In this document: positions 1-64,000 of the stretch, piece by piece | Layout: every line of letters starts with the position of its first letter | How positions within the stretch are numbered: the stretch's first letter is position 1 | Assembly: GCA_041650335.1 (NCBI GenBank) | Contig: JBAZLK010000006.1 | Location: forward strand, 5,788 to 69,787 | Length of the DNA stretch: 64,000 nt | Direction: 5' to 3' | From: Patescibacteria group bacterium | GTDB taxonomy: Bacteria; Patescibacteriota; Patescibacteriia; JAHIZJ01 | Program-made: the position numbers and the translations under genes | The notes under the pieces: generated by a model | What the model saw: the letters and a program-made list of their open reading frames with translations, nothing else | Database searches by the model: none | Told to the model about the DNA's origin: nothing

Positions 1-366
1 TTTGGGTGTCGGCGGCGGTAAAGGTGAGCATGCTGCCGGGCATGAGCGTATCATTTGTAAACGCTTGGCCGGGCTCCCCGAGCTTCGCGAAATCCGTTGT
101 CACCCGGTTATCAACCATTGCCTCTTCTCGCGTGGCATCGTCCAATTTAGCAAGCTCGTCTTGGGTCACGGTCCGGCTGATCATGATGTCAGTGCCGACG
201 CTTGAGAGCGGATTCAAAACAGTCTTTTGGGCGGCCGAAAGACTCTGTGAGACGGAAATAATCGCGATGATGATGGCACCGGCCACGGCCAGCCCCAGGG
301 AGACCGTGATTGTCTTGCCTGGCCGATGTAAAAGTTCGCCTTTCAAGTAACGAAGAACAAACATGT
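1..366 (-). CDS. ABC transporter permease, FtsX/MacB-like, N-terminal part; gene continues beyond window start
   Basis: Reverse-strand translation from ATG at 366-364 gives MFVLRYLKGELLHRPGKTITVSLGLAVAGAIIIAIISVSQSLSAAQKTVLNPLSSVGTDIMISRTV..., a typical FtsX-family N-terminal TM helix plus periplasmic loop. No stop before position 1. The + strand ORF 6..350 is low-complexity and is treated as a shadow. Confidence 0.45.
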
Positions 367-538
367 GTGTGGTGGTAGTAAATCAGAAATAAATATTTCA
401 ACGTGATAAATGAAGGGTGTCTGTGGATAAGTGTAAACAGCAAAACTGAAACAAAGCTGAAGAAGTGTTCAATAAATATAAAAAACACTCTGTTCGACAA
501 GAGAGTTTATATTGTCGTATTATGAGACGAAACGTGTC

Positions 539-1153
539 TTAGAATCCCAGAACTTCATTCGCCAGAATCAGCTGAAACGATCGACGGGGGGATGTTTCGC
601 GTTCAAATATTAGGATTTTACCAATCGTGCTTCCCGGGAGGCCGTTTTTCTTCATCCGCTGATCTTCAAGCGGCAAACAATAATCACGGATCCGCTTCAA
701 TCCGTCTTCAAGCGTGGGGACGATTTTTTGCGTTCCGGCCACCCAGATGACGTGCGGACTGGAAAAAGCATAGGCCGGTATTTGGCTACCCGTGTTTGAG
801 GCGAAAAGCACCTGCCCGGTTTCCGTTATGGCCTGGACGCTGCCAATGTAATAATCTGCCAACGTTGCCTGTCTCCGCAAAAGCGATTGCTTGACTGGAT
901 CCTTTTCTGCCAGGAGCTTGTCTTTTACATTGTTCCAGGGATGCTGACCATTTTTCAATAACTCAGTAAAACCGATTTGCTCGAGGGTGGTCGAGCCGCC
1001 GGTCATAAGTTCGACGCCCTTGGGAAGAAGTTTCCGTAATTCTTCGAGCGCCTGATCCTTGGTATCGGCCAATTGAACCTGAATGCCACGCGTGGCCAAG
1101 GCTGTCAGTGTGTGCGCAAGCTGTTTTTTGTTCGGTCGAATATTGTATGGCAT
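539..1153 (-). CDS. LUD-domain protein (LutC/YkgG family)
   Basis: 204 aa. Overall similarity to DUF162/LUD lactate-utilisation family proteins (GSTTLEQIG, VIWVAGTQKIVPTLEDGLKRIRDY). Confidence 0.5.
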   Translation of the reverse strand: MPYNIRPNKKQLAHTLTALATRGIQVQLADTKDQALEELRKLLPKGVELMTGGSTTLEQIGFTELLKNGQHPWNNVKDKLLAEKDPVKQSLLRRQATLADYYIGSVQAITETGQVLFASNTGSQIPAYAFSSPHVIWVAGTQKIVPTLEDGLKRIRDYCLPLEDQRMKKNGLPGSTIGKILIFERETSPRRSFQLILANEVLGF

Positions 1154-1245
1154 GGTTCGGCTAAGTAAAGATAATTACGTCAGATCGTTTTTGCTATGTC
1201 ACTATTATATCACGAATGTGTATTCCGCTCGCGGGACGAAGGTAG

Positions 1246-1626
1246 CTAGCCAGTTTGACCGGTTACGCCGCCGACAATGAAGCTAACGAATGCCCAGGCG
1301 AGTAAGACGATGATCAGACCAACGATCGCGCCAGAGATGGTCCGCTTGGCTGAATTGATACGCTCCTCGTCGCCGCCTGAAACCAACCAGAGGAAACCGC
1401 CGAATATAATCATAATTACGGCGACAAGCGCGAGAAAACTGAGGGCATACCGGATAATGTTGACGACAATATCTGGTAAACTCGCGGTCGTGGAAAAACC
1501 AAGCTGGTCACCGTAATTGTTGATAACGAGACTCAAGTGAGCGGGTGGTGTTGTCGTGAGTGAAGTGTTCATATCGCAATGAATAAAAAATGTTTCAAAT
1601 ACGATTTTCAGAAGGCCGATCGACAA
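1246..1626 (-). CDS. TrbC/VirB2-like pilin (CPR-type conjugative/T4SS-like pilin)
   Basis: Pattern ...IIRYALSFLALVAVIMIIFGGFLWLVSGGDEERINSAKRTISGAIVGLIIVLLAWAFV matches the IIxGGxxYxxSxGDxxxxxxAKxxIxxAIIGLxIVL signature of the abundant Patescibacteria TrbC-like pilins. The true start is probably MNTSL at 1572. Confidence 0.5.
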   Translation of the reverse strand: MSIGLLKIVFETFFIHCDMNTSLTTTPPAHLSLVINNYGDQLGFSTTASLPDIVVNIIRYALSFLALVAVIMIIFGGFLWLVSGGDEERINSAKRTISGAIVGLIIVLLAWAFVSFIVGGVTGQTG

Positions 1627-1711
1627 TCATGGTGCTCGGCGATGCGTGAAAAGAAACGAAGTCTCGGTGAGGAGTGTCCGCCGGTGGAACAGAAATATTG
1701 TTGCGGCCGGT

Positions 1712-2737
1712 TCAGGTCCGGCCAGCCGGCAGACGGACAGTCACGATCGTGCCTTTACCGAGTTCGCTCTTCACTTCGATCGTGCCGTGGTGCTGTTCAA
1801 CGATCTGTTTGGCGATCGGGAGTCCGAGGCCAAAGCCCTCGACGCGATGTTTTGAACGTGAGACGTCAGCGCGATAAAAACGGTCGAAAATATGGGGTAA
1901 ATCGGTCGCGCGGATGCCAAGGCCGTGGTCAGCAATCGTGATCGTGGTCCGGCCAGCCTTGGTTTGCGAACTGATTTCCACGTTCGTCTTGTCGGGACTG
2001 TACTTGATTGCATTATCAAGTAAAATAACGAGAAGTTCTACCAGGCTGTGGCTGTCGCCGAGGACGGTGCCGTCGAGCGCCTTTCGTTTGAGTGTAATAC
2101 CTTTCTTCTTAGCTAAACTGGCCACGCGCTGGATCGCTTCGTCGCTGGCAGAAGCTATTGATACAGTCGTGGTTGGTTGGCTGTGTCCGTTATTATCATG
2201 TCGAGCCAGTCGCAAGAGGCCGGTCGTCAAACCCTCAAGTCGCTGAACCTCCTCCAGGTTGCTTCGTAAGATGTCACGAAAATCATGATCATTGGCAGCA
2301 GCGTCGCGCAGCGCCACCTCGATCTCAGTCCGCATAGCCGTGAGCGGTGTCCGAAGCTCATGCGAGGCGTCGGCTGTGAATTGGCGCTGTGTCTCGAGAT
2401 TGTCCTCAATTGGCTTTAAGACGCGCCGGGCCAGGAAATAGCTGATGGCGCCGGCCACAAGAAGAATCGCGCCGTTTAAAATGATTAGGGTTGTGCGAAG
2501 CTGGTTTCGTACCTCGATAATCTGGGCTTGAAGAAATTCTTCCTCGATCGGGTTGAATATCATCGGCGGCGGATAGTCATCGTCGCGGCTGCGAAAAATT
2601 TCGGCTTGATGTCGGAGACCAACGCCAATCTGGCCAGGCGATATTTGATAGATAGCGACACTGAAGGAAATACTGAGGCACATCATGATGAGCGTGTACC
2701 AGCCAGCCAGACGAAGCGTCGGAGCGTTTAATTTCAT
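1712..2737 (-). CDS. Two-component sensor histidine kinase
   Basis: Two N-terminal TM segments, H-box SHELRTPLTAMRTEIEVAL, and a HATPase_c C-terminus (GLGLPIAKQIVEQHHGTIEV). Confidence 0.85.
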   Translation of the reverse strand: MKLNAPTLRLAGWYTLIMMCLSISFSVAIYQISPGQIGVGLRHQAEIFRSRDDDYPPPMIFNPIEEEFLQAQIIEVRNQLRTTLIILNGAILLVAGAISYFLARRVLKPIEDNLETQRQFTADASHELRTPLTAMRTEIEVALRDAAANDHDFRDILRSNLEEVQRLEGLTTGLLRLARHDNNGHSQPTTTVSIASASDEAIQRVASLAKKKGITLKRKALDGTVLGDSHSLVELLVILLDNAIKYSPDKTNVEISSQTKAGRTTITIADHGLGIRATDLPHIFDRFYRADVSRSKHRVEGFGLGLPIAKQIVEQHHGTIEVKSELGKGTIVTVRLPAGRT

Positions 2738-2745
2738 AAAAAAAT

Positions 2746-3438
2746 TTAGGCGGTTAACTGATAGCCAAATCCGCGAACAGTAGTGATCATTGGTTTGCCC
2801 GGGAACGGCTGATCAATCTTCTTTCGGAGCGAAGCAATAAACGCCTCGACCGTGTTTGGTAAAATATCGGAGTCAAAATCCCAGACATGCTGGATGATTT
2901 GATCTTTCGAGATTGTCCGGCCGGCATTCCTCATCAGATAGTCAAGCAGGGCAAACTCTTTTTTTGAAAGAGGAATACGCGTACCGGCACGCTTCACTTC
3001 AAAGGCGCGGGCATCGAGCTCGAGTTCGCCATGGCGCAGCACCGTACCGACGGTCTTGTCCGGCCGGCGAAGAAGCGCCCGGATTCGAGCCAGCAACTCC
3101 TCGAAAGAAAACGGTTTGACGAGATAGTCATCGGCGCCGCCGTCAAGTCCCTCGACGCGATCATTTGTTTTGTCGCGGGCGGTCAGAACGAGAATCGGCT
3201 GGTGCAAGCCCTTGGCCCGCATGGCTTGGCAAATATCCAGGCCGTCGCGGACGCCAGGCAGCATGCGATCGAGGATAAGCAGGTCAAACTGTCCGCGCAA
3301 CGCGCGTGCCATGCCCTGCTCGCCGTCAAAGACTGCGTCGACCGCGAATGACTCCTGTTCAAGGCCGCGCTTCAGCGCCTGAGCGATTTTATGTTCATCT
3401 TCGATAATGAGGATTCTCATGTTTACAGAATAAAACAC
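2746..3438 (-). CDS. OmpR-family response regulator
   Basis: Receiver domain (MRILIIEDEHKIA...DLLILDRMLPG) plus a winged-helix trans_reg_C C-terminus (TVRGFGYQL). Adjacent to the kinase. Confidence 0.9.
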   Translation of the reverse strand: MFYSVNMRILIIEDEHKIAQALKRGLEQESFAVDAVFDGEQGMARALRGQFDLLILDRMLPGVRDGLDICQAMRAKGLHQPILVLTARDKTNDRVEGLDGGADDYLVKPFSFEELLARIRALLRRPDKTVGTVLRHGELELDARAFEVKRAGTRIPLSKKEFALLDYLMRNAGRTISKDQIIQHVWDFDSDILPNTVEAFIASLRKKIDQPFPGKPMITTVRGFGYQLTA

Positions 3439-3566
3439 AATTCTGAATTATTACTGAATATTATACTACCAAGGGAAAAATGTGCCTCATTGAAGCAAAT
3501 AGTAGCGCTAATAATAGCCATTTATATTATTTATCCCTGTTAATAACTCTGTCGCCAAAGTCGTGC

Positions 3567-5588
3567 TTATGCGGTCGTGGGCGCGGCAAATTGGCTATTA
3601 TACAGGGAGGCATAATAGCCATCCCGGGCGAGCAGTTCCTCGTGTTTCCCTTGTTCGACAATGTTGCCGTCGCGGATGACCAGGATAAGGTCGGCGTGAC
3701 GGATGGTTGAGAGTCGGTGGGCGATCACGAAGCTCGTCTTACCGCGCATGAGCCGTTCCATAGCTTGCTGAATCAACACCTCAGTGCGGGTATCAACCGA
3801 GCTTGTGGCTTCGTCAAGGATGAGCATTGGCGTTTTTATGAGCATTGCCCGCGCAATCGTCAGAAGCTGCTTCTCGCCCTGTGAAACATTATCCGCTTCC
3901 TCGCCGAGCATCATGTCATAGCCATGCGGGAGCGAGCGGACAAAATGATCGACATGCGCTGCTTTGGCCGCTTCAACAATCTCCGCCTCAGACGCGTCCG
4001 GCTTGCCGTAGGCAATGTTCTCGCGGATTGTGCCGTTAAAAAGCCAGGTGTCTTGAAGGACCATGCCGAACAACCGGCGGACGCTCGAACGCTTCAACGT
4101 CCGGGTGTCGACGCCGTCAATTTTTATCGAGCCGCTGTTGACGTCGTAGAATCGCATCAGCAGATTAACAAGGGTGGTTTTTCCGGCGCCAGTCGGTCCG
4201 ACAATGGCCACGCGCTGGCCGGGATGGATCTTCGCGGTGAAATCCTTGATGATGGTTTTGCCCGTATCATAGCCGAAGACGACGTGATCAAATTCGACGG
4301 CACCGCTCACCCGGGCCAAGTCTTGGACATCCATCGGCTCGGCTGTTTCTTCGGCCTCAGCCAAAAACTCAAATACCCGCTCAGCCGAGGCCGCGGTCGA
4401 CTGAAAAACATTTGCGATATTGGCCGTCTGAGCAATCGGCTGGGTGAAGAGATTGAGATATTGGATAAACGCCTGAATGTCCCCGATGTTTACACGGCCG
4501 TTGATCGCCAGCCAGCCGCCGAGCACAGAGACGGCGACGAAATTTAAATTGCCGATAAAATTCATGAGCGGAAACATCAAGCCGGAGAGAAACTGAGACT
4601 TCCAGGCGCTTCGGTAGAGATCGTTATTAATGCCGATGAATTTCGCGATGGAGCGTTGCTGGCCGTTGAAAACCTTCATGACGCTGTGGCCGCTATACAT
4701 TTCTTCAATATGGCCGTTGATATGACCGAGCGTGTCTTGCTGCTCTGTAAAATACCGCTGGGAGCGCTTTGTGATCAGCGCGATCACGCCAAAACTGATC
4801 GGCAACGCAATAACAGAAACTAGCGTCAGCTGCCAACTGATCGATAGCATCATGGCCAGAACGCCAATAATCATAGTGGCGGAGGTGACCACTTGGGTCA
4901 GGCTCTGATTCAGCGTCTGGCTGACCGTATCGACATCATTGGTAACGCGGCTTAAGACCTCGCCATGAGTCTGTGTATCGAAATATTTCAGGGGCATCCG
5001 ACCGATTTTTGTAGAGATATCACTTCGAAACCGGTAACTAATCTTCTGTGACACGTTTGTCATAACCCAACCCTGGATATAGCTAAACAGCGCGCTTAAG
5101 CCATATAGAAGCAGCAACTCTTCAGCGATCGTAATGAGCTTGTCGTAGTGAAAGATTGGCTTGGTGGACAAGTCGAGCGACTTGATAGCGTTCAACGCAG
5201 TGGAGGGTATTTTATCGACCACGGTCGGTGGCAAACGCTGAATGAGCTGTTCCCCGGTCGTGCCCGGCGGCAGTTGTTTCGTCAATTCGGTATAGGCGGT
5301 GCGATCGATGAAATCCGTCACGACCTGGTTTGTCATTCGGCCAAGGATCTTCGGGCTGACAATGGCGAAAACAGTGCTGGCGATGGCAAACACGAGGACC
5401 ACGATGATTTGAATCCAAAACGGACGCAAGTACGAAATCAACTGTCGCATGGTTCGTTTGAAATTCTTGGCCTTCGCCCCAGCCACCATCATACCCATGG
5501 GGCCACCGCGACCCATTGGTCCGAATCGGCCGGGTGGTGTCGGCGGAAGATTGCCGGCGGTTGAGGTTGTTCGCGGCTGTTCGCTCAT
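3567..5588 (-). CDS. ABC transporter ATP-binding/permease fusion (exporter, MsbA/MdlB-like)
   Basis: Six-TM domain followed by an NBD with Walker A GPTGAGKTT, signature LSQGEKQLL and Walker B ILDEATSSVD. Gly/Pro/Met-rich N-terminal extension. Confidence 0.9.
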   Translation of the reverse strand: MSEQPRTTSTAGNLPPTPPGRFGPMGRGGPMGMMVAGAKAKNFKRTMRQLISYLRPFWIQIIVVLVFAIASTVFAIVSPKILGRMTNQVVTDFIDRTAYTELTKQLPPGTTGEQLIQRLPPTVVDKIPSTALNAIKSLDLSTKPIFHYDKLITIAEELLLLYGLSALFSYIQGWVMTNVSQKISYRFRSDISTKIGRMPLKYFDTQTHGEVLSRVTNDVDTVSQTLNQSLTQVVTSATMIIGVLAMMLSISWQLTLVSVIALPISFGVIALITKRSQRYFTEQQDTLGHINGHIEEMYSGHSVMKVFNGQQRSIAKFIGINNDLYRSAWKSQFLSGLMFPLMNFIGNLNFVAVSVLGGWLAINGRVNIGDIQAFIQYLNLFTQPIAQTANIANVFQSTAASAERVFEFLAEAEETAEPMDVQDLARVSGAVEFDHVVFGYDTGKTIIKDFTAKIHPGQRVAIVGPTGAGKTTLVNLLMRFYDVNSGSIKIDGVDTRTLKRSSVRRLFGMVLQDTWLFNGTIRENIAYGKPDASEAEIVEAAKAAHVDHFVRSLPHGYDMMLGEEADNVSQGEKQLLTIARAMLIKTPMLILDEATSSVDTRTEVLIQQAMERLMRGKTSFVIAHRLSTIRHADLILVIRDGNIVEQGKHEELLARDGYYASLYNSQFAAPTTA

Positions 5589-7360
5589 AGGGCCTCCGGT
5601 GCGAGATTACCGTTTTTAGAATTCTGGAAGCGTCCGCGAAGTTCTTCTTCCGAGAGTTGCGAGAGCGCAATTTCCCGATAGACGGGGCATGATTTCATTA
5701 GCTCGGCGTGTTTACCCTGGCCGACGATCCGGCCTTCGTCGAGAACAATAATCTTGTCGGCATCCATGATCGTGCTGATTCGTTGGGCCACAATCAGAAC
5801 AGTTTGGCCGCGCGTTTCTGCTTTCAGGGCGTGGCGCAGGCGCGCGTCAGTAGCAAAGTCAAGCGCTGAAAAGCTGTCGTCAAAAATAATGATCTCGGGT
5901 CGGCGGATTAAGGCCCGGGCGATGGACAGACGCTGTTTTTGACCGCCTGATACGTTTGTTCCGCCCTGAGCGATCGGCGACTCATACGCACCAGGGAGGT
6001 TGGCTACGAACTCTTTCGCCTGGGCGACGTCAACCGCGTGTTTAACGTCCTCATCTGTTACGTGGGGTGCACCGTATTTTAGATTTGAAGTCACGCTGCC
6101 GGAAAAGAGGATGCCTTTCTGTGGCACATAGCCGATCTTGGCGTAGAGGTCTTCCTGGCGCATCTGTCGGATGTCGACCCCGTCGACGCGGATAACACCG
6201 TCGGACACGTCGTAAAAACGCGGTATTAAATTGATCAGGGTTGATTTGCCACTGCCGGTACTGCCGACAAAAGCCGTTGTCTGTCCGGACTGAGCGGTAA
6301 AGGTGATATTTTCGAGAACCGCTGTGTCAGCGCCGGGGTATGTAAACGTAACATGGTCGAATTCAACCTGTCCGGTGGCATTCGCTGGCGTTACGGGTTG
6401 GTCAGGGTCGGTGATAGTCGCTTCGGTCTCGAGCACTTCGGCCACGCGCTGGGCCGAAACAGAGGCGCGCGGCACCATGATAAAGATGATCGATATCATC
6501 AGGAAGGAAAAAATCACCTGGCTGGCATAAATCATAAAGGCCATCATGCCGCCGATCTGCAGGCTGCCCGACTCAATGAGGTGTGCGCCCACCCAAACGA
6601 TGCCGACCGCCGTTACGTTCAAAATCAGCATCATGATCGGCTGCATAACCACCATTAAACGATTAACGAACAGGTTGACGCCGGTTAGATCGACGTTGGC
6701 CGCGTCAAACTTTTTTTCTTCATAGGCTTCGCGATTGAATGCACGAATCACGCGCAATCCTGTCAAAATCTCGCGCGTCACGAGGTTCAGCCGGTCAACC
6801 AATTTTTGCAGGCGTCTAAATCGCGGCAGGGCGATGGAAAACAAAACCACAATAATCGTCAGGAGCACGCCGACGGCTAAGCCCATGATCCAGGTCATGG
6901 AGGGAGCGTTTTGGTAGGCCTTTGCGATTGCCCAGATGCCCATAATCGGCGCCATGAGCGCGAGACGGAGAATCATGACGAGAACCATCTGAATCTGCTG
7001 GATATCATTCGTCGAACGGGTGATGAGTGAGGCCGTGGAAAAGGTATTAAACTCGGTCAGAGAAAAGCTCTCAACTTTGGTAAATACCCGTTCGCGGATC
7101 GTCTTGGCGAAGCCAGTGGCGATGCGGGCGGCAAAATAGCCGACCACAATGTTGGCCAAGCCGCCGCCCAGCGCCATGGCCAGCATCAGCGCACCGGTTG
7201 TCCAGACGAGATGTGAATTTTGGCCGACAATGCCATCGTTGATGATTTTGGCCATGTAGTCTGGCAGCGTCAGATTGGCGGCGACCATCAAGAAAACCAT
7301 TGCGATGAGGACGAGCAATTGCCAAACATACGGTTTAAAATATGAGAGAAGTTTTTTCAT
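5585..7360 (-). CDS. ABC transporter ATP-binding/permease fusion (partner half-transporter)
   Basis: TMD plus NBD (GSTGSGKST, LSGGQKQRL, IIFDDSFSALD). Overlaps the upstream gene by 4 nt, as is typical of a heterodimeric exporter pair. Confidence 0.9.
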   Translation of the reverse strand: MKKLLSYFKPYVWQLLVLIAMVFLMVAANLTLPDYMAKIINDGIVGQNSHLVWTTGALMLAMALGGGLANIVVGYFAARIATGFAKTIRERVFTKVESFSLTEFNTFSTASLITRSTNDIQQIQMVLVMILRLALMAPIMGIWAIAKAYQNAPSMTWIMGLAVGVLLTIIVVLFSIALPRFRRLQKLVDRLNLVTREILTGLRVIRAFNREAYEEKKFDAANVDLTGVNLFVNRLMVVMQPIMMLILNVTAVGIVWVGAHLIESGSLQIGGMMAFMIYASQVIFSFLMISIIFIMVPRASVSAQRVAEVLETEATITDPDQPVTPANATGQVEFDHVTFTYPGADTAVLENITFTAQSGQTTAFVGSTGSGKSTLINLIPRFYDVSDGVIRVDGVDIRQMRQEDLYAKIGYVPQKGILFSGSVTSNLKYGAPHVTDEDVKHAVDVAQAKEFVANLPGAYESPIAQGGTNVSGGQKQRLSIARALIRRPEIIIFDDSFSALDFATDARLRHALKAETRGQTVLIVAQRISTIMDADKIIVLDEGRIVGQGKHAELMKSCPVYREIALSQLSEEELRGRFQNSKNGNLAPEAL

Positions 7361-7426
7361 TAAACGGTAATCGATAAGAATTAAGCAAGTCGGCGGTTTC
7401 GGCGCAGACTTTTATTACCCAGCCCG

Positions 7427-7681
7427 TTATTTGCGTCCGGTTTTTTTCAGGATATCCCGGAGTCCGGCTAACTGACTGGACAGGTGGGCGGCGAAACGTT
7501 CGACGTTGGCCATTTTCATGAGTACCACCGTGTTGTGACCCATGCTGAAAACCATGAGACGTTCGCCCTTGGCCAAAGCTAGACTTTGACGTGCATCGGC
7601 TGGGATAACAACTTGGCCTTTTTCGCCCAAGGTGGTGGTGCCATAAAAATGGCAGTGGTGTTGACGTGATTGAGACGTCAT
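7427..7681 (-). CDS. AbrB/MazE/SpoVT-type DNA-binding protein
   Basis: 84 aa. GEKGQVVIPADARQSLALAKGERLMVF matches the looped-hinge-helix (SpoVT_AbrB) fold motif. Confidence 0.5.
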   Translation of the reverse strand: MTSQSRQHHCHFYGTTTLGEKGQVVIPADARQSLALAKGERLMVFSMGHNTVVLMKMANVERFAAHLSSQLAGLRDILKKTGRK

Positions 7682-7876
7682 ATCTTCCTTTTATTAGGAT
7701 TATTTAGTGTCTTGCATATTCCTACAAGTAGGAAACGTAGGAATAGGCACAGTATAGCAGGCGCGGGCGGGGTGTCAAGGGGTAACAAAAAACCACTGGG
7801 AAAGCGGTAGTTTGTTTGAGCGGAAACAGCTCGGTCTTTGTTTTTTTCACAGCGCTAGAGCAGCGGGATGTTTCGT

Positions 7877-8416
7877 TTAATTTCGGTGGAGCAAAGAACG
7901 AAGCGCTGCCGCAAGGCCAGCCAGGAAGATAAGACCCCCGGCTGTCTCGAGCCACGCTTGGAGCGCTCCAGGCTTCGGTGTTATCCAAGCGAACGCAGCC
8001 GAGAGAATGACCGCTAGGTAATAGTCGATTGGAAAACCCAGGAACCAGCGCCGGAACCACCAGACATATTTGGCGCTATAGCGTCGGAGGCCATAAGCCG
8101 GATTCACGACGAACCAGAGAAAGTCCCAGACCGCCACGAGAAGAAGATACGACGCGAGTACCGTTAGTTCTTTTGCCCAAGACCACTCGGTCCAGAGTAC
8201 AGGGTAATGGAAGAATAACAGAAGAAAGGCGGTCAGGGCGAGGTGGTAGCCAGTCACCGGCCGGCCGGCCGAGAAGCGAACAATCCAGCCCTTGGTGACG
8301 CGCCAGGTCGGAAGCTTCGCGGCCCAGCCGTTGTTTCCCTCAATCTGGACCTCCAGGTAGGCGAGGATCAGGGCGAGAAAGAAAAGGTAAATTGTGCTCG
8401 TAATATTTCCCAACAT
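7877..8416 (-). CDS. hypothetical polytopic membrane protein
   Basis: 179 aa with 5-6 predicted TM helices, Trp/Phe-rich. No recognisable family. Confidence 0.4.
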   Translation of the reverse strand: MLGNITSTIYLFFLALILAYLEVQIEGNNGWAAKLPTWRVTKGWIVRFSAGRPVTGYHLALTAFLLLFFHYPVLWTEWSWAKELTVLASYLLLVAVWDFLWFVVNPAYGLRRYSAKYVWWFRRWFLGFPIDYYLAVILSAAFAWITPKPGALQAWLETAGGLIFLAGLAAALRSLLHRN

Positions 8417-8513
8417 ACGATTATTATATCACGACTGGGATACGGAAAAAACCTTGCTAATGCAACTAAAAAAGCCGTTCCAGGTGATTATCGGAGCGGA
8501 TACTTGTTTTGAT

Positions 8514-8589
8514 TGGTGCGCCCAGAGGGATTCGAACCCCCGACCGTTTGCTTAAGAGGCAACTGCTCTACCAGCTGAGCTATGGGCGC
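8514..8589 (-). tRNA. tRNA-Lys (anticodon CUU)
   Basis: The reverse complement folds as a cloverleaf GCGCCCA/TGGGCGC with an anticodon loop CTCTTAA and a T-arm GGGGGTTCGAATCCCTC. CCA is encoded. Confidence 0.85.
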
Positions 8590-8667
8590 GTGAAGCTGAT
8601 TGCTTCGACTAATATAGCTTAATTGCCGATATATTTCAAGGGTAAAAAAACGAGGGCGGGGAAGCCC

Positions 8668-9228
8668 TCAGGCGGACTGAGCAAAGACGGTCGCATCGAT
8701 CGGATAGTGTCGGCGGCGAAGTACCTGCAGCAGATTGTTCAGACAATCAGGCGGTCGGTCGAGAATGGCCGTCACTTGTTCTCCGAGCTCGCTTAGCACG
8801 CGGTGGACGCAAGTCGATCCGTCGCCGTTCGTTCCCTTGGCGGCCAGGTAGGCGCCGCAGAGTGTGTTTGGCCGAACTTGCGGCAAGGCTTCAATGATAG
8901 CCAAGGCGCGACCGAGCGCGAGCGGATCGGCTGGTCCTCCTTCGCCCCAGAACCAGGCGCCGCGAAACCGCTTCGAGTCCGGTTCGAAAGCGGCGAAGCC
9001 GATACCGACGCACTGATGCTCATCGAGACCAATGAATGGTTCAACGAACAATTCTGTTCCGTTAATTCCCTCCTCATACACCCGTTTGATGCCGGCAGAC
9101 CCATAATGGATGATCGGTCGTGAGGCTGTTCTGCGTCGCATAGCCCCCTCCTTATCGGAAGGATGGTGCCCAGAGATGGTGTGCTCGAAGAAGCCTTTTA
9201 TCGTATCACAGCTTCGTTGGTGGTACAA
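8668..9228 (-). CDS. hypothetical protein in GC-rich block
   Basis: 186 aa ORF; the likely start is the internal MRRRTASRP. About 63% GC against about 52% for flanking DNA. Contains a WFWGEGGPADPLALGRAL motif faintly reminiscent of NADAR/YbiA-like WGxGG proteins, unverified. Confidence 0.35.
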   Translation of the reverse strand: MYHQRSCDTIKGFFEHTISGHHPSDKEGAMRRRTASRPIIHYGSAGIKRVYEEGINGTELFVEPFIGLDEHQCVGIGFAAFEPDSKRFRGAWFWGEGGPADPLALGRALAIIEALPQVRPNTLCGAYLAAKGTNGDGSTCVHRVLSELGEQVTAILDRPPDCLNNLLQVLRRRHYPIDATVFAQSA

Positions 9229-9331
9229 ATATTATTTTCTCCATTTTTTTAATTCGGGTCATATTCATAATAAAAAAATTGCCCAGACACACGAAATGTC
9301 GGGCAGGTTGTGCGATAGAACGATGCACGGA

Positions 9332-10075
9332 TCACTTCTGGGAGGTGGTGATCCTGATCCAGTCCTGGTCCGTAGCCTTCGGCTTGATCGCTTGAGAACC
9401 CCGCTCACAGAGCAGGCAGCCATCGGTGCCGGCCGGGTCCCAGTCGCGGACCCGCATTTCCACTACGGGCAGGATCGGGAAAGTGCCGACGTCGTCAATC
9501 GTGATCTCGCTGAGGCCGCCGCGGTTGATGATGACGGGGTCGCAGGGGAAGAAAACAGCCTGATCATGCAGGGAGCGGATGTGGATGACTGCCTCAGTGA
9601 AACCCGTGCCGCGCGTGCAGAAATCCTCCACCAGCAGCAAGACGTCGTTTGCCCGGAGAGCGGAGACGAGCTGGATCCGGCCGTCCACCTTCTGCATCTC
9701 GATCAGGTCGAGACCGAGGATTTCCGCCAGATGCTTACCCAGTATGGTCGCGCCGTCCGGCACGCCAGCCACACAGGTCGGACGAGGATTGGACGCGAAG
9801 GCCTCGATGCGTCGGGCCATCTGGCCGGCGATGATGCGTTGGATGTTCTCGGCCGCCAGCAGGATGCGGGAGACGAAGAACCCATCACTGTGCAGGCCTG
9901 ACTTGAGGAGAGCGTGCAGTCCAGGCCGACCCTCCTCCAGCGCGCCATAGTCGTAGGTCCAGTAGGCGCCCAGTTCCTGGGCGATGTGCACCACTTCCTC
10001 CGGGGTCAGATTGCCGGTGACCTCCTTCGGGTCGAGGGCCAGTAGTCGTTCTCGGTCCAGGTCGAGAATGTTCAT
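9332..10075 (-). CDS. type I phosphoribosyltransferase (PRTase) domain protein
   Basis: PRPP-binding motif DVLLLVEDFCTRGTG and OPRT-like architecture. GC-rich, co-located with the preceding hypothetical. Confidence 0.6.
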   Translation of the reverse strand: MNILDLDRERLLALDPKEVTGNLTPEEVVHIAQELGAYWTYDYGALEEGRPGLHALLKSGLHSDGFFVSRILLAAENIQRIIAGQMARRIEAFASNPRPTCVAGVPDGATILGKHLAEILGLDLIEMQKVDGRIQLVSALRANDVLLLVEDFCTRGTGFTEAVIHIRSLHDQAVFFPCDPVIINRGGLSEITIDDVGTFPILPVVEMRVRDWDPAGTDGCLLCERGSQAIKPKATDQDWIRITTSQK

Positions 10076-10188
10076 AGACTTCCTTTCGGTTCGGGGTTGA
10101 CGGTTGCGCGATCGTTCCGGAGCGACCCCATCTTAACACGATAGAAAACTAAGTCAATAAATTGAGCTATATCAAAAAAATATTAAAA

Positions 10189-10216
10189 TTGACAGTTGTT
10201 GTTCCTCGGTTATAAT
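10189..10216 (+). promoter_or_regulatory. sigma70-like promoter (TTGACA-16 nt-TATAAT)
   Basis: ttgaca at 10189-10194 and tataat at 10211-10216. No annotated + strand gene lies downstream. Confidence 0.4.
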
Positions 10217-10221
10217 AAGAA

Positions 10222-10547
10222 CATTCCAGCCCCTGGCGATTGGCGAAAGCAATGACGCCTTTGTCAGCGGGCCGGAATCTATGCTAAGGGAACGCACATT
10301 CGCTGATCGGTCAACGAAACTGTACGCCGAAAGAGCTTCCCGGCTCAGCATGATGAGAACCGAGCGCGTTGACCGCCGTTCACGACGGACAGGCTGCCTG
10401 ATCATTGACCACGGCGCGTGGTCTTTGTCGAGCCTGCCCGATTTTTTATGCATATCAGTAAATCAGATCGGAATGATAATAAAAAGGCGAGAGTAAGATT
10501 TATTTTTCTTGATGCTTTACAAATGCCGGGTCGGCACCCGGCATTTG
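10222..10547 (+). ncRNA. candidate non-coding RNA (unknown family)
   Basis: Starts just downstream of a consensus promoter. GC-rich and structured, with a GACCACG-GCG-CGTGGTC hairpin and a perfect 12-bp hairpin caaatgccgggt-cggc-acccggcatttg followed by U-rich sequence. No ORF of 60 aa or more on this strand that is not a shadow. Confidence 0.25.
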
Positions 10548-10580
10548 TTATTTCACGAATTTTTGTGCGGCAATAAGAAG

Positions 10581-12032
10581 TTATGGCTGTTCGGGCGGTG
10601 CCTCCTTGGTCGGAAAAACAACCTCGCGATTCATGGTCATCACGGTTTTCGGCCGGTTATGGAAAGCATCGGGTGAAAGTAGGTCCTCCACCAGCGTGCC
10701 CTTGTCGAACGTACCGATGTGGATACCAGCGCCAGCGGCAGCCGCTTGTTGAAGCATTTCTTTTTTATAGACCGCGGCAGCCAATGCGAGCGAAGAACCC
10801 GTATGACCGCGCAAAATCTCCATCACCCTTCCTTTCGGTGGCCATTCGTTGAGAAGATGCATCTCTTCCATCCAACCGCTGAGTGAGCGCAATTCGTCAT
10901 TTGAATACCGGCTGGCCAGTCCAAGTCGTTGTAATACTGCTCCAATCTGTTGCGCGCCGCGGCCGAGATGGAATAGCGGTACAGTCTGAAAGGCGAAACG
11001 GACCTGTTCGCGTTCTGGATTTTGCCGGCTGAGCTCTTTTTCAGCCGTATCGATCGCATAAAGGGCTTCCGGCCGACCCGTTTGAATATAGGTGTGACCA
11101 GTGACGCCAGCCGTATCGAGCGCACCAAGAATATTTCTTATAGCTGCGCTGTTTTCGCTTGATACCTTGAAGTGGAGAAAAAGCTTAAGTCCGCGCCGGG
11201 CGTTCCGTGGAGCGTGCGGATCTGCCGGCAGGAGTTCGCGAATAGTATCAAGCAGGGTGGCCAGGGCCGGCGCCTGCTCCAACGCTTTTTTGCTATGCGC
11301 GTGCGTGACAACCGGCTCGCCGTCTTTATTTAAACGCACATCAAATTCAAATCCACCGATTCCTTGTTGCAAGTTTTCGCCGATTTCTTCAACGCGATAG
11401 GCGGGGTCTTTCAGGACAAATTTCGCGAGCAAACCGAGCGATCCGAGCTGATCAAGTTTCTCAGCGACTTTTTCTGTTGAAGCGCCGAAAAGGCGTTTTC
11501 GTAACGGTTCAAAACTGCCACGGTGGAGGATGACCCGTCGTCGTGGCAGGTATTCCTGGACCATACGTTTCAGAACGGTACGCTGTGTACGTCGGATGAT
11601 AGTCTCGGCGATCGATGAAAAATCCGAAGCGAGATTCGGCAGGGCGTCGGGTAATTCAGTTAATAGATGATTGGCGCGCTCGCCAAGTTTTTCAAAAGAA
11701 AAACCCTGCCTGAGCGTTTCATCCAGCGCCTCGGCGATCGGACGAAGTTCTTCGCCGGTAACGCCATACCGCTCCTTGATATCCGACCACGATAGAAAAA
11801 CTTCTTTTCCTTCGCTATCGTATGTGCCCGAGCCGAAGCGCATATCGGCGCAGTAGGCGTCAGGATCGTTCCGAAGCAATTCAAGCTCTTCGGAGAGTAC
11901 CGCGGTATAGTGATCTTGCTGGTGCTCACGGAACCACGCAGGTAAATGGGGCGTCTCCGGAGAAGGATTGCCGGCTTTTTTTAATACGTCACCCTCTCTT
12001 GGCTGCCAAGATGGTTCGCCGGTTTCTTTCAT
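10581..12032 (-). CDS. glycerophosphodiester phosphodiesterase (GDPD) family protein with N-terminal extra domain
   Basis: GDPD catalytic motif GFEFDVRLNKDGEPVVTHAHS. The start is placed at MKETGEPSW (ATG at 12032). The track ORF extends to 12200 but its first 56 codons are Pro-rich and implausible. Confidence 0.65.
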   Translation of the reverse strand: MKETGEPSWQPREGDVLKKAGNPSPETPHLPAWFREHQQDHYTAVLSEELELLRNDPDAYCADMRFGSGTYDSEGKEVFLSWSDIKERYGVTGEELRPIAEALDETLRQGFSFEKLGERANHLLTELPDALPNLASDFSSIAETIIRRTQRTVLKRMVQEYLPRRRVILHRGSFEPLRKRLFGASTEKVAEKLDQLGSLGLLAKFVLKDPAYRVEEIGENLQQGIGGFEFDVRLNKDGEPVVTHAHSKKALEQAPALATLLDTIRELLPADPHAPRNARRGLKLFLHFKVSSENSAAIRNILGALDTAGVTGHTYIQTGRPEALYAIDTAEKELSRQNPEREQVRFAFQTVPLFHLGRGAQQIGAVLQRLGLASRYSNDELRSLSGWMEEMHLLNEWPPKGRVMEILRGHTGSSLALAAAVYKKEMLQQAAAAGAGIHIGTFDKGTLVEDLLSPDAFHNRPKTVMTMNREVVFPTKEAPPEQP

Positions 12033-12077
12033 AATATGATAATAATGTCGACGCAGCCCAATATTGAATTCATATAC

Positions 12078-12101
12078 TACTGGTGCCCTCGGAGGGAATC
12101 G
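12078..12101. repeat. 24-bp direct repeat identical to the 3' end of tRNA-Arg(TCG) (att-like remnant)
   Basis: tactggtgccctcggagggaatcg at 12078-12101 is identical to 12241-12264, which covers the tRNA 3' acceptor/T-arm. Confidence 0.8.
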
Positions 12102-12243
12102 TGTCCTGGGCAGCGGCGGACTTGCCACCGGCAACTCCGTCGGCGTCTCGCAGCGCCCTTCGGGCGAGCTCACTGCTGCCCGTTCGATTCTTAAACCCAC
12201 TTTTCTTCAATAGCACTTACTATATTTGTGTCATTGCCCTTAC

Positions 12244-12318
12244 TGGTGCCCTCGGAGGGAATCGAACCCCCATCACTGGTTCCGAAGACCAGCGCATTAT
12301 CCATTATGCTACGAGGGC
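12244..12318 (-). tRNA. tRNA-Arg (anticodon UCG)
   Basis: Reverse complement GCCCTCGTAGCATAATGGATAATGCGCTGGTCTTCGGAACCAGTGATGGGGGTTCGATTCCCTCCGAGGGCACCA, with anticodon loop CTTCGGA. Confidence 0.85.
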
Positions 12319-12418
12319 AAAATTCAGCCGCAAAATAAGCAGCAAATCACGCTCACATTTGCCAATACGAGAAAGAATGCCTCCTCCTATTGGATTGAAA
12401 GCTTATGCAAAGGCCGTT

Positions 12419-12784
12419 TTAGGCGGCGGGCGGCGTCGGAGTCGGTTCGGCGGGCGGCGGTGTTGCCGCCGGTGGACTGGCTGGCTCAGTCGCGGCTGGC
12501 GCGCTACCTTGTTTCAAGGCGTCTTTCAGGGCTTTACCGGCCTTAAATTTCGGCACGGTCACAGTCGGGATTTTGATCCGTTCGGACGGATTTTGCGGGT
12601 TGACGCCCATGCGCGCGTGACGTTCTTTGGCCAGAAACGTGCCGAAGCCAGTCAGCGTTACTTCACCGCCGGCCCGGAGCGTTTCATAAGTGATGTCTTC
12701 GAACGCCTGCATCACGTCTTCGGCCTGCTTTTTTGTGACGTGGGCTTTTTCCGCCAATTTTTCCATGAGTTCGGCTTTGTTCAT
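12419..12784 (-). CDS. hup: HU-family nucleoid protein with C-terminal Pro/Ala-rich tail
   Basis: MNKAELMEKLAEKAHVTKKQAEDVMQAF...GFGTF...RHARMGVNPQNPSERIKIPTVTVPKFKAGKALKD, then a PAATEPASPPAATPPPAEPTPTPPAA tail. Confidence 0.9.
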   Translation of the reverse strand: MNKAELMEKLAEKAHVTKKQAEDVMQAFEDITYETLRAGGEVTLTGFGTFLAKERHARMGVNPQNPSERIKIPTVTVPKFKAGKALKDALKQGSAPAATEPASPPAATPPPAEPTPTPPAA

Positions 12785-12822
12785 ATGTGTTGGTCACCTC
12801 CTTTCAAAGGTGTATATATTTA

Positions 12823-13635
12823 TTATACGTCGACTTCTTGATGAATTGATTCGATTGAGAGGGCGTGACTCGTTTTCGGGTCGACTTTTACGACAATTCC
12901 ATTGATGCTGACCAGTCCGTTTTCCGGTATTGTGTGAGTGAAGGGTTGTTGGGTCAGAAATGATTTGATAATTTCATCTTTGTCCTCGCCGAGCACCGAA
13001 TCCTTCAGCCCGATCATTCCGACATCGGTGATATAGGCGGTACCCCGGGGCAGAATTCGTGCGTCGGCCGTGGGAATGTGGGTGTGGGTGCCAAAGACTA
13101 GGGAGGCCCGCCCATCCGCGTACCAGCCGAGCGAGACGGCTTCGGATGTGGCTTCAGAGTGGATGTCAACAATGATCGCATGCGGCTTCTTCGATTCATA
13201 TTCCTTTAGGATCGCGTCGAGCGTCCGAAAGGGATCGTCAAAATTCTCAGTGAAGAAGACGCGGCCGTTCAGATTGATCACGAGGATGTGTTTCGTACCG
13301 ACGGTCAGCAGACGGCTGCCGACGCCCGGCGTACCCGGTGGGTAGTTGGCTGGTCGGAGCAAGACCGGTTCAGGTTTTGTCAGCAGGTCAATCACCTCTT
13401 TTTTCTTGAAGACATGATTGCCAGAGGTGAAGAAATCGACGCCAGCCGCTTGGCACTCGGCGAGCGTTTTTTCAGTCACACCGACACCATGGGCGATGTT
13501 CTCGGCGTTCGCGATGACCAGGTCGGGATCGTATTTTTTTCGAAGCGCTGGAATGACCTGAGCGAGCGCGGCTCGGCCGGGCCGGCCAAAAACGTCGCCG
13601 AAAATCAAGAATGTGAGCGGTCGGCTAGCGGGCAT
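12823..13635 (-). CDS. ymdB: YmdB-like metallophosphoesterase (2',3'-cyclic-nucleotide phosphodiesterase family, TIGR00282)
   Basis: LTFLIFGDVFGRPGR...NAENIAHGVG...GNHVF...GTHTHIPTAD are the YmdB calcineurin-like motifs. Lies directly downstream of rny, as in Firmicutes. Confidence 0.8.
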   Translation of the reverse strand: MPASRPLTFLIFGDVFGRPGRAALAQVIPALRKKYDPDLVIANAENIAHGVGVTEKTLAECQAAGVDFFTSGNHVFKKKEVIDLLTKPEPVLLRPANYPPGTPGVGSRLLTVGTKHILVINLNGRVFFTENFDDPFRTLDAILKEYESKKPHAIIVDIHSEATSEAVSLGWYADGRASLVFGTHTHIPTADARILPRGTAYITDVGMIGLKDSVLGEDKDEIIKSFLTQQPFTHTIPENGLVSINGIVVKVDPKTSHALSIESIHQEVDV

Positions 13636-15151
13636 ATTCGGTCACCCGTTTTTCACGGATCAAGTTGACCTTTATTTCACCGGGGTAACGGAGCTCTTCC
13701 TCGATTCGGTTGGCGATATCGCGAGCGAGCTGTTCAGCCTTCAGGTCGTCGATTTCGTCAGGTTTTACGAAGACGCGGATTTCGCGGCCGGCCTGGATGG
13801 CGTAGGATTTATCGACACCGGGAAAGGTATTGGCCACACCCTCGAGCTCGTTCAAGCGTTGGAGGTAGTTTTCATAGGTATCTTTGCGGGCTCCGAACCG
13901 GGCACCCGAGATGGCATCGGCCACTTTGCAGATAATCCCTTCAAGTGTTTTTGGCGCATCCTCGTGGTGAGCCAGGGCGAGATAGGACACGTCTTCCGGC
14001 AGGTTGAACTTGCGCATGATGTCGTAGCCGATCTGCGGATGACTGCCCTGGACTTCGTGATCGATCGCCTTGCCGATATCGTGGAAGAGACCACCTTTTT
14101 TACAGACTGAAACGTTCGCGCCAAGCTCTGAAGCTAACATGCCGGAGAGTAAGGCGACTTCGATCGAGTGTTTTAAGACATTCTGGCCATAGCTGGTTCG
14201 GTATTTCAACCGGCCGAGCAGCTGGACTAATTTCGGATCAAGTCCGGCCACGCCGACCTCATAAACTGCTTCTTCGCCCGCTTCCTTGATATCCCGGGCC
14301 AGCTCTTTCTTTGCCTGTTCGACTGTTTCTTCGATCCGGGCAGGGTGGATGCGGCCGTCCTGAATGAGTTTTTCCAGAGCGCGCTTCGCCAGGTGGCGCC
14401 GGATCGGATTGAAGCCCGAAACCAGGATTACCTCGGGCGTGTCGTCGACGATAATTTCCACGCCGGTCAACTGCTCGATTACTTTTATGTTTCGGCCTTC
14501 GCGGCCGATGATCCGGCCCTTCATTTCGTCGGAGGGCAATGAGACCGACGTTGTCGTTGTTTCGGCCGCATGCGATGAAGCACAACGCTGGATCACAACG
14601 CTGAGCAGATTGCGGGCCTCGTTCTCGATTTCCTCCTGGCCCTGCTGCTTCACCTTTTTAATGCGCTGGAGAATGTCGTCTTTTATCTCTTGTTCGGTCT
14701 TGTCGAGAAGATGGCGCTTGGCTTCATCAACGGACATACCCGAAACTTTCTGCAATTGTTCAAGTTGGCTAGCCTTGATCTGTTCAATCTCTTTCTTGAT
14801 TGAATCAAGCCGCTGGGCGCGTTCATAAATCTTCTGCTGGCGACTCTCGAGTTCCAGCAGTTTCTGATCGAACATCGCTTCGCGTTTTTCGAGACGATCC
14901 TGGAGGCGGTGTGTTTCCTGGCCGCGCTTCGCTTCCTCGCGCTTCGCTTCGTCGATAATCTTAATCGCCCGATCCTTGGCCTCAAGGAGCAGTTCTTTCT
15001 GTTTGTTTTGCGCTTGCTTAATTAGTTCCTGAGCCTTGACTTCGGCTGAGTCTGCTTTTCGCGAGGCGAGTATTTTTTGGATCAAAAATCCGAGTGCGCC
15101 GCCAACTGCCAAACCAGCCACAATCAAGACACCTAATAGTGTCCCTGACAT
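13625..15151 (-). CDS. rny: ribonuclease Y
   Basis: N-terminal TM helix, coiled coil, KH domain (IIGREGRNIKVIEQLTGV) and HD domain (LFHDIGKAIDHE...HH). Confidence 0.9.
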   Translation of the reverse strand: MSGTLLGVLIVAGLAVGGALGFLIQKILASRKADSAEVKAQELIKQAQNKQKELLLEAKDRAIKIIDEAKREEAKRGQETHRLQDRLEKREAMFDQKLLELESRQQKIYERAQRLDSIKKEIEQIKASQLEQLQKVSGMSVDEAKRHLLDKTEQEIKDDILQRIKKVKQQGQEEIENEARNLLSVVIQRCASSHAAETTTTSVSLPSDEMKGRIIGREGRNIKVIEQLTGVEIIVDDTPEVILVSGFNPIRRHLAKRALEKLIQDGRIHPARIEETVEQAKKELARDIKEAGEEAVYEVGVAGLDPKLVQLLGRLKYRTSYGQNVLKHSIEVALLSGMLASELGANVSVCKKGGLFHDIGKAIDHEVQGSHPQIGYDIMRKFNLPEDVSYLALAHHEDAPKTLEGIICKVADAISGARFGARKDTYENYLQRLNELEGVANTFPGVDKSYAIQAGREIRVFVKPDEIDDLKAEQLARDIANRIEEELRYPGEIKVNLIREKRVTEYAR

Positions 15152-15291
15152 AGTGTTGTTCCGTTGTTAGTGAGTAAATACCGTACATATCGCCATAGTA
15201 TCACAGGGGCTAAGTCTAGGCAAGAAATCAGACCGGTTTATATGAAAACCGCGACGAAACCGCCGCGGCTTTCGGCTCTGTTTTGTCGAGC

Positions 15292-15870
15292 CTATTTTTT
15301 GATGATTTTGTCAACGATGCCGTAGGCGAGCGCTTCCTCGGCAGACATGAAGTAGTCCCGGTCGGTATCGTGTTCAATTTTCTTGAGTGTCTGGCTGGTA
15401 TGTTGGGCGAGGATTTTATTCAGGCGATCCTTTACCTTGATAATATGCCGGGCGCGAATATCAACATCGATCGCCTGACCTTCGGCGCCGCCCATGACCT
15501 GGTGGATGAGCACTTCGGCGTTTGGCAGGATGAAACGCTTGCCTTTCATGCCGGCGGCCAACAAGACGGCGGCCATGCTTGCGGCAATGCCGATGCAGAT
15601 CGTCGAAACCGGCGCCTTCACGTATTGCATCGTGTCGTAGATTGCCAGACCGGCCGTGACCGAACCGCCCGGCGAGTTCAGGTATACCTTGATTTCCTTA
15701 TTCTTATCCTCGCTCTCGAGGAACAGAAGCTGGGCCATGACGGAGTTGGCAACCGTATCGTCAATCGGCGAGCCGATGAAGACGATCCGGTCTTTCAGCA
15801 AGCGGGAGTAAATGTCATACGCTCGTTCGCCGAAATTAGATTTTTCGATAACTGTCGGTATGAGATACAT
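15292..15870 (-). CDS. clpP: ATP-dependent Clp protease proteolytic subunit
   Basis: Full-length ClpP signature: [21 protein letters not shown], catalytic region [14 protein letters not shown]. Confidence 0.95.
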
Positions 15871-16070
15871 AAAGTTTTTTTAAATTCTAATATCGAATTT
15901 CTAATGTCCCAAATTCAAATGTTCAAAATATCATGATGTTTAGAAAGCTTATTTGCATTGCGTTTTGGATTTTGGTCATTTGGATATTCGGATTTGTTTC
16001 GAAATTCGTGCTTCGGATTTCGTGCTTATTCCAAAAGATTGCCCAGTCGTACAGATTATTATAATCCAAA

Positions 16071-17036
16071 CTATCTGACCTGCCAAGTATTTCCTTCCCG
16101 GACGAGCCGGCCGTGGAGCGTGAAGCCGGCCGCTTTCTTATGCCCGCCGCCGCCGAGACGCTCGGCTAGATTTGCGACGTTAATGCCAGGTTGGGTGCTG
16201 CGCAAGCTCCCTTTTATTACACTGTTCGGCTCTTCCTTCAAGACGAGAATCGCTTTTGGTCCGGCGAGATTATTGAGAAAATTCGCGATGCCCTCAGTTG
16301 CTTCTTCGTCCGCTTTTAGATCAATGAGGTCTTTTTGCAGAATGATCGTGGTAGAGAGGCCAAGGCGGGCGTTATGAGTTAAACGCGACAAGGCCAGGCC
16401 CCAGAGCCGCAAGGTCGGAAGCGATTTCGCGGTCGTCTGGCGAGTGATGGTTTTCAGGCGCGCTCCCCGCAAAAGCAGGTTCGATGAAATTTCAACAACC
16501 GAACGGGTCGTGTTCAGGTGGGCGAAACTCCCGGTATCGTAGACAATGCCCATGAGGAGGCAGGTGGCGACATTTTTGTCATAGGGGATGTTTTGCGTTT
16601 CAAAAAAGTGGTACAGGATTTCGGTGGTGGCGGCCGCCTCCGGCACAATGATATTGATCGTACCGAAGCGAAAATTCGTCGCGTGATGATCAATGTTGAT
16701 AAACATTTTTGTCTTTAATTCAGCCAGCAACGGCTCTGAGAAGGCCAGCATTTTCAGGTCGGCGAAATCAACCCCGATGACAAGGTCGTACTCGGCCAGC
16801 CGCAATTGCCCAAAATCAGCGCTGATCTCCGAAAAACCCGGCAAAAAAGCAAGCTGGGGTGATGGCGGCTTAGCCGTAAAGATGCGATAGCGTTTTCCGA
16901 GTGAGCGAAAATAATGTCCCAAGGCCAGACTGGCGCCGATGCTGTCGCCATCAGAATCTTTTGGATTTAAAACGAGGATGGCGCGGGCAGCCGTGATGGT
17001 GCGCTGTACAATATTCCAAAGCGCGGGGTCAACCAT
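16071..17036 (-). CDS. nrnA: DHH/DHHA1 phosphoesterase (NrnA-like nanoRNase/pAp phosphatase)
   Basis: DHH motifs (LNPKDSDGDSIGASLAL, DHHATN) and a DHHA1 C-terminus (GGGHKKAAG). The start is placed at MVDPALW to avoid a 95-nt overlap with rbfA. Confidence 0.7.
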   Translation of the reverse strand: MVDPALWNIVQRTITAARAILVLNPKDSDGDSIGASLALGHYFRSLGKRYRIFTAKPPSPQLAFLPGFSEISADFGQLRLAEYDLVIGVDFADLKMLAFSEPLLAELKTKMFINIDHHATNFRFGTINIIVPEAAATTEILYHFFETQNIPYDKNVATCLLMGIVYDTGSFAHLNTTRSVVEISSNLLLRGARLKTITRQTTAKSLPTLRLWGLALSRLTHNARLGLSTTIILQKDLIDLKADEEATEGIANFLNNLAGPKAILVLKEEPNSVIKGSLRSTQPGINVANLAERLGGGGHKKAAGFTLHGRLVREGNTWQVR

Positions 17037-17376
17037 GGCCTTTTTGAATTTGATCAAGCAGGCGCTCAATCCGGTCAGCGCGGTCTTCGGAGATATCAAG
17101 CTTCCAGGCGATCTTCGGGACAAACCGCATGACCAAGCGGTGATTTAATTGCGACTGGATGTCAGCGATATGGATGATAAGTTTATGGAGCACGGTCTTC
17201 GCTTGTTCGGGCGGATAGACCTTGATCCAGATCTTGGCGTGTTCTAAATCGACCGAGGTGTCCACCTTGCTCACCGTGACAAGACAATTCGCCGGGAATT
17301 CAATTTCCCGGGCCAGGAGAGTGCCGAGCTCAACGCGCAGGAGCTCGTTGACTTGCGCGATGCGTTTACTTGCCAC
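17029..17376 (-). CDS. rbfA: ribosome-binding factor A
   Basis: 115 aa; RIAQVNELLRVELGTLL...VTVSKVDTSVDLEHAKIW is the RbfA KH-like fold signature. Immediately downstream of infB. Confidence 0.85.
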   Translation of the reverse strand: MASKRIAQVNELLRVELGTLLAREIEFPANCLVTVSKVDTSVDLEHAKIWIKVYPPEQAKTVLHKLIIHIADIQSQLNHRLVMRFVPKIAWKLDISEDRADRIERLLDQIQKGHG

Positions 17377-17377
17377 G

Positions 17378-19216
17378 TTACGCGATAATAAGTTTTTTCT
17401 TGCGAATTTCTTCGCGGTATGACTGCAGGATGTCGCCGACGGCCGGCAGGGCTTGGAGCTTGAGCTTCAGTCCGCATTCGCGGCCAGCACCGACGTCTGC
17501 AACATTCTGTTTTTCCAGCTGAACCTGTTCGATCTTGCCGGTGGCGACGAGGGATTGGTTGTGAAGCAGGGCAACGCTGGTACCGGTGGCGATTTTTCCG
17601 CTCGTAACTTTTCCGCCCGCGATGACCAGCGGAAGCTTCTGGCGAAATATTGCCAAAACCTTTAGTTCGCCGAGCGTCTCGCGGATAACCTCTGGTTCGA
17701 GCATCTTCTCAAGTTCGGCGATGACAGTATTGATCAGATCATAAATGACCGTGAAGGTTTGAATCGTAAATTCTTGGCCCTTCGCGACGTCCGCTGCCTG
17801 CGGCGAGACCGCGACATGGAAGCCAAAAAGCATGGCTTGCGAAGCAGTCGCCCGAAGTACGTCAGCTTCGGTAATATTACCCAGGCCCTTCGCGACGACT
17901 TCAACGGAAGCCTCGTCACTCTTTATTTTTTTCAATGATTCGACGATCGCTTCGAGCGAGCCGAGTGTGTCAGCCTTGAGCACTAACGTGAGTTTTTTCA
18001 CCTTTGGCTTGGCCTCGCTCTCGCCCTTGTGTTGCTCGACGTCTTTTTTTGTAATATGGACTGTCGCCGTCGATGGTTTGTATGATTTCTGCTTCTTGAT
18101 TTTTGTCAGCTCTTTTTGATCGATCACGGTCAGGATGTCTCCGACCTTCGAAGCGGTTTTCAGACCGATTATTTCAACCGGCTGGGAGGGAATCGCTTTC
18201 GTTATCGGTTTGCCGAGATAGTCGCGCATGTCTCTGACCTTGCCGCCGATGGTCCCGCCAACGGTTATTAGATCATCGATTTTTAGCGTCCCGGTTTGGA
18301 TGACCACCGTGGCCACTGCGCCCCGGCCCTTGTCGATATGCGATTCGATTACAGTGCCGATTGCATTCCGTTCTGGGTTGGCCATCAGCACCTGCTTATT
18401 CATATCGGCCACCAGCAGAACAACATCGAGCAACTCGGTAATCCCCTGTTTTTGCTTGGCGGAAATTTCGCAGACAGGCACCTGACCGCCCCAGCCTTCG
18501 ACGAGAACGTTGTGGGCGGACAACTCTTGGCGAACCTTCTGCGGATTCGCTCCCGGCACATCCATTTTATTGATCGCCACAATCATCGGGAGCTGGGCTT
18601 CCTGCATGATGGTGATCGCCTCGATGGTTTGCGGCTTCACGCCGTCATCAGCGGCCACCACGAGGATGGCTAGATCCGCCACCCGGGCGCCACGCGAACG
18701 CATCGCGGTAAAGGCTTCATGTCCGGGGGTATCGATAAAAGTGATCCGTCGTCCCCGTTCAACCGCCTGATAGGCGCCGATGTGCTGGGTGATGCCGCCC
18801 GCTTCTTGATCAACAACATTTGTCTGACGGATAGCGTCGAGGAGCTTTGTTTTTCCATGATCAACGTGGCCCATGACAACCACCACGGGCGGTCGCGCCT
18901 GGAGCTGCTCCTGGGCTTCGGTGCCGACGAGAGCCTGCATTTTTTCAGCGTGTTCGTCGGTCTCACCTTTCAGAACAACCTCATAGCCCATATCCTGTCC
19001 GATGATGGCGGCGGTTTCAAAATCAATCCACTCGTTGAGCGACGACATCACGCCGCTTTTCATGAGCTGGGCAATAACATCAGTCACCGGCCGTTTCATT
19101 TTTTCGGCCAGCTCGCGGACGACGATCTTTGACGGTATTTCAATTTTGTTGGAATTCGTTGTTGCCATGGTTTGAAGACTTCCACGTATTCTACAGAGTA
19201 CCACCTTTTTTGTCAA
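17378..19216 (-). CDS. infB: translation initiation factor IF-2 (short form)
   Basis: GTPase domain with GHVDHGKTKLLD, DTPGHEAF and NKMD, plus the C-terminal IF-2 beta-barrel domains. Confidence 0.95.
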   Translation of the reverse strand: MTKKVVLCRIRGSLQTMATTNSNKIEIPSKIVVRELAEKMKRPVTDVIAQLMKSGVMSSLNEWIDFETAAIIGQDMGYEVVLKGETDEHAEKMQALVGTEAQEQLQARPPVVVVMGHVDHGKTKLLDAIRQTNVVDQEAGGITQHIGAYQAVERGRRITFIDTPGHEAFTAMRSRGARVADLAILVVAADDGVKPQTIEAITIMQEAQLPMIVAINKMDVPGANPQKVRQELSAHNVLVEGWGGQVPVCEISAKQKQGITELLDVVLLVADMNKQVLMANPERNAIGTVIESHIDKGRGAVATVVIQTGTLKIDDLITVGGTIGGKVRDMRDYLGKPITKAIPSQPVEIIGLKTASKVGDILTVIDQKELTKIKKQKSYKPSTATVHITKKDVEQHKGESEAKPKVKKLTLVLKADTLGSLEAIVESLKKIKSDEASVEVVAKGLGNITEADVLRATASQAMLFGFHVAVSPQAADVAKGQEFTIQTFTVIYDLINTVIAELEKMLEPEVIRETLGELKVLAIFRQKLPLVIAGGKVTSGKIATGTSVALLHNQSLVATGKIEQVQLEKQNVADVGAGRECGLKLKLQALPAVGDILQSYREEIRKKKLIIA

Positions 19217-19325
19217 TATAAAAGCCCTGCGAGCGAATCGCAGGGGGGTGAGCGGTCGATTGACCGTGGTGCAGTTGACGATCAGGTCTTCGGATTCAGG
19301 CGGTGGGACGCGTCAGGTAGTGCGT

Positions 19326-20501
19326 CTAGACGAGGTTCTCGGGGTTGAGGCCCTCGAGTTCCGGCAGGACGAAGCGACCATCCTGACGGATGAGCGTGTC
19401 GTCGAACCAGATCTTGCCGCCGCCGACTTCGGGAGTCTGACGGTGAACCATGTCCCAGTGGTTCATGGAGACATTGCCGTTCGGGGCGCGGTCGTAGGCT
19501 TTGCCGAGCGCCATGTGGAGCGAGCCGGCGATCTTCTCGTCGAAGAGCGTATCGAGGACCGCCTCGAGGATGTGCGGATTGAAGCCGAGGGCGAATTCGC
19601 CGACGTAGCGCGCGCCCTCATCGCGGTTCAGGAAGGCGTTCAACTTGTCGTTGTCTCCGTCGGTCGTGGTCTCAACCGCCCGCCCGTCGACGAATCTGGC
19701 GCGGACGTTCGGGAAGACGACGCCGTCGAAGAGCGTCGGAGTGTTGAAGAGGATTGTGCCGTTCACGGAGTCCCGGACTGGCGCGGTGAAAAGCTCACCG
19801 TCCGGGATGTTCAGGTGGCCATCGCACTTGATGGCCGGGATGTCCTTGATCGAGAATTCCAGGTCGGTGTCCGGCGCCAAGATCCTGACCCGGTCGGTCT
19901 TCAGCATCAGCGCGAGCAGGGGCTCCATGGCGGCCGACATCCGCCCGTAGTCCAGCATGCAGACCCGGTAGTAGAAGTCCGCGAACGCGTCCTGCGACAT
20001 CTGGGCCTGCTGGGCCATGGCGTTGTTGGGATAGCGGAGCACCACCCAGCGCGTTCTCTTCACTCGGCAGTCAAGATGCACCGGCTCGATGAAAAGCTGG
20101 TTGAACAGCTTCATCCTCTCGGGCGGCACGTCGCTCAGCTCCCGGGTGTTGGACGCGCCCCGGATGCCGATGTAGCACTGCATCTTCTCCATGCGCGGCA
20201 GGGCGAATTCAGCCAGCGCCCTGATCTGGTCCTCGTCGGCGCCGAGGAGCAGCCGCCGAAGCATAGCTTCGTCCCGGAACTCGGTGTGCACCTTGGCGCC
20301 GCGCTCGATGGCGACGGTCACCACTTCCCGGCTGAGAGGCAGCGGGTCTGTCCCGATCGTCTCAACCAGGACGTTGTCGCCCTTCTTCACTCCCATCGAG
20401 TAGTCAACCAGCGTCTCGGCCAGTTGACGGTTTCTCGGGTCCATCTTCCCTCCCTTGGTTTGGGCCTGGACGGTATTGGTGTCCACGCTGCCGGCACCCA
20501 T
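19326..20501 (-). CDS. aminopeptidase, M29 family (AmpS/PepS-like)
   Basis: Thermophilic-metalloprotease family motifs (GEFALGFNP, HMALGKAY). GC-rich, about 62%. The start may be the internal MDPRNRQ at 20444. Confidence 0.75.
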   Translation of the reverse strand: MGAGSVDTNTVQAQTKGGKMDPRNRQLAETLVDYSMGVKKGDNVLVETIGTDPLPLSREVVTVAIERGAKVHTEFRDEAMLRRLLLGADEDQIRALAEFALPRMEKMQCYIGIRGASNTRELSDVPPERMKLFNQLFIEPVHLDCRVKRTRWVVLRYPNNAMAQQAQMSQDAFADFYYRVCMLDYGRMSAAMEPLLALMLKTDRVRILAPDTDLEFSIKDIPAIKCDGHLNIPDGELFTAPVRDSVNGTILFNTPTLFDGVVFPNVRARFVDGRAVETTTDGDNDKLNAFLNRDEGARYVGEFALGFNPHILEAVLDTLFDEKIAGSLHMALGKAYDRAPNGNVSMNHWDMVHRQTPEVGGGKIWFDDTLIRQDGRFVLPELEGLNPENLV

Positions 20502-20559
20502 TGTGCGGCAGCTGCCGCCTTACTCGTTTGGCCAACGAATGTCAACTCGCGTATATATA

Positions 20560-20582
20560 AAAAAACGGCGCTTCTGCCGTCG
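20560..20582 (-). terminator. Rho-independent terminator after lipid-kinase gene
   Basis: Minus-strand hairpin acggcagaagcgccgt followed by a T7 tract. Confidence 0.5.
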
Positions 20583-20606
20583 CATATTTCTCTGTCTAAA
20601 CTCTTA

Positions 20607-21362
20607 TTAAAACTGCCTCGTTTTCCCGACGATGATCCGCAATTTTTTTGAGGCCACCTCAACGGTCGCCGGCAACGTAATAACCGTTTGTCCATCTACC
20701 ACAACCGATTCCATCGTTTGATCACCTTCCAGCACAACGGTTTTTGCTGGAAATATGCTGGCATCAACGGTCCGTTTGCCAAACCACTTGCCCAGGCCGG
20801 CGGCTTTTCCGCCACTCACGACAACTTCCAAAAGCCCGTCGCTTGGATCGCTTTGACGACGACCATCAGACCAACCGAGATTGCATATTAAAACGCGCTG
20901 ATCCGGATCGCGCGGTTTGATCGAGAATTGATTATTGATCCAGGCCGTAATATTCCCCGGCGGCACGTCGAGCTCAGTGAGAAAATACGTCGCATTCGCT
21001 TTGCCGAGATCGAGTCGTTTGATAACTCGGGCCGAAAGCGTATCGCACGCCTTTTCACTCTCAGGAATTCCGAGAAAGACAGCGAGCCGATTCGGTGATT
21101 CAATCGGGATATAGCCAAGCGTGACATTTGTGCCGGCGACGAGCGGCAATATTTTTGTGAGGGTGTGATCGTTCCCGACGGCCACAAGCGTGTCAGCCCC
21201 CTTTTTGATAGCCTCGGAAACGGACTCGTGAATACTGGTCAGGACGGACAGCCGGCAGATTTTTCCGGAGACGCCTAAATCAGTCAGGCGGGTTTCAATG
21301 CGAGCGAGCGCTGACCGGAATTTTGAGTCACCGACAAAGGTGTCGTAAAAATAGACGTACAT
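20607..21362 (-). CDS. diacylglycerol-kinase catalytic domain lipid kinase (YegS/DagK family)
   Basis: DAGK_cat architecture: LVAVGNDHTL at the GGDGT-motif position, followed by a C-terminal beta-sandwich. Confidence 0.6.
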   Translation of the reverse strand: MYVYFYDTFVGDSKFRSALARIETRLTDLGVSGKICRLSVLTSIHESVSEAIKKGADTLVAVGNDHTLTKILPLVAGTNVTLGYIPIESPNRLAVFLGIPESEKACDTLSARVIKRLDLGKANATYFLTELDVPPGNITAWINNQFSIKPRDPDQRVLICNLGWSDGRRQSDPSDGLLEVVVSGGKAAGLGKWFGKRTVDASIFPAKTVVLEGDQTMESVVVDGQTVITLPATVEVASKKLRIIVGKTRQF

Positions 21363-21373
21363 GAAAACTGCGT

Positions 21374-21781
21374 TTAAGCTGTTCCGTTTTTCTTTTTCGG
21401 CAATGGTTCGGTCGACGGTGTGTCGAGCATAGGCTCGGATGACATTTTTACCTTGCCGTTGATGATCGCGCCAGCTTCCATTGAAATAACCGAGGCCGCG
21501 ACGTTGCCGGATAGCTTGGCGGTTTTGGTCAACTCGATTTTTTCTTGGGCGACAATCTTGTTCCCGCGGATCTCGCCGGAAGCGTAAATGTTTTTTGCTT
21601 CCACATCGGCAACTATTTTTGCCTCCGAACCGACACGGAGATCGCCGGTAGTTTTAAAAGTGCCGTTGACGACGCCTTCAACAAAGACATCGCCGGTGCC
21701 GACAAAATTGCCATCGACTTGAACGGACAGGCCAATGACGGTTTCGGTTTGTCCTTTTGATTTTTCATCCTTGGTAAACAT
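21374..21781 (-). CDS. bactofilin (polymer-forming cytoskeletal protein)
   Basis: Repetitive beta-helix pattern VxGxVxGxxxxxGDLxV across about 100 aa, as in DUF583/bactofilin. Confidence 0.75.
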   Translation of the reverse strand: MFTKDEKSKGQTETVIGLSVQVDGNFVGTGDVFVEGVVNGTFKTTGDLRVGSEAKIVADVEAKNIYASGEIRGNKIVAQEKIELTKTAKLSGNVAASVISMEAGAIINGKVKMSSEPMLDTPSTEPLPKKKNGTA

Positions 21782-21903
21782 AGGATATGGTGATTAGTGG
21801 TTACTCGCTACCTCAAGTGTAGGGATGAGAAGGCGTTTTTGTCAAAGAATCCTTGAGTGAAAGAGTAGCTTCCTATACACTGAATAGGAGGCAATAAATA
21901 TTT

Positions 21904-22125
21904 ATGATATACGAGGCTCACATGAACGAACAACCAGCAGATCAAAATGCTACGCCAGAGGTCGATCCAGAAATCATCAAACATAAGACCCTAAAAAAGG
22001 AGTTATTGACAATATTTGCAACATTTGTTGTAATGCTGGTTATTGTGGGAGTACTTGAATATCTAGAAAGAACGTCCGGATTTGTTACAAAGATGTCTGA
22101 ACAAATAGTAAATAAGATTATTTAA
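21904..22125 (+). CDS. small hypothetical membrane protein
   Basis: 73 aa with a single TM helix (LLTIFATFVVMLVIVGVL), in an AT-rich region. Confidence 0.3.
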   Translation: MIYEAHMNEQPADQNATPEVDPEIIKHKTLKKELLTIFATFVVMLVIVGVLEYLERTSGFVTKMSEQIVNKII

Positions 22126-22187
22126 TTTACGACACTTAAAATATACTAATATAAAAGAAAAACAAATACAAATGTATTACACATCTT

Positions 22188-22259
22188 GCCCTTGTAGCTC
22201 AACGGATAGAGCTAACCCGTCCTAAGGGTGAGATGGGGGTTCAATTCCCTCCAAGGGCA
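22188..22259 (+). tRNA. tRNA-Arg (anticodon CCU)
   Basis: GCCCTTG...CAAGGGC acceptor, anticodon loop GTCCTAA, T-arm GGGGGTTCAATTCCCTC. No encoded CCA. Confidence 0.7.
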
Positions 22260-22262
22260 TAT

Positions 22263-22338
22263 GGGCCGTTAGCTCAGCTGGTAGAGCGCTGCATTCGCAT
22301 TGCAGAGGTCGCCGGTTCGATTCCGGCACGGTCCACCA
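22263..22338 (+). tRNA. tRNA-Ala (anticodon CGC)
   Basis: GGGCCGT acceptor with G3:U70, anticodon loop TTCGCAT, encoded CCA. Confidence 0.85.
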
Positions 22339-22374
22339 CGGGTCATCGCGGTCTGCAAGTTGCACATTAAAAAA

Positions 22375-22390
22375 TGTTCCACGTGGAACA
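22375..22390. promoter_or_regulatory. perfect 16-bp palindrome TGTTCCACGTGGAACA (copy 1), putative operator upstream of membrane-protein gene
   Basis: Self-complementary over 16 nt. Sits about 45 bp upstream of the 22436 start. A second identical copy is at 23633-23648. Confidence 0.6.
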
Positions 22391-22435
22391 ATAATATATC
22401 ATTATACATTAGCCAAAAAAGAAAGGGGGTGTTAT

Positions 22436-23152
22436 ATGAACACAATAAGTGACTGGGGAGACGTCTTAGTTTCATCATTACAAGACATTTGGAGAGGGAT
22501 AATCAACTTCCTGCCAAACTTAATTGGCGCAATATTAATACTTGTAATCGGTTGGTATATTGCCCTATTGGTTGAACGGTTAGTTGTACGATTTCTTCAG
22601 ATCGTTTGGATCGACAATGCGTTAAAGCGCCTTGGGATTAAGGACGGCTTTGAAAAAGCTGGTATTAAGCTCAATGTGGCGAAGGCTGGTGGGTTTCTCG
22701 TTAAGTGGTTTTTGTTCATCGTGTTTCTTGTGTCTGCGGCTGAGGTATTAAATCTTCGCCAAGTTACGCAGTTTCTTGATGGCGTGGTCTCATATCTTCC
22801 AAATGTAGTGGTGGCTGTGGTCATTCTTCTTCTCGGTGTTGTCTTTGCAAACTTTGCACAGAACATCGTCAAAAAAGCGGTTACAGCTGCTGATCTCTTG
22901 TCAGCAAACTTTCTTTCGAGTGTCGCGAAGTGGGCAATTCTTATTTTCAGTGTGCTTGCCGCGTTAGTGCAATTAAAGGTTGCGTCAAATCTCTTACAAA
23001 CGCTGTTTACTGGATTTGTGGCCATGATCGCGATTGCCGGCGGCCTGGCATTTGGTTTGGGTGGTAGGGAAAAAGCCAAGGACGTGCTAGAGAAAATGAG
23101 TCGCGATCTGACTGATCGGAAGAATCGGGATTCTGAGCAGCACTTGAACTAG
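22436..23152 (+). CDS. membrane protein with conserved TM-helix repeats (MscS-associated TM_helix-like family)
   Basis: 238 aa and about 5 TM helices, with repeated motif xxLxxFLPNLIGAILILVIGW / VVSYLPNVVVAVVILLLGVVF typical of PF05552-like proteins. Charged C-terminus. Confidence 0.45.
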   Translation: MNTISDWGDVLVSSLQDIWRGIINFLPNLIGAILILVIGWYIALLVERLVVRFLQIVWIDNALKRLGIKDGFEKAGIKLNVAKAGGFLVKWFLFIVFLVSAAEVLNLRQVTQFLDGVVSYLPNVVVAVVILLLGVVFANFAQNIVKKAVTAADLLSANFLSSVAKWAILIFSVLAALVQLKVASNLLQTLFTGFVAMIAIAGGLAFGLGGREKAKDVLEKMSRDLTDRKNRDSEQHLN

Positions 23153-23248
23153 CTCGATAACATAAAAGCGGCCCTACACAAAGGGCCGCTTTTATTTATA
23201 TGAAAAAGCCCGGCGGGAAGCCAGGCCAAGGTGCGCCAGAAACGTGGG

Positions 23249-23551
23249 TCATGAGAACAGAGGGCGAGCCTCTTCGCGAATCATCGATTCGATCCTGCCC
23301 CAGAACGCCCTCACCAGCAACGGCATGTCGCATTCGATCGTGACGGCTCCGGACTGAACCGTGATTGTACCAGTAATAGTGTAGCCGCTTGCGTCGATTG
23401 TGAGGGCGCAAGTGTTGTCCGTCCAGGACTCCTGCGTGACTGTCATCTCGCCCGCATGTTTGGTCCGCAACCGCTCGATCAAGACTTTGGTCTGAGCGAT
23501 TGCGTTGGGCTGATCCAGGTGATGCTGGATCGTCATCTGTTTCTTTGCCAT
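23249..23551 (-). CDS. putative polyhydroxyalkanoic-acid-system protein (PHA_gran_rgn family, TIGR02610-like)
   Basis: About 95 aa. Pattern MTIQHHLDQPNAIAQTKVLIERLRTKHAG...WTDN...GTITVQSGAVTIECDMPLLVRAFWGRIESMIREE matches the conserved layout of this small uncharacterised family. Confidence 0.45.
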   Translation of the reverse strand: MAKKQMTIQHHLDQPNAIAQTKVLIERLRTKHAGEMTVTQESWTDNTCALTIDASGYTITGTITVQSGAVTIECDMPLLVRAFWGRIESMIREEARPLFS

Positions 23552-23632
23552 CAGATCCTCCTTGCCATCAGTGATACTGGTGAACGCTGATTGGCCAGAG
23601 TACCTTACTGCGGATCGGCAAATATGTAAAGA

Positions 23633-23648
23633 TGTTCCACGTGGAACA
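23633..23648. promoter_or_regulatory. perfect 16-bp palindrome TGTTCCACGTGGAACA (copy 2), upstream of PHA_gran_rgn-like gene
   Basis: Identical to copy 1. Sits about 85 bp upstream of the minus-strand start at 23551. Confidence 0.6.
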
Positions 23649-23828
23649 ATGATGAATGGAAAGTTGAGATAACACTATATTTTTCTAATTAAATTATCTT
23701 TGTGACATAATTTTTCTCACGCCCAATTTGCTTCGGGCGATCGAAATAGTTTTGTCAGATTATTGCTCTTCGTATAACCAGATCAATAGGGAATAAAAAT
23801 CTACTGTCTCTTCTTGAAGACGCTGGAT

Positions 23829-23857
23829 AAAAAAAGACCGAAATAACTATGTTCGGT
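23829..23857 (-). terminator. Rho-independent terminator downstream of tRNA-Ala(GGC) and its truncated duplicate
   Basis: Minus-strand hairpin accgaacatagttatttcggtc followed by a T7 tract. Confidence 0.5.
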
Positions 23858-23913
23858 ATTTGTTCGGGTATAAAAAAGTCGTTTAAGAAAATGCTTTGTA
23901 GTTTTAATATGAT

Positions 23914-24048
23914 GGTGGACCCTACCGGGCTCGAACCGGTCCCCGGGGTTCGGCGGTCCAGAGACATCGCCTCACCCGTCTCATCTCCTCGCGGGCACAA
24001 GCAGTTGTGTCCGCTCGTGGACTCGACCCTCTTCCATGCGCATGGAAG
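23914..24048 (-). pseudogene. truncated tRNA-Ala(GGC)-like copy (anticodon arm to CCA) carrying an 86-nt GC-rich insertion in the variable region
   Basis: Shares tggtggaccctaccgggctcgaaccggtc (the 29 nt from T-arm to CCA) and the anticodon arm ctcttccatgc(g)catggaag with the intact gene 48 bp upstream. Lacks the D-arm and 5' acceptor. Has one extra nt in the anticodon loop. Confidence 0.7.
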
Positions 24049-24090
24049 TTTGTATAAATAAAGAGGAGACTCATATTTATTTATCTATTT

Positions 24091-24166
24091 TGGTGGACCC
24101 TACCGGGCTCGAACCGGTCACCTCTTCCATGCCATGGAAGCGCTCTACCAAATGAGCTAAGGGCCC
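24091..24166 (-). tRNA. tRNA-Ala (anticodon GGC)
   Basis: Reverse complement GGGCCCTTAGCTCATTTGGTAGAGCGCTTCCATGGCATGGAAGAGGTGACCGGTTCGAGCCCGGTAGGGTCCACCA, with G3:U70. Confidence 0.85.
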
Positions 24167-24312
24167 ATGTTCTTCACGCCTGATTATAGCGGGTGATGGC
24201 AAAAAAATCAACTCAACCCTCGATGCAACGAACCATGTTGACAGCTGACATTATTATGTTAGGATGGGGCCGAACGCGATTTTCTGTCTGCCGGTCGACA
24301 GAGGGAGGAACC

Positions 24313-24555
24313 ATGGCTGAACAGTCGACGTTCGATCGAGTCAAGAAGGTCACCATTGAACAACTCGGCGTTGCCCCGGAGAAGGTGACGCCGGAAGCCA
24401 GCTTCGAGGAAGATCTCGGCGCCGATTCTCTCGACCGGGTCGAACTGATCATGGGTCTGGAGGAGGAGTTCGAGATCGAGATTCCCGACGACAAGGCCGA
24501 AAAGGTCGTTACGGTCCAGGATGCGGTCAAGATGATCACCGACATTCTGGCCTAG
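24313..24555 (+). CDS. acpP: acyl carrier protein
   Basis: [20 protein letters not shown] contains the phosphopantetheine-attachment serine motif. RBS gagggagg upstream of ATG 24313. The track ORF starts further upstream at 24193. Confidence 0.9.
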
Positions 24556-24707
24556 CAGGTTGATCGTCTAGCACGCACGATTCTCGTGCCCTGCGCCCTC
24601 CTGTGTCTATACAGGATGGCGCTTTTATATTTTCGGCGAATCGGGCTGGACGTATAGCGGTATTTTTACTACAATACAAGAACCATATAATCATTAATTG
24701 GAATAAT

Positions 24708-25034
24708 ATGGCTGAAATTACACTGACTGATCAAAACTTCGAAAAAGAAGTAGTGAAAGAACATACCTTACCCGTGCTGGTTGATTTTTGGGCCACCTGG
24801 TGCGGACCATGCAAAGCGCAGGCGCCTATTCTAGAAGAAGTGGCGCGCGAGTATGATGGCAAAGTGAAAGTTGGCAAACTCGAGGTCGACCAAAATCCCG
24901 GCCGGGCAAGCGAATATAACATTATGAGCATCCCGACGTTAGCCATCTTTGTCAAAGGCCAGCTCGTGAAACAACTCGTTGGTCTGCAGCCAAAGAAAAA
25001 AATAGAAGACGAACTCGCCCAAGTCATCAAATAA
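24708..25034 (+). CDS. trxA: thioredoxin
   Basis: WCGPCK active site and the thioredoxin fold. Start at MAEITLTD. Confidence 0.9.
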   Translation: MAEITLTDQNFEKEVVKEHTLPVLVDFWATWCGPCKAQAPILEEVAREYDGKVKVGKLEVDQNPGRASEYNIMSIPTLAIFVKGQLVKQLVGLQPKKKIEDELAQVIK

Positions 25035-25106
25035 CCAAAGAGAGGAAAATTTCGATCCAGTGAAACACCGTGGGATCGAGGTTTCTCTATTCATCAGACG
25101 TGTACT

Positions 25107-26300
25107 ATGTCTCTTTCCCGACGCGTTTCCCGCATTCCCGAATCACCCTTGCGCCAACTAGCTGACGTGGCTCGATCGACCGAGTCGCGCGGCCGGCAGG
25201 TGTATTATTTAAATCTCGGCGAGCCGGACGAATACCCACCAACTGAGGTAGGCGCTGCGTTGGCGTCGCTGGCCGGAAATAAAATGAAGTACGGCCGTTC
25301 CGAAGGCGAGCTGGATTTGCTGGCGGCGTGGCAGAAATATTTTTCCGACTCAGGGATCACGCTTGCAGATGGAGAAATGATTATTACCTCGGGCGCAAGC
25401 GAAGCCCTAGTTTTTGCGCTGGCCGCCACGACCGATCCGGGCGACGAAGTTCTTGTCTTCGAACCGTTTTATCCCAACTACCTCAGCCTCGCGGCGATGC
25501 TGGGTGTCCAGCTGATCAGCCTGCCGTTTGAACAGACGGAGGCCGGTGCAATCTTGCCGAGCCGCGAACAGATCCTTCAGCGATTGACGCCGCATACTCG
25601 GGCAATTCTCTTTGACAACCCCTCAAACCCAACCGGGCGCGTGTATACGAATGACGAATTAATCCGGCTGGGTGAGCTGGCCCGCGAAAAGAATCTCTGG
25701 CTGATTGCCGACGAAGTCTATCGTGAACTCGTATATTCCGGCGCACCAACCAGCCTGCTTACGTACCCGGATTTTTCTGAGCGGATTGTTGTAGTTGATA
25801 GCGTTTCAAAACGATTTAGTCTATGCGGTTGCCGTATCGGTTGCGTGGTCAGTCGGAACGTTGAGTTTATGGCCGCCATTCGTCGTCTGGCGCAAAGCCG
25901 ATTATCGGCACCCATACCAAGCCAGCGCGTTGCCGCCGCCGCCTTGGCGGTTGGCGAGCCATACGTCAAGATGCAGTTGGAAACGTTTCGTCGCAAGCGA
26001 ACGATTATAGCCGAGGCGCTGTCGACGTGGCCTGAGCTCACCTATCACGAACCGAACGGCTCCTTCTATGTTTTTGCCACCGTGCCAAAGTTGAAAGACA
26101 GTGAAGCCTTCAGCCGCTGGCTGGTCGAAGAATTTTCATTTGATAATGAAACAGTCGTCATTGCGCCAGGGACCGGTTTCTATCTCAACCCCGAGCACGG
26201 CCGGCGGCAATTCCGCCTTGCCTTTGTGCCCGCAGAGCCGGCGCTGACGCGCGCGCTCACCATTTTACATAAGGGAGTGCAAACATATCTAACTCGATAA
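25107..26300 (+). CDS. PLP-dependent aminotransferase class I/II (aspartate/aromatic aminotransferase-like)
   Basis: [10 protein letters not shown] motif and PLP-lysine region [14 protein letters not shown]. Confidence 0.85.
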
Positions 26301-26311
26301 CATCGATTCAT

Positions 26312-27556
26312 ATGCCAACAAACAATCCATTCAAAAACGCCATAAACCAACTCGAACGCACCGCTAAAGTGATTGACTTGAACGAGGATATCCTGAATAT
26401 TCTTCGCGCCCCGGTTCGAGTGCTGCAAGTGTCCATTCCAGTCCGGATGGATGACGGTAAGGTAAAAGTATTTCATGGTTACCGCGTCCAGCACAACGAC
26501 TCGCGCGGGCCAACGAAAGGCGGTATCCGCTATCATCCGGCGGCTGATCTGGCCGAGGTGAAAGCGCTCGCCATGCTCATGACCTGGAAGTGCGCGCTCA
26601 TGGATATCCCTTACGGCGGGGCTAAGGGCGGCATTGTGGTTGACCCGCGGAAACTCAGCCACGGCGAGTTGGAACGGCTAACGCGAGGTTATGTCCGAGG
26701 TTTAAACGGTTTTATCGGACCAAACCGCGATATTCCAGCGCCCGACGTCTACACCAATCCGCAGATCATGGCTTGGATCATGGACGAAGCCAGCCGCATG
26801 ACTGGTTACAACGTTCCCGGAATTGTGACCGGCAAGCCGGTTGAAATTGGCGGCAGTCTCGGCCGGCAGTATGCCACGGCGCAAGGCGGCATTTACGTCT
26901 TGCAGGAAGTCTGCGGACTTGAAGGAGTGAAGTGCGACCGGTCGAGCCGTGTCGTTGTCCAGGGGTTTGGTAATGCCGGTAGCTATGCCGCAAAGATGCT
27001 GCACAAGCTGAACTTCCGTGTCCTGGCGTTGTCTGATTCAAAAGGCGGGATCTATAATCCCAAAGGACTCGACCCTCAAGCAGTCGAACTTTACAAAGAA
27101 AAGACTGGTTCGGTAATAGGTTTTCCGGGCAGCGTGCCAGTGACGAACAAGAAGCTACTTGAGCTGCCGTGTGATATCCTGGTGCCGGCCGCGCTCGATA
27201 ATCAGATAAACAGTCAGAATGCCGGACGAATAAAGGCAAAGATTATCCTCGAGCTCGCCAACGGCGCGGTCACCACCGAAGCGGACGACAAACTCGACAA
27301 GCGGAAGATTATGGTGATCCCCGACATTCTCTCCAATGCCGGTGGCGTGACGGTTTCGTACTTCGAGTGGGTCCAGAACATGCAGCAGTATTATTGGGAG
27401 GAGGAAGAGGTGATGGCGCGGTTGCAAAAAGTCATGCGCCGGGCTTTCCGCCAAACCATGGACACGGCCAAACTGCACAAGGTGAATATCCGGACCGCCG
27501 CTTCTATTCTGGCAGTCAGCCGGGTGGCGGAAGCGATCAAGCTACGGGGGTATTAG
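26312..27556 (+). CDS. gdhA: Glu/Leu/Phe/Val dehydrogenase (glutamate dehydrogenase)
   Basis: [19 protein letters not shown] and the NAD(P) Rossmann motif [10 protein letters not shown]. Confidence 0.9.
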
Positions 27557-27674
27557 AAGAAATTCAAAAAGTAAAATTCAAAATGATTGAAGGCGGCTGG
27601 GGCCGCCTTTCTTGGTGCTATTAAATAAAAAAAGAGTCCGAGGTGGTGGTCCACCCGAACCGTGAGCAATGAGG

Positions 27675-28457
27675 CTACAGCAAACCGTTGTATTCCGGCG
27701 GTAACGCTCGGAAGAAACGAATGTCGGCATCTTTCTCCCACCATTCGGGGTGGGAGCAGTTCGAAAGCCTGATCCGTTCGTGAATGAGGTCTTGCGCCGC
27801 CATCCAGGCGAACAACCCGACGTCCCAGTAAGGACAATCCTCGTCCAGTCCCAGGGCCTGGGCGATGTCGTCGTCCCAGGTGGCGTGAGGCCGGTTGAGG
27901 CCGCAGCCGGCTTGGTCGAAGGAGAGCTCAGTTATGAGCTGGCCCCACCGGCCGTTTGTGGTCTTATTCAGGGCCTCCATCCTTGTCTCTCGCCAGGCGG
28001 CTGACAGAGCCAGCCACTCATCGGAATACGCCTCCGGCAGGTAGTCACCAGCGCGCAACCGACAGAGAATGTGCAATAGACCGATGTTGCGAGCTAGGTC
28101 CGTGTTGATCCTGTCGGAAACATTGACCCTGATGATCCATCTCTGGCCGTCGTGGTCAAGCTTCACCGGCCACCACGATCCCGGCGCTGGTACAATGACG
28201 AACTTCGCAGCGGCATTGAGCGGGACGATGATCCCCTTGTTGTCAGCCGTACCGATTGTGCCGTTGGCGCATAGGTAGGCGTAGAGGTCAGGGGCGTTGT
28301 CCCGAAGGAACGCGGCCATGGCGACGACCTCCGTCTTCTCTTCAGCGCTGAACTGTGTCAGCGCTGACGGCGTGAGGAAGTCGATGGCCCAGACGAGTTG
28401 AGTGGACAGGCACGTGAGAACCGCACACGCAAGTACTGAGCCAAGAATCCGACGCAT
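27675..28457 (-). CDS. secreted hypothetical protein (GC-rich block)
   Basis: Signal peptide MRRILGSVLACAVLTCLSTQLVWA. Trp- and Cys-containing, with no recognisable domain. About 62% GC. Confidence 0.45.
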   Translation of the reverse strand: MRRILGSVLACAVLTCLSTQLVWAIDFLTPSALTQFSAEEKTEVVAMAAFLRDNAPDLYAYLCANGTIGTADNKGIIVPLNAAAKFVIVPAPGSWWPVKLDHDGQRWIIRVNVSDRINTDLARNIGLLHILCRLRAGDYLPEAYSDEWLALSAAWRETRMEALNKTTNGRWGQLITELSFDQAGCGLNRPHATWDDDIAQALGLDEDCPYWDVGLFAWMAAQDLIHERIRLSNCSHPEWWEKDADIRFFRALPPEYNGLL

Positions 28458-28751
28458 CTGACACCTCCATCTGATCTGTTGGACAGTCGCCTCGGGGGCA
28501 GCCGTCCTATGGTTTCAGTTTGAGCGACACACCGTTTCAACAATAACCCCTTCTTATAGCAGAGGATTACATTTGTGTCAATAGCTGGTCTGCGTGGGGC
28601 GCATCATTAAAGCAAACTACGGCCGTATCTAAAAAAAACGGAGCATACTAAATAACATAATCAAGTTAACCTGTCGGGAAGAAGAAAAAAACATGGCGCC
28701 GCCGGGCTGTCTTCTTCCTATGGAGCGCTCTATTGACAGTCGCTATTCATC

Positions 28752-29786
28752 ATGATAAGCAGTCGTCATAGTGCGGTAGCGGTAATGTTGTTGGAGCGTT
28801 TGTTGGATCATCGGTGGCTGTCACGGTCACCGGGAAAGTGGGAGGGTGCCGTGCGTACGATATGGTGTCTGGTTCTTCTGGTGGTTGTTTGTTCCTTGAT
28901 GTGCCCGGCGGTCGTGGGGCAGACTCCCTATGTTCCGGGCGACTATCCGTACTACCCTAGCGACGGCCAAGCCGTCAGCTCGGCTCGGGATTCTTCTCGG
29001 CCAGATTTCGGACAAGCTCATCCGGTCTGGATGAAGCGCCTCGGGGTGACCTACTACCGGGGCTACTACTCCTGGTCTTGGGGCGAGATCCGTTACGGCT
29101 CGCGTTGGCTGCGGTGCGAGCCGGAAGACAACAATAGCTGGTGGTGCCGTGAGAACCCCGATCGCTGCCCGGATAGCCCGTTGATCTACGAATCGCGTAT
29201 CGAAGGGAGCCGCCGGTACTGCCGGTTCCATGAGGCTGACAGCCTCGGTGGATACGTCGAGGCGCAGATGGTTACGTCGGACCCGAGGCTATCGGTTTGG
29301 TGGATGTACTATGCAGCGGAACCGGCCACTTCGTTGTTCGAAGCGGTTGAACGCGGCGCTGGCGCCTACGATCGACCGGACGTCACGGAGGCAATCATCC
29401 GGCACATGATTCAGCGCGGTGCGGTCGCCAAGCAGGACATTTCCAAGCTAACCCCGACGGAAATCCGCGACGCGCTGTGCTGTTATACCAGTGAGGCGCT
29501 CATCGCCAATGCCGAACTGGTGTCTCAGCACGTGTTGCCTTTCAGGTTCAACGGCACGCCGGCCCCCGGCGACACGCTGGTCATCTACTATGATGACGAC
29601 TACGGGCCGGACATGACGGTTGGCGCGGAGCAGACCTATATCGTGATGAAGACCGGGCTATCTTCATTCACGGGCGTACGTTATGTCGAGATGCGCGACT
29701 TGTCGTGCTGTCTCTACGTCAGCCGGCCTCTGGAGGAGCTCGGGAGGATCAATTCGTACGTCGCCGTTTACCCGCTGCGTCAGTAG
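28752..29786 (+). CDS. secreted Cys/Trp/Tyr-rich hypothetical protein (GC-rich block)
   Basis: The probable start is GTG at 28851, preceded by ggaggg, giving signal peptide VRTIWCLVLLVVVCSLMCPAVVG. The mature protein is rich in W/Y/C (YYRGYYSWSWGE, WWCRENPDRCPD). Divergent from the preceding secreted gene. Confidence 0.45.
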   Translation: MISSRHSAVAVMLLERLLDHRWLSRSPGKWEGAVRTIWCLVLLVVVCSLMCPAVVGQTPYVPGDYPYYPSDGQAVSSARDSSRPDFGQAHPVWMKRLGVTYYRGYYSWSWGEIRYGSRWLRCEPEDNNSWWCRENPDRCPDSPLIYESRIEGSRRYCRFHEADSLGGYVEAQMVTSDPRLSVWWMYYAAEPATSLFEAVERGAGAYDRPDVTEAIIRHMIQRGAVAKQDISKLTPTEIRDALCCYTSEALIANAELVSQHVLPFRFNGTPAPGDTLVIYYDDDYGPDMTVGAEQTYIVMKTGLSSFTGVRYVEMRDLSCCLYVSRPLEELGRINSYVAVYPLRQ

Positions 29787-29874
29787 CATTCGGTGTTCGA
29801 GCCCGACCCATGAAAAGGCCGGGCGTTTTATTTTTCCACCTACGGTATTATATAAAAAGGAGTATACTCAAAAT

Positions 29875-30489
29875 ATGATCAAACCAACCTGGCAGGAAGA
29901 AGAAAAATTACAGAAACTCGGCCACCGACGCGTGGCCGGACTTGACGAAGCCGGCCGTGGAGCCTGGGCCGGACCGATCGTGGCCGCCGCGGTTATTTTA
30001 TTTCCCGGTACGAAACTTCCGGGTTTGCGCGATTCGAAATTATTGACGCCGAAGCAACGCGAGAAAATATTTCTCCAGCTGGTGAAAAAAGCAGTCGCCT
30101 GGAGCGTCGGTATTATCAGCCAGACCGAAATTGACAAACATGGTGTCGGTCGGGCCAACGAACAGGCGATGCATAAGGCCGTCGAACGTCTCCGAACCTA
30201 TTGCCCGGATTTTCTTCTCATTGATGCCTTGAAAATTCAGCATACCCTGCCACGAAAAGCGATCGTGAAAGGCGACCAGAAAGTCATGTCTATCGCGGCC
30301 GCGTCGATCATCGCTAAAGTGACACGTGACTATATTATGGATGAGGCACACAAGCAATACCCTAACTATGGATTTCATCTCCACAAGGGGTATGGTACGG
30401 CCCATCACCAGGCAATGCTTCGAAAGCACGGGGTGAGCAAATTGCATCGGAAGAGTTACAAACCGATAAAAAAAATTATTGCAGGATAA
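29875..30489 (+). CDS. rnhB: ribonuclease HII
   Basis: GLDEAGRGAWAGPIVAAAV active site and the DSK motif. RBS aaaagga before ATG 29875. Confidence 0.9.
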   Translation: MIKPTWQEEEKLQKLGHRRVAGLDEAGRGAWAGPIVAAAVILFPGTKLPGLRDSKLLTPKQREKIFLQLVKKAVAWSVGIISQTEIDKHGVGRANEQAMHKAVERLRTYCPDFLLIDALKIQHTLPRKAIVKGDQKVMSIAAASIIAKVTRDYIMDEAHKQYPNYGFHLHKGYGTAHHQAMLRKHGVSKLHRKSYKPIKKIIAG

Positions 30490-30516
30490 TCAACTTTCTG
30501 GTATAATACAGAGGCT

Positions 30517-31089
30517 ATGGCGGAACGTATTGCTGGCGGCAACGAACTTCTCGATGCCACAAAAATTATCCAAAAGGCGAGCATTTCCTACAGCATGAAG
30601 GTCGGCGATTTTGGTTGCGGCGGCACGGGAATTTTCGCCCTCCAGGCGGCGAAGGCGGTCGGGGACAAAGGCACGGTCTACGCGGTGGATATATTAAAAT
30701 CCGTACTTGCAAGCGTGGTCAGCAAGGCACACATGCAGACAATCAACAATATAAAACCGGTCTGGTCAAATCTCGAAATATATGGAGCAACAAAAATACC
30801 GAACGGCACCTGTGATCGCGGCCTGTTGATCAACATTCTCTTTGAATCAAAAAAGCAAAAAGAAATACTCCGGGAAGTAAAACGGATGATGAAACGAGAG
30901 GGCTTGCTGCTCATCGTTGACTGGAAACCGTATGGCGCGCCGTTCGGACCACTGGAAAAAGACCGAGTCTCGCCCGAAAAAGTGGAAACGATGGCGCGTG
31001 AACTCGGATTTCAACTGCTCGAATCGTTTGAAGCGGGACCGTTCCATTACGGTTTATTGTTTATTAATCCAAGCCCGGAAATAACCTAA
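30517..31089 (+). CDS. class I SAM-dependent methyltransferase
   Basis: Motif I VGDFGCGGTGIFAL, followed by post-I/II/III motifs. Confidence 0.7.
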   Translation: MAERIAGGNELLDATKIIQKASISYSMKVGDFGCGGTGIFALQAAKAVGDKGTVYAVDILKSVLASVVSKAHMQTINNIKPVWSNLEIYGATKIPNGTCDRGLLINILFESKKQKEILREVKRMMKREGLLLIVDWKPYGAPFGPLEKDRVSPEKVETMARELGFQLLESFEAGPFHYGLLFINPSPEIT

Positions 31090-31114
31090 TAATATAGGCG
31101 AGAAAAGACGGCTT

Positions 31115-31531
31115 TTGTTGGGAGACAAAGGTTTTATTTTGTCTAATATAAAGCAAAATTTAGGTAATTGGGGTGAGAACGCCGTTAGTCGAATTTTCAC
31201 TTCTTTTGGGTATGCGACCGAATGCCGGAACTACCGTCAGTGCGACGGTGAAATTGACCTTATATGTCGCGATCGAAATGAACTTGTCTTTATTGAGGTG
31301 AAAACTAGAAAAACGCGGGCTTTTGGCAGCGGTGAGGAGTCAATTACCGAGCAAAAAGAGCTAAGATTAGCCGCAGTCGCCAGCCGCTATTTGCAGGACC
31401 GTGATTTAATGTCGTGGCCGTACCGGATTGACCTGGTTGTTCTCGAAGAATGCGCGCCCGGCTTTTTCCATTTACGGCACCATCGTGGAGCCATCGGGGA
31501 TGTGCATGAAAACGTGCTTGACGCACCCTGA
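31115..31531 (+). CDS. yraN: YraN-family (UPF0102) endonuclease
   Basis: GENAVSRIF...CDGEIDLICRDRNELVFIEVKTR, the PD-(D/E)xK-like YraN signature. Confidence 0.8.
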   Translation: MLGDKGFILSNIKQNLGNWGENAVSRIFTSFGYATECRNYRQCDGEIDLICRDRNELVFIEVKTRKTRAFGSGEESITEQKELRLAAVASRYLQDRDLMSWPYRIDLVVLEECAPGFFHLRHHRGAIGDVHENVLDAP

Positions 31532-31581
31532 GCTCACCGTGTAAGATAGGAAACTGTCTCTTTAATTTATTCACACATTCC

Positions 31582-32700
31582 ATGTACACATTTTGTCTTG
31601 TTTCTTCGCCTCGACCGACCACGCGTCGTCGCCTGACCAGAACGCTGATTATGCCACTGGTCGTTTTTATTACCCTGGCGAGTCTGGTGGTAAATCCGGC
31701 CGTAGTCTTAGCCAAAGAAGTTCCGTTGGAATTGCCCTATCCGGCGCCGACCTTGTTATCCCCAGCCAGCGGGAGCGCCACTTTGCAAACGAAACCGTTA
31801 ATCACCGGTCTGGCTAAAAACGATTCCTTGATCAAGGTCTTTATTGACGGGAAACTCAATGGTCAATTTGAAGTGGAAAACCACGCTTCGGGCACGGCAA
31901 ACTTTGCCTATACGCCGTTTTTGCATCTCAAGCCAGGTGCCCACGAGGTGTTTGCGACAGCCACCGATACAAAAGGAAAACAAAGCCCACATTCCAATAC
32001 CCTGCGCTTCATGGTCGAGTACCCCATGCCTGCCCCAACCCTTGTTGAGACAGTGACCAACACAGCGACAACTGCGAGTCGACCCTGGATCGTGGGCTTT
32101 AGTAAAAACAACACAGCGGTTCGAATATACATCGATGGTCGGGATGATGGCGAGTTCATGGTTCAAAACAGTCTGACTGGCACGGCGGACTTCGCCTACC
32201 GCACGCTCTATGATCTTAAGCCCGGTCGTCACACCGTCTATGCCGTGGCCATTGATCGAAAAGGCAAGGAGAGTCATTACTCGGACGTCATTGAATTTAC
32301 TGTCCCAAAGCCCGCGCCGGTGCAGAATTCATCGGATCAGACAAGGCCAGAGGTTAAGGGAGACGAAACTCAACCAACCGATCAGACGAACGCGAATACG
32401 AATGCAAATACTAACAGCAACGCTAACGACAACACAAACGCGACCGGTACGACCAACACGAATAGCTCAACCGGTGCAAACACCGAAGAAAACGGCAATT
32501 GGCCGGTCGTTGTCGGCTTGCTGATCCTGGCTGTCGTACTTATTATCGTGATTGACAGCCTCATCCGTAAAAGACGGAAGACGGATACCGGAACCTCAGA
32601 GACGCTGTTCGGACCAACGGCACCACCAGGCTCGGACAAGGAAAAGAATAAACCGACGACCAGCCAGCTTTTTCCGCCACCGCCACCTGACATCAAGTAG
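31582..32700 (+). CDS. membrane-anchored surface protein with two tandem Ig-like domains and Asn/Thr-rich low-complexity linker
   Basis: N-terminal TM/signal. Two roughly 95-aa repeats, PAPTLLSPASG...TANFAYTPFLHLKPGAHEVFATATDTKGKQS and PAPTLVETVTN...TADFAYRTLYDLKPGRHTVYAVAIDRKGKES. A NANTNANTNSNANDNTNATGTTNTNSSTG stretch, a C-terminal TM helix and a charged tail. Confidence 0.5.
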   Translation: MYTFCLVSSPRPTTRRRLTRTLIMPLVVFITLASLVVNPAVVLAKEVPLELPYPAPTLLSPASGSATLQTKPLITGLAKNDSLIKVFIDGKLNGQFEVENHASGTANFAYTPFLHLKPGAHEVFATATDTKGKQSPHSNTLRFMVEYPMPAPTLVETVTNTATTASRPWIVGFSKNNTAVRIYIDGRDDGEFMVQNSLTGTADFAYRTLYDLKPGRHTVYAVAIDRKGKESHYSDVIEFTVPKPAPVQNSSDQTRPEVKGDETQPTDQTNANTNANTNSNANDNTNATGTTNTNSSTGANTEENGNWPVVVGLLILAVVLIIVIDSLIRKRRKTDTGTSETLFGPTAPPGSDKEKNKPTTSQLFPPPPPDIK

Positions 32701-32829
32701 TTGATACCCCGGAGCCGCGCGAATGCGCGGCTTCTTCGTTTCGTCCACGGAGGCGACTTGCGAAATTATGTACGTTCTGTATAATGAAGGTAGACTAGTT
32801 CTTTAGTAACTGGTCTGTTTTTATAAGAT

Positions 32830-32930
32830 AATTCAAAATTGATAATTAAAAATTCAAAATGAATGAGTCCTGATGTAACATCGGAATAACAATAATTTTA
32901 CATTTTGAATTTTGAATTATTAATTGCTTT
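32830..32930. promoter_or_regulatory. large AT-rich imperfect inverted repeat upstream of nusA
   Basis: aattcaaaattgataattaaaaattcaaaatg ... cattttgaattttgaattattaatt. The arms are about 85% complementary with a 35-nt spacer. Confidence 0.4.
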
Positions 32931-34363
32931 ACCCCATGAGTTCACCCATTCTCCAGGCCATGAAACAAATCTGCGACGAGAAAAACATCTCGATGGAATC
33001 TGTTATCGAAACGATTGAGGCGGCGCTCGCTGTTGCCTATCGAAAGGATTTTGGCGAGAAGAACCAAAATATCAAAGTCGAGTTTAACGCTGAAACCGGC
33101 GCCAGCCGAGTATTTGACGTGAAAACGGTCGTTGAGGTGACGGCCGAGCAAATTGCCGAAGAAGAGCGAGTGCGCGAGGAGCGGAAAAAGGCCAAAGCGG
33201 AAGCGGCCGAGGCGGCTGTCAAGGGTGAGGCCGAAAAACCGGTTGCGCCAGAAGAAAAAGAAGAGGTGGCTGAAGCTGAGCCGGAAACCGATGAAGAAAA
33301 AAAGCCAATCTTTGATCCAAAGACAATGATCCCGTTGTTTGAGGCGATAACAAAGGAAAAAGATGCGAAGGTCGGCGATGAGATCCGGACTGAATTATTT
33401 CCGCCGAACGCCTATGGCCGGATGGCCGCGCAAACAGCAAAACAGGTAATCATTCAGCGGCTGCGCGAAGCTGAGCGTGAGACGGTCTTTACGAAGTACA
33501 AGGATCGCGAGGGTCAGGTCATCAACGGCACGATCCAGCGGGTCGAAGGGCGAGTTGTGTTTGTCGATCTGGGCGATGCGGCCGCTATTATGCCGCCGTC
33601 AGAGCGCGTCGATACCGAAAATTACCAGCCGGGCATGCGCGTGAAATTTTACCTGGTCAGCATCAATCAAGCGCCGAAAGGGCCAGAAATTATTGTGTCG
33701 AGATCGCATCCTGAGTTAGTCAAAAAATTGTTTGAATTCGAAGTACCGGAAATTGCTTCAGGTGCCGTTGAGATCAAGTCGGTCGCGCGTGAAGCCGGCT
33801 CGCGGACAAAAGTCGCAGTTCTGTCGAAAGAGCCGAATATTGATCCGGTCGGTTCTTGCGTTGGTCAGCGCGGTACCCGCGTTCAAACCGTAATTTCTGA
33901 ATTAGGGGGCGAAAAAATAGACATTGTCGAATATGAAGACGATCCGGTAAAATTCATCATCAACGCCTTAGCGCCGGCGAAAATTCTCAGCGTCAAAATC
34001 AATGAACCGGAAAAAACAGCCTTGGCCGAAGTGAAGGAAGACCAATTATCGCTGGCGATCGGCCGCGGCGGTCAAAATGTCCGTTTAGCTGCCCGCCTCA
34101 CCGGTTGGAAGATTGATATCATCAAGGAAGGTGAAACGGGCCAAGCGGCGAAAGAGAAGCCGGCGGAAAAGGAGCCGGCGAAAGAAGAGTCGGCTGAAAA
34201 AGTAACAAGCGAGCCAGTTGAAGCGGTCACCGCCGAAACAGTCGTGCCGCCAGTTGAAGAAAAACCCGTTGACGAACCAACGGCCAAAAAAACAAAACGA
34301 AAAAAAAGCGAGTCGACCGAAGAATCCACTGATTCAGCGGACGCCGCCACAAATAACGAATAA
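32924..34363 (+). CDS. nusA: transcription termination/antitermination factor NusA with extended acidic/Lys-rich insertions
   Basis: NusA N-terminal domain, S1 domain (GQVINGTIQRVEGRVVFVDLG) and two KH domains (GSRTKVAV...GQRGTRVQ; LAIGRGGQNVRLA). E/K/A-rich insertion and C-terminal tail. Confidence 0.9.
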   Translation: MLYPMSSPILQAMKQICDEKNISMESVIETIEAALAVAYRKDFGEKNQNIKVEFNAETGASRVFDVKTVVEVTAEQIAEEERVREERKKAKAEAAEAAVKGEAEKPVAPEEKEEVAEAEPETDEEKKPIFDPKTMIPLFEAITKEKDAKVGDEIRTELFPPNAYGRMAAQTAKQVIIQRLREAERETVFTKYKDREGQVINGTIQRVEGRVVFVDLGDAAAIMPPSERVDTENYQPGMRVKFYLVSINQAPKGPEIIVSRSHPELVKKLFEFEVPEIASGAVEIKSVAREAGSRTKVAVLSKEPNIDPVGSCVGQRGTRVQTVISELGGEKIDIVEYEDDPVKFIINALAPAKILSVKINEPEKTALAEVKEDQLSLAIGRGGQNVRLAARLTGWKIDIIKEGETGQAAKEKPAEKEPAKEESAEKVTSEPVEAVTAETVVPPVEEKPVDEPTAKKTKRKKSESTEESTDSADAATNNE

Positions 34364-34383
34364 ATTTTTAACGACGTTTTCTT

Positions 34384-36381
34384 ATGTCTAGCGCACTTCT
34401 TTTTGCCTTATTGGCCAGCGCGGTCGCGATCGTGTATGGCTACATCCTTATCCGATTAGTCCTCCGGCTGCCAGAAGGCGATGACCGGATGAAAAAAATC
34501 GCCCGGGCGATCCAACGCGGAGCGAGCGCCTACCTTTCTCGCCAGTACCGGACGGTGGCGATTATCGCCGTGATCATCTTCGCGTTGCTCTGGGCGTTCC
34601 TCAATTTTAAAACAGCCATCGGCTTCGTCGTCGGCGCGGTTTTTTCGGCGGCCGCCGGATTTATCGGCATGAACATCTCCGTCCGGGCGAATGTCCGCAC
34701 GACCGAACAGGCGAAGAAAGGTTTACGTGAGGCGCTCGCGGTAGCGTTCCGCGGCGGTTCAGTCACCGGCTTGCTCGTGGTTGGCTTGGCGTTGCTTGGG
34801 GTGGCCGGTTTTTACGCCCTGACGCATGATTTCAAGGCGCTGGTCGGCCTCGGTTTTGGCGGCAGTTTGATTTCCGTTTTTGCCCGGCTGGGTGGCGGTA
34901 TCTATACAAAGGCGGCTGATGTTGGCGCCGACCTGGTTGGTAAGATCGAAGCCGGTATTCCTGAGGACGATCCGCGCAATCCGGCGGTCATCGCCGATAA
35001 TGTCGGCGATAACGTTGGCGACTGTGCCGGCATGGCGGCGGATTTATTTGAAACCTATGCCGTGACGGTCGTTGCCACAATGTTGTTAAGCTCGCTGCTT
35101 TTTGTCGGGTTTGAAAACGGCGTTCTCTATCCGCTCGTGATCGGCGGAGTATCTATTATCGCGTCGATCATCGGTACGCTGTTTGTCCGGTTAGGGAAGA
35201 AGAGCACGAATATCATGGGTGCGCTCTACCGCGGTTTAATCGTCAGCGGGGTGTTAGCGGCCGCGGCTTTTTATCCGATCACGCGCTGGCTGATGAAAGA
35301 TTTAACCGAATACTCAACGTTAAAAATATACGGCGCGTCACTCGTCGGCCTGGTTGTCACCGCGGCGCTCGTTCTCATCACGGAGTATTACACCGCGACG
35401 AAATATCCGCCGGTCCGAGGCATTGCCAAATCATCAGAGACCGGTCATGGCACGAATATTATCAGCGGATTGGCGCTGTCACTGAAATCCACCGCCCTGC
35501 CGGTACTCGTCATCGTAGCCGGTATCCTCGTTGCCCATGGGCTGGCTGGGGTGTATGGGATCGCCCTCGCGGCCGTATCCATGCTCTCGCTGACCGGTAT
35601 TATTGTCGCGATCGACGCCTACGGTCCGATTACCGACAATGCCGGCGGCATTGCTGAGATGGCCGAGCTGCCGAAAGAAGTTCGAAACGTAACTGATCCG
35701 CTCGATGCTGTCGGAAACACGACCAAGGCTGTCACCAAGGGGTATGCGATCGGCTCAGCCGGACTCGCCGCGCTCGTTCTCTTTTCCTCGTATATCCAAG
35801 AACTGGAACACTCCGACAAAGTCTTCACTTTTATTCTCTCTGATCCGAAGGTGATTGTCGGATTGTTTATCGGCGGTCTCTTACCGTATATTTTCGGCGC
35901 TCTATCCATGGAAGCGGTTGGTCGAGCGGCCGGTGGAGTCGTCAAAGAAGTGCGGCGACAGTTTAAAGAAATTGCCGGGCTGATGGAAGGAAAGGCCGAA
36001 GCCGATTACAGCCAAGCCGTCGATATCGTGACTCGAGCAGCGATCAAAGAAATGATCATCCCGGCGCTTATCCCGGTTGTTGTGCCGATCGCGGTTGGCT
36101 TTCTGCTTGGTCCGGTTGCGCTCGGCGGTTTGCTCGTCGGGAGCATTATCACCGGTTTGTTCGTCGCGATTTCGATGACGACTGGCGGTGCCGCCTGGGA
36201 TAATGCAAAAAAATATATTGAAGAAGGCCATCATGGTGGCAAAGGCTCGCTGGCGCATCAAGCCGCCGTGACCGGTGATACGGTCGGCGATCCGTACAAA
36301 GATACGGCTGGCCCCGCTATTAATCCAATGATTAAAATCCTCAATATTGTCGCACTCCTGATTGTCAGTTTACTGATCTAG
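34384..36381 (+). CDS. hppA: membrane-bound proton-translocating pyrophosphatase (H+-PPase)
   Basis: 665 aa with about 16 TM helices. Conserved [29 protein letters not shown] and [12 protein letters not shown] motifs. Confidence 0.9.
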
Positions 36382-36383
36382 CA

Positions 36384-37040
36384 ATGGTATATTGGCTCGT
36401 CTCATGGCTGATCATGCCGTTCCTGCGCCGGCGCGTCCGGCGCGTGCTCGGCCGGGAACATATCCCCGAAAACGAACCGCTGGTCATTGTAGCAAATCAC
36501 AACAGCTGGATTGATCCGGCGCTTATTATCAGCACGCTCTACCCAGTGGTGAAGCGGAAAATCTGGTTTATTGCCGCCTCGAAAAAATATCGGGCCCTGG
36601 GCGGCCTACCGATTGATTGGGCGAATAAAGGACGGGTAATTGATGATGCAACTGCCATCCTTCAAGAAGGTGGTGTAATCGGTATCTTCCCGGAAGGAAA
36701 CGCCAACGGGACCGGCGAACTGCATCACGGACGAACGGGCGCGGCTCGGCTAGCCCTTCGCACAGGCGCCGCCGTCCTACCGATCGGCGTCCGAAATACG
36801 ACCGGCACGAATCCGCTCGCCGCCATGTATACGGCGTGTACGGCCAAAAGCATTGCTCTTGAAATCGGTTCGCCACTGCTGTATCCAAAAACACTACCGG
36901 AAGAGATAACCTACGCACGGCTGCAAGACGTGACGGCAGATATCCTCAACCATTTAGCCATATTGTCAGGTAAACACAACAACCATGGCCTATCCAATCC
37001 TTCGTCAGACTCTCTTTCCCCTGATTCGCCGACGCTTTGA
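36384..37040 (+). CDS. 1-acyl-sn-glycerol-3-phosphate acyltransferase family (PlsC-like) paralog 1
   Basis: HX4D motif VANHNSWIDPALI and the FPEGNANGTG block. Confidence 0.75.
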   Translation: MVYWLVSWLIMPFLRRRVRRVLGREHIPENEPLVIVANHNSWIDPALIISTLYPVVKRKIWFIAASKKYRALGGLPIDWANKGRVIDDATAILQEGGVIGIFPEGNANGTGELHHGRTGAARLALRTGAAVLPIGVRNTTGTNPLAAMYTACTAKSIALEIGSPLLYPKTLPEEITYARLQDVTADILNHLAILSGKHNNHGLSNPSSDSLSPDSPTL

Positions 37041-37620
37041 AGTAAAAGGCGAAGAGAATATTCCGGCGCAGGGACCCTATCTGATTGCCGCCAACCACGC
37101 GAGCTATCTTGATGGGATTATGTTGGGCGTAACACTGGCCCTGGTCAGAAATCAGCGTGCCTATTATCTTGCTCACGACAAGTATGCAAAAATGTTCACG
37201 CGGTATCTCTCGGAACGTTGGTTGGGCATGATTCCGGTACCGCTCCATGACAAGGCGAGAGTATTGGATCGGGCCAAGGTAAAGCTCCGGGCCGGAAAAA
37301 TCATCGTAATATTTCCTGAAGGCACCCGAAATCCGCAGCCCAACCAGCTCCTCCGCGGGAAAACGGGATTAGCGAGATTAGCCTTAGCGACCGGTCTGCC
37401 GGTATTGCCAGTCGGCGTCATTGCTCCGCCGACGGTCACGTTCGGTGAAGCCTTCCGCGTCTATGCGGACAGCACCTTGACGCTTGGCCTCATTTTCGGA
37501 CAGCCGATCCGGTTTCCTGATCAAGCGCCGGAGACATTCACCCACGAACAACTTGATCAAGTAACCCGCCAGATAATGACAACCGTCGGCGTTTTGTGCC
37601 ATAAAGTCTATCAATACTAA
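36985..37620 (+). CDS. PlsC-like acyltransferase paralog 2
   Basis: AANHASYLDGIML and FPEGTRNPQ. Overlaps paralog 1 by 56 nt. Confidence 0.75.
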   Translation: MAYPILRQTLFPLIRRRFEVKGEENIPAQGPYLIAANHASYLDGIMLGVTLALVRNQRAYYLAHDKYAKMFTRYLSERWLGMIPVPLHDKARVLDRAKVKLRAGKIIVIFPEGTRNPQPNQLLRGKTGLARLALATGLPVLPVGVIAPPTVTFGEAFRVYADSTLTLGLIFGQPIRFPDQAPETFTHEQLDQVTRQIMTTVGVLCHKVYQY

Positions 37621-37621
37621 T

Positions 37622-38239
37622 ATGGCGCCATACGCCACCCTTCGATTTTTCCTGATTCACTGGGTGAAGCGTCACCTGGCCAATATCGAAGGACTCGAAC
37701 ACGTGCCGACTGACCAGCCGTTTATCGTGGCCGCGAACCACATTGATTTTCTTGATCCCATCTACTTCCTTTTTCAGCTGACGGAAAAGACCGGGCGCGG
37801 CGTAACGATAATTTCAAAGACAAAAAACTATTACTGGCTCCGCTCGCTGACGCTGGCCATTGATCCGGTCGAGCGGCCGAAGGTACTTGAGCGAGCGCGC
37901 CAATATCTTCAGCAAGGGCGGATTATTTGCATCTTTCCGGAAGGCGAGCGCAATCCGACAGGCACGTTACTGCAGGGCAAAACCGGCGTCGCTCGGCTGG
38001 CGCTTTTTACGCGTATGCCGGTTGTGCCGCTGGGACTTCGAGGCCCGGCCGGCCGATCTTTCCTGGATTCGGTAAAATTGCTATTGTATAACCGCCAGCC
38101 GGTAACGGTCCGAATCGGCCGGCCAATGATGTTTCCCGAGTCATATGATCGGGAAATTACAGCTCAGCTTCTCACCGAGGTGACGAAAAAAGTCATGGTT
38201 GAAATCGGAAAACTTTCTGATAAGACATATAATTTTTAA
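37622..38239 (+). CDS. PlsC-like acyltransferase paralog 3
   Basis: AANHIDFLDPIYF and FPEGERNPTG. Confidence 0.75.
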   Translation: MAPYATLRFFLIHWVKRHLANIEGLEHVPTDQPFIVAANHIDFLDPIYFLFQLTEKTGRGVTIISKTKNYYWLRSLTLAIDPVERPKVLERARQYLQQGRIICIFPEGERNPTGTLLQGKTGVARLALFTRMPVVPLGLRGPAGRSFLDSVKLLLYNRQPVTVRIGRPMMFPESYDREITAQLLTEVTKKVMVEIGKLSDKTYNF

Positions 38240-38252
38240 ATACCCACCGCCC

Positions 38253-39707
38253 ATGCCATACAATTGGGCCAAGCTATCCCACCTTTCTCGCGAACAGATC
38301 GAAGCGCTGCAAAATAAAAGGCTACGGCATTTTTTTAAACACCTGGCGCCCTACAGCCCGTATTATCGCGACCTTCTGCAGAAAAACAAGCTGTCGTTTG
38401 ACGAATTTCGGACCACCACCGATTTGTTGAAGCTTCCCTTTACGTCAAAAGCCGATCTGGCACCGACCGAAACGGACCCGGCTAAGCCGCGCCAGTTTAT
38501 TCTCCAGCCAGACGAGCACATGATTAAAAAATACGCTCCGAAAAGCCAGCTCATAAAAATGGTTTGGGGCAAGCTTATTCGACAAGACGTTAAACGCGAG
38601 TTGGAACGCGAATTTAAGCCGATCCATATGCACTTCACGACCGGCCGCACCGCCCTGCCGACGCCTTTTACGTATTCCGAATACGATATTAATCAGATGC
38701 GCGAAAGCAGCGTTCGGATGCTCGACGTCATTCAGGTCGATCGGGGCCAGGTTGGAATAAACGGCTTCCCTTACTCGCCGCATCTGGCGTTTTGGTTGGC
38801 CTACAACGCGCTCACCACGCTCGGCCTGACCAGTTTGCAGACTGGCGGTGGCAAGGTTATGGGCACGCAGAAGATCATTGACGCCATCGAACGGCTGAAG
38901 GGCGGCCTGTTGCTCTTCATCCCGGGGTACGCTTACCACATGCTGCGGGAAGCAGTCCGGCAGAAACGCGATTTTTCTTCTGTTAAATATGTCGTTTTCG
39001 GCGGCGAGCGGGTCAGCCAGGGCCTGCGAGACAAAACACGCGAATTATTGACCGAACTTGGTGCGCACGATCCGAAGATATTCGCCACCTATGCAATGAC
39101 CGAAGGAAAGACCGCCTGGATCCAGTGCGCCGAGGATTCCGGTTACCACCTCTATCCGGACATGGAATATTTTGAAGTCATCGACAAGGATGGTAACCGG
39201 GTGAAGGACGGCGAGCCGGGCGAGCTGGTCTACACGGCGCTCGATTGGCGTGGCTCGGTAGTCCTGCGCTACCGGACCGGCGACATGTGCCCGGGCATCG
39301 ACTATGCGCCTTGCCCGCATTGCGGCCGAACCGTGCCGAGAATCAAGCCGGATATCCAGCGAAATTGCGATGTCAAGGAATTTCATCTCACGAAAATCAA
39401 AGGCGAGCTCGTCAACCTGAACACCTTCTATCCCTTACTCTCCGGGATAAAGGAAATCGAAGAGTGGCAAGTGACGATTCAAAAAAAGAATAACGACCCG
39501 TATGAGGTAGACGAAATCGTCGTTGAAGTAGCCTTAAAAGCGGGCGTGAATTTTGAGCAATACAAGCCGCTATTACACAAGGTAATTTATAGCGAGGTCG
39601 GCGTCGGTACGACGATACGTACGTGCGATATGTCCGTTCTGCTCCAGAAAATCGGGATGGAGACAGAGTTGAAGGATAAGCGGATAATCGACGCCCGGCC
39701 GAAATAG
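38253..39707 (+). CDS. adenylate-forming enzyme, phenylacetate-CoA ligase/coenzyme F390 synthetase (PaaK/CapK)-like
   Basis: Family-wide architecture and motifs (YAMTEG, GELVYT..L, YRTGD). Start at MPYNWAKL (ATG 38253). Confidence 0.65.
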   Translation: MPYNWAKLSHLSREQIEALQNKRLRHFFKHLAPYSPYYRDLLQKNKLSFDEFRTTTDLLKLPFTSKADLAPTETDPAKPRQFILQPDEHMIKKYAPKSQLIKMVWGKLIRQDVKRELEREFKPIHMHFTTGRTALPTPFTYSEYDINQMRESSVRMLDVIQVDRGQVGINGFPYSPHLAFWLAYNALTTLGLTSLQTGGGKVMGTQKIIDAIERLKGGLLLFIPGYAYHMLREAVRQKRDFSSVKYVVFGGERVSQGLRDKTRELLTELGAHDPKIFATYAMTEGKTAWIQCAEDSGYHLYPDMEYFEVIDKDGNRVKDGEPGELVYTALDWRGSVVLRYRTGDMCPGIDYAPCPHCGRTVPRIKPDIQRNCDVKEFHLTKIKGELVNLNTFYPLLSGIKEIEEWQVTIQKKNNDPYEVDEIVVEVALKAGVNFEQYKPLLHKVIYSEVGVGTTIRTCDMSVLLQKIGMETELKDKRIIDARPK

Positions 39708-39727
39708 ATTTTTTGCAACGACTACAT

Positions 39728-39760
39728 AAACAAGCGGTGCTCTGGCCGCTTGTTTTGTTC
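39728..39760 (+). terminator. Rho-independent terminator after acyltransferase/ligase cluster
   Basis: aaacaagcgg-tgctctgg-ccgcttgttttgttc. Confidence 0.6.
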
Positions 39761-39865
39761 TTGATAACATTAATCAAGCAATGACCACGTCTTATCTGGT
39801 CGTCTGACGCACGGGTATCAGTGGCTAGGCGTTTTTAATAAACGCTCATTCATACAATATCATGC

Positions 39866-39894
39866 TTGACTTTTGTCAATAAAAAGGCTACAGT
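39866..39894 (+). promoter_or_regulatory. sigma70-like promoter (TTGACT-17-TACAGT) for DUF47-PiT operon
   Basis: ttgact at 39866-39871 and tacagt at 39889-39894. Confidence 0.4.
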
Positions 39895-39915
39895 CGTAGG
39901 CTCTTTATAAAAAAA

Positions 39916-39969
39916 GAGGGAAGCCCCGTGTTCGTACGCAGTACGATGTGCGACTACGGGGCTTCCCTC
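39916..39969 (+). promoter_or_regulatory. 5'-UTR hairpin (14-bp perfect stem gagggaagccccgt / acggggcttccctc, 26-nt loop)
   Basis: Perfect inverted repeat between the promoter and the RBS of the DUF47 gene. A possible attenuator or leader structure. Confidence 0.45.
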
Positions 39970-40032
39970 GTTCATGATCGAGGGAAAGGAAATGTGGTCA
40001 CGGATGAAACGAACAGTCAAAGGGGGTTGACG

Positions 40033-40827
40033 ATGCGCAAACCGTCCTGGCTATCGGGGCTGAGCTTGCTGCCGATGCGCGACGAGGAGTTTTACCGGCT
40101 CTTCGGACAAATGACCAGCCTGCTCGTATCGGCCAGTGACTTGGTCGTGGAACTGCTGAACGCGGGCGATCGCGATCGCGCTCACCGGTTGGCCGAACGC
40201 CTGAAGCAGTATGAAACGGACTGTGACAGCATAGTTCGGCAAACCGTCACCCGTCTCGAAGTCGCGGCCCAGCCGCCATTCGAGCGCGAAGACATCACCA
40301 CGCTCATCAAAACGTTGGATGACGTGATTGATTGGATGGAACGATTTGCGAACCGTTATGTCACCTATTACGACTCCATCGACGCACGCGGGATCGAACA
40401 GCTCCGAGAACTGGCCGCGGTCGTTCAAGGGTCGTGCAAGACCCTTCACGAAGCCGTGGCGTGCCTGCAAAAGCGCCGCGGCGAGGTGGACGGATATTGC
40501 GTGAAGATCCACGACCTGGAGTCACAGGCGGATGACATCCACCATCACGCCATCGAAGTGGGCAACAACGGTGTACTGCAATTACTGGGAGAGGTTGAGC
40601 CGAGGATCGATGAATTGGTTCGTCGGATCGACGGTACGAACGGCCCGGTTGACACGACCGAGCTGACGCAGCGCAACACGCGCGCTATTTCAGACGTGCT
40701 GAGGGTTCAGCGCGACATGTTCCAGTTTTCGAACCTCAGGGTGTTGCTCGAAGCGCTGGAGCGCGCCAGTGACGCGAGCGATCGGGTAGCCACCGCCATG
40801 AAGAAGATGGTGGTGAACAATGTCTGA
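40033..40827 (+). CDS. DUF47 (PhoU-like, PiT accessory) protein
   Basis: FYRLFGQMTSLLVSASDLVVELL...FEREDITTLIKTLDDVIDWMERFANR matches the TIGR00153/DUF47 helical-bundle family. Start at MRKPSW after the RBS aggggg. Confidence 0.65.
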   Translation: MRKPSWLSGLSLLPMRDEEFYRLFGQMTSLLVSASDLVVELLNAGDRDRAHRLAERLKQYETDCDSIVRQTVTRLEVAAQPPFEREDITTLIKTLDDVIDWMERFANRYVTYYDSIDARGIEQLRELAAVVQGSCKTLHEAVACLQKRRGEVDGYCVKIHDLESQADDIHHHAIEVGNNGVLQLLGEVEPRIDELVRRIDGTNGPVDTTELTQRNTRAISDVLRVQRDMFQFSNLRVLLEALERASDASDRVATAMKKMVVNNV

Positions 40828-41818
40828 CGGACTGCTCCTCTTTCTCGTCATCGGCGGTGCGCTCTGGTTTGACTTCGTCAATGGTTTTCATGACGCAGCC
40901 AACGCCATTGCGACCGTCGTTTCAACGCGCGCATTATCAGCCCGTCAGGCTATCCTCTTGGCCAGAACGCTGAACTTCGTTGGAGCGCTCGCTCACACGG
41001 CGGTTGCCTATACTATCGGCAAGGGGGTTGTCGACAGTGGTGCCGTGACACTGCCCATTCTGCTGGCGGCAGTTATGGGTGCCATCGGTTGGGGCTACCT
41101 GACCTGGTATTTTGGATTGCCGTCGAGCTCGACTCACGCCCTCGTCGGCGGCCTCATCGGTGTGGCGCTGTTCACCCACCACTTTGACTTTTCGATTCTC
41201 ATCGGCTCCGGCATACAGAAGATTCTGATTGCCATGGTTCTGTCGCCGATCGCTGGAATCGTTGGGTCAATGCTGGTTCTGACGGCGCTCAGCTGGGCAT
41301 CCTGGAAAACGCCCTATCGATCGTCAGCCAAGTTCTTCAAGCGTCTTCAGGTACTCAGTGCCTCGATGGTTTCCTTCTCACATGGCATGACCGACGCCCA
41401 GAACGGCATGGGTATCATCGCTGTCGCCCTTCTCGCGCATGGTCTGACCAAAGACTTCCACATTCCGATGTGGGTGCGTCTGGCCAGTGCAACAGCTATT
41501 GGGCTTGGCACCTCGGTCGGCGGCTGGCGCATTATCAGGACCATGGGAACCAAGATGGTCAAGCTTCACGAGCCGATTGCCGGGTGCTCAGCCGAGCTAA
41601 CCGGCGGTCTGGTCATCGCCACGGCCGCGTTTTCGGGGGCGCCGATCTCAACCACGCACGTGATCGCGACCGCGATCATGGGCACCGGAGCGGCACGCAA
41701 ACTCGGGAACATCAAGTGGAGAATTGTCCGACAGATCGTTCTCGCCTGGTTGATCACCTTCCCTGGCGCGGCGCTGGTTGGCATGATGTCGTACCTTTTC
41801 CTTCGTCTCTTTCTGTAA
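40820..41818 (+). CDS. pit: inorganic phosphate transporter, PiT family
   Basis: Duplicated PHO4 motifs GFHDAANAIATVVSTRAL and SHGMTDAQNGMGII, with about 10 TM helices. Confidence 0.9.
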   Translation: MSDGLLLFLVIGGALWFDFVNGFHDAANAIATVVSTRALSARQAILLARTLNFVGALAHTAVAYTIGKGVVDSGAVTLPILLAAVMGAIGWGYLTWYFGLPSSSTHALVGGLIGVALFTHHFDFSILIGSGIQKILIAMVLSPIAGIVGSMLVLTALSWASWKTPYRSSAKFFKRLQVLSASMVSFSHGMTDAQNGMGIIAVALLAHGLTKDFHIPMWVRLASATAIGLGTSVGGWRIIRTMGTKMVKLHEPIAGCSAELTGGLVIATAAFSGAPISTTHVIATAIMGTGAARKLGNIKWRIVRQIVLAWLITFPGAALVGMMSYLFLRLFL

Positions 41819-41919
41819 GACTCTGCAGATTCTGCGGGGTCCTTTTCTTTTTTCTGGGAGAGGAACACTCCCTTTGAGTGTTGGGTTTTTCCATAAAAAA
41901 AGGGGAAGCCGAAGCTTCC

Positions 41920-42648
41920 CTAGCAGATCGTGGAGCGGTAATGAGCAGGCCGATCCTGGAACGAAGCAATGCCGTCGCTCACCGACAGCGGCCAGAGCAT
42001 GCAGAGGTTGCCGTCTTCCGGATCGTCCGGATGTTCGAGCAGTGCGATTGCCTGCACGAGTCCGGCGCCGATTTCGAAGTACTCGGGCAGTAAGGCCGGA
42101 TTCTCGTGATTGTTCGGCGCGAAGCTGAAGACGGCCACATGCTTGCCCCACCAAGGCTGGGAACGCATGGTGGTTCCTCGCGTCACGCCGCGGAGATGGG
42201 CGGTGGCATGTATGGTCGGGGTCAGACGGCTCTTCCGGACCTGGAGTCGTCCGTCCCTCAGACCGCGAGAACAGGCGTCAACGACAGCCGCGTCGAGCTG
42301 CTGCAGGCCGTTACAGTAGATGTACGGCTGATCGGTGCGGATCGTGGTATCCGCGTTGATGAAGCGGAGACGAACGCGCCGCGAGTCGTTCGGGAAGTCG
42401 GGCTGATCGCAAAACAGCCGGCCGACGATGTGGACATCCTCGATCCGCTGGCCGTCCGGCAACATCGGAGTCGCGACGGTCCGTCGTCCGTACACGGCCA
42501 CGTGGCGGGTTTCATCCCTTACCGGAATTTCGACCACCCGTTCGAGGTGCAGGGCGATCTTCATCGACGTTGATTCGAGCGTAGCATCTTCGCCGGGTTG
42601 GCTGAACGCTTGCTCGATAGCACCAAACAGTGGACAGGTCAGTACCAT
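41920..42648 (-). CDS. hypothetical protein (GC-rich)
   Basis: 242 aa with no recognisable motifs. Divergent from tig. About 62% GC. Confidence 0.35.
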   Translation of the reverse strand: MVLTCPLFGAIEQAFSQPGEDATLESTSMKIALHLERVVEIPVRDETRHVAVYGRRTVATPMLPDGQRIEDVHIVGRLFCDQPDFPNDSRRVRLRFINADTTIRTDQPYIYCNGLQQLDAAVVDACSRGLRDGRLQVRKSRLTPTIHATAHLRGVTRGTTMRSQPWWGKHVAVFSFAPNNHENPALLPEYFEIGAGLVQAIALLEHPDDPEDGNLCMLWPLSVSDGIASFQDRPAHYRSTIC

Positions 42649-42937
42649 GACTTCTCCTCCTCATGTCGAGCCGACGACAACTGAAGAAGAGATAGTTATG
42701 TCCCGTGGTTCGATGGCTCTCACCACAGGCTCTGGTTTTGGCACCTTCTTCCAGCCGGTTTGGCCGGAAGGGTTGCCGAGCGGTCAATGGGCCAGCACCC
42801 TCGCGCTACTCGGCATAACTTCTCGACGGCGAGGACAGTGTAGGAAAGAACGCTTCGTCTGTCAAATTACGACTGACGAAGGTTTACAAAAGGCCGATAA
42901 TAGGCTACCATACAAAAACGTAACACCTATTTTTTAA

Positions 42938-44242
42938 ATGAAACATGCGATGAATGTTACCATCGAACAATTGCCGAAGAGCCTGACTAAATTGACGGTT
43001 GAGCTCGCTCCCGAAGAACTCCAGCCGTATTTGCAAGCCGCCGCAGGCCGCTTGTCGACCCGCGTAGATTTTCCTGGTTTTCGTCCAGGTAAAGCACCCT
43101 ACGAGTTGGTTAAACAGCGTCTGGGCGAGGTTGCTATTTATGAAGAAGCGACCGAGGAGATTGTAAAAAAATCGTACGTCAAGGCAGTAATCGAAAAAAA
43201 CATTGAAGCGATCGGCCGACCGGAAATAAAGGTTCAAAAAATGGCGCCAGGCAATCCGTTCGTCTTTACGGCGGAAGTGGCGGTCGTTCCGGCCGTCACA
43301 CTCGGTGATTATAAGAAACTGAAGGCTCGGAAGAAAGAAACGAAGATCGATCCGGACGGAGTCAAGAAAACGCTGGACGAGCTCCGTCGTTTGCGGGCGA
43401 AGGAAGCGCTGGTCGATCGGCCGGCTAAAATGGGCGATAAAGTTGAGCTTGATGTCAGCCTTTATCTTGACGGTATTCCGGTCGACGGCGGACAGGGTAA
43501 GAAACAGCAGATTGTCATCGGCGAAAAAATGTTTATACCCGGCTTTGAAGAAAAACTTATCGACGCCAAGGCCGGCGAGACAAAAGAATTTCAGCTGCCC
43601 TATCCGAAGGAGTATCATCAGAAGAATTTGGCCGGCCGGAACGTTGACTTCAAAGTATCGGTCAAAGCCGTTTACCAGATTGACCTGCCGGAATTAAATG
43701 ACGAATTCGCCCAGTCGCTCGGCAAGTTTAAGAATCAGTCTGAGGTGGAAGACCAGATCAAGCGAAACCTGCTCGAGGAATCGACCCTGAAAGAACAGCA
43801 GCGCTTCGAGCTCGACATGCTCAATGAAATCATTGAGCAATCAACGTTTGGTGAATTGCCCGAAGTATTAATAACTGCCGAATTGAACCGGATGATTGAA
43901 GAAATCCGTCACGACCTCGAACACCAGGGCGCCAACCTCGAGGATTACTTGTCACATATTAAGAAAACCCCGGAAGAGTTTCGCGCGGGACTTCAAAACC
44001 AAGCCGAGCGTAGGATCAAGAGCGCCCTCGTGCTCCGCGCGATTCGTGAACAGGAAAAGCTCAATGTCGACCCCGCCCTGATTGAAGCCGAGCTTGGGAA
44101 ACGCAAGGGAATGTACAAAGACGACACAGAAACGTATAATAAAATTGATTCACCCGAATATCGGGATCAGCTCGAGGAAATGTTGCTCAATCGGAAAGTG
44201 CTTGAATTTCTCGAGTCACATATTTACCCAGCCAAGGCATGA
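42938..44242 (+). CDS. tig: trigger factor
   Basis: Ribosome-binding N-domain (GFRPGKAPYELV), a PPIase-like middle domain and a C-terminal domain. Confidence 0.9.
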   Translation: MKHAMNVTIEQLPKSLTKLTVELAPEELQPYLQAAAGRLSTRVDFPGFRPGKAPYELVKQRLGEVAIYEEATEEIVKKSYVKAVIEKNIEAIGRPEIKVQKMAPGNPFVFTAEVAVVPAVTLGDYKKLKARKKETKIDPDGVKKTLDELRRLRAKEALVDRPAKMGDKVELDVSLYLDGIPVDGGQGKKQQIVIGEKMFIPGFEEKLIDAKAGETKEFQLPYPKEYHQKNLAGRNVDFKVSVKAVYQIDLPELNDEFAQSLGKFKNQSEVEDQIKRNLLEESTLKEQQRFELDMLNEIIEQSTFGELPEVLITAELNRMIEEIRHDLEHQGANLEDYLSHIKKTPEEFRAGLQNQAERRIKSALVLRAIREQEKLNVDPALIEAELGKRKGMYKDDTETYNKIDSPEYRDQLEEMLLNRKVLEFLESHIYPAKA

Positions 44243-45075
44243 AGATTGGCGCTCACGTTTCCAGCGCGGGCAACATCAGCGAAACGCCACAACGCGCGGC
44301 CGAGATCGGCGGTGAGTGTTTTCAGATGTTCAGCCGTTCCCCGCGCGGCGGGCCGGCGCCAGCGATAACACCAGCGACGGCTGCGTCATTTCAAAGCAAT
44401 CTGAAAAAATTTCAGCAAACGGCGAGTTATATTCACACGCCGTACTATATCAATCTGGCTTCGTCGAACAACCGCATCCGTTACGGCTCGATCCAAGTGA
44501 TTCGCGAGGAACTGGAGCGTGGCAGTCTGCTCGGCATCACCGCGGTGATGACGCATCTGGGGTCGGCCAAAGATTTAGGCGAAGCAAAAGCGCGGCAGCA
44601 GGTGGCCGAGGGAATAAAGCGTTTGCTCGATAGGTATGATGGGAGAACTGAGTTTCTGATCGAAATGTCAGCCGGAGCCGGTTTGATCATTGGCGACACC
44701 TTCGAAGAAATTGCCGAGCTGATCGAGGCGAGCGGCCAACGTGACATCGGTGTTTGTTTCGATACTGCCCATGCGTTTGCGTCAGGATATGATCTTCGGA
44801 CGGCTGAAGCGGTCAAAGAAACGTTTGCCCAATTTGACCACGTACTCGGTCTGAAGCGCTTGAAACTTATTCACGCGAACGACTCAAAGGCGGAATTCAA
44901 TTCCCATCGCGATCGGCACGACCATATTGGCCAAGGGAAAATCGGTTTGGCCGGCTTTCGCGCCCTGCTTCATCACCCGGCGTTACGCACAATCAACCTC
45001 GTTCTTGAAACGCCGTCAGACGGAGCCCGGATAGACGACGTAGAAATATTGAAAAAAATACGCGCTGAAAAATAA
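44239..45075 (+). CDS. nfo: deoxyribonuclease IV (endonuclease IV)
   Basis: KIGAHVS, AYIHTPYYINLAS, HLGS, CFDTAH and HANDSK are the AP-endonuclease family 2 metal-binding motifs. Confidence 0.9.
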   Translation: MKIGAHVSSAGNISETPQRAAEIGGECFQMFSRSPRGGPAPAITPATAASFQSNLKKFQQTASYIHTPYYINLASSNNRIRYGSIQVIREELERGSLLGITAVMTHLGSAKDLGEAKARQQVAEGIKRLLDRYDGRTEFLIEMSAGAGLIIGDTFEEIAELIEASGQRDIGVCFDTAHAFASGYDLRTAEAVKETFAQFDHVLGLKRLKLIHANDSKAEFNSHRDRHDHIGQGKIGLAGFRALLHHPALRTINLVLETPSDGARIDDVEILKKIRAEK

Positions 45076-45081
45076 TCGAAC

Positions 45082-46404
45082 GTGAAATACGCCGAGCTCG
45101 ATCACTACGTTGAATACCTACGAAAATTTCCGCGGTTTAGTAGCCGCGATTATTTGCAATTGCACCGGATACGCGCCCTGCTGCGAGAGCTGGGACATCC
45201 CGAGCGGCGGCTGCGCGGTTTTCAGGTGGCTGGCACGAATGGCAAGGGCTCAACCGTGGCCATGCTGGATTCTGTTTTACGGGCGGCCGGCTATCGGGTA
45301 GGCGCATTCTATTCCCCCCATCTGGTTTCGTATACCGAACGGTTCCAGATAAACGGTCGGCCGATCAGCCGGAAACGCTTAAGCCAAATAATTACCAGAC
45401 TTCAGCCAGCCGTTGAGCGGGTCAGCCAAAAAGTCGGTGACCGGCCGACCTGGTTCGAAGTTATAACCGCCGCGGGCGCGGTGTATTTTGCCGAATCAAA
45501 GATCGACTGGGTGGTTTTTGAAGTCGGCTTGGGCGGTCGGTTGGATGCGACGACGGCCTTGGGCTTGAAGTACAAGTGTATTACGGAGATTGGATATGAC
45601 CATATGCATATCCTTGGAACAACAATCCGCCGCATCGCCCGAGAAAAAGCCGGGATTATCACCGGGCGGAATACGGTTATCACGTCAAATACTGGCGAAG
45701 CACTTCAGGTGATTCAGAACCGCTGTCGGAAAACGCATTCACGATTATATGAAAGTCCGGCCATAAAGAATCAACAGTTGAGCGTTACCGGCACCGTCTT
45801 TTCGTTTATTGAGGCCGGCGAGTCCTATCGGGCGGCGATCAGATTCGTGGGTGAGCGTCAGGCGATAAATGCCGCCATGGTTTTTCGGCTGATGAGGGAG
45901 AGGCTGGCGCTTCCATCAAAGACAATATTGCTCGGGCTGAAAAATGCGACGCTGGCTGGCCGGTTTCAAATAATCAAAAAAAAGCCAATCATCATTATCG
46001 ACGGCGCTCATAATGTCCCGGCAATACAGTATCTTTTACGGACGCTCACCCGGCTCGGCATCGAGCGTAATCGCCTCATAACCGTATTCGGAGCAAAAAC
46101 CAGAAAAAATTATCGCGCCATGGCCAGATTACTCGCTCGGCGTTCAAAAACAATTATCTTTCCGAAGACCGGCCTGCCGAACATGGCCGCCCCGCAGAAT
46201 TTGAAACGGCTATTGCCGGCCAGCCGAGTTGTCCCCAGCCTGCGCTCGGCCCTTCGGCTGGCACAGACAAAAGCCAATAAAAATGATATGATTTTAATAA
46301 CTGGCTCTTTTTATCTGATCGGCGAAGTACTGCGCGAACGTGGCTACCGGCGAACAGCCTCAGTCGACCGGATTGACGACAATCAAATTGAGCAAAAACC
46401 ATGA
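45082..46404 (+). CDS. folC: Mur-ligase-family folylpolyglutamate synthase/dihydrofolate synthase
   Basis: VAGTNGKGST P-loop and the FolC middle and C-terminal domains. Confidence 0.8.
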   Translation: MKYAELDHYVEYLRKFPRFSSRDYLQLHRIRALLRELGHPERRLRGFQVAGTNGKGSTVAMLDSVLRAAGYRVGAFYSPHLVSYTERFQINGRPISRKRLSQIITRLQPAVERVSQKVGDRPTWFEVITAAGAVYFAESKIDWVVFEVGLGGRLDATTALGLKYKCITEIGYDHMHILGTTIRRIAREKAGIITGRNTVITSNTGEALQVIQNRCRKTHSRLYESPAIKNQQLSVTGTVFSFIEAGESYRAAIRFVGERQAINAAMVFRLMRERLALPSKTILLGLKNATLAGRFQIIKKKPIIIIDGAHNVPAIQYLLRTLTRLGIERNRLITVFGAKTRKNYRAMARLLARRSKTIIFPKTGLPNMAAPQNLKRLLPASRVVPSLRSALRLAQTKANKNDMILITGSFYLIGEVLRERGYRRTASVDRIDDNQIEQKP

Positions 46405-46462
46405 CGCATTAGGCTAAAAACCAACCGTCCTATTTTATCCTTGAAGTTCGAAAGGACTGTCT

Positions 46463-47131
46463 ATGGTTTTTAGCAAATGGTATTTTCCCTCGCGGCGCGA
46501 TGTGATAATGGTCGGATTTGTTACGACCTACCTCATGGCCAATATCGTGTCCGTGAAGTTCGTCAAACTGTTCTGGCTGAATCTGCCGGCCGGCACGCTG
46601 CTCATCCCGCTGACGTTTCTCTTTGCCGATGCCTTCAGTGAACTCTACGGCCGCCGCGAAGCTCAACGCCTGATCTGGCTCGGTTTCTATGCCAACCTCC
46701 TGGTCGTTATTATCAGCAAAATTACTGTTTGGGTGGCGCCGGCGGATTTTTGGGTCGGACATGCCGAGGCGTACAATTATGTCATCAGCTCGGCGCCGAA
46801 AATAATCATCGCCAGCATTGCCGCCTATCTCATATCTCAGTCCTACGACGTCTGGCTTTTTCACCTGCTCCGCCGGCTAACGCGCGATCGCTGGTTCTGG
46901 CTGCGGAAAAACGCGTCGACCCTCACGAGCCAGTTTATTGATACGGCCGCACTCATTGGCATACTGGTACTGTTTGGGGTCGTGCCAGCGGTTGTGGCCT
47001 GGTCGGTCATCGGGTCAAATTATCTCGTGAAATCCGTCTTCGGGCTTATCGACACGCCGCTCTGCTATCTCTTGATCTGGCGCCGCCGGTCCGTGAAAGA
47101 AAAGATAAACGCACCGGAACAAATCCAGTGA
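46463..47131 (+). CDS. yhhQ: queuosine-precursor transporter YhhQ (DUF165)
   Basis: Six TM helices. LIPLTFLFADAFSELYG and QFIDTAALIG are DUF165 hallmarks. Confidence 0.8.
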   Translation: MVFSKWYFPSRRDVIMVGFVTTYLMANIVSVKFVKLFWLNLPAGTLLIPLTFLFADAFSELYGRREAQRLIWLGFYANLLVVIISKITVWVAPADFWVGHAEAYNYVISSAPKIIIASIAAYLISQSYDVWLFHLLRRLTRDRWFWLRKNASTLTSQFIDTAALIGILVLFGVVPAVVAWSVIGSNYLVKSVFGLIDTPLCYLLIWRRRSVKEKINAPEQIQ

Positions 47132-47535
47132 CAAAAACCGCCGTGAACATTATTAAAGGCCGCGTTATCCGGGGCGAAGGGCGTGGTCGCCAACAGGGCT
47201 ATCCGACGGCGAACCTCGACCGCCGGTATTTTCGGACGCATCCGATTGCAAACGGAGTGTATGCCGGACTGGTTGAAATGCGCAAGAAACAACGCCGGTG
47301 CCTGGTCATAGTCGGAGCGCCGTATGCCGCTGGCCGGAAAAAAATAAAAAAAATTGAGGTCCATATTCTCAACTTCCGCGGCAACATCAGGCGTGTCAGA
47401 CTCGAGGTTCGGCTGATCAAAAAAATCCGGCCGATGAAAACATTCACCGATCAGAAGTCACTCCTCAGGCAGATCCGGAGCGATATTCGACGGGCGAAAA
47501 ATATATTTCATTACTATTCGAAAAAACATGTTTAG
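47128..47535 (+). CDS. riboflavin kinase (flavokinase domain only)
   Basis: GRVIRGEGRGRQQGYPTANL is the flavokinase motif. No FAD-synthetase N-domain. Confidence 0.7.
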   Translation: MTKTAVNIIKGRVIRGEGRGRQQGYPTANLDRRYFRTHPIANGVYAGLVEMRKKQRRCLVIVGAPYAAGRKKIKKIEVHILNFRGNIRRVRLEVRLIKKIRPMKTFTDQKSLLRQIRSDIRRAKNIFHYYSKKHV

Positions 47536-48118
47536 CGGCATGGTCTACGACATCGGCACAATCAAGGAAATAAAAAAACGCCAAAAGGCCTGGGCACTTC
47601 ATATCCAGGCCAAACGGATTCTTGGGCGTCTCAAGGTCAGTAGCAGCGTGTCGGTCAACGGCGCCTGCCTGACGGTCGTAAAGAAAGTACCCGGCGGTTT
47701 CTGGGTCGAGGCGGTGGCTGAAACACTACGACGAACCGCGCTTGGCAAGTACCGGGTTGGCACCAGGGTAAATCTTGAGCCGGCCGTTCGGCCATTTGAC
47801 GAACTGGGCGGGCATTTGGTCCAGGGGCACATCGACTGTGTCGGAAAAATAACGGACATATTTGATACCAAGCATGACTTGATTTACACGATCGAGCTGC
47901 CGAAAAAGCTCATGCGCTACGTGGCCAACAAGGGCTTTATTGCAGTCGACGGCGTTAGCCTGACTGGTTTCAATCCTGACACGATCGCCTTTCAGGTCGC
48001 CATCATTCCGTATACGAACAAACACACCGTCTTCCAATATAAAAAGGAGGGCGACCCGGTTAACATTGAAGTCGACATGATGGCAAAATATCTTGAGCGC
48101 TTACTGCCGAAAAAATGA
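47528..48118 (+). CDS. ribE: riboflavin synthase alpha subunit
   Basis: MFSGMVYDIGTI... with the duplicated lumazine-binding motifs SVNGACLTV and AVDGVSLT. Confidence 0.9.
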   Translation: MFSGMVYDIGTIKEIKKRQKAWALHIQAKRILGRLKVSSSVSVNGACLTVVKKVPGGFWVEAVAETLRRTALGKYRVGTRVNLEPAVRPFDELGGHLVQGHIDCVGKITDIFDTKHDLIYTIELPKKLMRYVANKGFIAVDGVSLTGFNPDTIAFQVAIIPYTNKHTVFQYKKEGDPVNIEVDMMAKYLERLLPKK

Positions 48119-48600
48119 AGCACGCGACCCTGAAAAAATCAACCGGCGCAAATTTCCGTTTCGCCGTCATCACTGCCCGCTTCAATCCAAAAATCACCGC
48201 TGGCCTGCTGAAGGGCTGTTGTCAGGCGCTGGAAGAATCGGGCATAAAACAATCACACATAACCCAACTCGAAGTGCCGGGCGCGTTTGAGCTGCCTTGG
48301 GCGGCGCAAGAAGCGGCGTTGAGCCGGAAGTTCGACGCCGTTATCTGCCTGGGAGCGATTATTCGGGGCGAAACCGACCATTACCAATACGTCGCTGCCG
48401 AGGCAGCGCGCGGCATTCGTGAAGCCGGCATGCGGACGAGGGTGCCGGTGATTTTTGGCGTCCTGACCTGCAATAATCTCACGCAGGCGGTGGCCCGTTC
48501 AACCGGCAAACACAATAAAGGCTATGAAGCCGGCTGGGCGGCAATCGAAATGGCTCGGCATGCAAAACGGCATCAGCAACTGGGTTTAAAAAAACATTAA
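48115..48600 (+). CDS. ribH: 6,7-dimethyl-8-ribityllumazine synthase
   Basis: FAVITARFN...VPGAFELP...GAIIRGETDHYQYV. Confidence 0.9.
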   Translation: MKHATLKKSTGANFRFAVITARFNPKITAGLLKGCCQALEESGIKQSHITQLEVPGAFELPWAAQEAALSRKFDAVICLGAIIRGETDHYQYVAAEAARGIREAGMRTRVPVIFGVLTCNNLTQAVARSTGKHNKGYEAGWAAIEMARHAKRHQQLGLKKH

Positions 48601-48641
48601 TAAAGGTACGGAACTGTTTGCTACCAGAGTAGTATGTATAT

Positions 48642-49490
48642 ATGAATTATCGAAATAACAATCTATTCGGCGTGCTCGGGAGTCCGGATTTTTGGCGTTT
48701 TGTTCGGTCGTCGATTAGTCGGCGAGTAATCTGGCTGCTTGTTATCGTACTTGTCGTTTTAACCATGGTCGGTCTTCGCGGTTATGCCGTCGGTAATTTT
48801 TGGATCATTTCCCAGTACCTGCAACTCTTTCCCTATCTTATTGTCGCACTCGTGGCTTATGTTTTTTTCAAACTTGCCGCCTATCAGAAATTCTTTTGGC
48901 AGGGCTATGCTCGTAAAATGGGTTGGTCATACGTAGAGAAAGGTCTTGAAACGGACGAACACGGTCTCATGTTCCGACAAGGCCACGGTCGGAATATTAC
49001 CAGCGTCCTGACTGGTACGCTGGATAACCGGCCGCTACGTCTCCGAACATACAGGTTTCGGATTGGCAGTGGAAGATCCAGCACGATCTATGCCTACACG
49101 GTATATTCGCTTCGCTTCCAGGGGCGGTTTCCTCATCTCTATCTTGATCACCGCCAGGATGGTTTTGGCACGCAAGCGGGAGTGCGGTTGCCCGTGCCGC
49201 GTGAATTTGAGGAATATTTTCACCTGTATGCTCCCGAAGAGTATGAGATTGAGGCCTTAGCAATTTTTACGCCTGAAGTTTTTGCCGGTTTGCTCGATCG
49301 TAAACTGTACTACGATCTTGAATTTGTTGACCAGGAGCTGCATGTTTACATTGATCAGCTTGCGTATGACGAACAAACCGTCGAAAAGCATCTCGCGATT
49401 GTCCGCCAAACGGTTCAATTATTTACAGAGGCGCTTGACGCCGCACGCTACGAAGAAATACCTCGGCACTCATCCACCCTACGCGGGTAA
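48642..49490 (+). CDS. hypothetical membrane protein
   Basis: 282 aa with two N-terminal TM helices followed by a soluble domain. No family assigned. Confidence 0.4.
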   Translation: MNYRNNNLFGVLGSPDFWRFVRSSISRRVIWLLVIVLVVLTMVGLRGYAVGNFWIISQYLQLFPYLIVALVAYVFFKLAAYQKFFWQGYARKMGWSYVEKGLETDEHGLMFRQGHGRNITSVLTGTLDNRPLRLRTYRFRIGSGRSSTIYAYTVYSLRFQGRFPHLYLDHRQDGFGTQAGVRLPVPREFEEYFHLYAPEEYEIEALAIFTPEVFAGLLDRKLYYDLEFVDQELHVYIDQLAYDEQTVEKHLAIVRQTVQLFTEALDAARYEEIPRHSSTLRG

Positions 49491-49491
49491 T

Positions 49492-50112
49492 ATGATATCA
49501 ATGGCTGAAAAAAACGAATTACTAGAAAAAATATCTGACGAGGTTAAAACCTGCCAGCGTTGTCCGTTGCACAAAGGCTCCATCCAGGCGGTGCCGGGCG
49601 AGGGGAATCCGCGGGCTGACGTGATGTTCATCGGCGAGGGGCCGGGCGCGGAAGAAGACAAACAAGGTCGACCATTCGTCGGTGCGGCCGGGAAATTCCT
49701 CGAGGAGATGCTGGGACTGATCGGCTGGAAGCGCGAAGACGTTTTCATCGGCAATGTTGTGAAGCACCGACCGCCGAACAACCGCGATCCCTTACCCGAA
49801 GAAATAGACGCCTGCTTCCCTTTTCTCAACGCGCAGATTGAGGCGATTCAGCCGAAGGTAATCGTCTTGCTTGGCCGACATTCGATGTACCGGTTTCTGC
49901 CGTCAAATTTTAAAATATCCCTCGAACACGGCAAGGTCTTCCGGCGCCACGGCCGATATTACGTGCCATTTTATCATCCGGCCGCGGCGCTCTATCAAGC
50001 TAGCCTGAAAAACATTCTTATCAAGGATTTTAGAAAGCTGCCTCGGATTTTGGAAAAAATATCGCTCGCTGGCGCCGAGAAAAAATCTGATAACATAGTC
50101 GAAACGCCATAA
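49492..50112 (+). CDS. uracil-DNA glycosylase, family 4
   Basis: CQRCPL 4Fe-4S ligand motif, GEGPGAEED and HPAAAL. Confidence 0.85.
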   Translation: MISMAEKNELLEKISDEVKTCQRCPLHKGSIQAVPGEGNPRADVMFIGEGPGAEEDKQGRPFVGAAGKFLEEMLGLIGWKREDVFIGNVVKHRPPNNRDPLPEEIDACFPFLNAQIEAIQPKVIVLLGRHSMYRFLPSNFKISLEHGKVFRRHGRYYVPFYHPAAALYQASLKNILIKDFRKLPRILEKISLAGAEKKSDNIVETP

Positions 50113-50153
50113 GTTTGGTATACTTAATTCCTAAGCCGATAACATTACCGTCC

Positions 50154-51071
50154 ATGATTGATACGAAAATTCTCGAAAAGATACCCGTCTTGGCAGGCCT
50201 AAGCACACCCGAGCTGGCCGCGCTGTCAAAAATTATCACGGTGAAGAAATACAAGAAAGGCGAAGTTTTGTTTGAACGAGGCGATGTCCGAAAATCATTT
50301 TTCATTGTTTTAAGCGGACAGGTTCATGTCTACCGGATGTTCAACGATGAGGTTCAGACCCTGGCCATCCTCGGTAAGAACAATTTCGCCGTCGAAAGCG
50401 CGCTGACCAATCCACGACTCAAACATGACCATAGCAGCGAAGTCACTGAGGCCGGCGACATGATCGAAATTCTCGGCAAGGATTTTCTCCGGTTAGCCGA
50501 TGACTATCCGCAAATCGCCAACAAGGTCTATGGCAACATCATCGCCAATTTAGCCGAGCGTCTCCATCATGCGAATAACAAACTGGTCACGATCTACTCG
50601 ACCGGCAAAATCGCCTCGACCTATACCGATCTCGATAATCTGACCGAACTGATTACGACGACGATCCTGAAAATCATCAAGGCAAACCGCGCACTCTTTG
50701 CCTTTTATCGGCCGAAGGAAGGGACGGTCTCGATCATCCAGGCGCGCGGGTATCCGAGCGACCAACGGATAAAAAATCTAAAAATAGATCTCTTCAAAGA
50801 TCCGCTCCTCGGACTGATGTATAAGACGCGGCGTGAAATTATCGTCACGCGCGAGATGTACCGGAAAAAAGCGGCGTTGCGTGTCGCCTATTCCAGCCCG
50901 GGCATGATGGGCGTGCCATTGCAGATCGGCGACCGGGTGGTCGGCGCCATCCTTCTGGGTGATAAAGTTGATATGCAGGACTTCAACTACAACAATCAAA
51001 TACTCCTCAATATTATTGCCCGACAGATTGTCCTGCCGATTGCGATGGCGGAGTCAGCTGAAACTGTCTAG
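50154..51071 (+). CDS. cyclic-nucleotide-binding domain plus GAF domain protein
   Basis: N-terminal cNMP-binding beta-roll (FERGDVRKSFFIVLSGQV) and a C-terminal GAF-like domain. Confidence 0.55.
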   Translation: MIDTKILEKIPVLAGLSTPELAALSKIITVKKYKKGEVLFERGDVRKSFFIVLSGQVHVYRMFNDEVQTLAILGKNNFAVESALTNPRLKHDHSSEVTEAGDMIEILGKDFLRLADDYPQIANKVYGNIIANLAERLHHANNKLVTIYSTGKIASTYTDLDNLTELITTTILKIIKANRALFAFYRPKEGTVSIIQARGYPSDQRIKNLKIDLFKDPLLGLMYKTRREIIVTREMYRKKAALRVAYSSPGMMGVPLQIGDRVVGAILLGDKVDMQDFNYNNQILLNIIARQIVLPIAMAESAETV

Positions 51072-51129
51072 CCTCATTCAATATACTAAAAAACACTTGT
51101 CCGTAATGGCCGAGTGTTTTTTTTATTGA

Positions 51130-51218
51130 TGGTGCCGCGGGAGAGCCCCGAACCATGCAAGATTCGGGGGAACTCTCATGGGGTTGCCCCGGACCCATCG
51201 CGGTTCGGGGTAAGTGTC
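51130..51218 (-). pseudogene. degenerate 3' fragment of tRNA-Leu(UAA) (variable arm, T-arm, acceptor, CCA) interrupted by two GC hairpins
   Basis: Reverse complement ...GGGGCAACCCCATGAGAGTTC[CCCCGAATCTTGCATGGTTCGGGG]CTCTCCCGCGGCACCA matches the 3' third of the intact tRNA-Leu. A 24-nt hairpin is inserted in the T-loop, and a second hairpin replaces the anticodon-stem 3' strand. Confidence 0.65.
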
Positions 51219-51478
51219 GTTGGCAAGCTGTCTCTAAACATCAGTTTCAACGTAGATCTGCCTTTTGATGTTTTAAAGTAACGCTCGCGTCGGACAGCAT
51301 CAAGTTTTGATAAAAAAGCTTCGTAGCCAATTATTGCCGGCCTGCCCATATGCGCAGTTGTCCAGCATTTACCATTGTTATGCTCGGTAATTCTACGCCT
51401 CAAGTTATTTGTTCTACCAATATACATTCGTCTCTGTGTCGGAGAAAAGAGGAAATACACATAATGCATAAAACTCAT
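51176..51478 (-). CDS. GIY-YIG nuclease family protein (small stand-alone GIY-YIG, UPF0213-like)
   Basis: HYVYFLFSPTQRRMYIGRTNNLRRRITEHNNG matches the GIY-(10-11)-YIG...R...E...N catalytic motif. The last 11 codons overlap the tRNA-Leu 3' fragment. Confidence 0.75.
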   Translation of the reverse strand: MSFMHYVYFLFSPTQRRMYIGRTNNLRRRITEHNNGKCWTTAHMGRPAIIGYEAFLSKLDAVRRERYFKTSKGRSTLKLMFRDSLPTTLTPNRDGSGATP

Positions 51479-51511
51479 CGTGTGTCTCCCTGTCGTTTAT
51501 TTCATTCCTGT

Positions 51512-51598
51512 TGGTGCCGCGGGAGAGAATCGAACTCTCATGGGGTTGCCCCCACAGGATTTTAAGTCCTGCGTGTATACCAGTTCCACCACCGCGGC
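51512..51598 (-). tRNA. tRNA-Leu (anticodon UAA), type II with long variable arm
   Basis: Reverse complement GCCGCGGTGGTGGAACTGGTATACACGCAGGACTTAAAATCCTGTGGGGGCAACCCCATGAGAGTTCGATTCTCTCCCGCGGCACCA. Confidence 0.85.
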
Positions 51599-51640
51599 AC
51601 CAACAAGATTGAAAAGTTTTTTAATTTGATTTTATCCGGC

Positions 51641-51720
51641 ACCACGCCAGGTGCCGGATATCCCGAACCCATCGTGGTTCGGGATAAGTCCTGCGTGTAT
51701 ACCAGTTCCACCACCGCGGC
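51641..51720 (-). pseudogene. 5' fragment of tRNA-Leu(UAA) (acceptor 5' strand through anticodon position 35) fused to GC hairpin
   Basis: The 36 nt GCCGCGGTGGTGGAACTGGTATACACGCAGGACTTA are identical to the intact gene, then sequence diverges into TCCCGAACCACGATGGGTTCGGGA. Confidence 0.65.
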
Positions 51721-51727
51721 AGATACA

Positions 51728-52195
51728 TTATCGAATAAGTTGGAAGAGAACAATCCCGGTGGCCACGGCGACGTTCAGAGATTCTTTCTGGCCGCGCATC
51801 GGAATTTCCACCACGCGGTCGGCCAGCGACAATATTTTCGACGGCAAGCCTTTTACTTCATTGCCGACCACGAGCGCGAAAGGCGCGCGTACCCGACAAG
51901 TGTTATATTGAACGCTTTTGCGGGATTGTTCAAGGGCGACAATCGTATACCCGTCATTCTTCAGACGCTTGATGAGCCGGACGGTCTGGGCGTGGTGTTC
52001 CCAGGGCAAATACTTTTCTGCGCCAAGGGCAACTTTGGCAATTTTGTGATGGGGTGGCCGAGGCGTAATGCCGCCAAGGAAAAGTTTTGTAACACCAGCT
52101 GCATCGGCTGTTCGGAACATGGCGCCGACATTGAACCGGCTCCGGATGTTATAGAGGACGAGGATAGCGTCATGGTTTTTCTTCACGACAGGCAT
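51728..52195 (-). CDS. SpoU/TrmH-family RNA 2'-O-methyltransferase
   Basis: SPOUT motifs VVGNEVKGL and IPMRGQKESLNVAVATGIVLF. Confidence 0.8.
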   Translation of the reverse strand: MPVVKKNHDAILVLYNIRSRFNVGAMFRTADAAGVTKLFLGGITPRPPHHKIAKVALGAEKYLPWEHHAQTVRLIKRLKNDGYTIVALEQSRKSVQYNTCRVRAPFALVVGNEVKGLPSKILSLADRVVEIPMRGQKESLNVAVATGIVLFQLIR

Positions 52196-52617
52196 TGCTG
52201 GACAAAGCCATCAACTACTTTTTGATACGCCCCGAAACTACATTCAGTATAGTTTTCTTTCGTCAGCCAGCGATAGCCCTTTGATTCCTCGTTGATAACA
52301 ATCTCGCCTTCGAGAAAACGGCAGCAATAAAAAACTAAGAACAGATTCATATTCGGATGTCTAACATTCGTCGGTGCGACGCGAAACTTAAAAACGTCAA
52401 AGAGATTATTAATCACAAAGCGTATATTTAAGCCGAGTTCCTCCAACAATTCACGGCGCAAGCATTCCGATACTGGCTGATCGATTTCCGACGCTTCAAT
52501 CCGGCCGCCGGGGACGTCCCAATATTCGCTATAAGCATCTTTCAACGCTAAGAAGCGCGAACCGTTCTGGAGAAAGGCTTTTATTCCTACCTGAAAATTT
52601 TTTCCTGCCATTGCCAT
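52183..52617 (-). CDS. NUDIX hydrolase
   Basis: Nudix box GGRIEASEIDQPVSECLRRELLEELGL. Confidence 0.8.
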   Translation of the reverse strand: MAMAGKNFQVGIKAFLQNGSRFLALKDAYSEYWDVPGGRIEASEIDQPVSECLRRELLEELGLNIRFVINNLFDVFKFRVAPTNVRHPNMNLFLVFYCCRFLEGEIVINEESKGYRWLTKENYTECSFGAYQKVVDGFVQQCLS

Positions 52618-52769
52618 GGTTTTATTCGTTCAATTATGTAAATTTACCATGAGGGACAGCAGGTGAACAAGCGCTTGTTCACCTGTGGTAGAGATTATCA
52701 AAAATGCCAATAAAATTGTATGAATAATTATTATAACTCTAATATTAGCCAAATATATTAAATAAGGTC

Positions 52770-52798
52770 TTGACAACAAGCAAAAAGTACGCTATTAT
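52770..52798 (+). promoter_or_regulatory. consensus sigma70 promoter TTGACA-17-TATTAT
   Basis: ttgaca at 52770-52775 and tattat at 52793-52798, at the start of an 800-bp gene-free region. Confidence 0.55.
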
Positions 52799-52804
52799 GC
52801 CTTG

Positions 52805-52993
52805 TTACACGATTGATTAGCGAACTTTATACGATCAAACGAGGAGAGAGTTTCCGCTAATACTAGCGGAATCGCCGCCCTGAGAAAGCGGCAAAAAAGC
52901 AACATTAGCCATATTCCTAGTTTAGGGTGGTGGTTTGTTGCGGCGTTCTCTCTTCTGATTGAACATCGCAGCAAAGCGCCACCCTTTTTTTTC
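52805..52993 (+). ncRNA. candidate small RNA (~190 nt) ending in a long Rho-independent terminator
   Basis: The transcript contains hairpins ccgcta-atac-tagcgg and gccgc-cctgagaaa-gcggc, and ends in an 18-bp imperfect stem GGGTGGTGGTTTGTTGCGGCG...CGCAGCAAAGCGCCACCC plus a T8 tract. No ORF. Confidence 0.35.
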
Positions 52994-53114
52994 TGCCGAA
53001 GCTCAACGTGTAGGCAGGTTGTTTGTCCGAATATCGGGGCTGATAGAGGTCACACATATTACATGGGCCTGAACTATCGCCCCGGGATTCGGGGAAATAA
53101 ACCAGAGGGGACGG

Positions 53115-53240
53115 ACATGGAGGGGAGTAGAGAACGGTTTGGATAGCTGATTCATTCGGGCTAACCCTCGAGGCTTCAGTGAAACAAACCGGTCCGCCGA
53201 GCTTCGGCTCAAAGACGGACACCTCGCCTCCAGCTTCGTC
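53115..53240 (+). ncRNA. structured RNA-like element, tandem copy 1
   Basis: Conserved blocks ACATGGAGGGGAGTAGAGAACGG, TGATTC, CGGGCTAACCCTCG, GGCTTCAG, GAGCTTCGGCTCAAA (a UUCG-capped hairpin) and CTCGCCTCCAG. The flanks of the UUCG hairpin are self-complementary (GTCCGCC / GACGGAC). Confidence 0.4.
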
Positions 53241-53332
53241 CCTTTGGGCTTCCGCCAGAGCGTACCGCGGCTATTGTCGATGGTATGCTCCGGCGGGAAA
53301 AGGCACCTTACAATAAATATCCCCCCGCACCG

Positions 53333-53456
53333 ACATGGAGGGGAGTAGAGAACGGTCCGCTGACCTGATTCTCCCGGGCTAACCCTCGCGGCTTCAGGAA
53401 AGCGCACTGGGCATGTGAGCTTCGGCTCAAAACATGTCAGTCTCGCCTCCAGTTCG
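53333..53456 (+). ncRNA. structured RNA-like element, tandem copy 2
   Basis: Same conserved blocks as copy 1. The variable segments differ but stay self-complementary (CATGT / ACATG flanking the UUCG hairpin; CTGAC / GTCAG), i.e. compensatory changes. Confidence 0.4.
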
Positions 53457-53503
53457 GTGCTGAGTATGCCTCGAACGTTGACAATTTATCCTCCGCCTGA
53501 CTT

Positions 53504-53512
53504 TGGTATAAT
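53504..53512 (+). promoter_or_regulatory. extended -10 promoter (TGgTATAAT) for island gene A, embedded in 12-bp inverted repeat atttatcctccg/cgggaggataaat
   Basis: tttggtataat at 53501-53512, with an inverted repeat at 53484-53495 and 53551-53562. Confidence 0.4.
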
Positions 53513-53617
53513 ACGAAAGTTAGACGGAGCCTCCTGACAATAGTTGTTGGGAGGATAAATTCAGGGTACGAGACACGGGGGTACGACACGGCAGAAATGC
53601 CAAGGAGGATCGAGATC

Positions 53618-54448
53618 ATGAAGAAGTTCTTCGTCGGCATGGGTGGCATCGCGGTCACGGCCATCATCTTGACCATCATCTTTGCCTTCTGGGGCCACAA
53701 TCTCAGTGAGCGCAAGGGCGAGCTGAACACCTGGAGCGGGGAACTGGCGAGCAAGGAGGCCGTGCTGAACCAGAAGGCTGAGGCACTCAACAACGCTCAG
53801 GCCGCGCTCAACCAGGCAAAGAACACGTTCGATGAACGCGTTCAGCGCGCCGAGTACATGCGGCAGCTCTTCACCGGCTTTCTGGCTCCGAGCTGGGAGC
53901 AGCAGGTGAAGATGGCGCGGGATTCCTACGGGGTCCTCGACCAGCGCTTCGATCAGTATCGCACGGTCGCCGAGGCGATGGCCAATCTCGGCAACTACAA
54001 CCTCACCTGGGAAGACGTCGGCATCAACGGCAACGAAGTGCGTTCGGCGCACGACCGGCTCGGACGCACCCTGGCGACCGAGCTGATCCAGTGCCTGGAC
54101 CAGCCGATCGAGTCACGGCGCGGACATTTCATCGGTCAGGGCGAAGGCTCGATCTCACTCGACGACCCCTGGGACGTCGGTCGCGAAATCGTCCAGCTGG
54201 TGAACGCCAGCGGGACGACCATCAAGGACTACGGCCTGAGCCCGGAACAATTCAGGGCCAAGCTGGTCCAAGACGCCCGCGAGCTCCTCGGCTATGCCCG
54301 GACCCTCAAGGGGACGGAGCAGTACCGCTGGGCCATGCAGTCGCTCGGTTCGTCCATCAACGAGTACAACATCGCCGGGCGCGAGCTCGGCCTCACCCAG
54401 AAGGAGAGGGATTTCCTCTGGGGGGAGTGCCGCTGCTACGTTCGGTGA
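53618..54448 (+). CDS. island gene A: hypothetical membrane-anchored coiled-coil protein
   Basis: RBS aaggagga; MKKFFVGMGGIAVTAIILTIIFAFWG TM helix, then a coiled coil and a C-terminal globular region. 63% GC. Confidence 0.45.
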   Translation: MKKFFVGMGGIAVTAIILTIIFAFWGHNLSERKGELNTWSGELASKEAVLNQKAEALNNAQAALNQAKNTFDERVQRAEYMRQLFTGFLAPSWEQQVKMARDSYGVLDQRFDQYRTVAEAMANLGNYNLTWEDVGINGNEVRSAHDRLGRTLATELIQCLDQPIESRRGHFIGQGEGSISLDDPWDVGREIVQLVNASGTTIKDYGLSPEQFRAKLVQDARELLGYARTLKGTEQYRWAMQSLGSSINEYNIAGRELGLTQKERDFLWGECRCYVR

Positions 54449-54517
54449 GCCCGACTCTCGCGTTGTTCTTCGGAACAAGGCAGGCGCGAGAATTCCAATG
54501 CACATCGCATATCTTCG

Positions 54518-54546
54518 GAGACGTCCTGCCCGTCTCCACCTTTTCT
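54518..54546 (+). terminator. Rho-independent terminator after island gene A
   Basis: ggagacg-tcctgcc-cgtctcc followed by accttttct. Confidence 0.55.
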
Positions 54547-54660
54547 GAGTCCGTAAACATGTTTTGTGAGCTCAGAGATAGGTAAGAAAACAATTCAAAA
54601 TAGTGAATTTATAAGGAAGAATAAAGAAAATCCCGCATGGCGGGATACAATAATTATTAA

Positions 54661-54691
54661 TTCTGAATTTTGAATTGTGAATTATTCTCCC
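54661..54691 (+). promoter_or_regulatory. conserved 31-nt intergenic element (TTCTGAATT...ATTATTCTCCC), copy 1
   Basis: ttctgaattttgaattgtgaattattctccc. The second copy at 57219-57249 is identical over its first 9 and last 11 nt. Confidence 0.45.
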
Positions 54692-54832
54692 TTGTGGCCG
54701 GCGATATCGAGGCTCCGAACTCTCTCCCGGAGTTTCGATATCTCTGGTCATATCACGACAGAGATCGGTTCTGAAACGCTCGTACCAGAGTGGTGCGAGT
54801 CATGCCTGAGCCGTTTCGTGGAGGATTGATCA

Positions 54833-55459
54833 ATGCGTACGGCGTTGCTCGTGGTGTTGTTGCTCGCGGTTCTGACCGGTGTGGCGCTGGCTGACCAGTG
54901 CCGCGATACCGGGGTCCAGCTCCAAGTCGTGGCGATCGGCGACAAACCGCTCGCTGCGAGCGGTACGAAGGCGATCTTCATCGGTGAATACCTGAAGATC
55001 CCGAGTGCTAGTACGGGTGGCGAGATCTACTTCGCTACCGTCGGGGTCAAGCAGCCCCTGCCGCACGATTGCTGGGTCCAGCCGGCCGCGAGTTACCTCG
55101 GCGGCTGGTACGCGAAACACGATGCCTCATCGTTGGCTCTTACCGCTGGGGCCAAGGCTGGGCCGGTGTACCTGACCCTGGATTTCAAGCGCTTTTCGGC
55201 GGTCGGCAATCACCGGACCAAGTTCTGGTACCACACGGTCGACTGGAAGTTCAACGGTCCGGCCGATCAAAAAGCGAAGGACAGAACCGGCGAGTACACC
55301 GTCGGGATCCACTTCAACAAGGTGGATCAGTCCGAACGCTGGGGGCTTCATCTGGCCAACCAGCTGAAACCCCATATCAGGCTAGAGGCCCGGTACTACC
55401 GGGTTCTCTACGGCGACGACCCGGTTCAGTACTTCCGGGCGCAACTGGCTATCTCTTGA
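54833..55459 (+). CDS. island gene B: secreted hypothetical protein
   Basis: Signal peptide MRTALLVVLLLAVLTGVALA. 208 aa with two Cys and no known domain. Confidence 0.45.
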   Translation: MRTALLVVLLLAVLTGVALADQCRDTGVQLQVVAIGDKPLAASGTKAIFIGEYLKIPSASTGGEIYFATVGVKQPLPHDCWVQPAASYLGGWYAKHDASSLALTAGAKAGPVYLTLDFKRFSAVGNHRTKFWYHTVDWKFNGPADQKAKDRTGEYTVGIHFNKVDQSERWGLHLANQLKPHIRLEARYYRVLYGDDPVQYFRAQLAIS

Positions 55460-55799
55460 CAGAACACCTCCGTGGCCGGGGCAATGGCCACAACCGGAGA
55501 GGCGCGCGCATTCCATGCTCAGCCCGCGCCTCTCCACCTCTTCCGAATCCTTGAGGCCATACCTCGATGGTTCAGATGAGTGACGCGGCATAAATTCACG
55601 TGGTTCGTGGGAGCTGACCGGAGTGCACATATGTGGGTTTCATATGTGTTCACTGCGGTCCGTTCTAGGACTTCGGTGGCAGGCTAGCCGCATGGTTTGT
55701 CTGACATCGATGGTAGTATAAGACGCGCCCGTGGCGTCTTTCGCGCCGGTCCCATAAAGCCGGCATCACTCAAGGGGGTTCCTGTTTCTGAGAGGAGTA

Positions 55800-57131
55800 T
55801 TGGGAATGCGCAAGCTCATCCTGATCCTTGTCCTGATCCCGCTGGCATCCTTCGGGTTGGCCAGCCTGGCCTCGGCCCACGGTCCGATCGGTCCGCATTC
55901 GCACTATGCGCTGCGCGACCCTGACGACTGGGGGTTGTGGGGTATGTCGGGCGGCGACGAACGCGTCTGGGTCCTGCTCATGAAGGCAAACCCGGACATC
56001 CCGAACGACCGGCGCATGCTGCCTGGGTATGCGGTCAACATCCCGGAAGGCGTGGTCATGACTGAAGACGGTCGCGCGGTGCTCGCTGAGACGACGCCTG
56101 TGACCGAACCGACGATTCCTGCGCTCAGGCATGACAGCGGAGACTCTCTGCGGGCGGCCGTCACGAGGATGGTCGGGGCGCAGGAAAACCAAAGCCGCGC
56201 GCTGAACTTCCTCGTCTGGGCGCTCGTCGTCGTGTTGGCCATACTCCTCATCACCGCGTTGGTCGCGATGAGCCGGGGTAACACCATCAGGGCGCGCAAC
56301 GACGAACTCGCCAGGCTGCGGCAGCGGCACGACGAGGAGATCGAGAGCGCGACCCGGGAGGCGGTCGAGGAGGAACGACGCCGGCGGCGCGAGCGTATCC
56401 AGCAGGATCCGTACGCGGGTCCGCCGGTCGTGGCTGCGGGGCTGCCGACAGGCAACCTGGCCGCTGACTTCATGGTGAACCTCTACCGGCGGCGCTTCCC
56501 CGATCCGCAAGGTGCGGAACGTGGCACGCGCCTGCTTCGCGTCGAGCCGATCTGGGTCGAGGGCTACGACATCAACGTCGGTTACGGCGATGACCGTCAG
56601 CGCCGTCGCAACCTTATGGACCAGCAGCCGGCCTGGCGCGGCGTCTTCTCCTCCGGCGTGGTGATGGACCTGCTTCAAAGGTGCGCGAACGGCCTGTTCT
56701 CCGAGATCGGCCAACAGCTTCGCGACGACCAGGTGAGTCCGCGACTGGGTATTCCGGCGCTGGACGTTAACCGGCTGGTCTGGCCCGAGCTGGCCACCGT
56801 GACCGCGTCCGTTCCCGTGCCGACGGCTCCGGTCGCTACCACCGATGCTTCGGTCGCGCCTGCGACACCGGGAACGACCCCGTCGGCCGTTCCTCCGGGA
56901 CCGCGGATGTTCGTCATCATGGATGATACCGCCATCTACCGCCACCCGGGCGACACCGCCTTCCGCATGCTGTCCATCATCGGCCTCGACATCCAGTCCA
57001 GCGAGCGGGGCATCACGCTCCGGCGGGACGGGAACGAGATCGTTCTGGGAACGGATGCGGCGGGTGACGACCGGCAGGCGGCGAAGATCGGCGAGATCGT
57101 CGCGCGCGCCGGCACGGGCAGCGCCAGCTAG
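55800..57131 (+). CDS. island gene C: membrane protein with N-terminal signal, LysM-like segment, TM helix, Arg-rich coiled coil and Pro/Thr/Ala-rich linker
   Basis: MRKLILILVLIPLASFGLASLASA; VWVLLMKANPDIPNDRRMLPGYAVNIP is a LysM-like C-terminal motif; TM helix ALNFLVWALVVVLAILLITALVAM; then EERRRRRERIQQ. Confidence 0.45.
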   Translation: MGMRKLILILVLIPLASFGLASLASAHGPIGPHSHYALRDPDDWGLWGMSGGDERVWVLLMKANPDIPNDRRMLPGYAVNIPEGVVMTEDGRAVLAETTPVTEPTIPALRHDSGDSLRAAVTRMVGAQENQSRALNFLVWALVVVLAILLITALVAMSRGNTIRARNDELARLRQRHDEEIESATREAVEEERRRRRERIQQDPYAGPPVVAAGLPTGNLAADFMVNLYRRRFPDPQGAERGTRLLRVEPIWVEGYDINVGYGDDRQRRRNLMDQQPAWRGVFSSGVVMDLLQRCANGLFSEIGQQLRDDQVSPRLGIPALDVNRLVWPELATVTASVPVPTAPVATTDASVAPATPGTTPSAVPPGPRMFVIMDDTAIYRHPGDTAFRMLSIIGLDIQSSERGITLRRDGNEIVLGTDAAGDDRQAAKIGEIVARAGTGSAS

Positions 57132-57218
57132 CACAACCTGAACGGCATCGCGCCGTTCAACAACCAGGAGGGGGCTGTCACCTGACGGCTCCCTCCAAAC
57201 TTCTTTCATCAATCATCC

Positions 57219-57249
57219 TTCTGAATTCAGAATTATCCATTATTCTCCC
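57219..57249 (+). promoter_or_regulatory. conserved 31-nt intergenic element, copy 2 (contains perfect palindrome TTCTGAATTCAGAA)
   Basis: ttctgaattcagaattatccattattctccc. Confidence 0.45.
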
Positions 57250-57260
57250 CACCGAATTGA

Positions 57261-57620
57261 TTGTTTCATGGAAAACAGTCAGCTCGGTGCGGATGGAAGT
57301 CAATATCCGCCGGGAGGATGAACGTGACCGGTTATTTCATTGCCGCTCTGACGGGGATTGTTACCATGATCGTCGTCATCGTGGCCTACGAGCTCAGTAA
57401 GAGAATCCGTCGGGTTGCAGTCGCAAACGCCGTCATTATTGTACTCATTGTCGTGGCGGTTTCTGCAGGCATCTTCGGCTTATGCCAAGACGACAAAGTA
57501 AGCGACATCCCGACGGCCCGTGTGTTCGTCTGGCTTGTCTCCTACTCCGTAGGTGCCCTGGCGGGATGGCTCTTGAGGATCCAAGATCGTATCAACCGCT
57601 GGTTGCCGGAGCGCGATTGA
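57261..57620 (+). CDS. island gene D: small membrane protein (3 TM)
   Basis: 119 aa ORF. The start may instead be at MNVTGYF. Confidence 0.35.
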   Translation: MFHGKQSARCGWKSISAGRMNVTGYFIAALTGIVTMIVVIVAYELSKRIRRVAVANAVIIVLIVVAVSAGIFGLCQDDKVSDIPTARVFVWLVSYSVGALAGWLLRIQDRINRWLPERD

Positions 57621-57773
57621 GGCTGACCGCGATCTGAATACTTCTCGTAGTCTACTGCATGGCAGTCGTTGAAACAACGCGGCGCGACAGCCGCACGGTG
57701 TACGAGTGGCTCGATCAGTTTGGCCGGACCGGACGGTTATCGCCGTCGGACCCCACAAACACGGAGGCGACCC

Positions 57774-58187
57774 ATGTTCCAGATCGAACTATCCCACACC
57801 TTCAACGTCGCTGAGTGGCGCTGTCCGGTTACTCGCATCGTTGACCTCGACTTCGTCGAGCGGGCGATTCGTCGCGGCAGTCTCGTGACGTTCACCTGCG
57901 CCATCGTCGGCTGCCACCACGAGGGGCGAGCGGTCGAGATGCGGAATCTGGACCGTGCGAAGAACGACGGCGTCATCGTGATCCTCTGTCAGGGCCATGC
58001 CTGTCAGATGGAGGATCAGGGACATCGTACGTACTGGCTCGACCAGACCCTAAGCCACGCTGTCCGGGGATTCCAGCAGCACTTCGACGAGGTGGTTGTC
58101 CGGACTGCGGACAGCCGGCCGCACACGCACCTTGGCCTGGTTCTCCAGGCGGCCTGCCGCCAGCAGCTCAGCCGTCAGGTCGCCTGA
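57774..58187 (+). CDS. island gene E: Cys/His-rich hypothetical protein (possible zinc-binding)
   Basis: RBS acggagg. C..C....CHHEG....ILCQGHAC..EDQGH residues are candidate metal ligands. Confidence 0.4.
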   Translation: MFQIELSHTFNVAEWRCPVTRIVDLDFVERAIRRGSLVTFTCAIVGCHHEGRAVEMRNLDRAKNDGVIVILCQGHACQMEDQGHRTYWLDQTLSHAVRGFQQHFDEVVVRTADSRPHTHLGLVLQAACRQQLSRQVA

Positions 58188-58463
58188 CCATCTGCACACC
58201 GCTCGTTACGAACGAGCCTACTTCTTACCTCGCTGGCACAGTCTTTCATGGCTGCGTCAGCGGGGTGCCTCTTGAAGCGCGTGATGGTTTATGCCATCAT
58301 GCATTTCAAACGGGTATGAGTATCACGCGTTCTCAAGGAACACGTCTTTGGCTAGCGGTGGCATCCCTGAGAGGAAACGGCGGAATGCCAAGTTCCCTTT
58401 TGGGACTTTCATCACCGCAGGCTACTTGTGAACGTAGCGCTATCTATGAAGGAGGTGGGTTCA

Positions 58464-58763
58464 ATGGGTTCGTGGAGCAGGGCATTGCTTATCGCGGTGA
58501 ACGTCGTGCTCTTACTTCCCAGTGTCGCCGGATTCGTCATCTGCATCCGCCTGATGTGGTTACGGCCGCGACCCGGAGACGTGACCTACCAGCACTTACG
58601 GAAGCGGATGACGTTTGCGGTGCTGTTGTTGGGAGCGCTCGAAGCCCTGTTGGTTAGCCAGCTGGGTCTCGGGGTAGCCGGGTTGATCACGAAACAAGCG
58701 CTGTATTTCGCGATCGCCTTTCAGGCGGTTCCGCGCTGCAGCCGGCTGGTCAGAAGTCCCTAG
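58464..58763 (+). CDS. island gene F: small membrane protein (2-3 TM)
   Basis: RBS gaaggaggtg precedes ATG 58464. The track ORF begins at the GTG at 58428. Confidence 0.4.
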   Translation: MGSWSRALLIAVNVVLLLPSVAGFVICIRLMWLRPRPGDVTYQHLRKRMTFAVLLLGALEALLVSQLGLGVAGLITKQALYFAIAFQAVPRCSRLVRSP

Positions 58764-58779
58764 ACAAGGAGGTCGAGTC

Positions 58780-59454
58780 ATGCAGGTCAAGAGTTTGATG
58801 TACCGGTTGGCCACTTTCCATGTCACCATGAGGGGCGGCCGCATCCCGTCCTTGGTTCTCATCACGGCGCTCTTGCCCGTCGTTCTCGGCGCGCTTGTCT
58901 GTGCTCCGCCGAACCCGATAGAACACCTGGTCACCCGTGAACAAGCGACCTTTGTACTCCAGGCGGTTGCCCAGGCGCAGAATGATCAGCTCGAGTCGGT
59001 ACCGCTCTATCCCGCACCGGGCATCACCGGACTGGTTCCGGTGTGTCCGACGAAGGGTGCGGAAGTCTGGACGGTCTTTGACGGCGGAGTCAGGAACGAA
59101 CAAACGATGCGTCGGATGGTCTGGACGCGGTTTCCTTCCACGGGCCGCCGAGCCAGCCCATTCTCTGATCCGTCAGCGTTCCAGCCGATGGACGACATCG
59201 GCAATCAACCCGCGTCCAAGACCTGTCCGGGCATCGCGGAAAATGTTCGCTACGTCTGGTATAATGTCGATCTGGCGCCGTCCGTCGAGCGACATTTCCG
59301 GATCTGGGGCGACCATTGGTACCTCGAGGTCCAGGGCGCGTCGTCGGGTCAGTACCGACTGTCGATTGCTCATGACCGTCAGGGGCGACGTAAGGCCGAG
59401 GACGTTTCCAGTTTGATCGAGAGGGCGCTCGCGTTCTGCCAGGCGAGACGTTAG
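58780..59454 (+). CDS. island gene G: hypothetical protein with N-terminal TM/signal anchor
   Basis: RBS caaggagg. 224 aa, no known domain. Confidence 0.4.
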   Translation: MQVKSLMYRLATFHVTMRGGRIPSLVLITALLPVVLGALVCAPPNPIEHLVTREQATFVLQAVAQAQNDQLESVPLYPAPGITGLVPVCPTKGAEVWTVFDGGVRNEQTMRRMVWTRFPSTGRRASPFSDPSAFQPMDDIGNQPASKTCPGIAENVRYVWYNVDLAPSVERHFRIWGDHWYLEVQGASSGQYRLSIAHDRQGRRKAEDVSSLIERALAFCQARR

Positions 59455-59552
59455 CCGCCAGCACATTACATCAGGCTTATTGAGGAGACGCCTTAACCCC
59501 ACACCAGTCGTCATGTACCAGACGGTTCATGACTTCCGGTGCGGGGACTCCT

Positions 59553-59593
59553 CACTTTTTCCGAATTCAGAAGCATCAGTTTCTGAATTCAGA
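59553..59593 (+). promoter_or_regulatory. inverted repeat GAATTCAGAA-N8-TTCTGAATTC upstream of island gene H
   Basis: Same half-sites as the palindrome at 57219, separated here by 8 nt. Confidence 0.45.
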
Positions 59594-59630
59594 GGAAGTG
59601 GTCTGACAACTGTATGAAGGAGGTGTTTTT

Positions 59631-59918
59631 ATGACCCATACATTGTCTACCGCATGGTTCCCGTTCCTGATCGGGTTTGCGGGTATTGTCACGATAGCGG
59701 CAATCTTCAGTCGGCTACCGGTATTTTACCCGCGTCCCAAACTGCTCCTCTTCGGCATCACCGGCATCATCGTACTCACAACCTCGTGGCTTCTCCGTTT
59801 CCGCGGGAATGAGCCGATCGTGTACGCCGGCACCTGGGTCGGGATGATGGCCGGACTGGCATATCCAATCGCGCTGCAGCGGTTGAAACGCCAGATCCGG
59901 AGAATGCTTGTCCGATGA
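59631..59918 (+). CDS. island gene H: small membrane protein (3 TM)
   Basis: RBS gaaggaggtg. 95 aa. Confidence 0.4.
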   Translation: MTHTLSTAWFPFLIGFAGIVTIAAIFSRLPVFYPRPKLLLFGITGIIVLTTSWLLRFRGNEPIVYAGTWVGMMAGLAYPIALQRLKRQIRRMLVR

Positions 59919-60202
59919 CCCACTTCTCTTTCAAAGGGTAGGCACGACCGATGCCGTCATGTCTACCCCTCTTCTCTAAATTTGTTAGAATAAAGCTAGC
60001 AGGTTTGGAGAAGGGCCCACCTTCGCCTCTTTCTCGACCGGCGGACCTCTGGATCGACTGTCCGGTGTGAGCGTTCGAAAAAATCTCTCTCCTCGGGCGT
60101 TTGTATCACAGTTGGTTTCACCGCTGCCGTTACCCCTGGCTATTTCCGGGGCTATGGCAATCGGCCACCGGTTTCGCCGGTCTAGAAAAAGGCAATCCCG
60201 CA

Positions 60203-60228
60203 AAAACCGCCTCACCTGGCGGTTTTTG
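60203..60228 (+). terminator. strong bidirectional Rho-independent terminator
   Basis: aaaaaccgcc-tcacct-ggcggttttt. Confidence 0.65.
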
Positions 60229-60276
60229 TATTTACGCAATAGCCGATCTGCGCTATGATAGATGGGTAGGAAAACT

Positions 60277-61023
60277 ATGCCGAACCAACTAACGCAAATC
60301 CAAAAGCCGGCTACTCCGCCAGCCAAACCGAAAAGGTGGCACTGGTACCGAACCTGGTGGGGGATTTTGTTTATCGTCTGTGGTGTTGCCTTGTTCGGCA
60401 CGCTGACATTTTTTGCCTGGCGCTTACTCGTGATTTTTCAGAAAAACATCGTCGCCGCTTCAAACAACAATGCGGACGTCGTCCAGGCTGGCCCCTCGGG
60501 CGTAACCGAGGATGACCCGCGATTTGGCAATGCTCAGGCCACGATACAGATTGTTGAATTCGGTGATTTTCAATGTCCGTATTGCAAGGAGGCATCAACG
60601 ATTGTTCGATCAATCATGAACGAATATGCGGATGACATCTTGTTTGTCTATCGCGATTTTCCGGTGGCTGACCTCCATCCTGATGCCGAGAAAGCGGCCG
60701 AGGCGGGCGAGTGCGCGCACGACCAGGGTAAATTTTGGGCGATGCATGATAAACTTTTTGAAAATCAGAATGCGCTCTCAGTGGCTGATTTAAAGAACTA
60801 CGCGGTTCAAGTTGGCCTCAATACCGATACGTTTAACTCCTGCCTCGACTCGGGTATAAACGCCATCGAGGTTGCCAAAGATTTGCAGGACGGCGTCGAG
60901 CTGGCAAAAAATCTGACGACGATTGGCACGCCGTTGTTTATTGTCAATGGATATCCGATCCCCGGCGTCATCACCGATGAAAAATGGCACGAGCTGTTAG
61001 ACGGATTACTTTCGGTTAAATAA
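60277..61023 (+). CDS. DsbA-family thiol:disulfide oxidoreductase, membrane-anchored
   Basis: N-terminal TM helix and CPYC active site (FGDFQCPYCKEA). Confidence 0.8.
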   Translation: MPNQLTQIQKPATPPAKPKRWHWYRTWWGILFIVCGVALFGTLTFFAWRLLVIFQKNIVAASNNNADVVQAGPSGVTEDDPRFGNAQATIQIVEFGDFQCPYCKEASTIVRSIMNEYADDILFVYRDFPVADLHPDAEKAAEAGECAHDQGKFWAMHDKLFENQNALSVADLKNYAVQVGLNTDTFNSCLDSGINAIEVAKDLQDGVELAKNLTTIGTPLFIVNGYPIPGVITDEKWHELLDGLLSVK

Positions 61024-61085
61024 ATAGTCGAAAAACGAGTCATCAGCTGTTGTGAACTCGGTTTTTTTATGGTATAATCACCGCA

Positions 61086-62117
61086 ATGAATCCGACATTA
61101 AAAAAACTTTTTTCACATATCCAGCGCGAGTATGTCCTCATTGCTCCGACTCAGAAGAGCCGGGGGCTTTTTTTGTCCACGGTTACCGATCTGAAAAAAA
61201 TCGTCTTTTCGGCTCAACTTACCCACAATACCTTCAAAGATTTTCTTTTCCCGCAGCATCAAACGTTGTATCGATTTGAGGGTGAGACGATAACGGAACC
61301 AGACCACCGTGAATATCCGAAACAGGCGCTTTTCGGCATTCAAATCGTCGATCTCCGGGCGCTGGGACTGTACAATCAAGTTTTCCGACATGATGCCGTC
61401 TATCAAGCGATCAAGCAGCGCACGCTCGTCATCGGGTACCTGAAGGGGCCGGTTTCCGAGAAGAGTCTTGGCATTTTCAAGGAGCGGCTCGAGGAAAATA
61501 CGCTCGAGCACCTCGAATTTGATATATTTGTGCTCGAAACCGGAGCCGACAGCTACCTCTACGCCGGTAGTAAAACCGGCCGGGCGGTTATCACTGAGGC
61601 TGGTTTAACAGAGTACGAGAACTCAGTCTACGTCGGCCCGATCAAGGAGTCCGGCCTGGATCCGGTGATGGTGGCGAATTATCGCAAGGTAAAAAATTCA
61701 TTCGAACGTCACCGCGCGGTCTGGGAGGAGCTTGGCAAACGCTGCCTTGCCTGTGGAAAATGTTCCTTAGTGTGTCCGACCTGTTTCTGCTTCACGACTA
61801 ACCATGAATTCGGTCAAAAGAAAAAGTCCGGCCAGCGTCAACGGCACTGGGAAACATGTTTTTATTCCGATTTTTCAAAGGTCGCGGGCGGCCATATTTT
61901 TCTCAATACGATCGCGAAACGGATCTATTTCTGGTATGAACATAAATTCGTTCGCATCCCGGATGAATATTCGGTTCCCGGCTGTGTCGGTTGCGGCCGC
62001 TGCATCGCGGTCTGTCCGGTCGGTATTGATTTACGGAAAACACTGGCCGCGTTGACGCCCGCGCCGGCCGGCGGGAAGGTCCAGCCATCATTCAAAAAAA
62101 ATCCTTCGAAGCCATGA
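61086..62117 (+). CDS. 4Fe-4S dicluster protein, anaerobic sulfite reductase subunit A (AsrA) / sulfhydrogenase beta (HydB)-like
   Basis: CLACGKCSLVCPTC and CVGCGRCIAVCPVG ferredoxin-type cluster motifs. Size and layout resemble AsrA/HydB. Confidence 0.6.
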   Translation: MNPTLKKLFSHIQREYVLIAPTQKSRGLFLSTVTDLKKIVFSAQLTHNTFKDFLFPQHQTLYRFEGETITEPDHREYPKQALFGIQIVDLRALGLYNQVFRHDAVYQAIKQRTLVIGYLKGPVSEKSLGIFKERLEENTLEHLEFDIFVLETGADSYLYAGSKTGRAVITEAGLTEYENSVYVGPIKESGLDPVMVANYRKVKNSFERHRAVWEELGKRCLACGKCSLVCPTCFCFTTNHEFGQKKKSGQRQRHWETCFYSDFSKVAGGHIFLNTIAKRIYFWYEHKFVRIPDEYSVPGCVGCGRCIAVCPVGIDLRKTLAALTPAPAGGKVQPSFKKNPSKP

Positions 62118-62932
62118 AAAACTATTATCTGCCAGCCCGGGCAAAAATAATCAAGATCCGAAAAGAATCGTCGCGGACGAATTTATATACTCTTCAATTC
62201 GTTGATGAAAAACTTCGGACAGCCTTCCGGTTTACGCCTGGCCAATTTGTCTTTGCCGGTTTACTCGGATACGGCGAAGGACCGTTCGACATCTGCTCGA
62301 GTTCGCTCGAGCGCGGTTGGTTTGAGATTGCCGTGCGCCGAGTCGGCTCGGTGACGGAAAAAATCCATGAATTAACAGTCGGTCAAACAATAATGATTCG
62401 GGGTCCTTTTGGTAACGGTTTCCCCATGGCCACTTTTGCCGGAAAAAATCTTCTCTTGCTCGGCGGCGGCTGCGGCTTTGTAACCATGCGAACCATTATT
62501 CTTGATTACATAAAACAGAAACCTGCCGACCAGAAAATTCAGCTTTTTCTCGGCGTGGGCACGCCCGACGACCTTCTTTTCCGGAGCGAATATCCGATCT
62601 GGAAGAAACACCTCGATCTTCAATTGATCGTCTCCGAGCCAACACCGGAATGGAAGGGACGAACTGGCTTGATCACCAACCTGTTCGACATGGTGCCGTT
62701 GCTTGATAATATCGCCGTCCTGGTCTGCGGTCCGCCGATCATGTATCACTTCTGTCTTGAGAAATTGAAACAGCGCAACATCCCGGACGAGCTGATGTAT
62801 TTTTCCTTCGAACGCCGGATGGATTGTGGTGTTGGCGTCTGCCAGCATTGCGCCCTCGGTTCGAAATATGTCTGCAAGGACGGCCCGGTTTTTTCATATC
62901 AAACGATAAAAGATATTCCTGGCGCAATCTAA
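62114..62932 (+). CDS. FAD/NAD(P)-binding oxidoreductase with C-terminal 2Fe-2S (AsrB / HydG / PyrK-like)
   Basis: FNR-like fold (RFTPGQF, LLLGGGCGF) and the PyrK-type cluster motif CGVGVCQHC...C. Confidence 0.65.
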   Translation: MKNYYLPARAKIIKIRKESSRTNLYTLQFVDEKLRTAFRFTPGQFVFAGLLGYGEGPFDICSSSLERGWFEIAVRRVGSVTEKIHELTVGQTIMIRGPFGNGFPMATFAGKNLLLLGGGCGFVTMRTIILDYIKQKPADQKIQLFLGVGTPDDLLFRSEYPIWKKHLDLQLIVSEPTPEWKGRTGLITNLFDMVPLLDNIAVLVCGPPIMYHFCLEKLKQRNIPDELMYFSFERRMDCGVGVCQHCALGSKYVCKDGPVFSYQTIKDIPGAI

Positions 62933-62934
62933 CG

Positions 62935-63129
62935 ATGTGTCTAACGATTCCAAAAAAAATACTCTCGGTTGACGGCGTCACCGCCCGCGTGAAAAGCGGA
63001 ACCATTAACGTCTCGCTCATTCCGCGAGTCAAGGCCGGCGATTGGGTGCTGGTGAATGCGGATTTGGCCGTTCGAAAAGTACCGGCCGCCGAAGCAAAAA
63101 AAATATTAACACTCCTCAGCCATGTCTAA
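62935..63129 (+). CDS. hypC: hydrogenase maturation factor HypC/HupF
   Basis: Starts MCLTIP, the canonical Cys2 N-terminus, and has the fold-typical GDWVLVNADLAV. Confidence 0.7.
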   Translation: MCLTIPKKILSVDGVTARVKSGTINVSLIPRVKAGDWVLVNADLAVRKVPAAEAKKILTLLSHV

Positions 63130-64000
63130 AGGTCATCTCTATATATTTCTGACGGCACTGATCTCGGGCGCCTCAGTCTATCTCAATAAATTCAGCGTCA
63201 GCGTGATTAATCCGTATATTTTCACCGGCGTAAAAAATGCTGCCGTGGTGGTCCTGCTTGGTCTGGTGATTCTCGGTGCCGGCCGCTGGAAAGAATTACG
63301 ACGCCTTTCCCGTCGACAATGGTACAGGCTTATAGTAGTCGGGTTTGTCGGCGGTGGCGTGCCATTCCTGCTTTTTTTCAAAGGCTTGAGTCTCACCTCG
63401 GCCAGCCAGGGCGCCCTGATCCATAAATCGATGTTTCTCTGGGCCGGTCTGCTGGCGGCGCTGCTCTTAAAAGAACGTTTCAACCGGTGGTCGTTGGTGG
63501 GGCTGGCGAGCATCGGCGCCGGGATTTGGCTCATGAGCCAGGGGAAACTCCAGCCGCTCGGCCTGGGCGATGGGTTGGTGCTGATCGCGACATTACTCTG
63601 GGCAGTCGAGGCTATTCTGGCGAAACGCGCGCTGGCCGATATCTCATCACTGGTCGTGGCCTGGGGCCGGATGTTTTTTGGCCTGCTGGTGATTGTCGGG
63701 TTCTGGGCGGTGAGCGGGCAACTACCAGCGCTCGGGAAAATTACCGCTTCACAGCTGAGCTGGATTGGTTTAACGTCAGCGCTGTTATTTGGGTACGTTA
63801 TGACGTGGTACGCGGGTCTTCGTCGTCTCCCGGTTACCGTGGCGACAGCAATTTTGACGCTCGGGTTCCCGATCACGAGCATATTGGCGGTTTTATTTGA
63901 CGGAAAGTCGTTCACCGCTGATCAGCTGGTCGGTTTCGCGCTGATGACGCTGGGCGCAGTTCCACTCCTCCTGCTTCAGCGCAACGCCTCACGATTAATT
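63125..64000 (+). CDS. EamA/DMT-family transporter (partial, runs off window end)
   Basis: Translation from ATG 63125 gives MSKGHLYIFLTALISGASVYLNKF... with 10 TM helices and two EamA repeats. No stop before 64000. The minus ORF 63178..63915 is treated as a shadow. Confidence 0.6.

Follow-up and report, generated by a model that had tools for sequence, protein, structure and literature searches.

A truncated tRNA-Ala(GGC) copy split by a structured GC-rich element in a Patescibacteria group bacterium, a candidate scar of a small, tRNA-targeting non-coding cassette

The 64-kb stretch of Patescibacteria DNA analysed here (referred to as the window) carries six tRNAs according to ARAGORN and Rfam, and one of them, tRNA-Ala(GGC), is followed by a truncated second copy of itself. 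The neighbours of this locus are ordinary housekeeping genes (ACP, thioredoxin, aminotransferase, glutamate dehydrogenase, a PHA_gran_rgn protein and an MscS-like protein), and no integrase or phage gene was found among them. Read 5' to 3' on the minus strand, the locus is made up of the following features.

24183-24211 (-), promoter-like TTGATT-17-TATAAT upstream of tRNA-Ala(GGC) (consensus scan, 10/12 matches)
24091-24166 (-), intact tRNA-Ala(GGC) with G3:U70 and an encoded CCA (ARAGORN; Rfam RF00005, 58.3 bits)
24049-24090 (-), 42-nt AT-rich linker, first part of an apparent 178-nt insertion (absent from the relatives L001 and L004-L007)
24028-24048 (-), copy of tRNA-Ala positions 27-46, the anticodon arm plus AGG (direct reading; repeat search; blastn 21 nt, 95%)
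23942-24027 (-), 86-nt GC-rich structured element, here called type 1, about 66% GC (blastn, covariance model, fold)
23913-23941 (-), exact copy of tRNA-Ala positions 48-76, comprising the T arm, 3' acceptor strand and CCA (blastn 29/29; repeat search)
23829-23857 (-), weak hairpin followed by U7 that resembles an intrinsic terminator (fold)

ARAGORN and Rfam both called 24091-24166 (-) as the sole tRNA-Ala(GGC) at the locus. The gene is identical in sequence to that of the sister species, in which the promoter-like site at 24183-24211 (-) is also 100% conserved. The partial copy downstream of it is in two pieces. The anticodon-arm piece at 24028-24048 (-), CTTCCATGCGCATGGAAGAGG, has one extra C that enlarges the anticodon loop to 8 nt, and blastn aligned it to the window as a 21-nt match with one indel. 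The second piece is the 29-mer (E = 3e-11, blastn against the window), which together with the end of the intact gene forms exact direct repeats at 24091-24119 and 23913-23941 with 149 nt between them; the tRNA-Ala repeats are far beyond chance. The initial annotation had described a truncated copy with an 86-nt GC-rich insert beside the intact tRNA, one inserted G in the anticodon loop (the plus-strand equivalent of the extra C), an exact 29-nt T-arm/acceptor/CCA segment and the loss of the 5' acceptor and D-arm, and direct reading together with blastn bore out each of these details. The gap between the intact tRNA and the copy, which had been given as 48 bp, is actually 42 nt when counted from the CCA end. 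The partial copy lacks positions 1-26 and so fails the complete-cloverleaf requirement of RF00005; ARAGORN did not call it a tRNA, and it had no Rfam match even at E <= 10. Beyond the partial copy, the flank beginning TCATATT runs on as it does in the sister species.

The hairpin at 23829-23857 has a 6-bp stem, a 9-nt loop and a U7 tract, and was missed by the terminator scanner owing to its loop length. It is conserved in the sister species, where it lies about 60 nt after the plain tRNA. The terminator postulated in the initial annotation is thus a conserved feature, but a weak one (about -5 kcal/mol). The linker at 24049-24090 carries a weak AT hairpin (-5.2 kcal/mol) that has no U-run, which makes transcriptional read-through from tRNA-Ala into the partial copy plausible. 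From the terminator common to both species we infer that the tRNA and the copy may well be transcribed together, as was first suggested. Two ORFs across the insert, at 23755-24000 (-) and 23922-24074 (-), cross tRNA-derived sequence and were taken as spurious. No credible ORF was found in the 149-nt interior, nor was there an integrase, recombinase, nuclease or GIY-YIG gene in it.

A comparison with the orthologous locus in relatives, which the initial annotation had proposed, indicated how this arrangement differs from that of its closest relatives. The close relative L001 was recovered in a scan of species-representative genomes through its aminotransferase (93% protein identity), and four further assemblies of the same sister species, L004-L007, were recovered by exact look-up of a 98%-identical ACP; L002 and L003, also returned by the genome scan, were set aside as carrying unrelated aminotransferases (25-29% identity). 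Gene order is kept in all five sister-species assemblies, the sister species being about 92% identical to the window, and the flanks to either side of the tRNA align at about 91-98% nucleotide identity. Each of the five has a single plain tRNA-Ala(GGC) joined directly to the downstream flank seen in the window, with the same terminator hairpin. In the window the tRNA is followed, ahead of the terminator, by 178 extra bases that the 29-nt repeats delimit, and the empty site in the sister species equals one repeat copy, as expected of an attL/attR insertion. The plain tRNA with the same flank and terminator, in the sister species and in outgroups alike, indicates from comparative sequence that the 178 nt is a lineage-specific insertion inside the tRNA transcription unit.

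The direction of the change was addressed with a set of 48 loci from diverse Patescibacteria, collected in a metagenome scan with the first 46 nt of tRNA-Ala(GGC). None of the 48 has a second anticodon arm or a second 29-mer within 520 nt downstream. Two of these loci, L041 and L028, are syntenic outgroups (DAGK, bactofilin, tRNA-Arg/tRNA-Ala(GGC)/tRNA-Ala(CGC), thioredoxin, GDH) and likewise have no second copy. From the lack of a copy in the whole set, the syntenic outgroups included, we infer that parsimony favours a gain in the lineage of the window rather than a loss. Loss in the sister species through the 29-nt repeats is possible for that one node. The tRNA-Ala insertion itself was seen in a single assembly.

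The 86-nt block is not unique to this locus. Homologues lie at L058 1250-1354 and L063 6457-6545, the match to L058 having a blastn E = 1.8e-5 in 547 kb. The L058 homologue came up among relatives of the tRNA-Leu locus that were fetched through the adjacent TrmH gene (87% identical in L058). It is about 105 nt long. A 10-nt copy of the tRNA-Leu 5' end comes before it and an AT-rich spacer after it, and the intact tRNA-Leu follows the spacer, so that the type-1 element stands upstream of the tRNA. In L063, a truncated 5' copy of tRNA-Lys closely precedes the intact gene, and the type-1 member is inserted in the D loop of this copy. All three members start with GGGTCGAG and all three are co-oriented with the adjacent tRNA. 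The element lies 5' of the retained tRNA part in the window and 3' of it in L058, with its orientation constant. Since the homologues occur inside truncated copies of tRNA-Leu and tRNA-Lys, the 86-nt block is, as judged from these sequences, not a derivative of tRNA-Ala but a separate, clade-specific family of elements that recurs inside tRNA fragments. The idea of a structured RNA derived from tRNA-Ala, raised in the initial annotation, therefore does not hold, and neither does the picture of a unique insert beside a decayed tandem duplication shared with relatives: the insert has homologues, and the relatives have no duplication.

A common fold is predicted for the three type-1 members. A stem, P1 (GUC, a GA/GA internal loop and a helix), encloses hairpin A, which has the loop CUGC, and a GAGAC linker leads to hairpin B. 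In the window, hairpin B consists of GGGU/ACCC, a GA/GA loop, GGCG/CGCC, an AU bulge and GUC/GAC, and the motif CGAUGUC in hairpin B is a hallmark of the family. The minimum-energy topology is common to all three members. Of the cells in the aligned core, 94% are paired, and compensatory changes affect five pairs, a result reached by only 3 of 500 shuffles; the z-scores of the fold (-1.7 to -2.1) are modest. The three members were used to build a covariance model, R1, which scored them at 79-93 bits, and these three were the only strong matches in 507 kb of related DNA. The window copy scored 84.9 bits (E = 1.7e-16), a value to be read with the copy itself being in the seed alignment of the model. 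Its assignment to type 1 is supported independently of the model by the blastn match to L058 and by the shared minimum-energy topology. The family rests on three strong members.

Weak matches to the model in L051, L037 and L009 covered hairpin A only and were not counted as members. The regions concerned are perhaps rRNA-spacer-like leaders downstream of tRNA-Ala in distant lineages.

The 64 kb of the window contain one type-1 element and one element of a second type, described below, and the 507 kb of related loci contain three strong type-1 members. No second copy of the 86-nt insert was found elsewhere in the window. One 20-mer of the insert had no match in the metagenome collection, and viral contigs gave no attP-like match to two insert k-mers, the family pattern or the 29-nt core; the only viral match to the 29-mer was a tRNA-Ala(TGC) gene (L008). 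Phage and plasmid records likewise gave no match. The window copy and the L058 element matched nothing in Rfam 15, even at E <= 5-10, and Y RNA, small ribozymes and riboswitches were rejected as identities on these grounds. A tmRNA was rejected as well, with none found by ARAGORN and no match in Rfam, and a manual check for the core motifs of a hammerhead failed. The two ends of the window element, GGGTCGAG... and ...CCCCGGGG, are not complementary by direct reading, and no terminal inverted repeats or fixed target-site duplication define the type-1 element. The duplications that flank the elements are instead derived from the tRNA and vary in length from 10 to 36 nt. As for the AT-rich linker, no alignment to a GIY-YIG ORF or to other spacers or cassettes beat shuffled sequence (p 0.4 to 0.96), and the possibility that it is a relic of one of these was dropped.

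A similar arrangement is found downstream of tRNA-Arg(TCG) (the tRNA at 12244-12318) within the window.

12075-12243 (-), sibling locus downstream of tRNA-Arg(TCG) (direct reading)
12182-12243 (-), AT-rich spacer (direct reading)
12101-12181 (-), 81-nt GC element of type 2 (direct reading, similarity to sister-species locus L062)
12081-12100 (-), 20-nt copy of the tRNA-Arg 3' end (direct reading)

The order of tRNA, AT spacer, GC element and 3' fragment is the same as at the tRNA-Ala locus. The type-2 element is 92% identical over 74 nt to positions 5721-5794 of L062 in the sister species (E = 1.5e-25), where it lies downstream of tRNA-Lys and is accompanied by a tRNA-Lys 3' fragment. This fragment has an acceptor of the window type, whereas the intact tRNA-Lys of the sister species has a different acceptor stem. 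The mismatch between the fragment and the intact gene is direct evidence, and the clearest sign, that a cassette of this kind comes with a replacement tRNA, the old 3' end being pushed downstream.

The tRNA-Leu(TAA) locus of the window is more elaborate.

51130-51720 (-), sibling locus at tRNA-Leu(TAA) (direct reading, repeat scan)
51685-51720 (-), 5' copy of tRNA-Leu positions 1-36, ending in the anticodon loop (direct reading)
51633-51684 (-), two GC hairpins upstream of tRNA-Leu (direct reading)
51512-51598 (-), intact tRNA-Leu(TAA) (direct reading)
51176-51478 (-), GIY-YIG ORF of 100 aa downstream of tRNA-Leu (PF01541, E = 8e-12)
51187-51210 (-), hairpin (direct reading)
51130-51190 (-), 3' copy of tRNA-Leu, roughly positions 44-87 (direct reading)
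51146-51170 (-), 25-nt hairpin that replaces the T loop in the 3' tRNA-Leu copy (direct reading)

The initial annotation had pointed to a resemblance between the tRNA-Ala insert and the hairpins at this locus. The same phenomenon is indeed seen in both places, and the true homologue of the insert lies upstream of tRNA-Leu in L058. The region upstream of tRNA-Leu is hypervariable among relatives: L057 has no copy there, L059-L061 have two 5' tRNA-Leu copies with GC hairpins after each, and the 5' copy in L069 is doubly interrupted. GIY-YIG ORFs occur between truncated and intact tRNA copies in L024 and in L067/L068, and in L024 the start of the ORF is the ATG of the tRNA-Ala anticodon loop. All seven non-redundant GIY-YIG matches at the loci examined lie 19-135 nt from a tRNA.

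A scan of the window and the related loci for exact 11-mers of each tRNA within 450 nt indicated how common such fragments are. Truncated copies are present at three of the six tRNA loci of the window, and 14 of 105 non-redundant tRNAs have a same-strand truncated copy within 450 nt; permuting flanks between loci gave an expected mean of 1.66 and a maximum of 7. A search of the literature found no description of this pattern of tRNA fragments and elements in Patescibacteria.

What process gave rise to the tRNA-Ala feature? The explanation we lean towards, with somewhat better than even confidence, is that it is a scar left by a small non-coding cassette, one that targets tRNA genes and restores them as it inserts. 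A cassette of this kind would have entered the tRNA-Ala locus in the lineage of this species. The 29-nt repeats of the tRNA 3' end that bound the insertion suggest that an intact tRNA was regenerated on one side and that the old 3' part (positions 27-76) was displaced downstream as a non-functional remnant, which now carries the type-1 element in its variable loop. As the tRNA and the terminator enclose the entire insertion, it is probably a passive passenger in the tRNA-Ala precursor and would then be trimmed away. The insertion machinery most likely acts in trans, given that the tRNA-Ala locus has no enzyme gene and that sibling loci have a GIY-YIG gene at the same position; candidates are a GIY-YIG nuclease working through break repair, or a recombinase. 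A single attP-like architecture for all copies was considered and rejected, since the retained tRNA part has the GC element on one side in 5'-type loci and on the other in 3'-type loci.

One alternative is that the GC-rich element is a functional small RNA borne on tRNA units, for which the tRNA pieces would serve as processing or stability signals and mobility would be secondary. Both hairpins are kept through compensatory changes in three genomes, every copy is inside or adjoining a tRNA unit and co-oriented with it, and the 29-nt T arm/acceptor/CCA is 100% preserved. Moreover, tandem G.A internal loops, which are often protein-binding, recur in both hairpins. Nevertheless, the element is absent at this locus from the sister species and from all outgroups, the flanking tRNA pieces vary in kind and side between copies, and the acceptor strand of the 3' copy has no partner. 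With those points, the modest z-scores and the three strong members in all, we consider a primarily functional RNA unlikely. Another alternative is a classic integrase scar, in which the 3' end of tRNA-Ala served as the integration site of a phage or island, the 29-nt repeats being attL and attR, and a later deletion reduced the interior of that element to 149 nt; what is left of its attP arm would then be the anticodon-arm copy and the GC block. The partial copy begins precisely at position 27, on the 5' edge of the anticodon stem, where anticodon-loop-type att identity blocks begin. The direct repeats reach the tRNA 3' end, the boundary between presence and absence falls exactly at the repeats, and such integration is a well-known source of partial tRNA genes (PMC9897764). 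The attL/attR leftover suggested in the initial annotation is retained as to its insertion-like form, its direct repeats and the empty sites in relatives, but no integrase or element gene lies between the repeats, and loss of an island is just one possible history. This explanation also has to contend with the lack of an integrase or phage gene nearby and with the failure to find the insert and core as an attP in viral contigs, phage or plasmid records. It demands a near-perfect deletion of the interior, and the same again at tRNA-Arg, and it does not sit well with a GC element that switches sides of the retained tRNA part between loci. We regard it as improbable.

Two further explanations were weighed. 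In one, which involves no mobile element, replication slippage duplicated the 3' half of the tRNA locally in tandem, the duplicate then decayed, and the 86-nt block is unrelated filler; the short direct repeats and their close spacing are compatible with slippage. Against this, the linker does not duplicate the ancestral flank, homologues of the 86-nt block occur at different tRNAs in different genomes, and the layout recurs at the tRNA-Arg of the window and among the 14 of 105 tRNAs noted above. Slippage is already disfavoured by these observations, and we hold it to be very unlikely. That the insertion was found in a single assembly could also be taken to mean that it is an assembly artefact, a false graph loop at the 29-nt repeat. 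Real DNA with 149 nt between two tRNA-Ala 29-mers would still be needed for such a loop, and independent assemblies from NCBI, ENA and Logan show equivalent layouts, so that an artefact is hardly credible.

The cassette explanation has points of contact with several known systems. Partial duplication of a tRNA gene by integrating elements is an established phenomenon (PMC9897764; bioRxiv 10.1101/2020.12.28.424599), and partial tRNAs flank tycheposons (bioRxiv 10.1101/2020.12.28.424599). As with the attL/attR sites of phages, ICEs and tycheposons, the complete and partial tRNAs here form direct repeats around inserted DNA that reach the tRNA 3' end, and presence of the insertion varies between close relatives. 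Unlike at those sites, the repeats here enclose just 149 nt, which hold neither an integrase nor cargo, a structured element divides the partial copy, and the sibling loci have 5'-end duplications and GIY-YIG genes in place of integrases. A nuclease of the latter family is known from phage T4, where SegB is a free-standing GIY-YIG homing endonuclease in a tRNA gene cluster that is inherited with flanking tRNA sequence (PMC2330249). The GIY-YIG ORFs of this clade are similar in lying among or next to tRNA genes, between intact and truncated copies, whereas the tRNA-Ala locus has no GIY-YIG ORF. The Patescibacteria proteins also differ from SegB in being chromosomal, in being predicted to consist of the catalytic domain only (73-100 aa), and in interrupting tRNA genes with partial duplication.

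Small non-coding elements provide another comparison. REP/BIME elements, MITEs and CIME-like mini-elements are short, GC-rich, hairpin-forming and non-coding, are intergenic and multicopy, and differ in presence from one relative to the next. The type-1 element resembles them in these traits. It differs from them in lacking terminal inverted repeats or a fixed target duplication, in that every copy found is within a tRNA fragment beside an intact tRNA and co-oriented with it, and in having a fold of two distinct hairpins with conserved internal loops rather than a simple palindrome. Archaeal tRNA introns at non-canonical positions and split tRNA genes involve GC-rich insertions at tRNA loop positions, and the insertions described here likewise fall in D, anticodon, variable and T loops. 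In contrast to the archaeal cases, the interrupted copies are truncated and cannot make a tRNA, an intact gene lies alongside, and the host is bacterial. No bulge-helix-bulge motif was identified in the interrupted copies.

Patescibacteria have tiny genomes and usually one gene per tRNA, so anything that inserts into their tRNA genes must avoid killing the host. Our findings suggest that small cassettes, some non-coding and some with a minimal GIY-YIG nuclease, do so by carrying replacement tRNA segments, and that these cassettes turn over quickly between sister species. A broader proposal, which we put forward tentatively and consider possible rather than probable, is that Patescibacteria harbour a new class of selfish tRNA-gene cassettes whose cargo is either a minimal GIY-YIG gene or a structured non-coding element of about 90 nt. 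Such cassettes would enter at loop positions and supply a replacement for the part that they displace, which would allow essential tRNA genes present in a single copy to survive. The class would then include the tRNA-Ala feature as a recent, non-coding member, with the two-hairpin element as a cis-acting module that is either recognised by the insertion machinery or active as RNA. If confirmed, the cassettes would represent a new kind of tRNA-targeting mobile element and the structured non-coding element a new family to catalogue. They would also account for the tRNA fragments that recur in these genomes, where they mislead tRNA annotation and disrupt assemblies, and would provide a natural, compact system for inserting DNA site-specifically at tRNA genes.

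The architecture of the tRNA-Ala finding, in which an intact tRNA-Ala(GGC) is followed by a truncated copy split by a GC-rich type-1 element, is matched at the tRNA-Arg(TCG) locus of the window, and partial tRNA copies also lie on both sides of tRNA-Leu(TAA):

12075-12318, minus strand: tRNA-Arg(TCG), an AT spacer, an 81-nt GC-rich element of a second kind (type 2) and a 20-nt copy of the tRNA's own 3' end
51130-51720, minus strand: tRNA-Leu(TAA) locus with partial copies on both sides

The ortholog of the type-2 element follows tRNA-Lys in the sister species, whereas in the window the element follows tRNA-Arg(TCG). Two GC hairpins and a 36-nt 5' copy lie upstream of tRNA-Leu(TAA), and downstream is a gene for a 100-aa GIY-YIG nuclease followed by a 3' tRNA-Leu copy in which a CCCCCGAA...GGTTCGGGG hairpin stands in place of the T loop. 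Since the GIY-YIG gene lies between the intact tRNA and the 3' copy, it is bracketed by tRNA-Leu 3' repeats. Short contigs of two relatives (L057 and L058) terminate within or just before tRNA-Leu, consistent with duplicated tRNA segments causing short-read assemblies of this clade to break.

Truncated 5' tRNA copies (Ala, Arg and Thr) were found at four other Patescibacteria loci:

L024, 2776-3170, minus strand
L067, 3480-3904
L016, 40-230
L049, 2406-2510

The D-loop region of these copies carries inserted GC hairpins of the CCCGCCCGAAC...GTTCGGGCGGG type, and in L024 and L067 the order is truncated copy, GIY-YIG ORF, intact tRNA. The tRNA-Ala 3' flanks of more distant lineages (L013, ~10450-10580; L018, ~6500-6720; L047; L009, 3640-3960; L051, 760-1000; L037, 7750-7930) contain further copies, in inverted orientation, of the 3' end or T loop of the tRNA, together with a recurring GGGGTCGAGA.CTTAGTAGA motif. 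Instead of belonging to the element family, these sequences may represent rRNA spacers or processing stems; in L046 and L048, the 5' end of the 23S rRNA is close to tRNA-Ala(GGC).

A tRNA-adjacent indel opposite in direction to that at tRNA-Ala is present in the sister species, where an insertion of ~123 nt (L001 2582-2704), with a structured GC-rich part followed by an AT-rich part, lies just 3' of tRNA-Ala(CGC) and is missing from the window (equivalent site ~22360). Conversely, a 2.2-kb segment of the window (27610-29836) that is missing in the sister species may be a small island; its two ORFs (260 aa, minus strand; 344 aa, plus strand) had no match in Pfam. Elsewhere in the window, GC content is elevated at 55001-58000 (0.60-0.67 versus ~0.53 window-wide), and one further feature was recorded:

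42693-42821, minus strand: SAM riboswitch (S box), Rfam 49.7 bits, exceeding the gathering score

Two copies of a perfect palindrome flank the MscS-like and PHA_gran_rgn genes, between tRNA-Ala(CGC) and the inverted tRNA-Ala(GGC):

22375-22390: TGTTCCACGTGGAACA
23633-23648: TGTTCCACGTGGAACA

In the syntenic outgroups, the tRNA-Arg/Ala/Ala cluster is uninterrupted and its short spacers contain palindromes of the same type (AGTTCCACGTGGAACT in L041; TGTTCCGCGAGGAACA, repeated, in L028). The palindrome positions in the window versus these outgroups suggest that a rearrangement occurred at these hairpins.

Follow-up and report, generated by a model that had tools for sequence, protein, structure and literature searches.

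A tRNA-Leu(UAA) gene with a minimal GIY-YIG nuclease gene and double hairpins: a probable tRNA-targeting cassette in a Patescibacteria group bacterium

In the DNA analysed here, a 64-kb stretch that we call the window, an intact tRNA-Leu(UAA) gene and a gene for a small GIY-YIG nuclease lie between two partial copies of the same tRNA, each of them interrupted by GC-rich hairpins. We consider it rather probable that this locus is the resident copy of a widespread family of compact tRNA-targeting cassettes, selfish or semi-domesticated. Its anatomy recurs in many phyla with precise breakpoints, its double hairpins obey an X-hairpin-X′-hairpin-X rule, nuclease clades are tied to one tRNA, and the nuclease gene is under purifying selection. 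A reading made earlier from the letters alone (the sequence-only reading) had offered as its first explanation a selfish GIY-YIG cassette, not yet described, that targets tRNAs and has a hairpin repeat of its own; the co-occurrence of gene, hairpins and tRNAs in 80 genomes supports it, and we infer the mobility of the cassette, that is, cleavage and homing. A full-text literature search found no published description of the tRNA/GIY-YIG/hairpin arrangement, and the family is apparently new to the literature.

Architecture of the locus and its nuclease

The elements of the locus are listed as the minus strand is read.

51685..51720, minus strand: copy A, exact copy of tRNA-Leu(UAA) nt 1-36 (36/36 identical; 37 nt at 100% in one comparison)
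51659..51686, minus strand: hairpin C, TATCCCGAACC-ACGATG-GGTTCGGGATA, 11 bp at 100%, supported by folding
51633..51660, minus strand: hairpin D, TATCCGGCACC-TGGCGT-GGTGCCGGATA, 11 bp at 100%, supported by folding
51628..51632, minus strand: AAATC, tRNA nt 37-41, where copy A resumes 3′ of hairpin D (read from the sequence)
51512..51598, minus strand: intact tRNA-Leu(UAA) gene, 87 nt (ARAGORN; Rfam RF00005, 60.1 bits)
51176..51478, minus strand: GIY-YIG nuclease gene, 100 aa, Slx1/UPF0213 type (Pfam match)
51211..51215, minus strand: ACTTA, tRNA nt 32-36, start of copy B (repeat comparison)
51187..51210, minus strand: hairpin A, CCCCGAACC-GCGAT-GGGTCCGGGG (consensus scan, repeat comparison, folding)
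51170..51190, minus strand: exact copy of tRNA nt 47-67 (21/21 nt): variable arm, T-stem 5′ strand, T-loop TTC
51146..51169, minus strand: hairpin B, CCCCGAATC-TTGCAT-GGTTCGGGG (repeat comparison, folding)
51130..51145, minus strand: exact copy of tRNA nt 72-87 (16/16 nt): T-stem 3′ strand, acceptor 3′ strand, CCA
51088..51122, minus strand: terminator-like hairpin with T run, 15-nt arms at 87%, closing the tRNA-GIY-copy B unit

All elements named by the sequence-only reading were recovered where it had placed them (ARAGORN, Rfam, repeat comparison, Pfam), and the fragments are, as it said, exact where they align with the intact tRNA. ARAGORN and Rfam agree on a single, intact tRNA-Leu(UAA) (51598..51512, minus strand, 60 bits). 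Copy A begins 7 nt after the SpoU stop codon and covers the acceptor 5′ strand, the D arm, the 5′ strand of the anticodon stem and the first two anticodon bases. It had been described as fused to one hairpin. Hairpin C is present, its arms (51686-51676 and 51669-51659) forming a perfect 11-bp stem, but it is the first half of a double hairpin inserted between anticodon bases 2 and 3; the second half, the equally perfect hairpin D, abuts C and has a TA in common with it, giving the signature TA-C-TA-D-TA. As single-stranded DNA the C/D region folds with −25 kcal/mol (z = −4.7). Past AAATC, copy A diverges into an A/T-rich spacer of 27 nt, and an equivalent resumption of 4-5 nt of tRNA after the double hairpin is found at three other loci of the family (L004, L006 and L026).

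The nuclease gene is the sole ORF with a family match between the tRNA repeats. It has a Shine-Dalgarno sequence, GGGAG, 7 nt upstream, and its final ~18 codons, unconserved among homologues, run into hairpin A and the tRNA fragment, so that its TGA stop codon (51178..51176) falls within the 3′ tRNA copy, copy B. Copies A and B have the same type of junction, ACTTA followed by a hairpin, with 89% identity between ACTTA plus hairpin A and ACTTA plus hairpin C. Hairpin A, homologous to C, takes the place of tRNA nt 37-46 and overlaps with its 3′ arm the GGGG of the variable arm, and hairpin B sits in the T loop after TTC in place of 4 nt, GATT. A 22-nt consensus of the hairpins has two matches in the 64 kb where 0 are expected, and neither the consensus scan nor a general scan for ACC..GGT hairpins found other hairpin copies in the window; the terminator-like hairpin is missing from the consensus-scan list because its stem is imperfect.

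Rfam returned nothing but tRNA, at the gathering score over the whole window and at E ≤ 1 over 50900-53700, and a promoter scan found no sigma-70-like promoter on the minus strand between SpoU and the tRNA. Since all elements lie on one strand and share one terminator-like hairpin, the nuclease mRNA probably derives from the tRNA transcript. By family searches, SpoU and NUDIX genes adjoin the unit on one side and a cNMP/GAF gene on the other, and a Pfam search detected no integrase among the genes within the 600-bp unit or next to it. An independent assembly (Logan SRR8542065, contig L130, reached through a look-up with SpoU) reproduces the junction between the SpoU stop codon and copy A; this short contig ends inside the repeat, a break of the kind that a real duplication would give.

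The sequence-only reading had called GIY-YIG enzymes classic homing and mobility nucleases. Membership of the family holds (Pfam PF01541, 45.7 bits against a gathering cut-off of 22.6, residues 4-74), but the protein resembles Slx1 and UPF0213 proteins and not a two-domain homing endonuclease. Across 15 homologues, residues Y8, Y19, G21, R29 and H33 never vary and R28 and E65 hardly do, and the window protein carries all seven; homologues measure 78-111 aa. A phmmer search of the PDB placed UPF0213 proteins as the best solved relatives (1ywl, E = 4e-4; 1zg2, E = 4e-3). The AlphaFold model (pLDDT 83.6) matches 1zg2 best and then Slx1 (7cq2, 6seh, 4xlg), and showed no structural match to I-TevI or UvrC (1ln0 and 1yd6 at E > 1). 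The GIY-YIG domain fills the whole conserved part of the protein and a second, DNA-binding domain is absent. On sequence and model, the protein is a minimal (~85-residue) predicted GIY-YIG nuclease of the Slx1/UPF0213, structure-specific type.

Recurrence, junction rule and age of the arrangement

About 3000 clusters at 50% identity match the window GIY protein, and an exact-protein look-up found no record identical to it. The survey comprised 80 loci from 80 species-level genomes with GIY homologues, the best matches to one alignment; the genomes are mostly metagenome-assembled, and the taxon labels of some may not be reliable. Of the 79 tRNAs of these 80 loci, 61 lie no more than 400 bp from the GIY gene, about 5-fold more than the ~12 expected by chance from the share of this zone (86 kb of 552 kb), and the tRNA density there is ~18 times that of the remaining DNA. 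All but one of these nearby tRNAs (60/61) are on the strand of the GIY gene. An exact partial copy (at least 12 nt, within 800 bp) exists for 30 of the 60 same-strand tRNAs, against 7 in 1400 shuffled controls, and in 24 of those 30 loci the GIY gene has the partial copy on one side and the intact copy on the other. Partial 5′ copies are found upstream of units in which GIY precedes the tRNA, and partial 3′ copies downstream of units in which the tRNA precedes GIY; 5′-half copies stand upstream of the GIY gene in 18 other loci. The copies break off precisely behind the anticodon or behind TTCR, the 3′ copies extend to the 3′ end of the tRNA, and most partial copies at other loci are truncated.

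Tandem double hairpins are concentrated at the same places: 32 lie within 400 bp of a GIY gene (87 kb) and 5 in the other 549 kb, a ~40-fold enrichment, and none occurs in the other 63 kb of the window. They stand after the anticodon, after the T-loop TTCR, in the D loop or at the CCA. In 24 of the 32 the two halves share 2-3 nt, in the form X-H1-X′-H2-X, where X (CTG, TTG, TCA, TA, CG or CA) derives from the tRNA. Families of hairpin cores recur across loci and differ between nuclease clades, and the families of the window are found elsewhere at tRNA loop positions. A dispersed repeat of the REP, MITE or mitochondrial double-hairpin type was rejected on the absence of a further copy in 64 kb and the scarcity of double hairpins away from GIY.

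Across host phyla, GIY clades stay with a single tRNA species and a single layout, for example Gln(CTG), Tyr(GTA), Glu(CTC), Gly(TCC) and Ser. No tRNA is found near the members of one clade of 18, and the tRNA link is therefore not a family-wide artefact; some members of the family belong to ordinary operons, as in rpsO-GIY-NYN. Of the tRNA-linked loci, only one in two has an exact partial copy and one in three a perfect double hairpin. At L020 and L025 the tRNA-Leu halves differ from the resident intact gene, which indicates replacement events. A collection of 2.9 million viral contigs contained only 2 relatives, and a phage vector was rejected on that ground. The sequence-only reading had tied its case to hairpin and GIY gene meeting tRNAs elsewhere, as they do throughout this survey, with same-strand tRNAs, partial copies and double hairpins.

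Two other tRNA loci of the window had been likened to the Leu locus:

12078..12243, minus strand: region downstream of tRNA-Arg(TCG), possibly related (repeat comparison, folding)
23908..24090, minus strand: region downstream of tRNA-Ala(GGC), possibly related (repeat comparison; weak fold, z = −0.4)

Both indeed have an intact gene, a GC-rich insert and then an exact 3′ fragment. At Arg the intact tRNA is followed by an A/T-rich spacer, GAATCG, two GC-rich hairpins, CGATTC and the exact 24-nt 3′ end of the tRNA, a design that also follows tRNA-Gly at L070; at Ala the order is a copy of the anticodon arm, a GC-rich insert of ~85 nt, and the T arm with the acceptor 3′ strand. Searching the window by tblastn with all 90 family proteins, however, gave a match only at 51176-51478, so that neither locus has a GIY gene, and decayed GIY genes there were rejected. 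Neither insert has any sequence in common with the Leu locus, nor do the two resemble each other in sequence. With the GIY gene missing, a link with the Leu cassette and a shared mechanism are no more than plausible, on the strength of hairpins lying in a T-loop copy. Partial tRNA copies also exist where no GIY gene is found at L070 (Gly) and L051, and together with Ala and Arg they suggest that the duplication may not need the nuclease.

The layout of the Leu locus is also present at the related loci L001 and L002. The proteins of its neighbours are only ~60% identical to those of the relative, and the layout is therefore old; the duplication or rearrangement, which the sequence-only reading took as recent, is ancient and shared in synteny with a distant relative. 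Between the GIY protein and its syntenic orthologue the identity is 73%, compared with 59-62% for NUDIX, SpoU and cNMP/GAF, at saturated synonymous sites, and by this comparison of sequences the nuclease is under purifying selection. No cassette-free allele was seen among the three related loci of this poorly sampled lineage (L001, L002 and L085 all carry the cassette), and a metagenome scan for an empty site, queried with the cNMP/GAF neighbour, brought up no lineage beyond this one. Exact look-ups of two family proteins (P0009 and P0007) each gave a single context, and hence no sign of recent jumps.

Origin and proposed mechanism

Long residence in synteny under strong purifying selection fits a domesticated host gene too, and the GIY-YIG gene might be just that: a gene for a small Slx1-like factor of repair or RNA metabolism, co-transcribed with tRNAs, while a separate process, such as the invasion of tRNA loops by hairpin-forming repeats or the decay of local tandem duplicates, produced the hairpins and partial copies. 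Such a gene could well be conserved more strongly than its neighbours, stand in an rpsO-GIY-NYN operon or, as in the clade of 18, lie far from any tRNA, and 3′ copies with hairpin inserts exist without GIY at Ala, Arg and the Gly locus of L070. Fusions of the tRNA methylase TrmH to GIY-YIG are on record (PMC1564403), and the SpoU methylase is the upstream neighbour here. We nevertheless regard a host gene of this kind as unlikely. Against it stand the position of GIY between partial and intact copy in most loci that have both, the concentration of double hairpins beside GIY with none elsewhere in the window, hairpin families that co-vary with nuclease clades, clades that keep to one tRNA species in different phyla, and the replacement of tRNA halves indicated by L020 and L025.

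The second explanation of the sequence-only reading was serial insertion of tyrosine-integrase elements into tRNA-Leu, later deleted, with the GIY-YIG gene as left-over cargo. An intact tRNA, an insert and a direct 3′ repeat do compose the classical attL/attR picture (copy B, Arg and Ala), and the breakpoints lie in the anticodon loop and the T loop, sublocations that integrases reportedly favour (Williams 2002). This origin is very improbable, however, because an integrase is absent while the NUDIX, SpoU and cNMP/GAF neighbours are syntenic, the inserts measure just 140-450 bp in dozens of genomes, tRNA-targeting integrases leave no 5′-half duplications such as those upstream of GIY, the junction rule and the insertions at 3′-CCA are foreign to att sites, and relatives are nearly absent from the viral contigs. 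tRNA-Leu(UAA) is a known intron host, and the hairpins stand at or beside the classical position of tRNA introns; hairpins C and A are moreover mutually complementary, so that two tRNA halves could pair. These points recall functional split or intron-bearing tRNAs, on the model of Nanoarchaeum split tRNAs or tRNA-Leu(UAA) group I introns, with hairpins removed or halves joined at the RNA level and the nuclease as processing enzyme. We give this almost no credence: an intact gene of the same tRNA is always adjacent, copy B is missing nt 37-46, the 3′ strand of the anticodon stem included, and its T loop is disrupted, copy A has nothing past nt 41, and partial copies at other loci are mostly truncated. 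A group I intron was rejected specifically, since only tRNA matches Rfam (E ≤ 1, 50900-53700) and the fragments are not complementary exon halves, as was a Nanoarchaeum-type split tRNA.

Returning to the cassette that we favour, it would consist of a gene for a minimal ~85-residue nuclease of the Slx1/UPF0213 type, one GC-rich hairpin or two, placed where a tRNA is single-stranded (after the anticodon or TTCR, in the D loop or at the CCA), and a duplicated piece or whole copy of the interrupted tRNA, the last being the reason why one intact tRNA gene always remains. In the window, an older hairpin-bearing copy of tRNA-Leu(UAA) would have been divided, its 5′ part now being copy A and its 3′ part copy B, on either side of the intact tRNA and the nuclease gene. 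The fold of the protein and its missing DNA-binding domain point to a putative target in the hairpin or cloverleaf DNA formed by tRNA genes, and not in a long sequence. The nuclease would cut at loop positions with a 2-3 nt stagger, and repair would copy the cassette into the break with the partial tRNA copies as homology arms, only those events surviving that leave the tRNA intact. Repeated cutting and repair may keep the copies identical to the working gene, and the hairpins, which would sit where the displaced fragment is cut, may in addition lend stability to the free mRNA end. It counts against a cassette that the intact tRNA retains the presumed target and would leave a carrier open to re-cutting.

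We put forward more tentatively, and would ourselves lean against it, that nuclease and double hairpin together make up a mobile element of a new class, with a structure-specific nuclease as its driver. The Slx1-like enzyme of 85 residues would read DNA in cloverleaf or cruciform shape, extruded from tRNA genes and from its own hairpins, and would cut at single-stranded loop positions and the CCA tail with the same stagger. Palindromic hairpin modules would then be joined to both ends, and, since bridging a non-palindromic overhang takes exactly two palindromes, X-H1-X′-H2-X would be explained. The element would spread between genomes by replacing tRNA gene halves, and its target would be chosen by the shape of the nucleic acid and not by its sequence. 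The X-hairpin-X′-hairpin-X rule is a concrete mechanistic prediction open to simple biochemistry.

If the cassette is what we propose, part of the enigmatic bacterial Slx1-like UPF0213 family would acquire a biological role, and selfish DNA would have a route into single-copy essential tRNA genes of small genomes, by supplying the part that the gene lacks or making a second copy of it. In metagenome-assembled genomes, the cassette would account for stray tRNA halves, for contigs that break at tRNAs and for small ORFs that are over-extended; tRNA gene halves would be replaced horizontally and evolve in concert, and a shape-reading nuclease of 85 residues would offer a very small scaffold for engineering.

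Comparison with known systems

Among comparable systems are the free-standing GIY-YIG homing endonuclease genes of phages, especially T4 SegB, whose stand-alone GIY-YIG gene lies in a tRNA gene cluster, where the enzyme cuts leaving 2-nt 3′ overhangs and the gene is co-inherited with its flanks (PMC2330249). The gene of the window is likewise free-standing and lodged among or in tRNA genes, and the 2-3 nt junction repeats of the window and family loci fit a stagger of the SegB type. SegB-type enzymes, however, are of the HE/UvrC branch and carry a DNA-binding domain at the C-terminus, whereas the window protein is a bare Slx1/UPF0213 domain; unlike the phage gene, moreover, the cassette is chromosomal (2 viral matches only), duplicates part of the tRNA and carries double hairpins. 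With homing endonuclease genes it has in common a site specificity kept across hosts, as the clades keep one tRNA, but not the two-domain enzyme.

Mobile endonuclease ORFs of mitochondria bring with them a duplicate of the end of the host gene, as in Allomyces atp6. The cassette resembles them in compensating its insertion with a duplicated part of the target gene. Double-hairpin elements are known from Allomyces mitochondria (Paquin 2000) and repetitive hairpin elements from sponge mitochondria (PMC2800124), and, according to the citation of Yin 1981 in the latter, mitochondrial tRNA genes of Neurospora are flanked by GC-rich palindromes. These elements too are GC-rich double hairpins, some adjoining tRNA genes; they are organellar, with many dispersed intergenic copies not tied to one nuclease, whereas the cassette hairpins occur at the cassette only, at exact tRNA loop positions and under the X-H-X′-H-X rule.

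Tyrosine-integrase elements share with the cassette the tRNA 3′ repeat after the insert, breakpoints in the anticodon and T loops and an intact tRNA; the cassette differs by its lack of an integrase, its units of 0.4-0.6 kb, its 5′-part duplications and its hairpins at the junctions, and where integrative elements leave a 3′ repeat only, nt 1-36 are duplicated here as well. REP/BIME-RAYT and IS200/IS605 systems also combine a small nuclease gene with flanking palindromic hairpins, a short sequence at the hairpin foot matching the target, but they use HUH/Y1 enzymes, show no tRNA loop specificity and duplicate no gene part, and REPs, unlike the cassette hairpins, are dispersed in hundreds of copies.

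The nuclease itself finds its best matches in sequence and structure among the UPF0213 proteins (E. coli YhbQ, B. subtilis YazA, EF2693 of PDB 1ywl and BH0048 of PDB 1zg2) and eukaryotic Slx1, which have the same fold and motifs. No link of UPF0213 to tRNA genes, hairpin elements or mobility was found in Dunin-Horkawicz 2006 (PMC1564403) or PMC7017083. Eukaryotic Slx1 requires Slx4 and a RING/PHD domain, neither of which is present here; it cleaves branched and stem-loop DNA, an activity that would suit hairpin or cloverleaf targets.

Anatomy of the tRNA-Leu(UAA) locus and its nuclease

A sequence-only reading had placed a split tRNA-Leu(UAA) with hairpins around a GIY-YIG gene. Element coordinates, exact copies, Pfam, ARAGORN and Rfam matches and an independent assembly confirm this locus and extend it as follows:

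51728-52195, minus: SpoU-type methylase gene (Pfam SpoU_methylase); copy A lies directly after its stop codon
51720..51685, minus: copy A, the 5' partial copy, 36/36 nt identical to tRNA-Leu(UAA) nt 1-36
51686..51659, minus: hairpin C, TATCCCGAACC-ACGATG-GGTTCGGGATA, perfect 11-bp stem
51660..51633, minus: hairpin D, TATCCGGCACC-TGGCGT-GGTGCCGGATA, perfect 11-bp stem, in tandem with C
5 nt 3' of hairpin D, minus: AAATC (tRNA nt 37-41), where the copy resumes
Between AAATC and the intact tRNA gene, minus: A/T-rich spacer, 27 nt
51598..51512, minus: intact tRNA-Leu(UAA), 87 nt (ARAGORN; Rfam, 60 bits)
51478..51176, minus: GIY-YIG ORF, 100 codons (Pfam GIY-YIG match), starting 33 nt past the intact tRNA
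Copy B (3' partial copy), first piece, minus: ACTTA (tRNA nt 32-36)
51210..51187, minus: hairpin A, homologous to hairpin C, within copy B
Copy B, variable arm and T stem, minus: tRNA nt 47-67, 21/21 nt, holding the TGA stop of the nuclease ORF
51169..51146, minus: hairpin B, in the T loop of copy B
Copy B, end, minus: T stem, acceptor strand and CCA, 16/16 nt identical to the intact tRNA
51122..51088, minus: terminator-like hairpin and T run, closing the unit after copy B

Hairpins C and D have a TA dinucleotide in common, giving the strand order TA-C-TA-D-TA; the earlier reading had recognized C correctly and overlooked D. The C/D region folds far better than its shuffles (z = -4.7), and the hairpin consensus has no further occurrence within the 64-kb window. 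The ribosome-binding site GGGAG precedes the nuclease ORF, whose 3'-terminal codons extend into copy B. The independent assembly (Logan SRR8542065) recovers the passage from the SpoU stop into copy A and breaks inside the repeat.

Homologues of the nuclease, of 78-111 residues, align to query residues 1-82 only, and the tail read from the tRNA fragment shows no conservation in them. Y8, Y19, G21, R29 and H33 are invariant and E65 nearly so. Among solved structures, the UPF0213 proteins EF2693 and BH0048 are closest in sequence; the AlphaFold model (pLDDT 83.6) has BH0048 as its best match, followed by several Slx1 structures, and I-TevI and UvrC give E > 1 against it. The extent of the homologues and the UPF0213/Slx1 matches indicate that the protein is a bare Slx1-like form of the GIY-YIG domain, a variant described by Dunin-Horkawicz et al. 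as the minimal form, without any DNA-binding module (PMC1564403). A classical two-domain homing endonuclease is ruled out by the bare domain, the non-conserved tail and these matches. About 3000 clusters at 50% identity, from a library of 1.84 billion proteins, match the protein. Gene callers often add 20-90 N- or C-terminal residues to members of this family, a systematic annotation artefact that affects many cluster representatives and loci L003, L024, L027 and L063, because the ORF stays open across hairpins and tRNA fragments.

The nearest homologue (73% identity) lies on a 697-kb metagenome contig with the same gene order as the window: NUDIX, SpoU, tRNA-Leu(UAA), GIY-YIG, cNMP/GAF and UDG. 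There, too, hairpins stand upstream of the tRNA, the nuclease gene ends in a T-loop copy that carries a hairpin, and degenerate 3' tRNA fragments are found. Neighbouring proteins are 59-62% identical, and dN is 0.24 for the nuclease against 0.32-0.34 for the neighbours, synonymous sites being saturated. The common layout and the higher identity of the nuclease argue that the cassette was present before the two lineages split and that its protein is under purifying selection. The duplication is hence old, and not recent as had been proposed. Since the window fragments perfectly match the window's own tRNA, which differs from that of the relative, their identity suggests concerted evolution (gene conversion) or re-creation rather than a recent first duplication.

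Recurrence beside tRNA genes and the junction rule

Relatives were scanned with one genome per species (more than 390 relatives), and the best 80 loci, chosen by similarity to one alignment and mostly from metagenome-assembled genomes, were examined (552 kb). Within 400 bp of the nuclease match, a zone of 86 kb, lie 61 of the 79 tRNAs, where chance would place about 12; 60 of the 61 share the strand of the nuclease. Exact partial copies of at least 12 nt occur within 800 bp of half of the same-strand tRNAs (30/60), against 7/1400 shuffled controls. If the order is gene, then tRNA, a 5' copy that begins at tRNA position 1 stands upstream of the gene; if the tRNA comes first, a 3' copy reaching the tRNA end stands downstream. 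The gene lies between partial and intact copy in 24 of the 30 loci. Breakpoints are exact: in L004, L006 and L026 they follow the third anticodon base, in L015, L029 and L073 the TTCR of the T loop. L004 and L025 resemble the window, with a hairpin-bearing tRNA in 5' and 3' pieces around intact copy and nuclease gene. An exact partial copy is present in only half of the tRNA-linked loci, and a perfect double hairpin in a third. The supposition of an undescribed tRNA-linked GIY-YIG cassette thus holds well beyond the window, gene, hairpins and tRNAs co-occurring in many of the 80 loci.

Two tandem hairpins stand exactly at tRNA breakpoints in L003, L004, L006, L018, L026, L023, L042 and L043, where 4-7 further tRNA nucleotides adjoin the double hairpin, before or after, and the gene follows. 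Tandem double hairpins number 32 in the 87 kb that lie no more than 400 bp from the gene, versus 5 in the remaining 549 kb. In 24 of the 32, 2-3 nt are common to both hairpins, giving the order X-H1-X'-H2-X, in which X is the tRNA sequence of the site (CTG or TTG anticodons, TCA, TA, CG/CA of TTCG/TTCA) and X' its reverse complement; well under 1% of hairpin pairs would conform by chance. The sites comprise the anticodon and T loops, a D loop (L004) and the extreme 3' end, all single-stranded parts of the tRNA; in the Tyr clade, CCA forms the opening bases of the hairpin core CCATGAAG. Core families, for example CCATGAACC, CCCTAAACC and CCCAGCACC, are shared between distant genomes and differ by nuclease clade. 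The hairpins are part of the cassette.

Whether the host is labelled as Patescibacteria, Omnitrophota, Planctomycetota, Verrucomicrobiota or another group, some protein clades hold to a single tRNA and a single layout, as seen for Gln(CTG), Tyr(GTA), Glu(CTC), Gly(TCC) and Ser. A further clade, of 18, lacks a nearby tRNA; tRNA linkage is therefore a property of clades and not an artefact. In L020 and L025 the tRNA halves differ from the flanked intact tRNA-Leu in acceptor, variable and T arms, and are remnants of another allele. L027 carries, just upstream of the nuclease gene, two abutting tRNA-Gly(CCC) on opposite strands, an inverted pair (ARAGORN; 3807-3950, with 3807-3878 plus and 3879-3950 minus).

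The window's Ala and Arg loci do show an intact tRNA followed by a partial copy with GC-rich insert or hairpins, as had been noticed; the GIY-YIG gene is absent from both. At tRNA-Arg(TCG) (12078-12318), as at a tRNA-Gly in L070 (912-1082), the intact tRNA precedes, in this order, GAATCG(AA), two GC-rich hairpins, CGATTC and the remaining tRNA 3' end, a design in which an inverted T-loop copy closes a double hairpin; this could be a relative of the cassette that lacks the nuclease gene. The partial tRNA-Ala(GGC) copy (23908-24166) keeps the anticodon arm, with the 8-nt palindromic loop ATGCGCAT replacing ATGGCAT, followed by a GC-rich insert of ~85 nt, in a region that folds no better than shuffles, and a complete T arm.

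Adjoining the tRNA-Leu(UAA) locus is an ORF-poor stretch (52630-53560, minus strand) with two GC-rich units of ~128 nt (53456..53329 and 53238..53111; 77% mutual identity). The unit occurs twice in non-coding DNA of the distant relative L001/L002 (6965-7093, 5193-5284; 74-77% identity) and matches nothing in Rfam at E <= 1; it resembles a conserved structured RNA, present in several copies, of no known family. A SAM (S-box) riboswitch lies at 42693-42821, minus strand (49.7 bits, above gathering score).

Proposed origin of the cassette and known systems

Taking as established the architecture, recurrence, exact sites, junction rule, fidelity of clades to tRNAs and selection on the protein, we propose, as a reasonably probable explanation, a selfish cassette, perhaps domesticated in part, that settles in tRNA genes and makes up for the damage by providing the gene part that is missing. 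The Slx1-like enzyme would recognize hairpin or cloverleaf DNA and make cuts staggered by 2-3 nt; overhangs of 2 nt at the 3' end are left by GIY-YIG enzymes such as SegB (PMC2330249). Repair of the break would copy the cassette, with the tRNA pieces serving as homology arms; only outcomes retaining an intact tRNA would survive, and recurrent cutting would keep the copies identical. Because all parts lie on one strand with one terminator-like hairpin, the nuclease mRNA is probably excised from the tRNA transcript; the hairpins, predicted always to lie at its tRNA-distal end, could stabilize that end. Two palindromic modules are what bridging a non-palindromic overhang would need (X ... X' ... 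X), so that the double hairpin could, speculatively, be a plausible outcome of the chemistry of cutting and joining. That the cassette represents a new class of shape-guided mobile element is a tentative suggestion. No cassette-free site was found among the few relatives of the window lineage (L001, L002, L085), all of which carry the cassette.

A host gene merely co-transcribed with tRNAs would fit the synteny with the relative, the purifying selection, the Ala, Arg and L070 loci lacking the nuclease and the existence of operonic relatives, but it leaves unexplained the position of the gene between tRNA copies, the hairpin enrichment and the clade fidelity, and we consider it rather unlikely. 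The family protein P0007 (L122-L129) lies without a tRNA in an rpsO-GIY-NYN operon whose stop and start codons overlap, an apparently housekeeping context. tRNA-related or nucleotide-hydrolase genes repeatedly adjoin the cassette, by coincidence or functional link: NUDIX-SpoU-tRNA-GIY in the window (51728-52617) and L001, and TsaD-tRNA(Glu)-GIY-NUDIX at the P0009 loci (L119-L121); TrmH-GIY-YIG fusions have been reported (PMC1564403). Scars of serial integrase events, the alternative offered by the sequence-only reading, are contradicted by the tiny unit, the lack of any integrase in or beside it, the 5' duplications and the hairpin rule, and are very improbable. Split or intron-bearing functional tRNAs are hardly credible, since an intact gene adjoins, the fragments miss stem strands and the Rfam search gave no intron fold.

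The systems closest to the proposed selfish cassette are T4 SegB, the UPF0213/Slx1 family, tRNA-targeting integrative elements, and the mitochondrial double-hairpin and GC-palindrome elements (PMC2800124 and its references). None of them unites a bare Slx1-type nuclease, loop-exact double hairpins and partial tRNA duplication, and full-text literature searches found no description of the arrangement. We therefore rate the cassette as a new form of site-specific selfish nuclease cassette, related in kind to those already known.

Follow-up and report, generated by a model that had tools for sequence, protein, structure and literature searches.

A repeated three-way-junction RNA module in the leader of a variable membrane-protein gene island of Patescibacteria

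The yybP-ykoY riboswitch adopts a four-helix fold with conserved L1 and L3 loops, and ydaO a pseudo-two-fold symmetric fold; the large RNAs GOLLD, ROOL and OLE have one fixed multi-domain architecture of ~550–800 nt, without internal ORFs. Patescibacteria have tiny genomes with few recognisable regulators and, to our knowledge, almost no characterised non-coding RNAs. An earlier note on a 64-kb stretch of patescibacterial DNA (the window, to which all coordinates refer) had described a tandem pair of structured elements and likened them to ydaO or yybP-ykoY and to GOLLD or ROOL. The element, called E here, is an RNA module of ~135 nt (~135–165 nt across its family) with a three-way junction.

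How does E compare with these RNAs? Rfam 15 was searched with cmscan at the gathering score, and at an E-value ≤ 10 on positions 52600–53700 (1.1 kb), on 53100–53470 (371 nt) and on 10 syntenic loci. The only matches in the window, in E alone, in its neighbouring domain A and in the syntenic loci were to tRNAs and to a SAM riboswitch unrelated to E. The scan that the earlier note had proposed thus assigned E to no family, even at an E-value ≤ 10, and because nothing matched at that threshold, ydaO, yybP-ykoY, GOLLD, ROOL and OLE are excluded. Neither RF00379 nor RF00080 was matched, and the models of OLE, GOLLD, ROOL, raiA and HEARO found nothing in the window or the 10 syntenic loci. The THF riboswitch, considered as an identity for E, likewise had no Rfam match. 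Nothing describing E was found in the literature on non-coding RNAs of CPR bacteria. E is thus well supported as an uncatalogued, lineage-restricted RNA family of narrow distribution (~10 genomes).

The repeated module and its relatives

The two copies in the window lie 218 nt apart and share the blocks ACATGGAGGGGAGTAGAGAACGGT, CTGATTC, CGGGCTAACCCTCG, GGCTTCAG, GAGCTTCGGCTCAAA and CTCGCCTCCAG. A two-block pattern made from the shared motifs matched the 64 kb at these copies only (0.00 expected from 100 shuffles), and TGGAGG-N90-120-CCTCCAG matched twice, against 0.02 expected. Folded alone, each copy forms the same three-way junction (–59.5 kcal/mol for E1, –61.9 kcal/mol for E2; z-scores in Table 1); none of 200 shuffles was as stable as the native folds. 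The tandem structured copies, and their period that is not a multiple of three, are therefore real, as had been claimed.

Differences between the copies preserve pairing. The flanks of the UUCG hairpin are GUCCGCC/GACGGAC in E1 and GCAUGU/ACAUGU in E2, the outer stem is GACGGA/UUCGUC in one and CACCGA/UCGGUG in the other, and the base of the second arm likewise differs in sequence while retaining complementarity. The closing stem of E1 reaches ~53097–53249 (22 bp). In the ortholog of E2 in the closest relative (L003), a C>G change in the 3' strand of P2a (GCGCACUG to GCGGACUG) repairs a C-C mismatch to C-G; a neighbouring change in the 5' strand, CU to UC, falls mostly within the adjoining loop. 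Because ~100 extra nucleotides follow the spacer hairpin in L003, the spacing of the copies is not fixed.

Table 1. Features of the leader region and the first gene downstream of it
Feature	Position	Strand	Remarks
Palindrome TCTAATATTAGC	52738–52749	.	~20 nt upstream of the –35; putative operator-like site of the leader promoter
Sigma-70-type promoter TTGACA-17-TATTAT	52770–52798	+	11/12 match in scan; ~330 nt upstream of E1
Domain A, conserved 5' RNA domain	52804–52992	+	fold –70.1 kcal/mol, z –4.7
Module B	53027–53092	+	long hairpin with GGUCACA...CAUGGGCC; hairpin in predicted fold
E copy 1 (E1)	53110–53243	+	R1 156.5 bits, R2 137.2 bits; fold z –4.06
Parts of E1			P0, P1 (UGGAGG/CCUCCA), purine-rich J1/2, P2a-P2b-P2c, P3a-AAA-P3b(UUCG)
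Spacer hairpin between E1 and E2	53249–53299	+	predicted hairpin fold; conserved in L003
E copy 2 (E2)	53328–53462	+	R1 152.8 bits, R2 134.3 bits; fold z –4.07
Module D	53473–53575	+	invariant GAACGUUGACAAUUU 53473–53487; hairpins D1 53491–53529, D2 53530–53554
First downstream gene, 276 aa from ATG 53618	53618–54448	+	SD AAGGAGG 53602–53608; ORF list starts the gene at 53597

A covariance-model search collected 23 copies of E from 10 syntenic Patescibacteria genomes, one to four per locus and every one on the gene strand, with scores of 56–137 bits against at most 22 bits on the reverse strand. Compensatory (double) changes occur in 28 of the 42 base pairs, and 94.4% of alignment cells are paired, a level reached by none of 500 shuffles and compared with 35–42% in slid-alignment controls; these cell counts come from ~10 related genomes and overstate the number of independent events, because several of the genomes are close relatives. 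MAFFT followed by RNAalifold, which is independent of the model, arrived at this junction as well, and 24 of 42 pairs were compensatory. P2a and P3a are wholly different in sequence between paralogs and still compensated (7/7 pairs covary in each arm), and many G-U pairs fit the gene strand only. The homolog collection and covariation analysis suggested in the earlier note thus bear out its view of an RNA structure rather than a DNA-binding array. A host among the CPR/Patescibacteria, the group in which it expected homologs, is supported as well.

Beyond these genomes, scans with strict exact patterns, which diverged relatives may have escaped, yielded one true locus (L003) and four chance matches in the genome collection, three loci (two previously known) in metagenomes and none in viral contigs. 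A synteny walk by way of the cNMP/GAF protein into distant Patescibacteria (Nomurabacteria and others) met no E; synteny was lost there, so that the walk says nothing of true absence.

The family consensus comprises a clamp (P0) with an invariant P1, 5'-UGGAGG/CCUCCA-3', a purine-rich junction and two arms. One arm is interrupted by a GA/GAA internal loop and ends in a hairpin that holds an invariant G-U pair; in the other, a covarying stem is followed by an AAA bulge and then by the hairpin GAGC-UUCG-GCUC. The helices are conserved in sequence and most invariant positions are helical, the only fully invariant stretch being CCUCCAG, paired to UGGAGG. In 21 copies the closing stem spans 16–29 bp (median ~22; –20 to –47 kcal/mol), which is long enough for an RNase III substrate (~20 bp or more of double-stranded stem). 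Elsewhere the module tolerates change: J1/2 is purine-rich, variable and poorly conserved; hairpins are inserted in J1/2 (L014, L009), in the P2c loop (L003, L012) and in J3/1 (L007); and P3 is replaced in four or five copies. A pseudoknot between the P2c loop and other segments was considered and rejected, the loop being unconserved and accepting a 21-nt insertion, as was the idea that the GA/GAA loop is a K-turn or a box C/D element, since neither geometry nor unit size fits.

The leader and its genes

Transcription of the region probably begins well upstream of E. The promoter in Table 1 is the only conserved one of the locus (TTGACA-N17-TAT(A/T/C/G)(A/C)T in 10/10 loci) and, judged from its sequence, is likely the start of the whole leader RNA. 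A GCTAATATTAGC-type palindrome occupies the same position upstream of it in 10/10 loci, with three copies in L006, and a second copy in the window, GCTAATACTAGC, lies within domain A (52856–52867); from this we infer an operator-like site. Domain A ends in a long hairpin (52925–52984) and a U8 run (52985–52992), which in the predicted fold look like a terminator or attenuator. Its purine tract GAGGAGAGAG (52841–52850) complements the loop of this hairpin, CUCUCUUCU (52948–52956); conservation across 10 genomes extends to the hairpin, the U-run and both tracts, and six pairs show compensatory changes. Domain A had no Rfam match at an E-value ≤ 10. A T-box leader (RF00230), to which the UAGGGUGGU in domain A might point, was therefore rejected; no aminoacyl-tRNA-related function was found for the downstream gene, which also counts against it.

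Between domain A and E lies module B, whose motif (GGCGGUCACAA..CAUG..GGCCGA) adjoins E copies in L007, L008, L012, L014, L017, L006 and L009. In L007 only ~55 nt separate the U-run of domain A from the first E, and they hold no promoter-like site. Module D follows E2 and precedes genes in eight genomes (fold z –4.4); its segment 53473–53496 is 95–96% identical in L012 and L017 (BLAST block). The D1 stem pairs CUCC[G/C/U] with [C/G/A]GGAG over eight genomes, its fifth pair being G:C, C:G or U:A, and D2 covaries too; D1 and D2 are therefore probably transcribed.

These observations bear on a claim that E does not lie in a 5' UTR and that the elements are followed by an independent promoter with an extended –10. 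The sequence TGGTATAAT does exist at 53504–53512, but it lies in the loop of the covarying D1 hairpin. The sigma-70 scan listed no promoter there, because TTGACA (53478) is 23 nt away, and a –10-like hexamer 16–19 nt from that TTGACA is absent in seven of the eight genomes; in L003, TGGATATAAG replaces TGGTATAAT. An independent promoter after E2 was thus rejected as a conserved feature, and no conserved promoter was found between E and the gene. With the upstream promoter conserved, and with copies in other genomes standing 32–99 nt before start codons, the statement that E is outside a 5' UTR is not supported either. Because a separate promoter is unsupported and that at 52770–52798 is the sole conserved one, E is best seen as one of several modules in a long leader or intercistronic RNA.

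Copies of E stand 32–260 nt before genes, and all four intercistronic copies are closer to the downstream start (32–99 nt) than to the upstream stop (164–224 nt). The genes that follow encode variable membrane or secreted proteins, most of which start with a signal peptide or a transmembrane segment. In the window the first of them encodes a 276-aa product with an N-terminal transmembrane segment and a coiled coil; it has no Pfam match and only sub-threshold NCBIfam matches, and its homologs occur in L003 (29% identity) and L023. Neighbouring proteins carry only NUDIX, SpoU, cNMP/GAF and N_methyl Pfam domains. An RppH-type decapping role for the adjacent NUDIX gene was discarded, its matches being generic MutT/NudI-like and sub-threshold.

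Gene content varies within the island. L022 and L023 share 99% identity from A through E1 and E2, yet the gene that sits between D and the following E is not the same in the two (185 vs 276 aa), and the boundaries of the swap lie inside D2 and ~90 nt upstream of E, not at the ends of E. One E copy in L023 is 97% identical to another, which suggests gene conversion between them. Module order and number are shuffled between genomes, with ORFs between E copies. What emerges, with good support, is an untranslated RNA of 0.7–2 kb in which domain A, three further modules (B, C, D) and one to four copies of E are joined; it likely begins at a conserved strong promoter beside a divergent NUDIX gene and runs into variable membrane/secreted-protein genes.

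Proposed role and rival explanations

The best explanation, to which we give about even confidence, is that E is a new folded leader module acting constitutively in cis as a processing, stability or translation element. E would fold autonomously, its 16–29-bp clamp insulating it from the flanks; the clamp resembles an RNase III-type processing stem in length only. P1, P2b/c and P3b are probably a platform to which a protein, or the machinery of translation or degradation, binds. E would then determine how the mRNA directly downstream is processed, how stable it is or how it is translated, instead of sensing a metabolite, and one to four copies, often one directly before each gene, would serve each of the promoterless genes of the island. 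The invariant UGGAGG/CCUCCAG helix together with the long clamp suggests an autonomously folding factor-binding or processing element and not a metabolite switch. The GGAGG/CCUCC helix could instead act in Shine-Dalgarno/anti-SD switching.

That last thought leads to a reading of E as the aptamer of a new riboswitch class, at times tandem, in which a ligand would stabilise P1, the 3' strand CCUCCAG serving as anti-SD and the 5' strand UGGAGG as anti-anti-SD to switch translation or termination of surface-protein genes, much as second-messenger riboswitches stand upstream of diverse envelope genes. We find it doubtful. E does lie upstream of functionally heterogeneous envelope-protein genes, often 32–99 nt from the start; tandem arrangements are known among riboswitches; an invariant CCUCCAG/UGGAGG is expected if P1 must match GGAGG-type SDs; and D1, just before genes, is also a CUCC/GGAG helix. 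However, the complementarity to the SD amounts to a trivial 5-nt CCUCC:GGAGG match, so that extended sequestration by the P1 3' strand was rejected, and neither an extended nor a covarying alternative pairing emerged. Any SD lies >300 nt away from the first copies of arrays, Rfam riboswitches gave no match, and P3 is replaced in several copies. The very stable closing helix is unlike switchable P1 stems, and this clamp, with a junction that varies and takes large insertions, argues against a small-molecule switch. A somewhat better, though still unlikely, alternative holds that E copies are stand-alone small RNAs or RNP-forming domains, excised at their closing stems or part of a large ornate RNA. 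They would work in trans, say as a sponge for proteins or as a scaffold, and their position before genes would be incidental. The conserved strong promoter and a very structure-dense 0.7–2-kb non-coding region in a reduced genome would suit it, as would variable copy number, known from sponge RNAs, the RNase III-substrate length of the closing stems and internal arms conserved beyond the need of a mere processing hairpin. In each of L007, L012 and L023 a U5 run comes after the first copy, so that these copies could be 3' ends of a separate RNA. Against this stand the interspersed ORFs, the bias toward the downstream gene start, the shuffling of modules, unexpected for one ornate RNA, and the lack of any match to the ornate-RNA models.

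Explanations at the level of DNA or protein fare worse. E would be, very improbably, a DNA repeat (a MITE/REP-like mobile element or an attC-like recombination site for cassette exchange) with its RNA fold as a by-product. Its terminal inverted repeats (~13 nt, UUCUCCGCACCGA...UCGGUGCGGAGAA), the gene exchange between L022 and L023 and the near-identical copies in L023 are what such a repeat might show, and like REP/BIME, ERIC, BOX and Correia/MITE elements E is repeated, intergenic, probably transcribed and variable in copy number. Unlike them, it is confined to a single locus (two copies in the 64-kb window, one locus per ~130–431-kb contig in the collection scans), is deeply diverged around a three-way-junction core, and has no visible target-site duplications or transposase; no integrase or transposase was among the Pfam-annotated neighbours of nine E loci (flanks of at most ~8 kb, less at contig ends). 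The strong strand asymmetry, the age of the paralogs, whose compensatory changes in P2a and P3a are not explained by palindromes driven by terminal repeats, and swap boundaries away from the ends of E argue against it as well. Integron attC sites lie next to a tyrosine-recombinase integrase and contain R''/R' core sites (RYYYAAC...GTTRRRY); E has no GTTRRRY core sites and ends in the terminal repeats given above. Finally, the repeats might belong to a protein encoded on the minus strand, since, contrary to the statement that no frame is open through both copies, one minus frame is free of stops across 53105–53465 and holds a 134-aa ORF at 53003–53407. We attach next to no credence to this. The ORF is not a conserved gene because it has at least four stops in L003; in L012 no frame stays open, the substitutions compensate one another within RNA stems, and the 218-nt period does not preserve frame.

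The cis-acting module may also belong to something larger. Tentatively, and we think it rather unlikely to hold as a whole, E, domain A and modules B, C and D would form a new RNA-based control system in which a strong, regulated promoter/attenuator feeds autonomous RNA domains, each recruiting a factor or sensing a signal to license promoterless, often exchanged surface-protein genes in these episymbiotic ultrasmall bacteria; E would then be a new riboswitch/RNP class over a hypervariable envelope-gene island. Despite its small genomes, the clade retains 0.7–2 kb of dense, covarying non-coding RNA before an island whose membrane and secreted proteins are likely candidates for host contact. 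As a family missing from Rfam whose consensus is clear, whose SD/anti-SD-like helix is invariant and whose copy number varies, E is amenable to probing, pull-down and reporter experiments, and could reveal how these bacteria control surface-protein expression.

Comparison with described systems

The likeness to yybP-ykoY and ydaO comes down to a short GGGGAGUAG-like string on the 5' side of E; the three-way junction of E, with its long closing stem, sets it apart from the architectures of those riboswitches. With OLE, GOLLD, ROOL, raiA and HEARO the E region shares a long, structure-dense non-coding stretch beside a tRNA gene and strong evidence of conserved structure, but it is a chain of separable modules that change in order and number. 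Because copy number varies from one to four and ORFs intersperse the copies, the earlier suggestion of a single large ornate RNA is unlikely.

In the TIGR (tandem interspaced guide RNA) arrays of CPR bacteria and phages, each 36-nt unit has two spacers and box C/D-like repeats at its edge and loop, and a gene for the Nop-domain Tas protein lies next to the array (PMC12045711). This identity was rejected for E: its units are ~135 nt long and spaced 172–450 nt apart, their variable segments are self-complementary stems and not spacers, and no Nop-domain Tas protein is among the Pfam domains of the neighbours of E loci. 5S rRNA was rejected too (RF00001 had no match at an E-value ≤ 10 on 53100–53470), for all that it resembles E in being a ~120-nt three-way junction closed by its 5' and 3' ends, with one arm bearing an internal loop and hairpin and the other a small end loop. 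E1 also has 5S-like strings (a CCUGA/UCAGG-like pairing and GUGAAAC); the order of these strings differs, and E occurs as multiple diverged copies in an mRNA leader.

Tandem aptamers such as the glycine riboswitch (RF00504), and the second-messenger riboswitch c-di-GMP-I, are like E leader modules of ~100–140 nt, at times tandem, with a junction and coaxial arms; c-di-GMP-I, too, lies upstream of heterogeneous membrane and secreted-protein genes. E differs in lacking covariance-model similarity to them, in its very long, stable closing stem and in its insertion-tolerant junction. It occurs, moreover, in up to four copies, some between genes, and since singletons exist, tandem cooperation is not required of it. 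Like the eps-associated RNA (EAR) and the put sites of phage HK022, with which we claim no homology, E stands in the leaders of long operons or between their cistrons, and those known elements act on their own transcript. Its long interrupted stems have the length of the RNase III substrates in T7 early mRNAs and rRNA operons; unlike simple processing hairpins, E adds to such stems an elaborate conserved core.

A tandem three-way-junction element

Pairwise alignment shows that the window contains the RNA module E (~135 nt) twice, as one element repeated at an offset of 218 nt. The two copies, E1 and E2, have six blocks in common: ACATGGAGGGGAGTAGAGAACGGT, CTGATTC, CGGGCTAACCCTCG, GGCTTCAG, GAGCTTCGGCTCAAA and CTCGCCTCCAG. 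Two-block patterns built from E motifs matched at these copies only in the 64-kb window (shuffle expectation 0.00-0.02). Folded alone, E1 (-59.5 kcal/mol) and E2 (-61.9 kcal/mol; z ~-4.1 for both) are each predicted to adopt one and the same three-way junction: an outer stem (P0), P1 (UGGAGG-G-GAG / CUC-G-CCUCCA), a purine-rich junction segment of 7 nt (J1/2), an arm P2 (P2a, internal loop, P2b, P2c hairpin) and an arm P3 (P3a, AAA bulge, GAGC-UUCG-GCUC). Complementarity is kept in P0, P2a and P3a although the sequences of E1 and E2 differ there. The tandem structured elements and compensatory flank changes described in the earlier note were thus confirmed.

Positions of E, its companion modules and neighbouring features (L-numbers are loci of related genomes)
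Feature	Locus	Position	Strand	Description
E1	window	53110-53243	+	
E2	window	53328-53462	+	
Palindrome CAGGTGAACAAGCGCTTGTTCACCTG	window	52655-52685		perfect; between NUDIX start and leader promoter; also in L003, and in L006 as GGCGAACAAGCGCTTGTTCGCC
Palindrome GCTAATATTAGC	window	52738-52749		~20-30 nt upstream of -35 in all syntenic loci
Second GCTAATATTAGC	window	52856-52867		inside domain A; likewise in L003
Leader promoter	window	52770-52798		TTGACA-N17-TATNNT; kept in ten of ten loci
Domain A	window	52804-52992	+	conserved RNA, ~180-210 nt, directly after promoter
Domain A	L007	4605-4783	-	
Domain A	L012	4596-4773	-	
Domain A	L009	4489-4683	-	
Module B	window	53027-53092		GGCGGUCACAA..CAUG..GGCCGA hairpin (GGUCACA...CAUG...GGCC)
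Module C		absent from window		CUUCAGCGUUUCCCC...GGGAGGAAUGCUGAAG hairpin
Modules B, C	L012	~4305-4410		between E copies; also L008, L007, L017, L014
Module D	window	53473-53575		invariant GAACGUUGACAAUUU, then covarying hairpins D1 and D2
Putative extended -10 TGGTATAAT	window	53504-53512		within D1 hairpin loop
SD AAGGAGG	window	53602-53608		
Likely start	window	53618		155 nt from E2 end
134-aa ORF	window	53003-53407	-	
Hypothetical-protein region	window	53600-60200		~6.5 kb; mostly membrane/secreted; G+C 59-63% vs ~52%
SAM-I riboswitch	window	42693-42821	-	49.7 bits, above gathering score; upstream of ORF 41920-42648 (-)
Linkers/palindromes	L007	~4050-4105	-	
Linkers/palindromes	L009	~3210-3285	-	
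Linkers/palindromes	L003	~6690-6740	-	
Linkers/palindromes	L006			
Exchanged region	L022	11661-12472		
Exchanged region	L023	11732-12781		
Beta-rich protein	L007	1984-2823		aromatic C-terminus (...SVSFSYSF), as in some relatives
cNMP-binding/GAF after T2SSE	L024/L025	6949-8960		
cNMP-binding/GAF after T2SSE	L027	6866-8954		

Relatives and covariation

A scan of 185,579 species genomes with the E pattern returned one true locus, that of the closest relative, L003. The strict pattern added almost nothing from metagenomes and was not found in viral contigs. The flanking NUDIX and cNMP/GAF proteins have homologs annotated as Patescibacteria, and on the contigs of these homologs a gene-poor gap of 0.5-2 kb lies beside the NUDIX gene in every syntenic genome. 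Searching the syntenic contigs with successive covariance models (R1 from four copies, R2 from twenty) yielded 23 copies of E in 10 genomes, one to four per locus; in more distantly related Patescibacteria, where the synteny is lost, no copy lay near the cNMP/GAF gene. Within the reach of these searches, the family is real but narrow.

The L003 record (CAYJKP010000002.1) is titled “uncultured Gammaproteobacteria bacterium”; it is syntenic, with a NUDIX region nearly identical to that of the Patescibacteria window, and the MAG probably carries the wrong label. Farther out in the Patescibacteria, the gene for the cNMP-binding/GAF protein comes immediately after one that resembles a type IV pilus ATPase (T2SSE), an adjacency that hints at a link to pilus function.

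The earlier note had argued from covariation for an RNA structure, and the collected homologs bore this out. In the R2-fitted alignment, which leans toward the model, 94.4% of cells hold standard pairs, versus 35-42% when pair partners were slid by 1-3 columns; changes on both sides occur at 28 of 42 base pairs, every pair of P2a, P2b and P3a covaries, and none of 500 shuffles reached any of five covariation measures. Because of that lean, nine diverse copies were also aligned and folded without the model (MAFFT, RNAalifold); the junction emerged de novo once more, and 24 of its 42 pairs are compensatory. The sequence of P1 (UGGAGG/CCUCCA, then G) is invariant, as are one G-U and one G-C pair of P2c, and the GAGCUUCGGCUCAAA hairpin is kept in 15-17 of 20 copies. 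Extra hairpins occur in the P2c loop (L003 copy 1, L012), in J1/2 (L014, second copy of L009) and in the junction segment J3/1 (third copy of L007); a different, larger hairpin replaces P3 in 4-5 copies. E is a conserved, strand-specific, covarying three-way-junction RNA with an invariant P1, in leader or intercistronic position.

A modular leader before exchangeable genes

All ten loci share a layout: the palindrome GCTAATATTAGC and promoter, domain A, and recurring modules with E between them. The palindrome, present three times in L006, is probably the operator of a transcription factor. Domain A ends in a ~20-bp hairpin followed by U5-8 and has the look of an attenuator or of an sRNA in its own right; it has no match in Rfam. 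An invariant purine tract further upstream in the domain, GAGGAGAGAG, is complementary to the loop of this hairpin, the pyrimidine stretch CUCUCUUCU; the pairing, a pseudoknot candidate, is kept in L017 with different sequences. Several E copies are followed by linkers rich in purines and poor in C, such as GAAGGAAGAAUGAAGGAUGAAGG (ARN/GGA repeats); L006 and L009 also carry inserted GC-rich palindromes of small size (CCCGCCUACG...CGUAGGCGGG) at various points, an E junction among them.

Module D is a second uncatalogued leader motif; eight genomes (window, L003, L006, L007, L009, L012, L017, L018) have it 110-190 nt ahead of a start codon. Its hairpins are CUCCN...NGGAG and GUCCUGAYC...GGUCGGGAC. 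Across the eight, the D1 stem covaries (fifth pair G:C, C:G or U:A), and its upper part is completely different between window and L003, complementary in each. The covariation of D1 and D2 implies transcription of this stretch from upstream. The independent extended -10 promoter of the earlier note was not supported: TGGTATAAT is already disrupted in L003 (TGGATATAAG) and missing from the other genomes, a sigma-70 scan called no promoter there, and the conserved TTGACA of module D has no -10-like hexamer 16-19 nt away in 7 of 8 genomes. In L007, the ~55 nt between the U-run of domain A and the first E hold no promoter-like sequence. The simplest reading would be a single transcript from the 52770 promoter, with regulated or leaky read-through of the domain A hairpin. 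E thus belongs to a modular leader rather than to an isolated island with a promoter of its own.

Intergenic copies in other genomes lie nearer the downstream start in four of four cases (32, 34, 69 and 99 nt; upstream stop 164-224 nt). The genes directly 3' of E are unrelated between genomes; most encode an N-terminal signal peptide or transmembrane segment and gave no family assignment. L022 and L023 are 99% identical over A-E1-E2, yet their first genes, which lie after module D and before the following E, differ (185 aa in L022, 276 aa in L023); the island therefore swaps genes while its RNA modules persist. The 276-aa protein is a homolog of that of the window's first gene, and one E of L023 shares 97% identity with another copy. 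Annotation of the fetched flanks (up to ~8 kb) shows no integrase or transposase at any E-bearing locus.

Possible roles and known systems

Metabolite riboswitches toggle a short P1. The closing stem of E, flanks included (P0 extension, P0 and P1), spans 16-29 bp (median ~22). Because this clamp is long and very stable, the junction variable and insertions tolerated, we infer a constitutively folded, insulated unit. The same features weigh against a new riboswitch with an anti-SD in P1; the best argument for it is the invariant CCUCC/GGAGG, and we consider it unlikely. The conserved helix sequences suggest that a protein, or the machinery of translation or decay, recognizes E, and the clamp has the length of an RNase III substrate. 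On these grounds we favor, at about even odds, a cis-acting module that serves each promoterless envelope gene in processing, stability or translation.

That E copies are sRNAs or RNP domains, whether excised or independent, is rather doubtful. All 23 copies of E share the strand of the genes that follow them, and they score 56-137 bits forward and at most 22 bits in reverse; a DNA-level repeat or recombination site is very improbable. The earlier statement that no frame is open through both copies did not hold, as a minus-strand frame is free of stops. Its 134-aa ORF is not a gene, since the frame is broken at least four times in L003, and a minus-strand protein is scarcely credible.

At gathering scores, Rfam 15 matched nothing in the whole window except six tRNAs and an unrelated SAM riboswitch. 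Across the ten syntenic loci, tRNA-Leu was the sole match. Even at E<=10, nothing matched 52600-53700, the 371 nt spanning both E copies, or the upstream domain A. The faint likeness to ydaO or yybP-ykoY raised earlier, like that to THF and 5S, is one of strings, without homology detectable by covariance models. In membership tests, E did not belong to MITE/REP elements, attC sites or TIGR arrays (features from PMC12045711). Literature searches returned no description of E, which we rate a new family of a known kind, the structured leader RNA. Its resemblance to tandem riboswitch aptamers is superficial; its mode of action would be closest to that of cis-acting RNAs within operons and of processing stems. 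Among leader RNAs it stands out for being reiterated, for an invariant SD/anti-SD-like helix and for its place in an exchangeable envelope-gene island of CPR bacteria.
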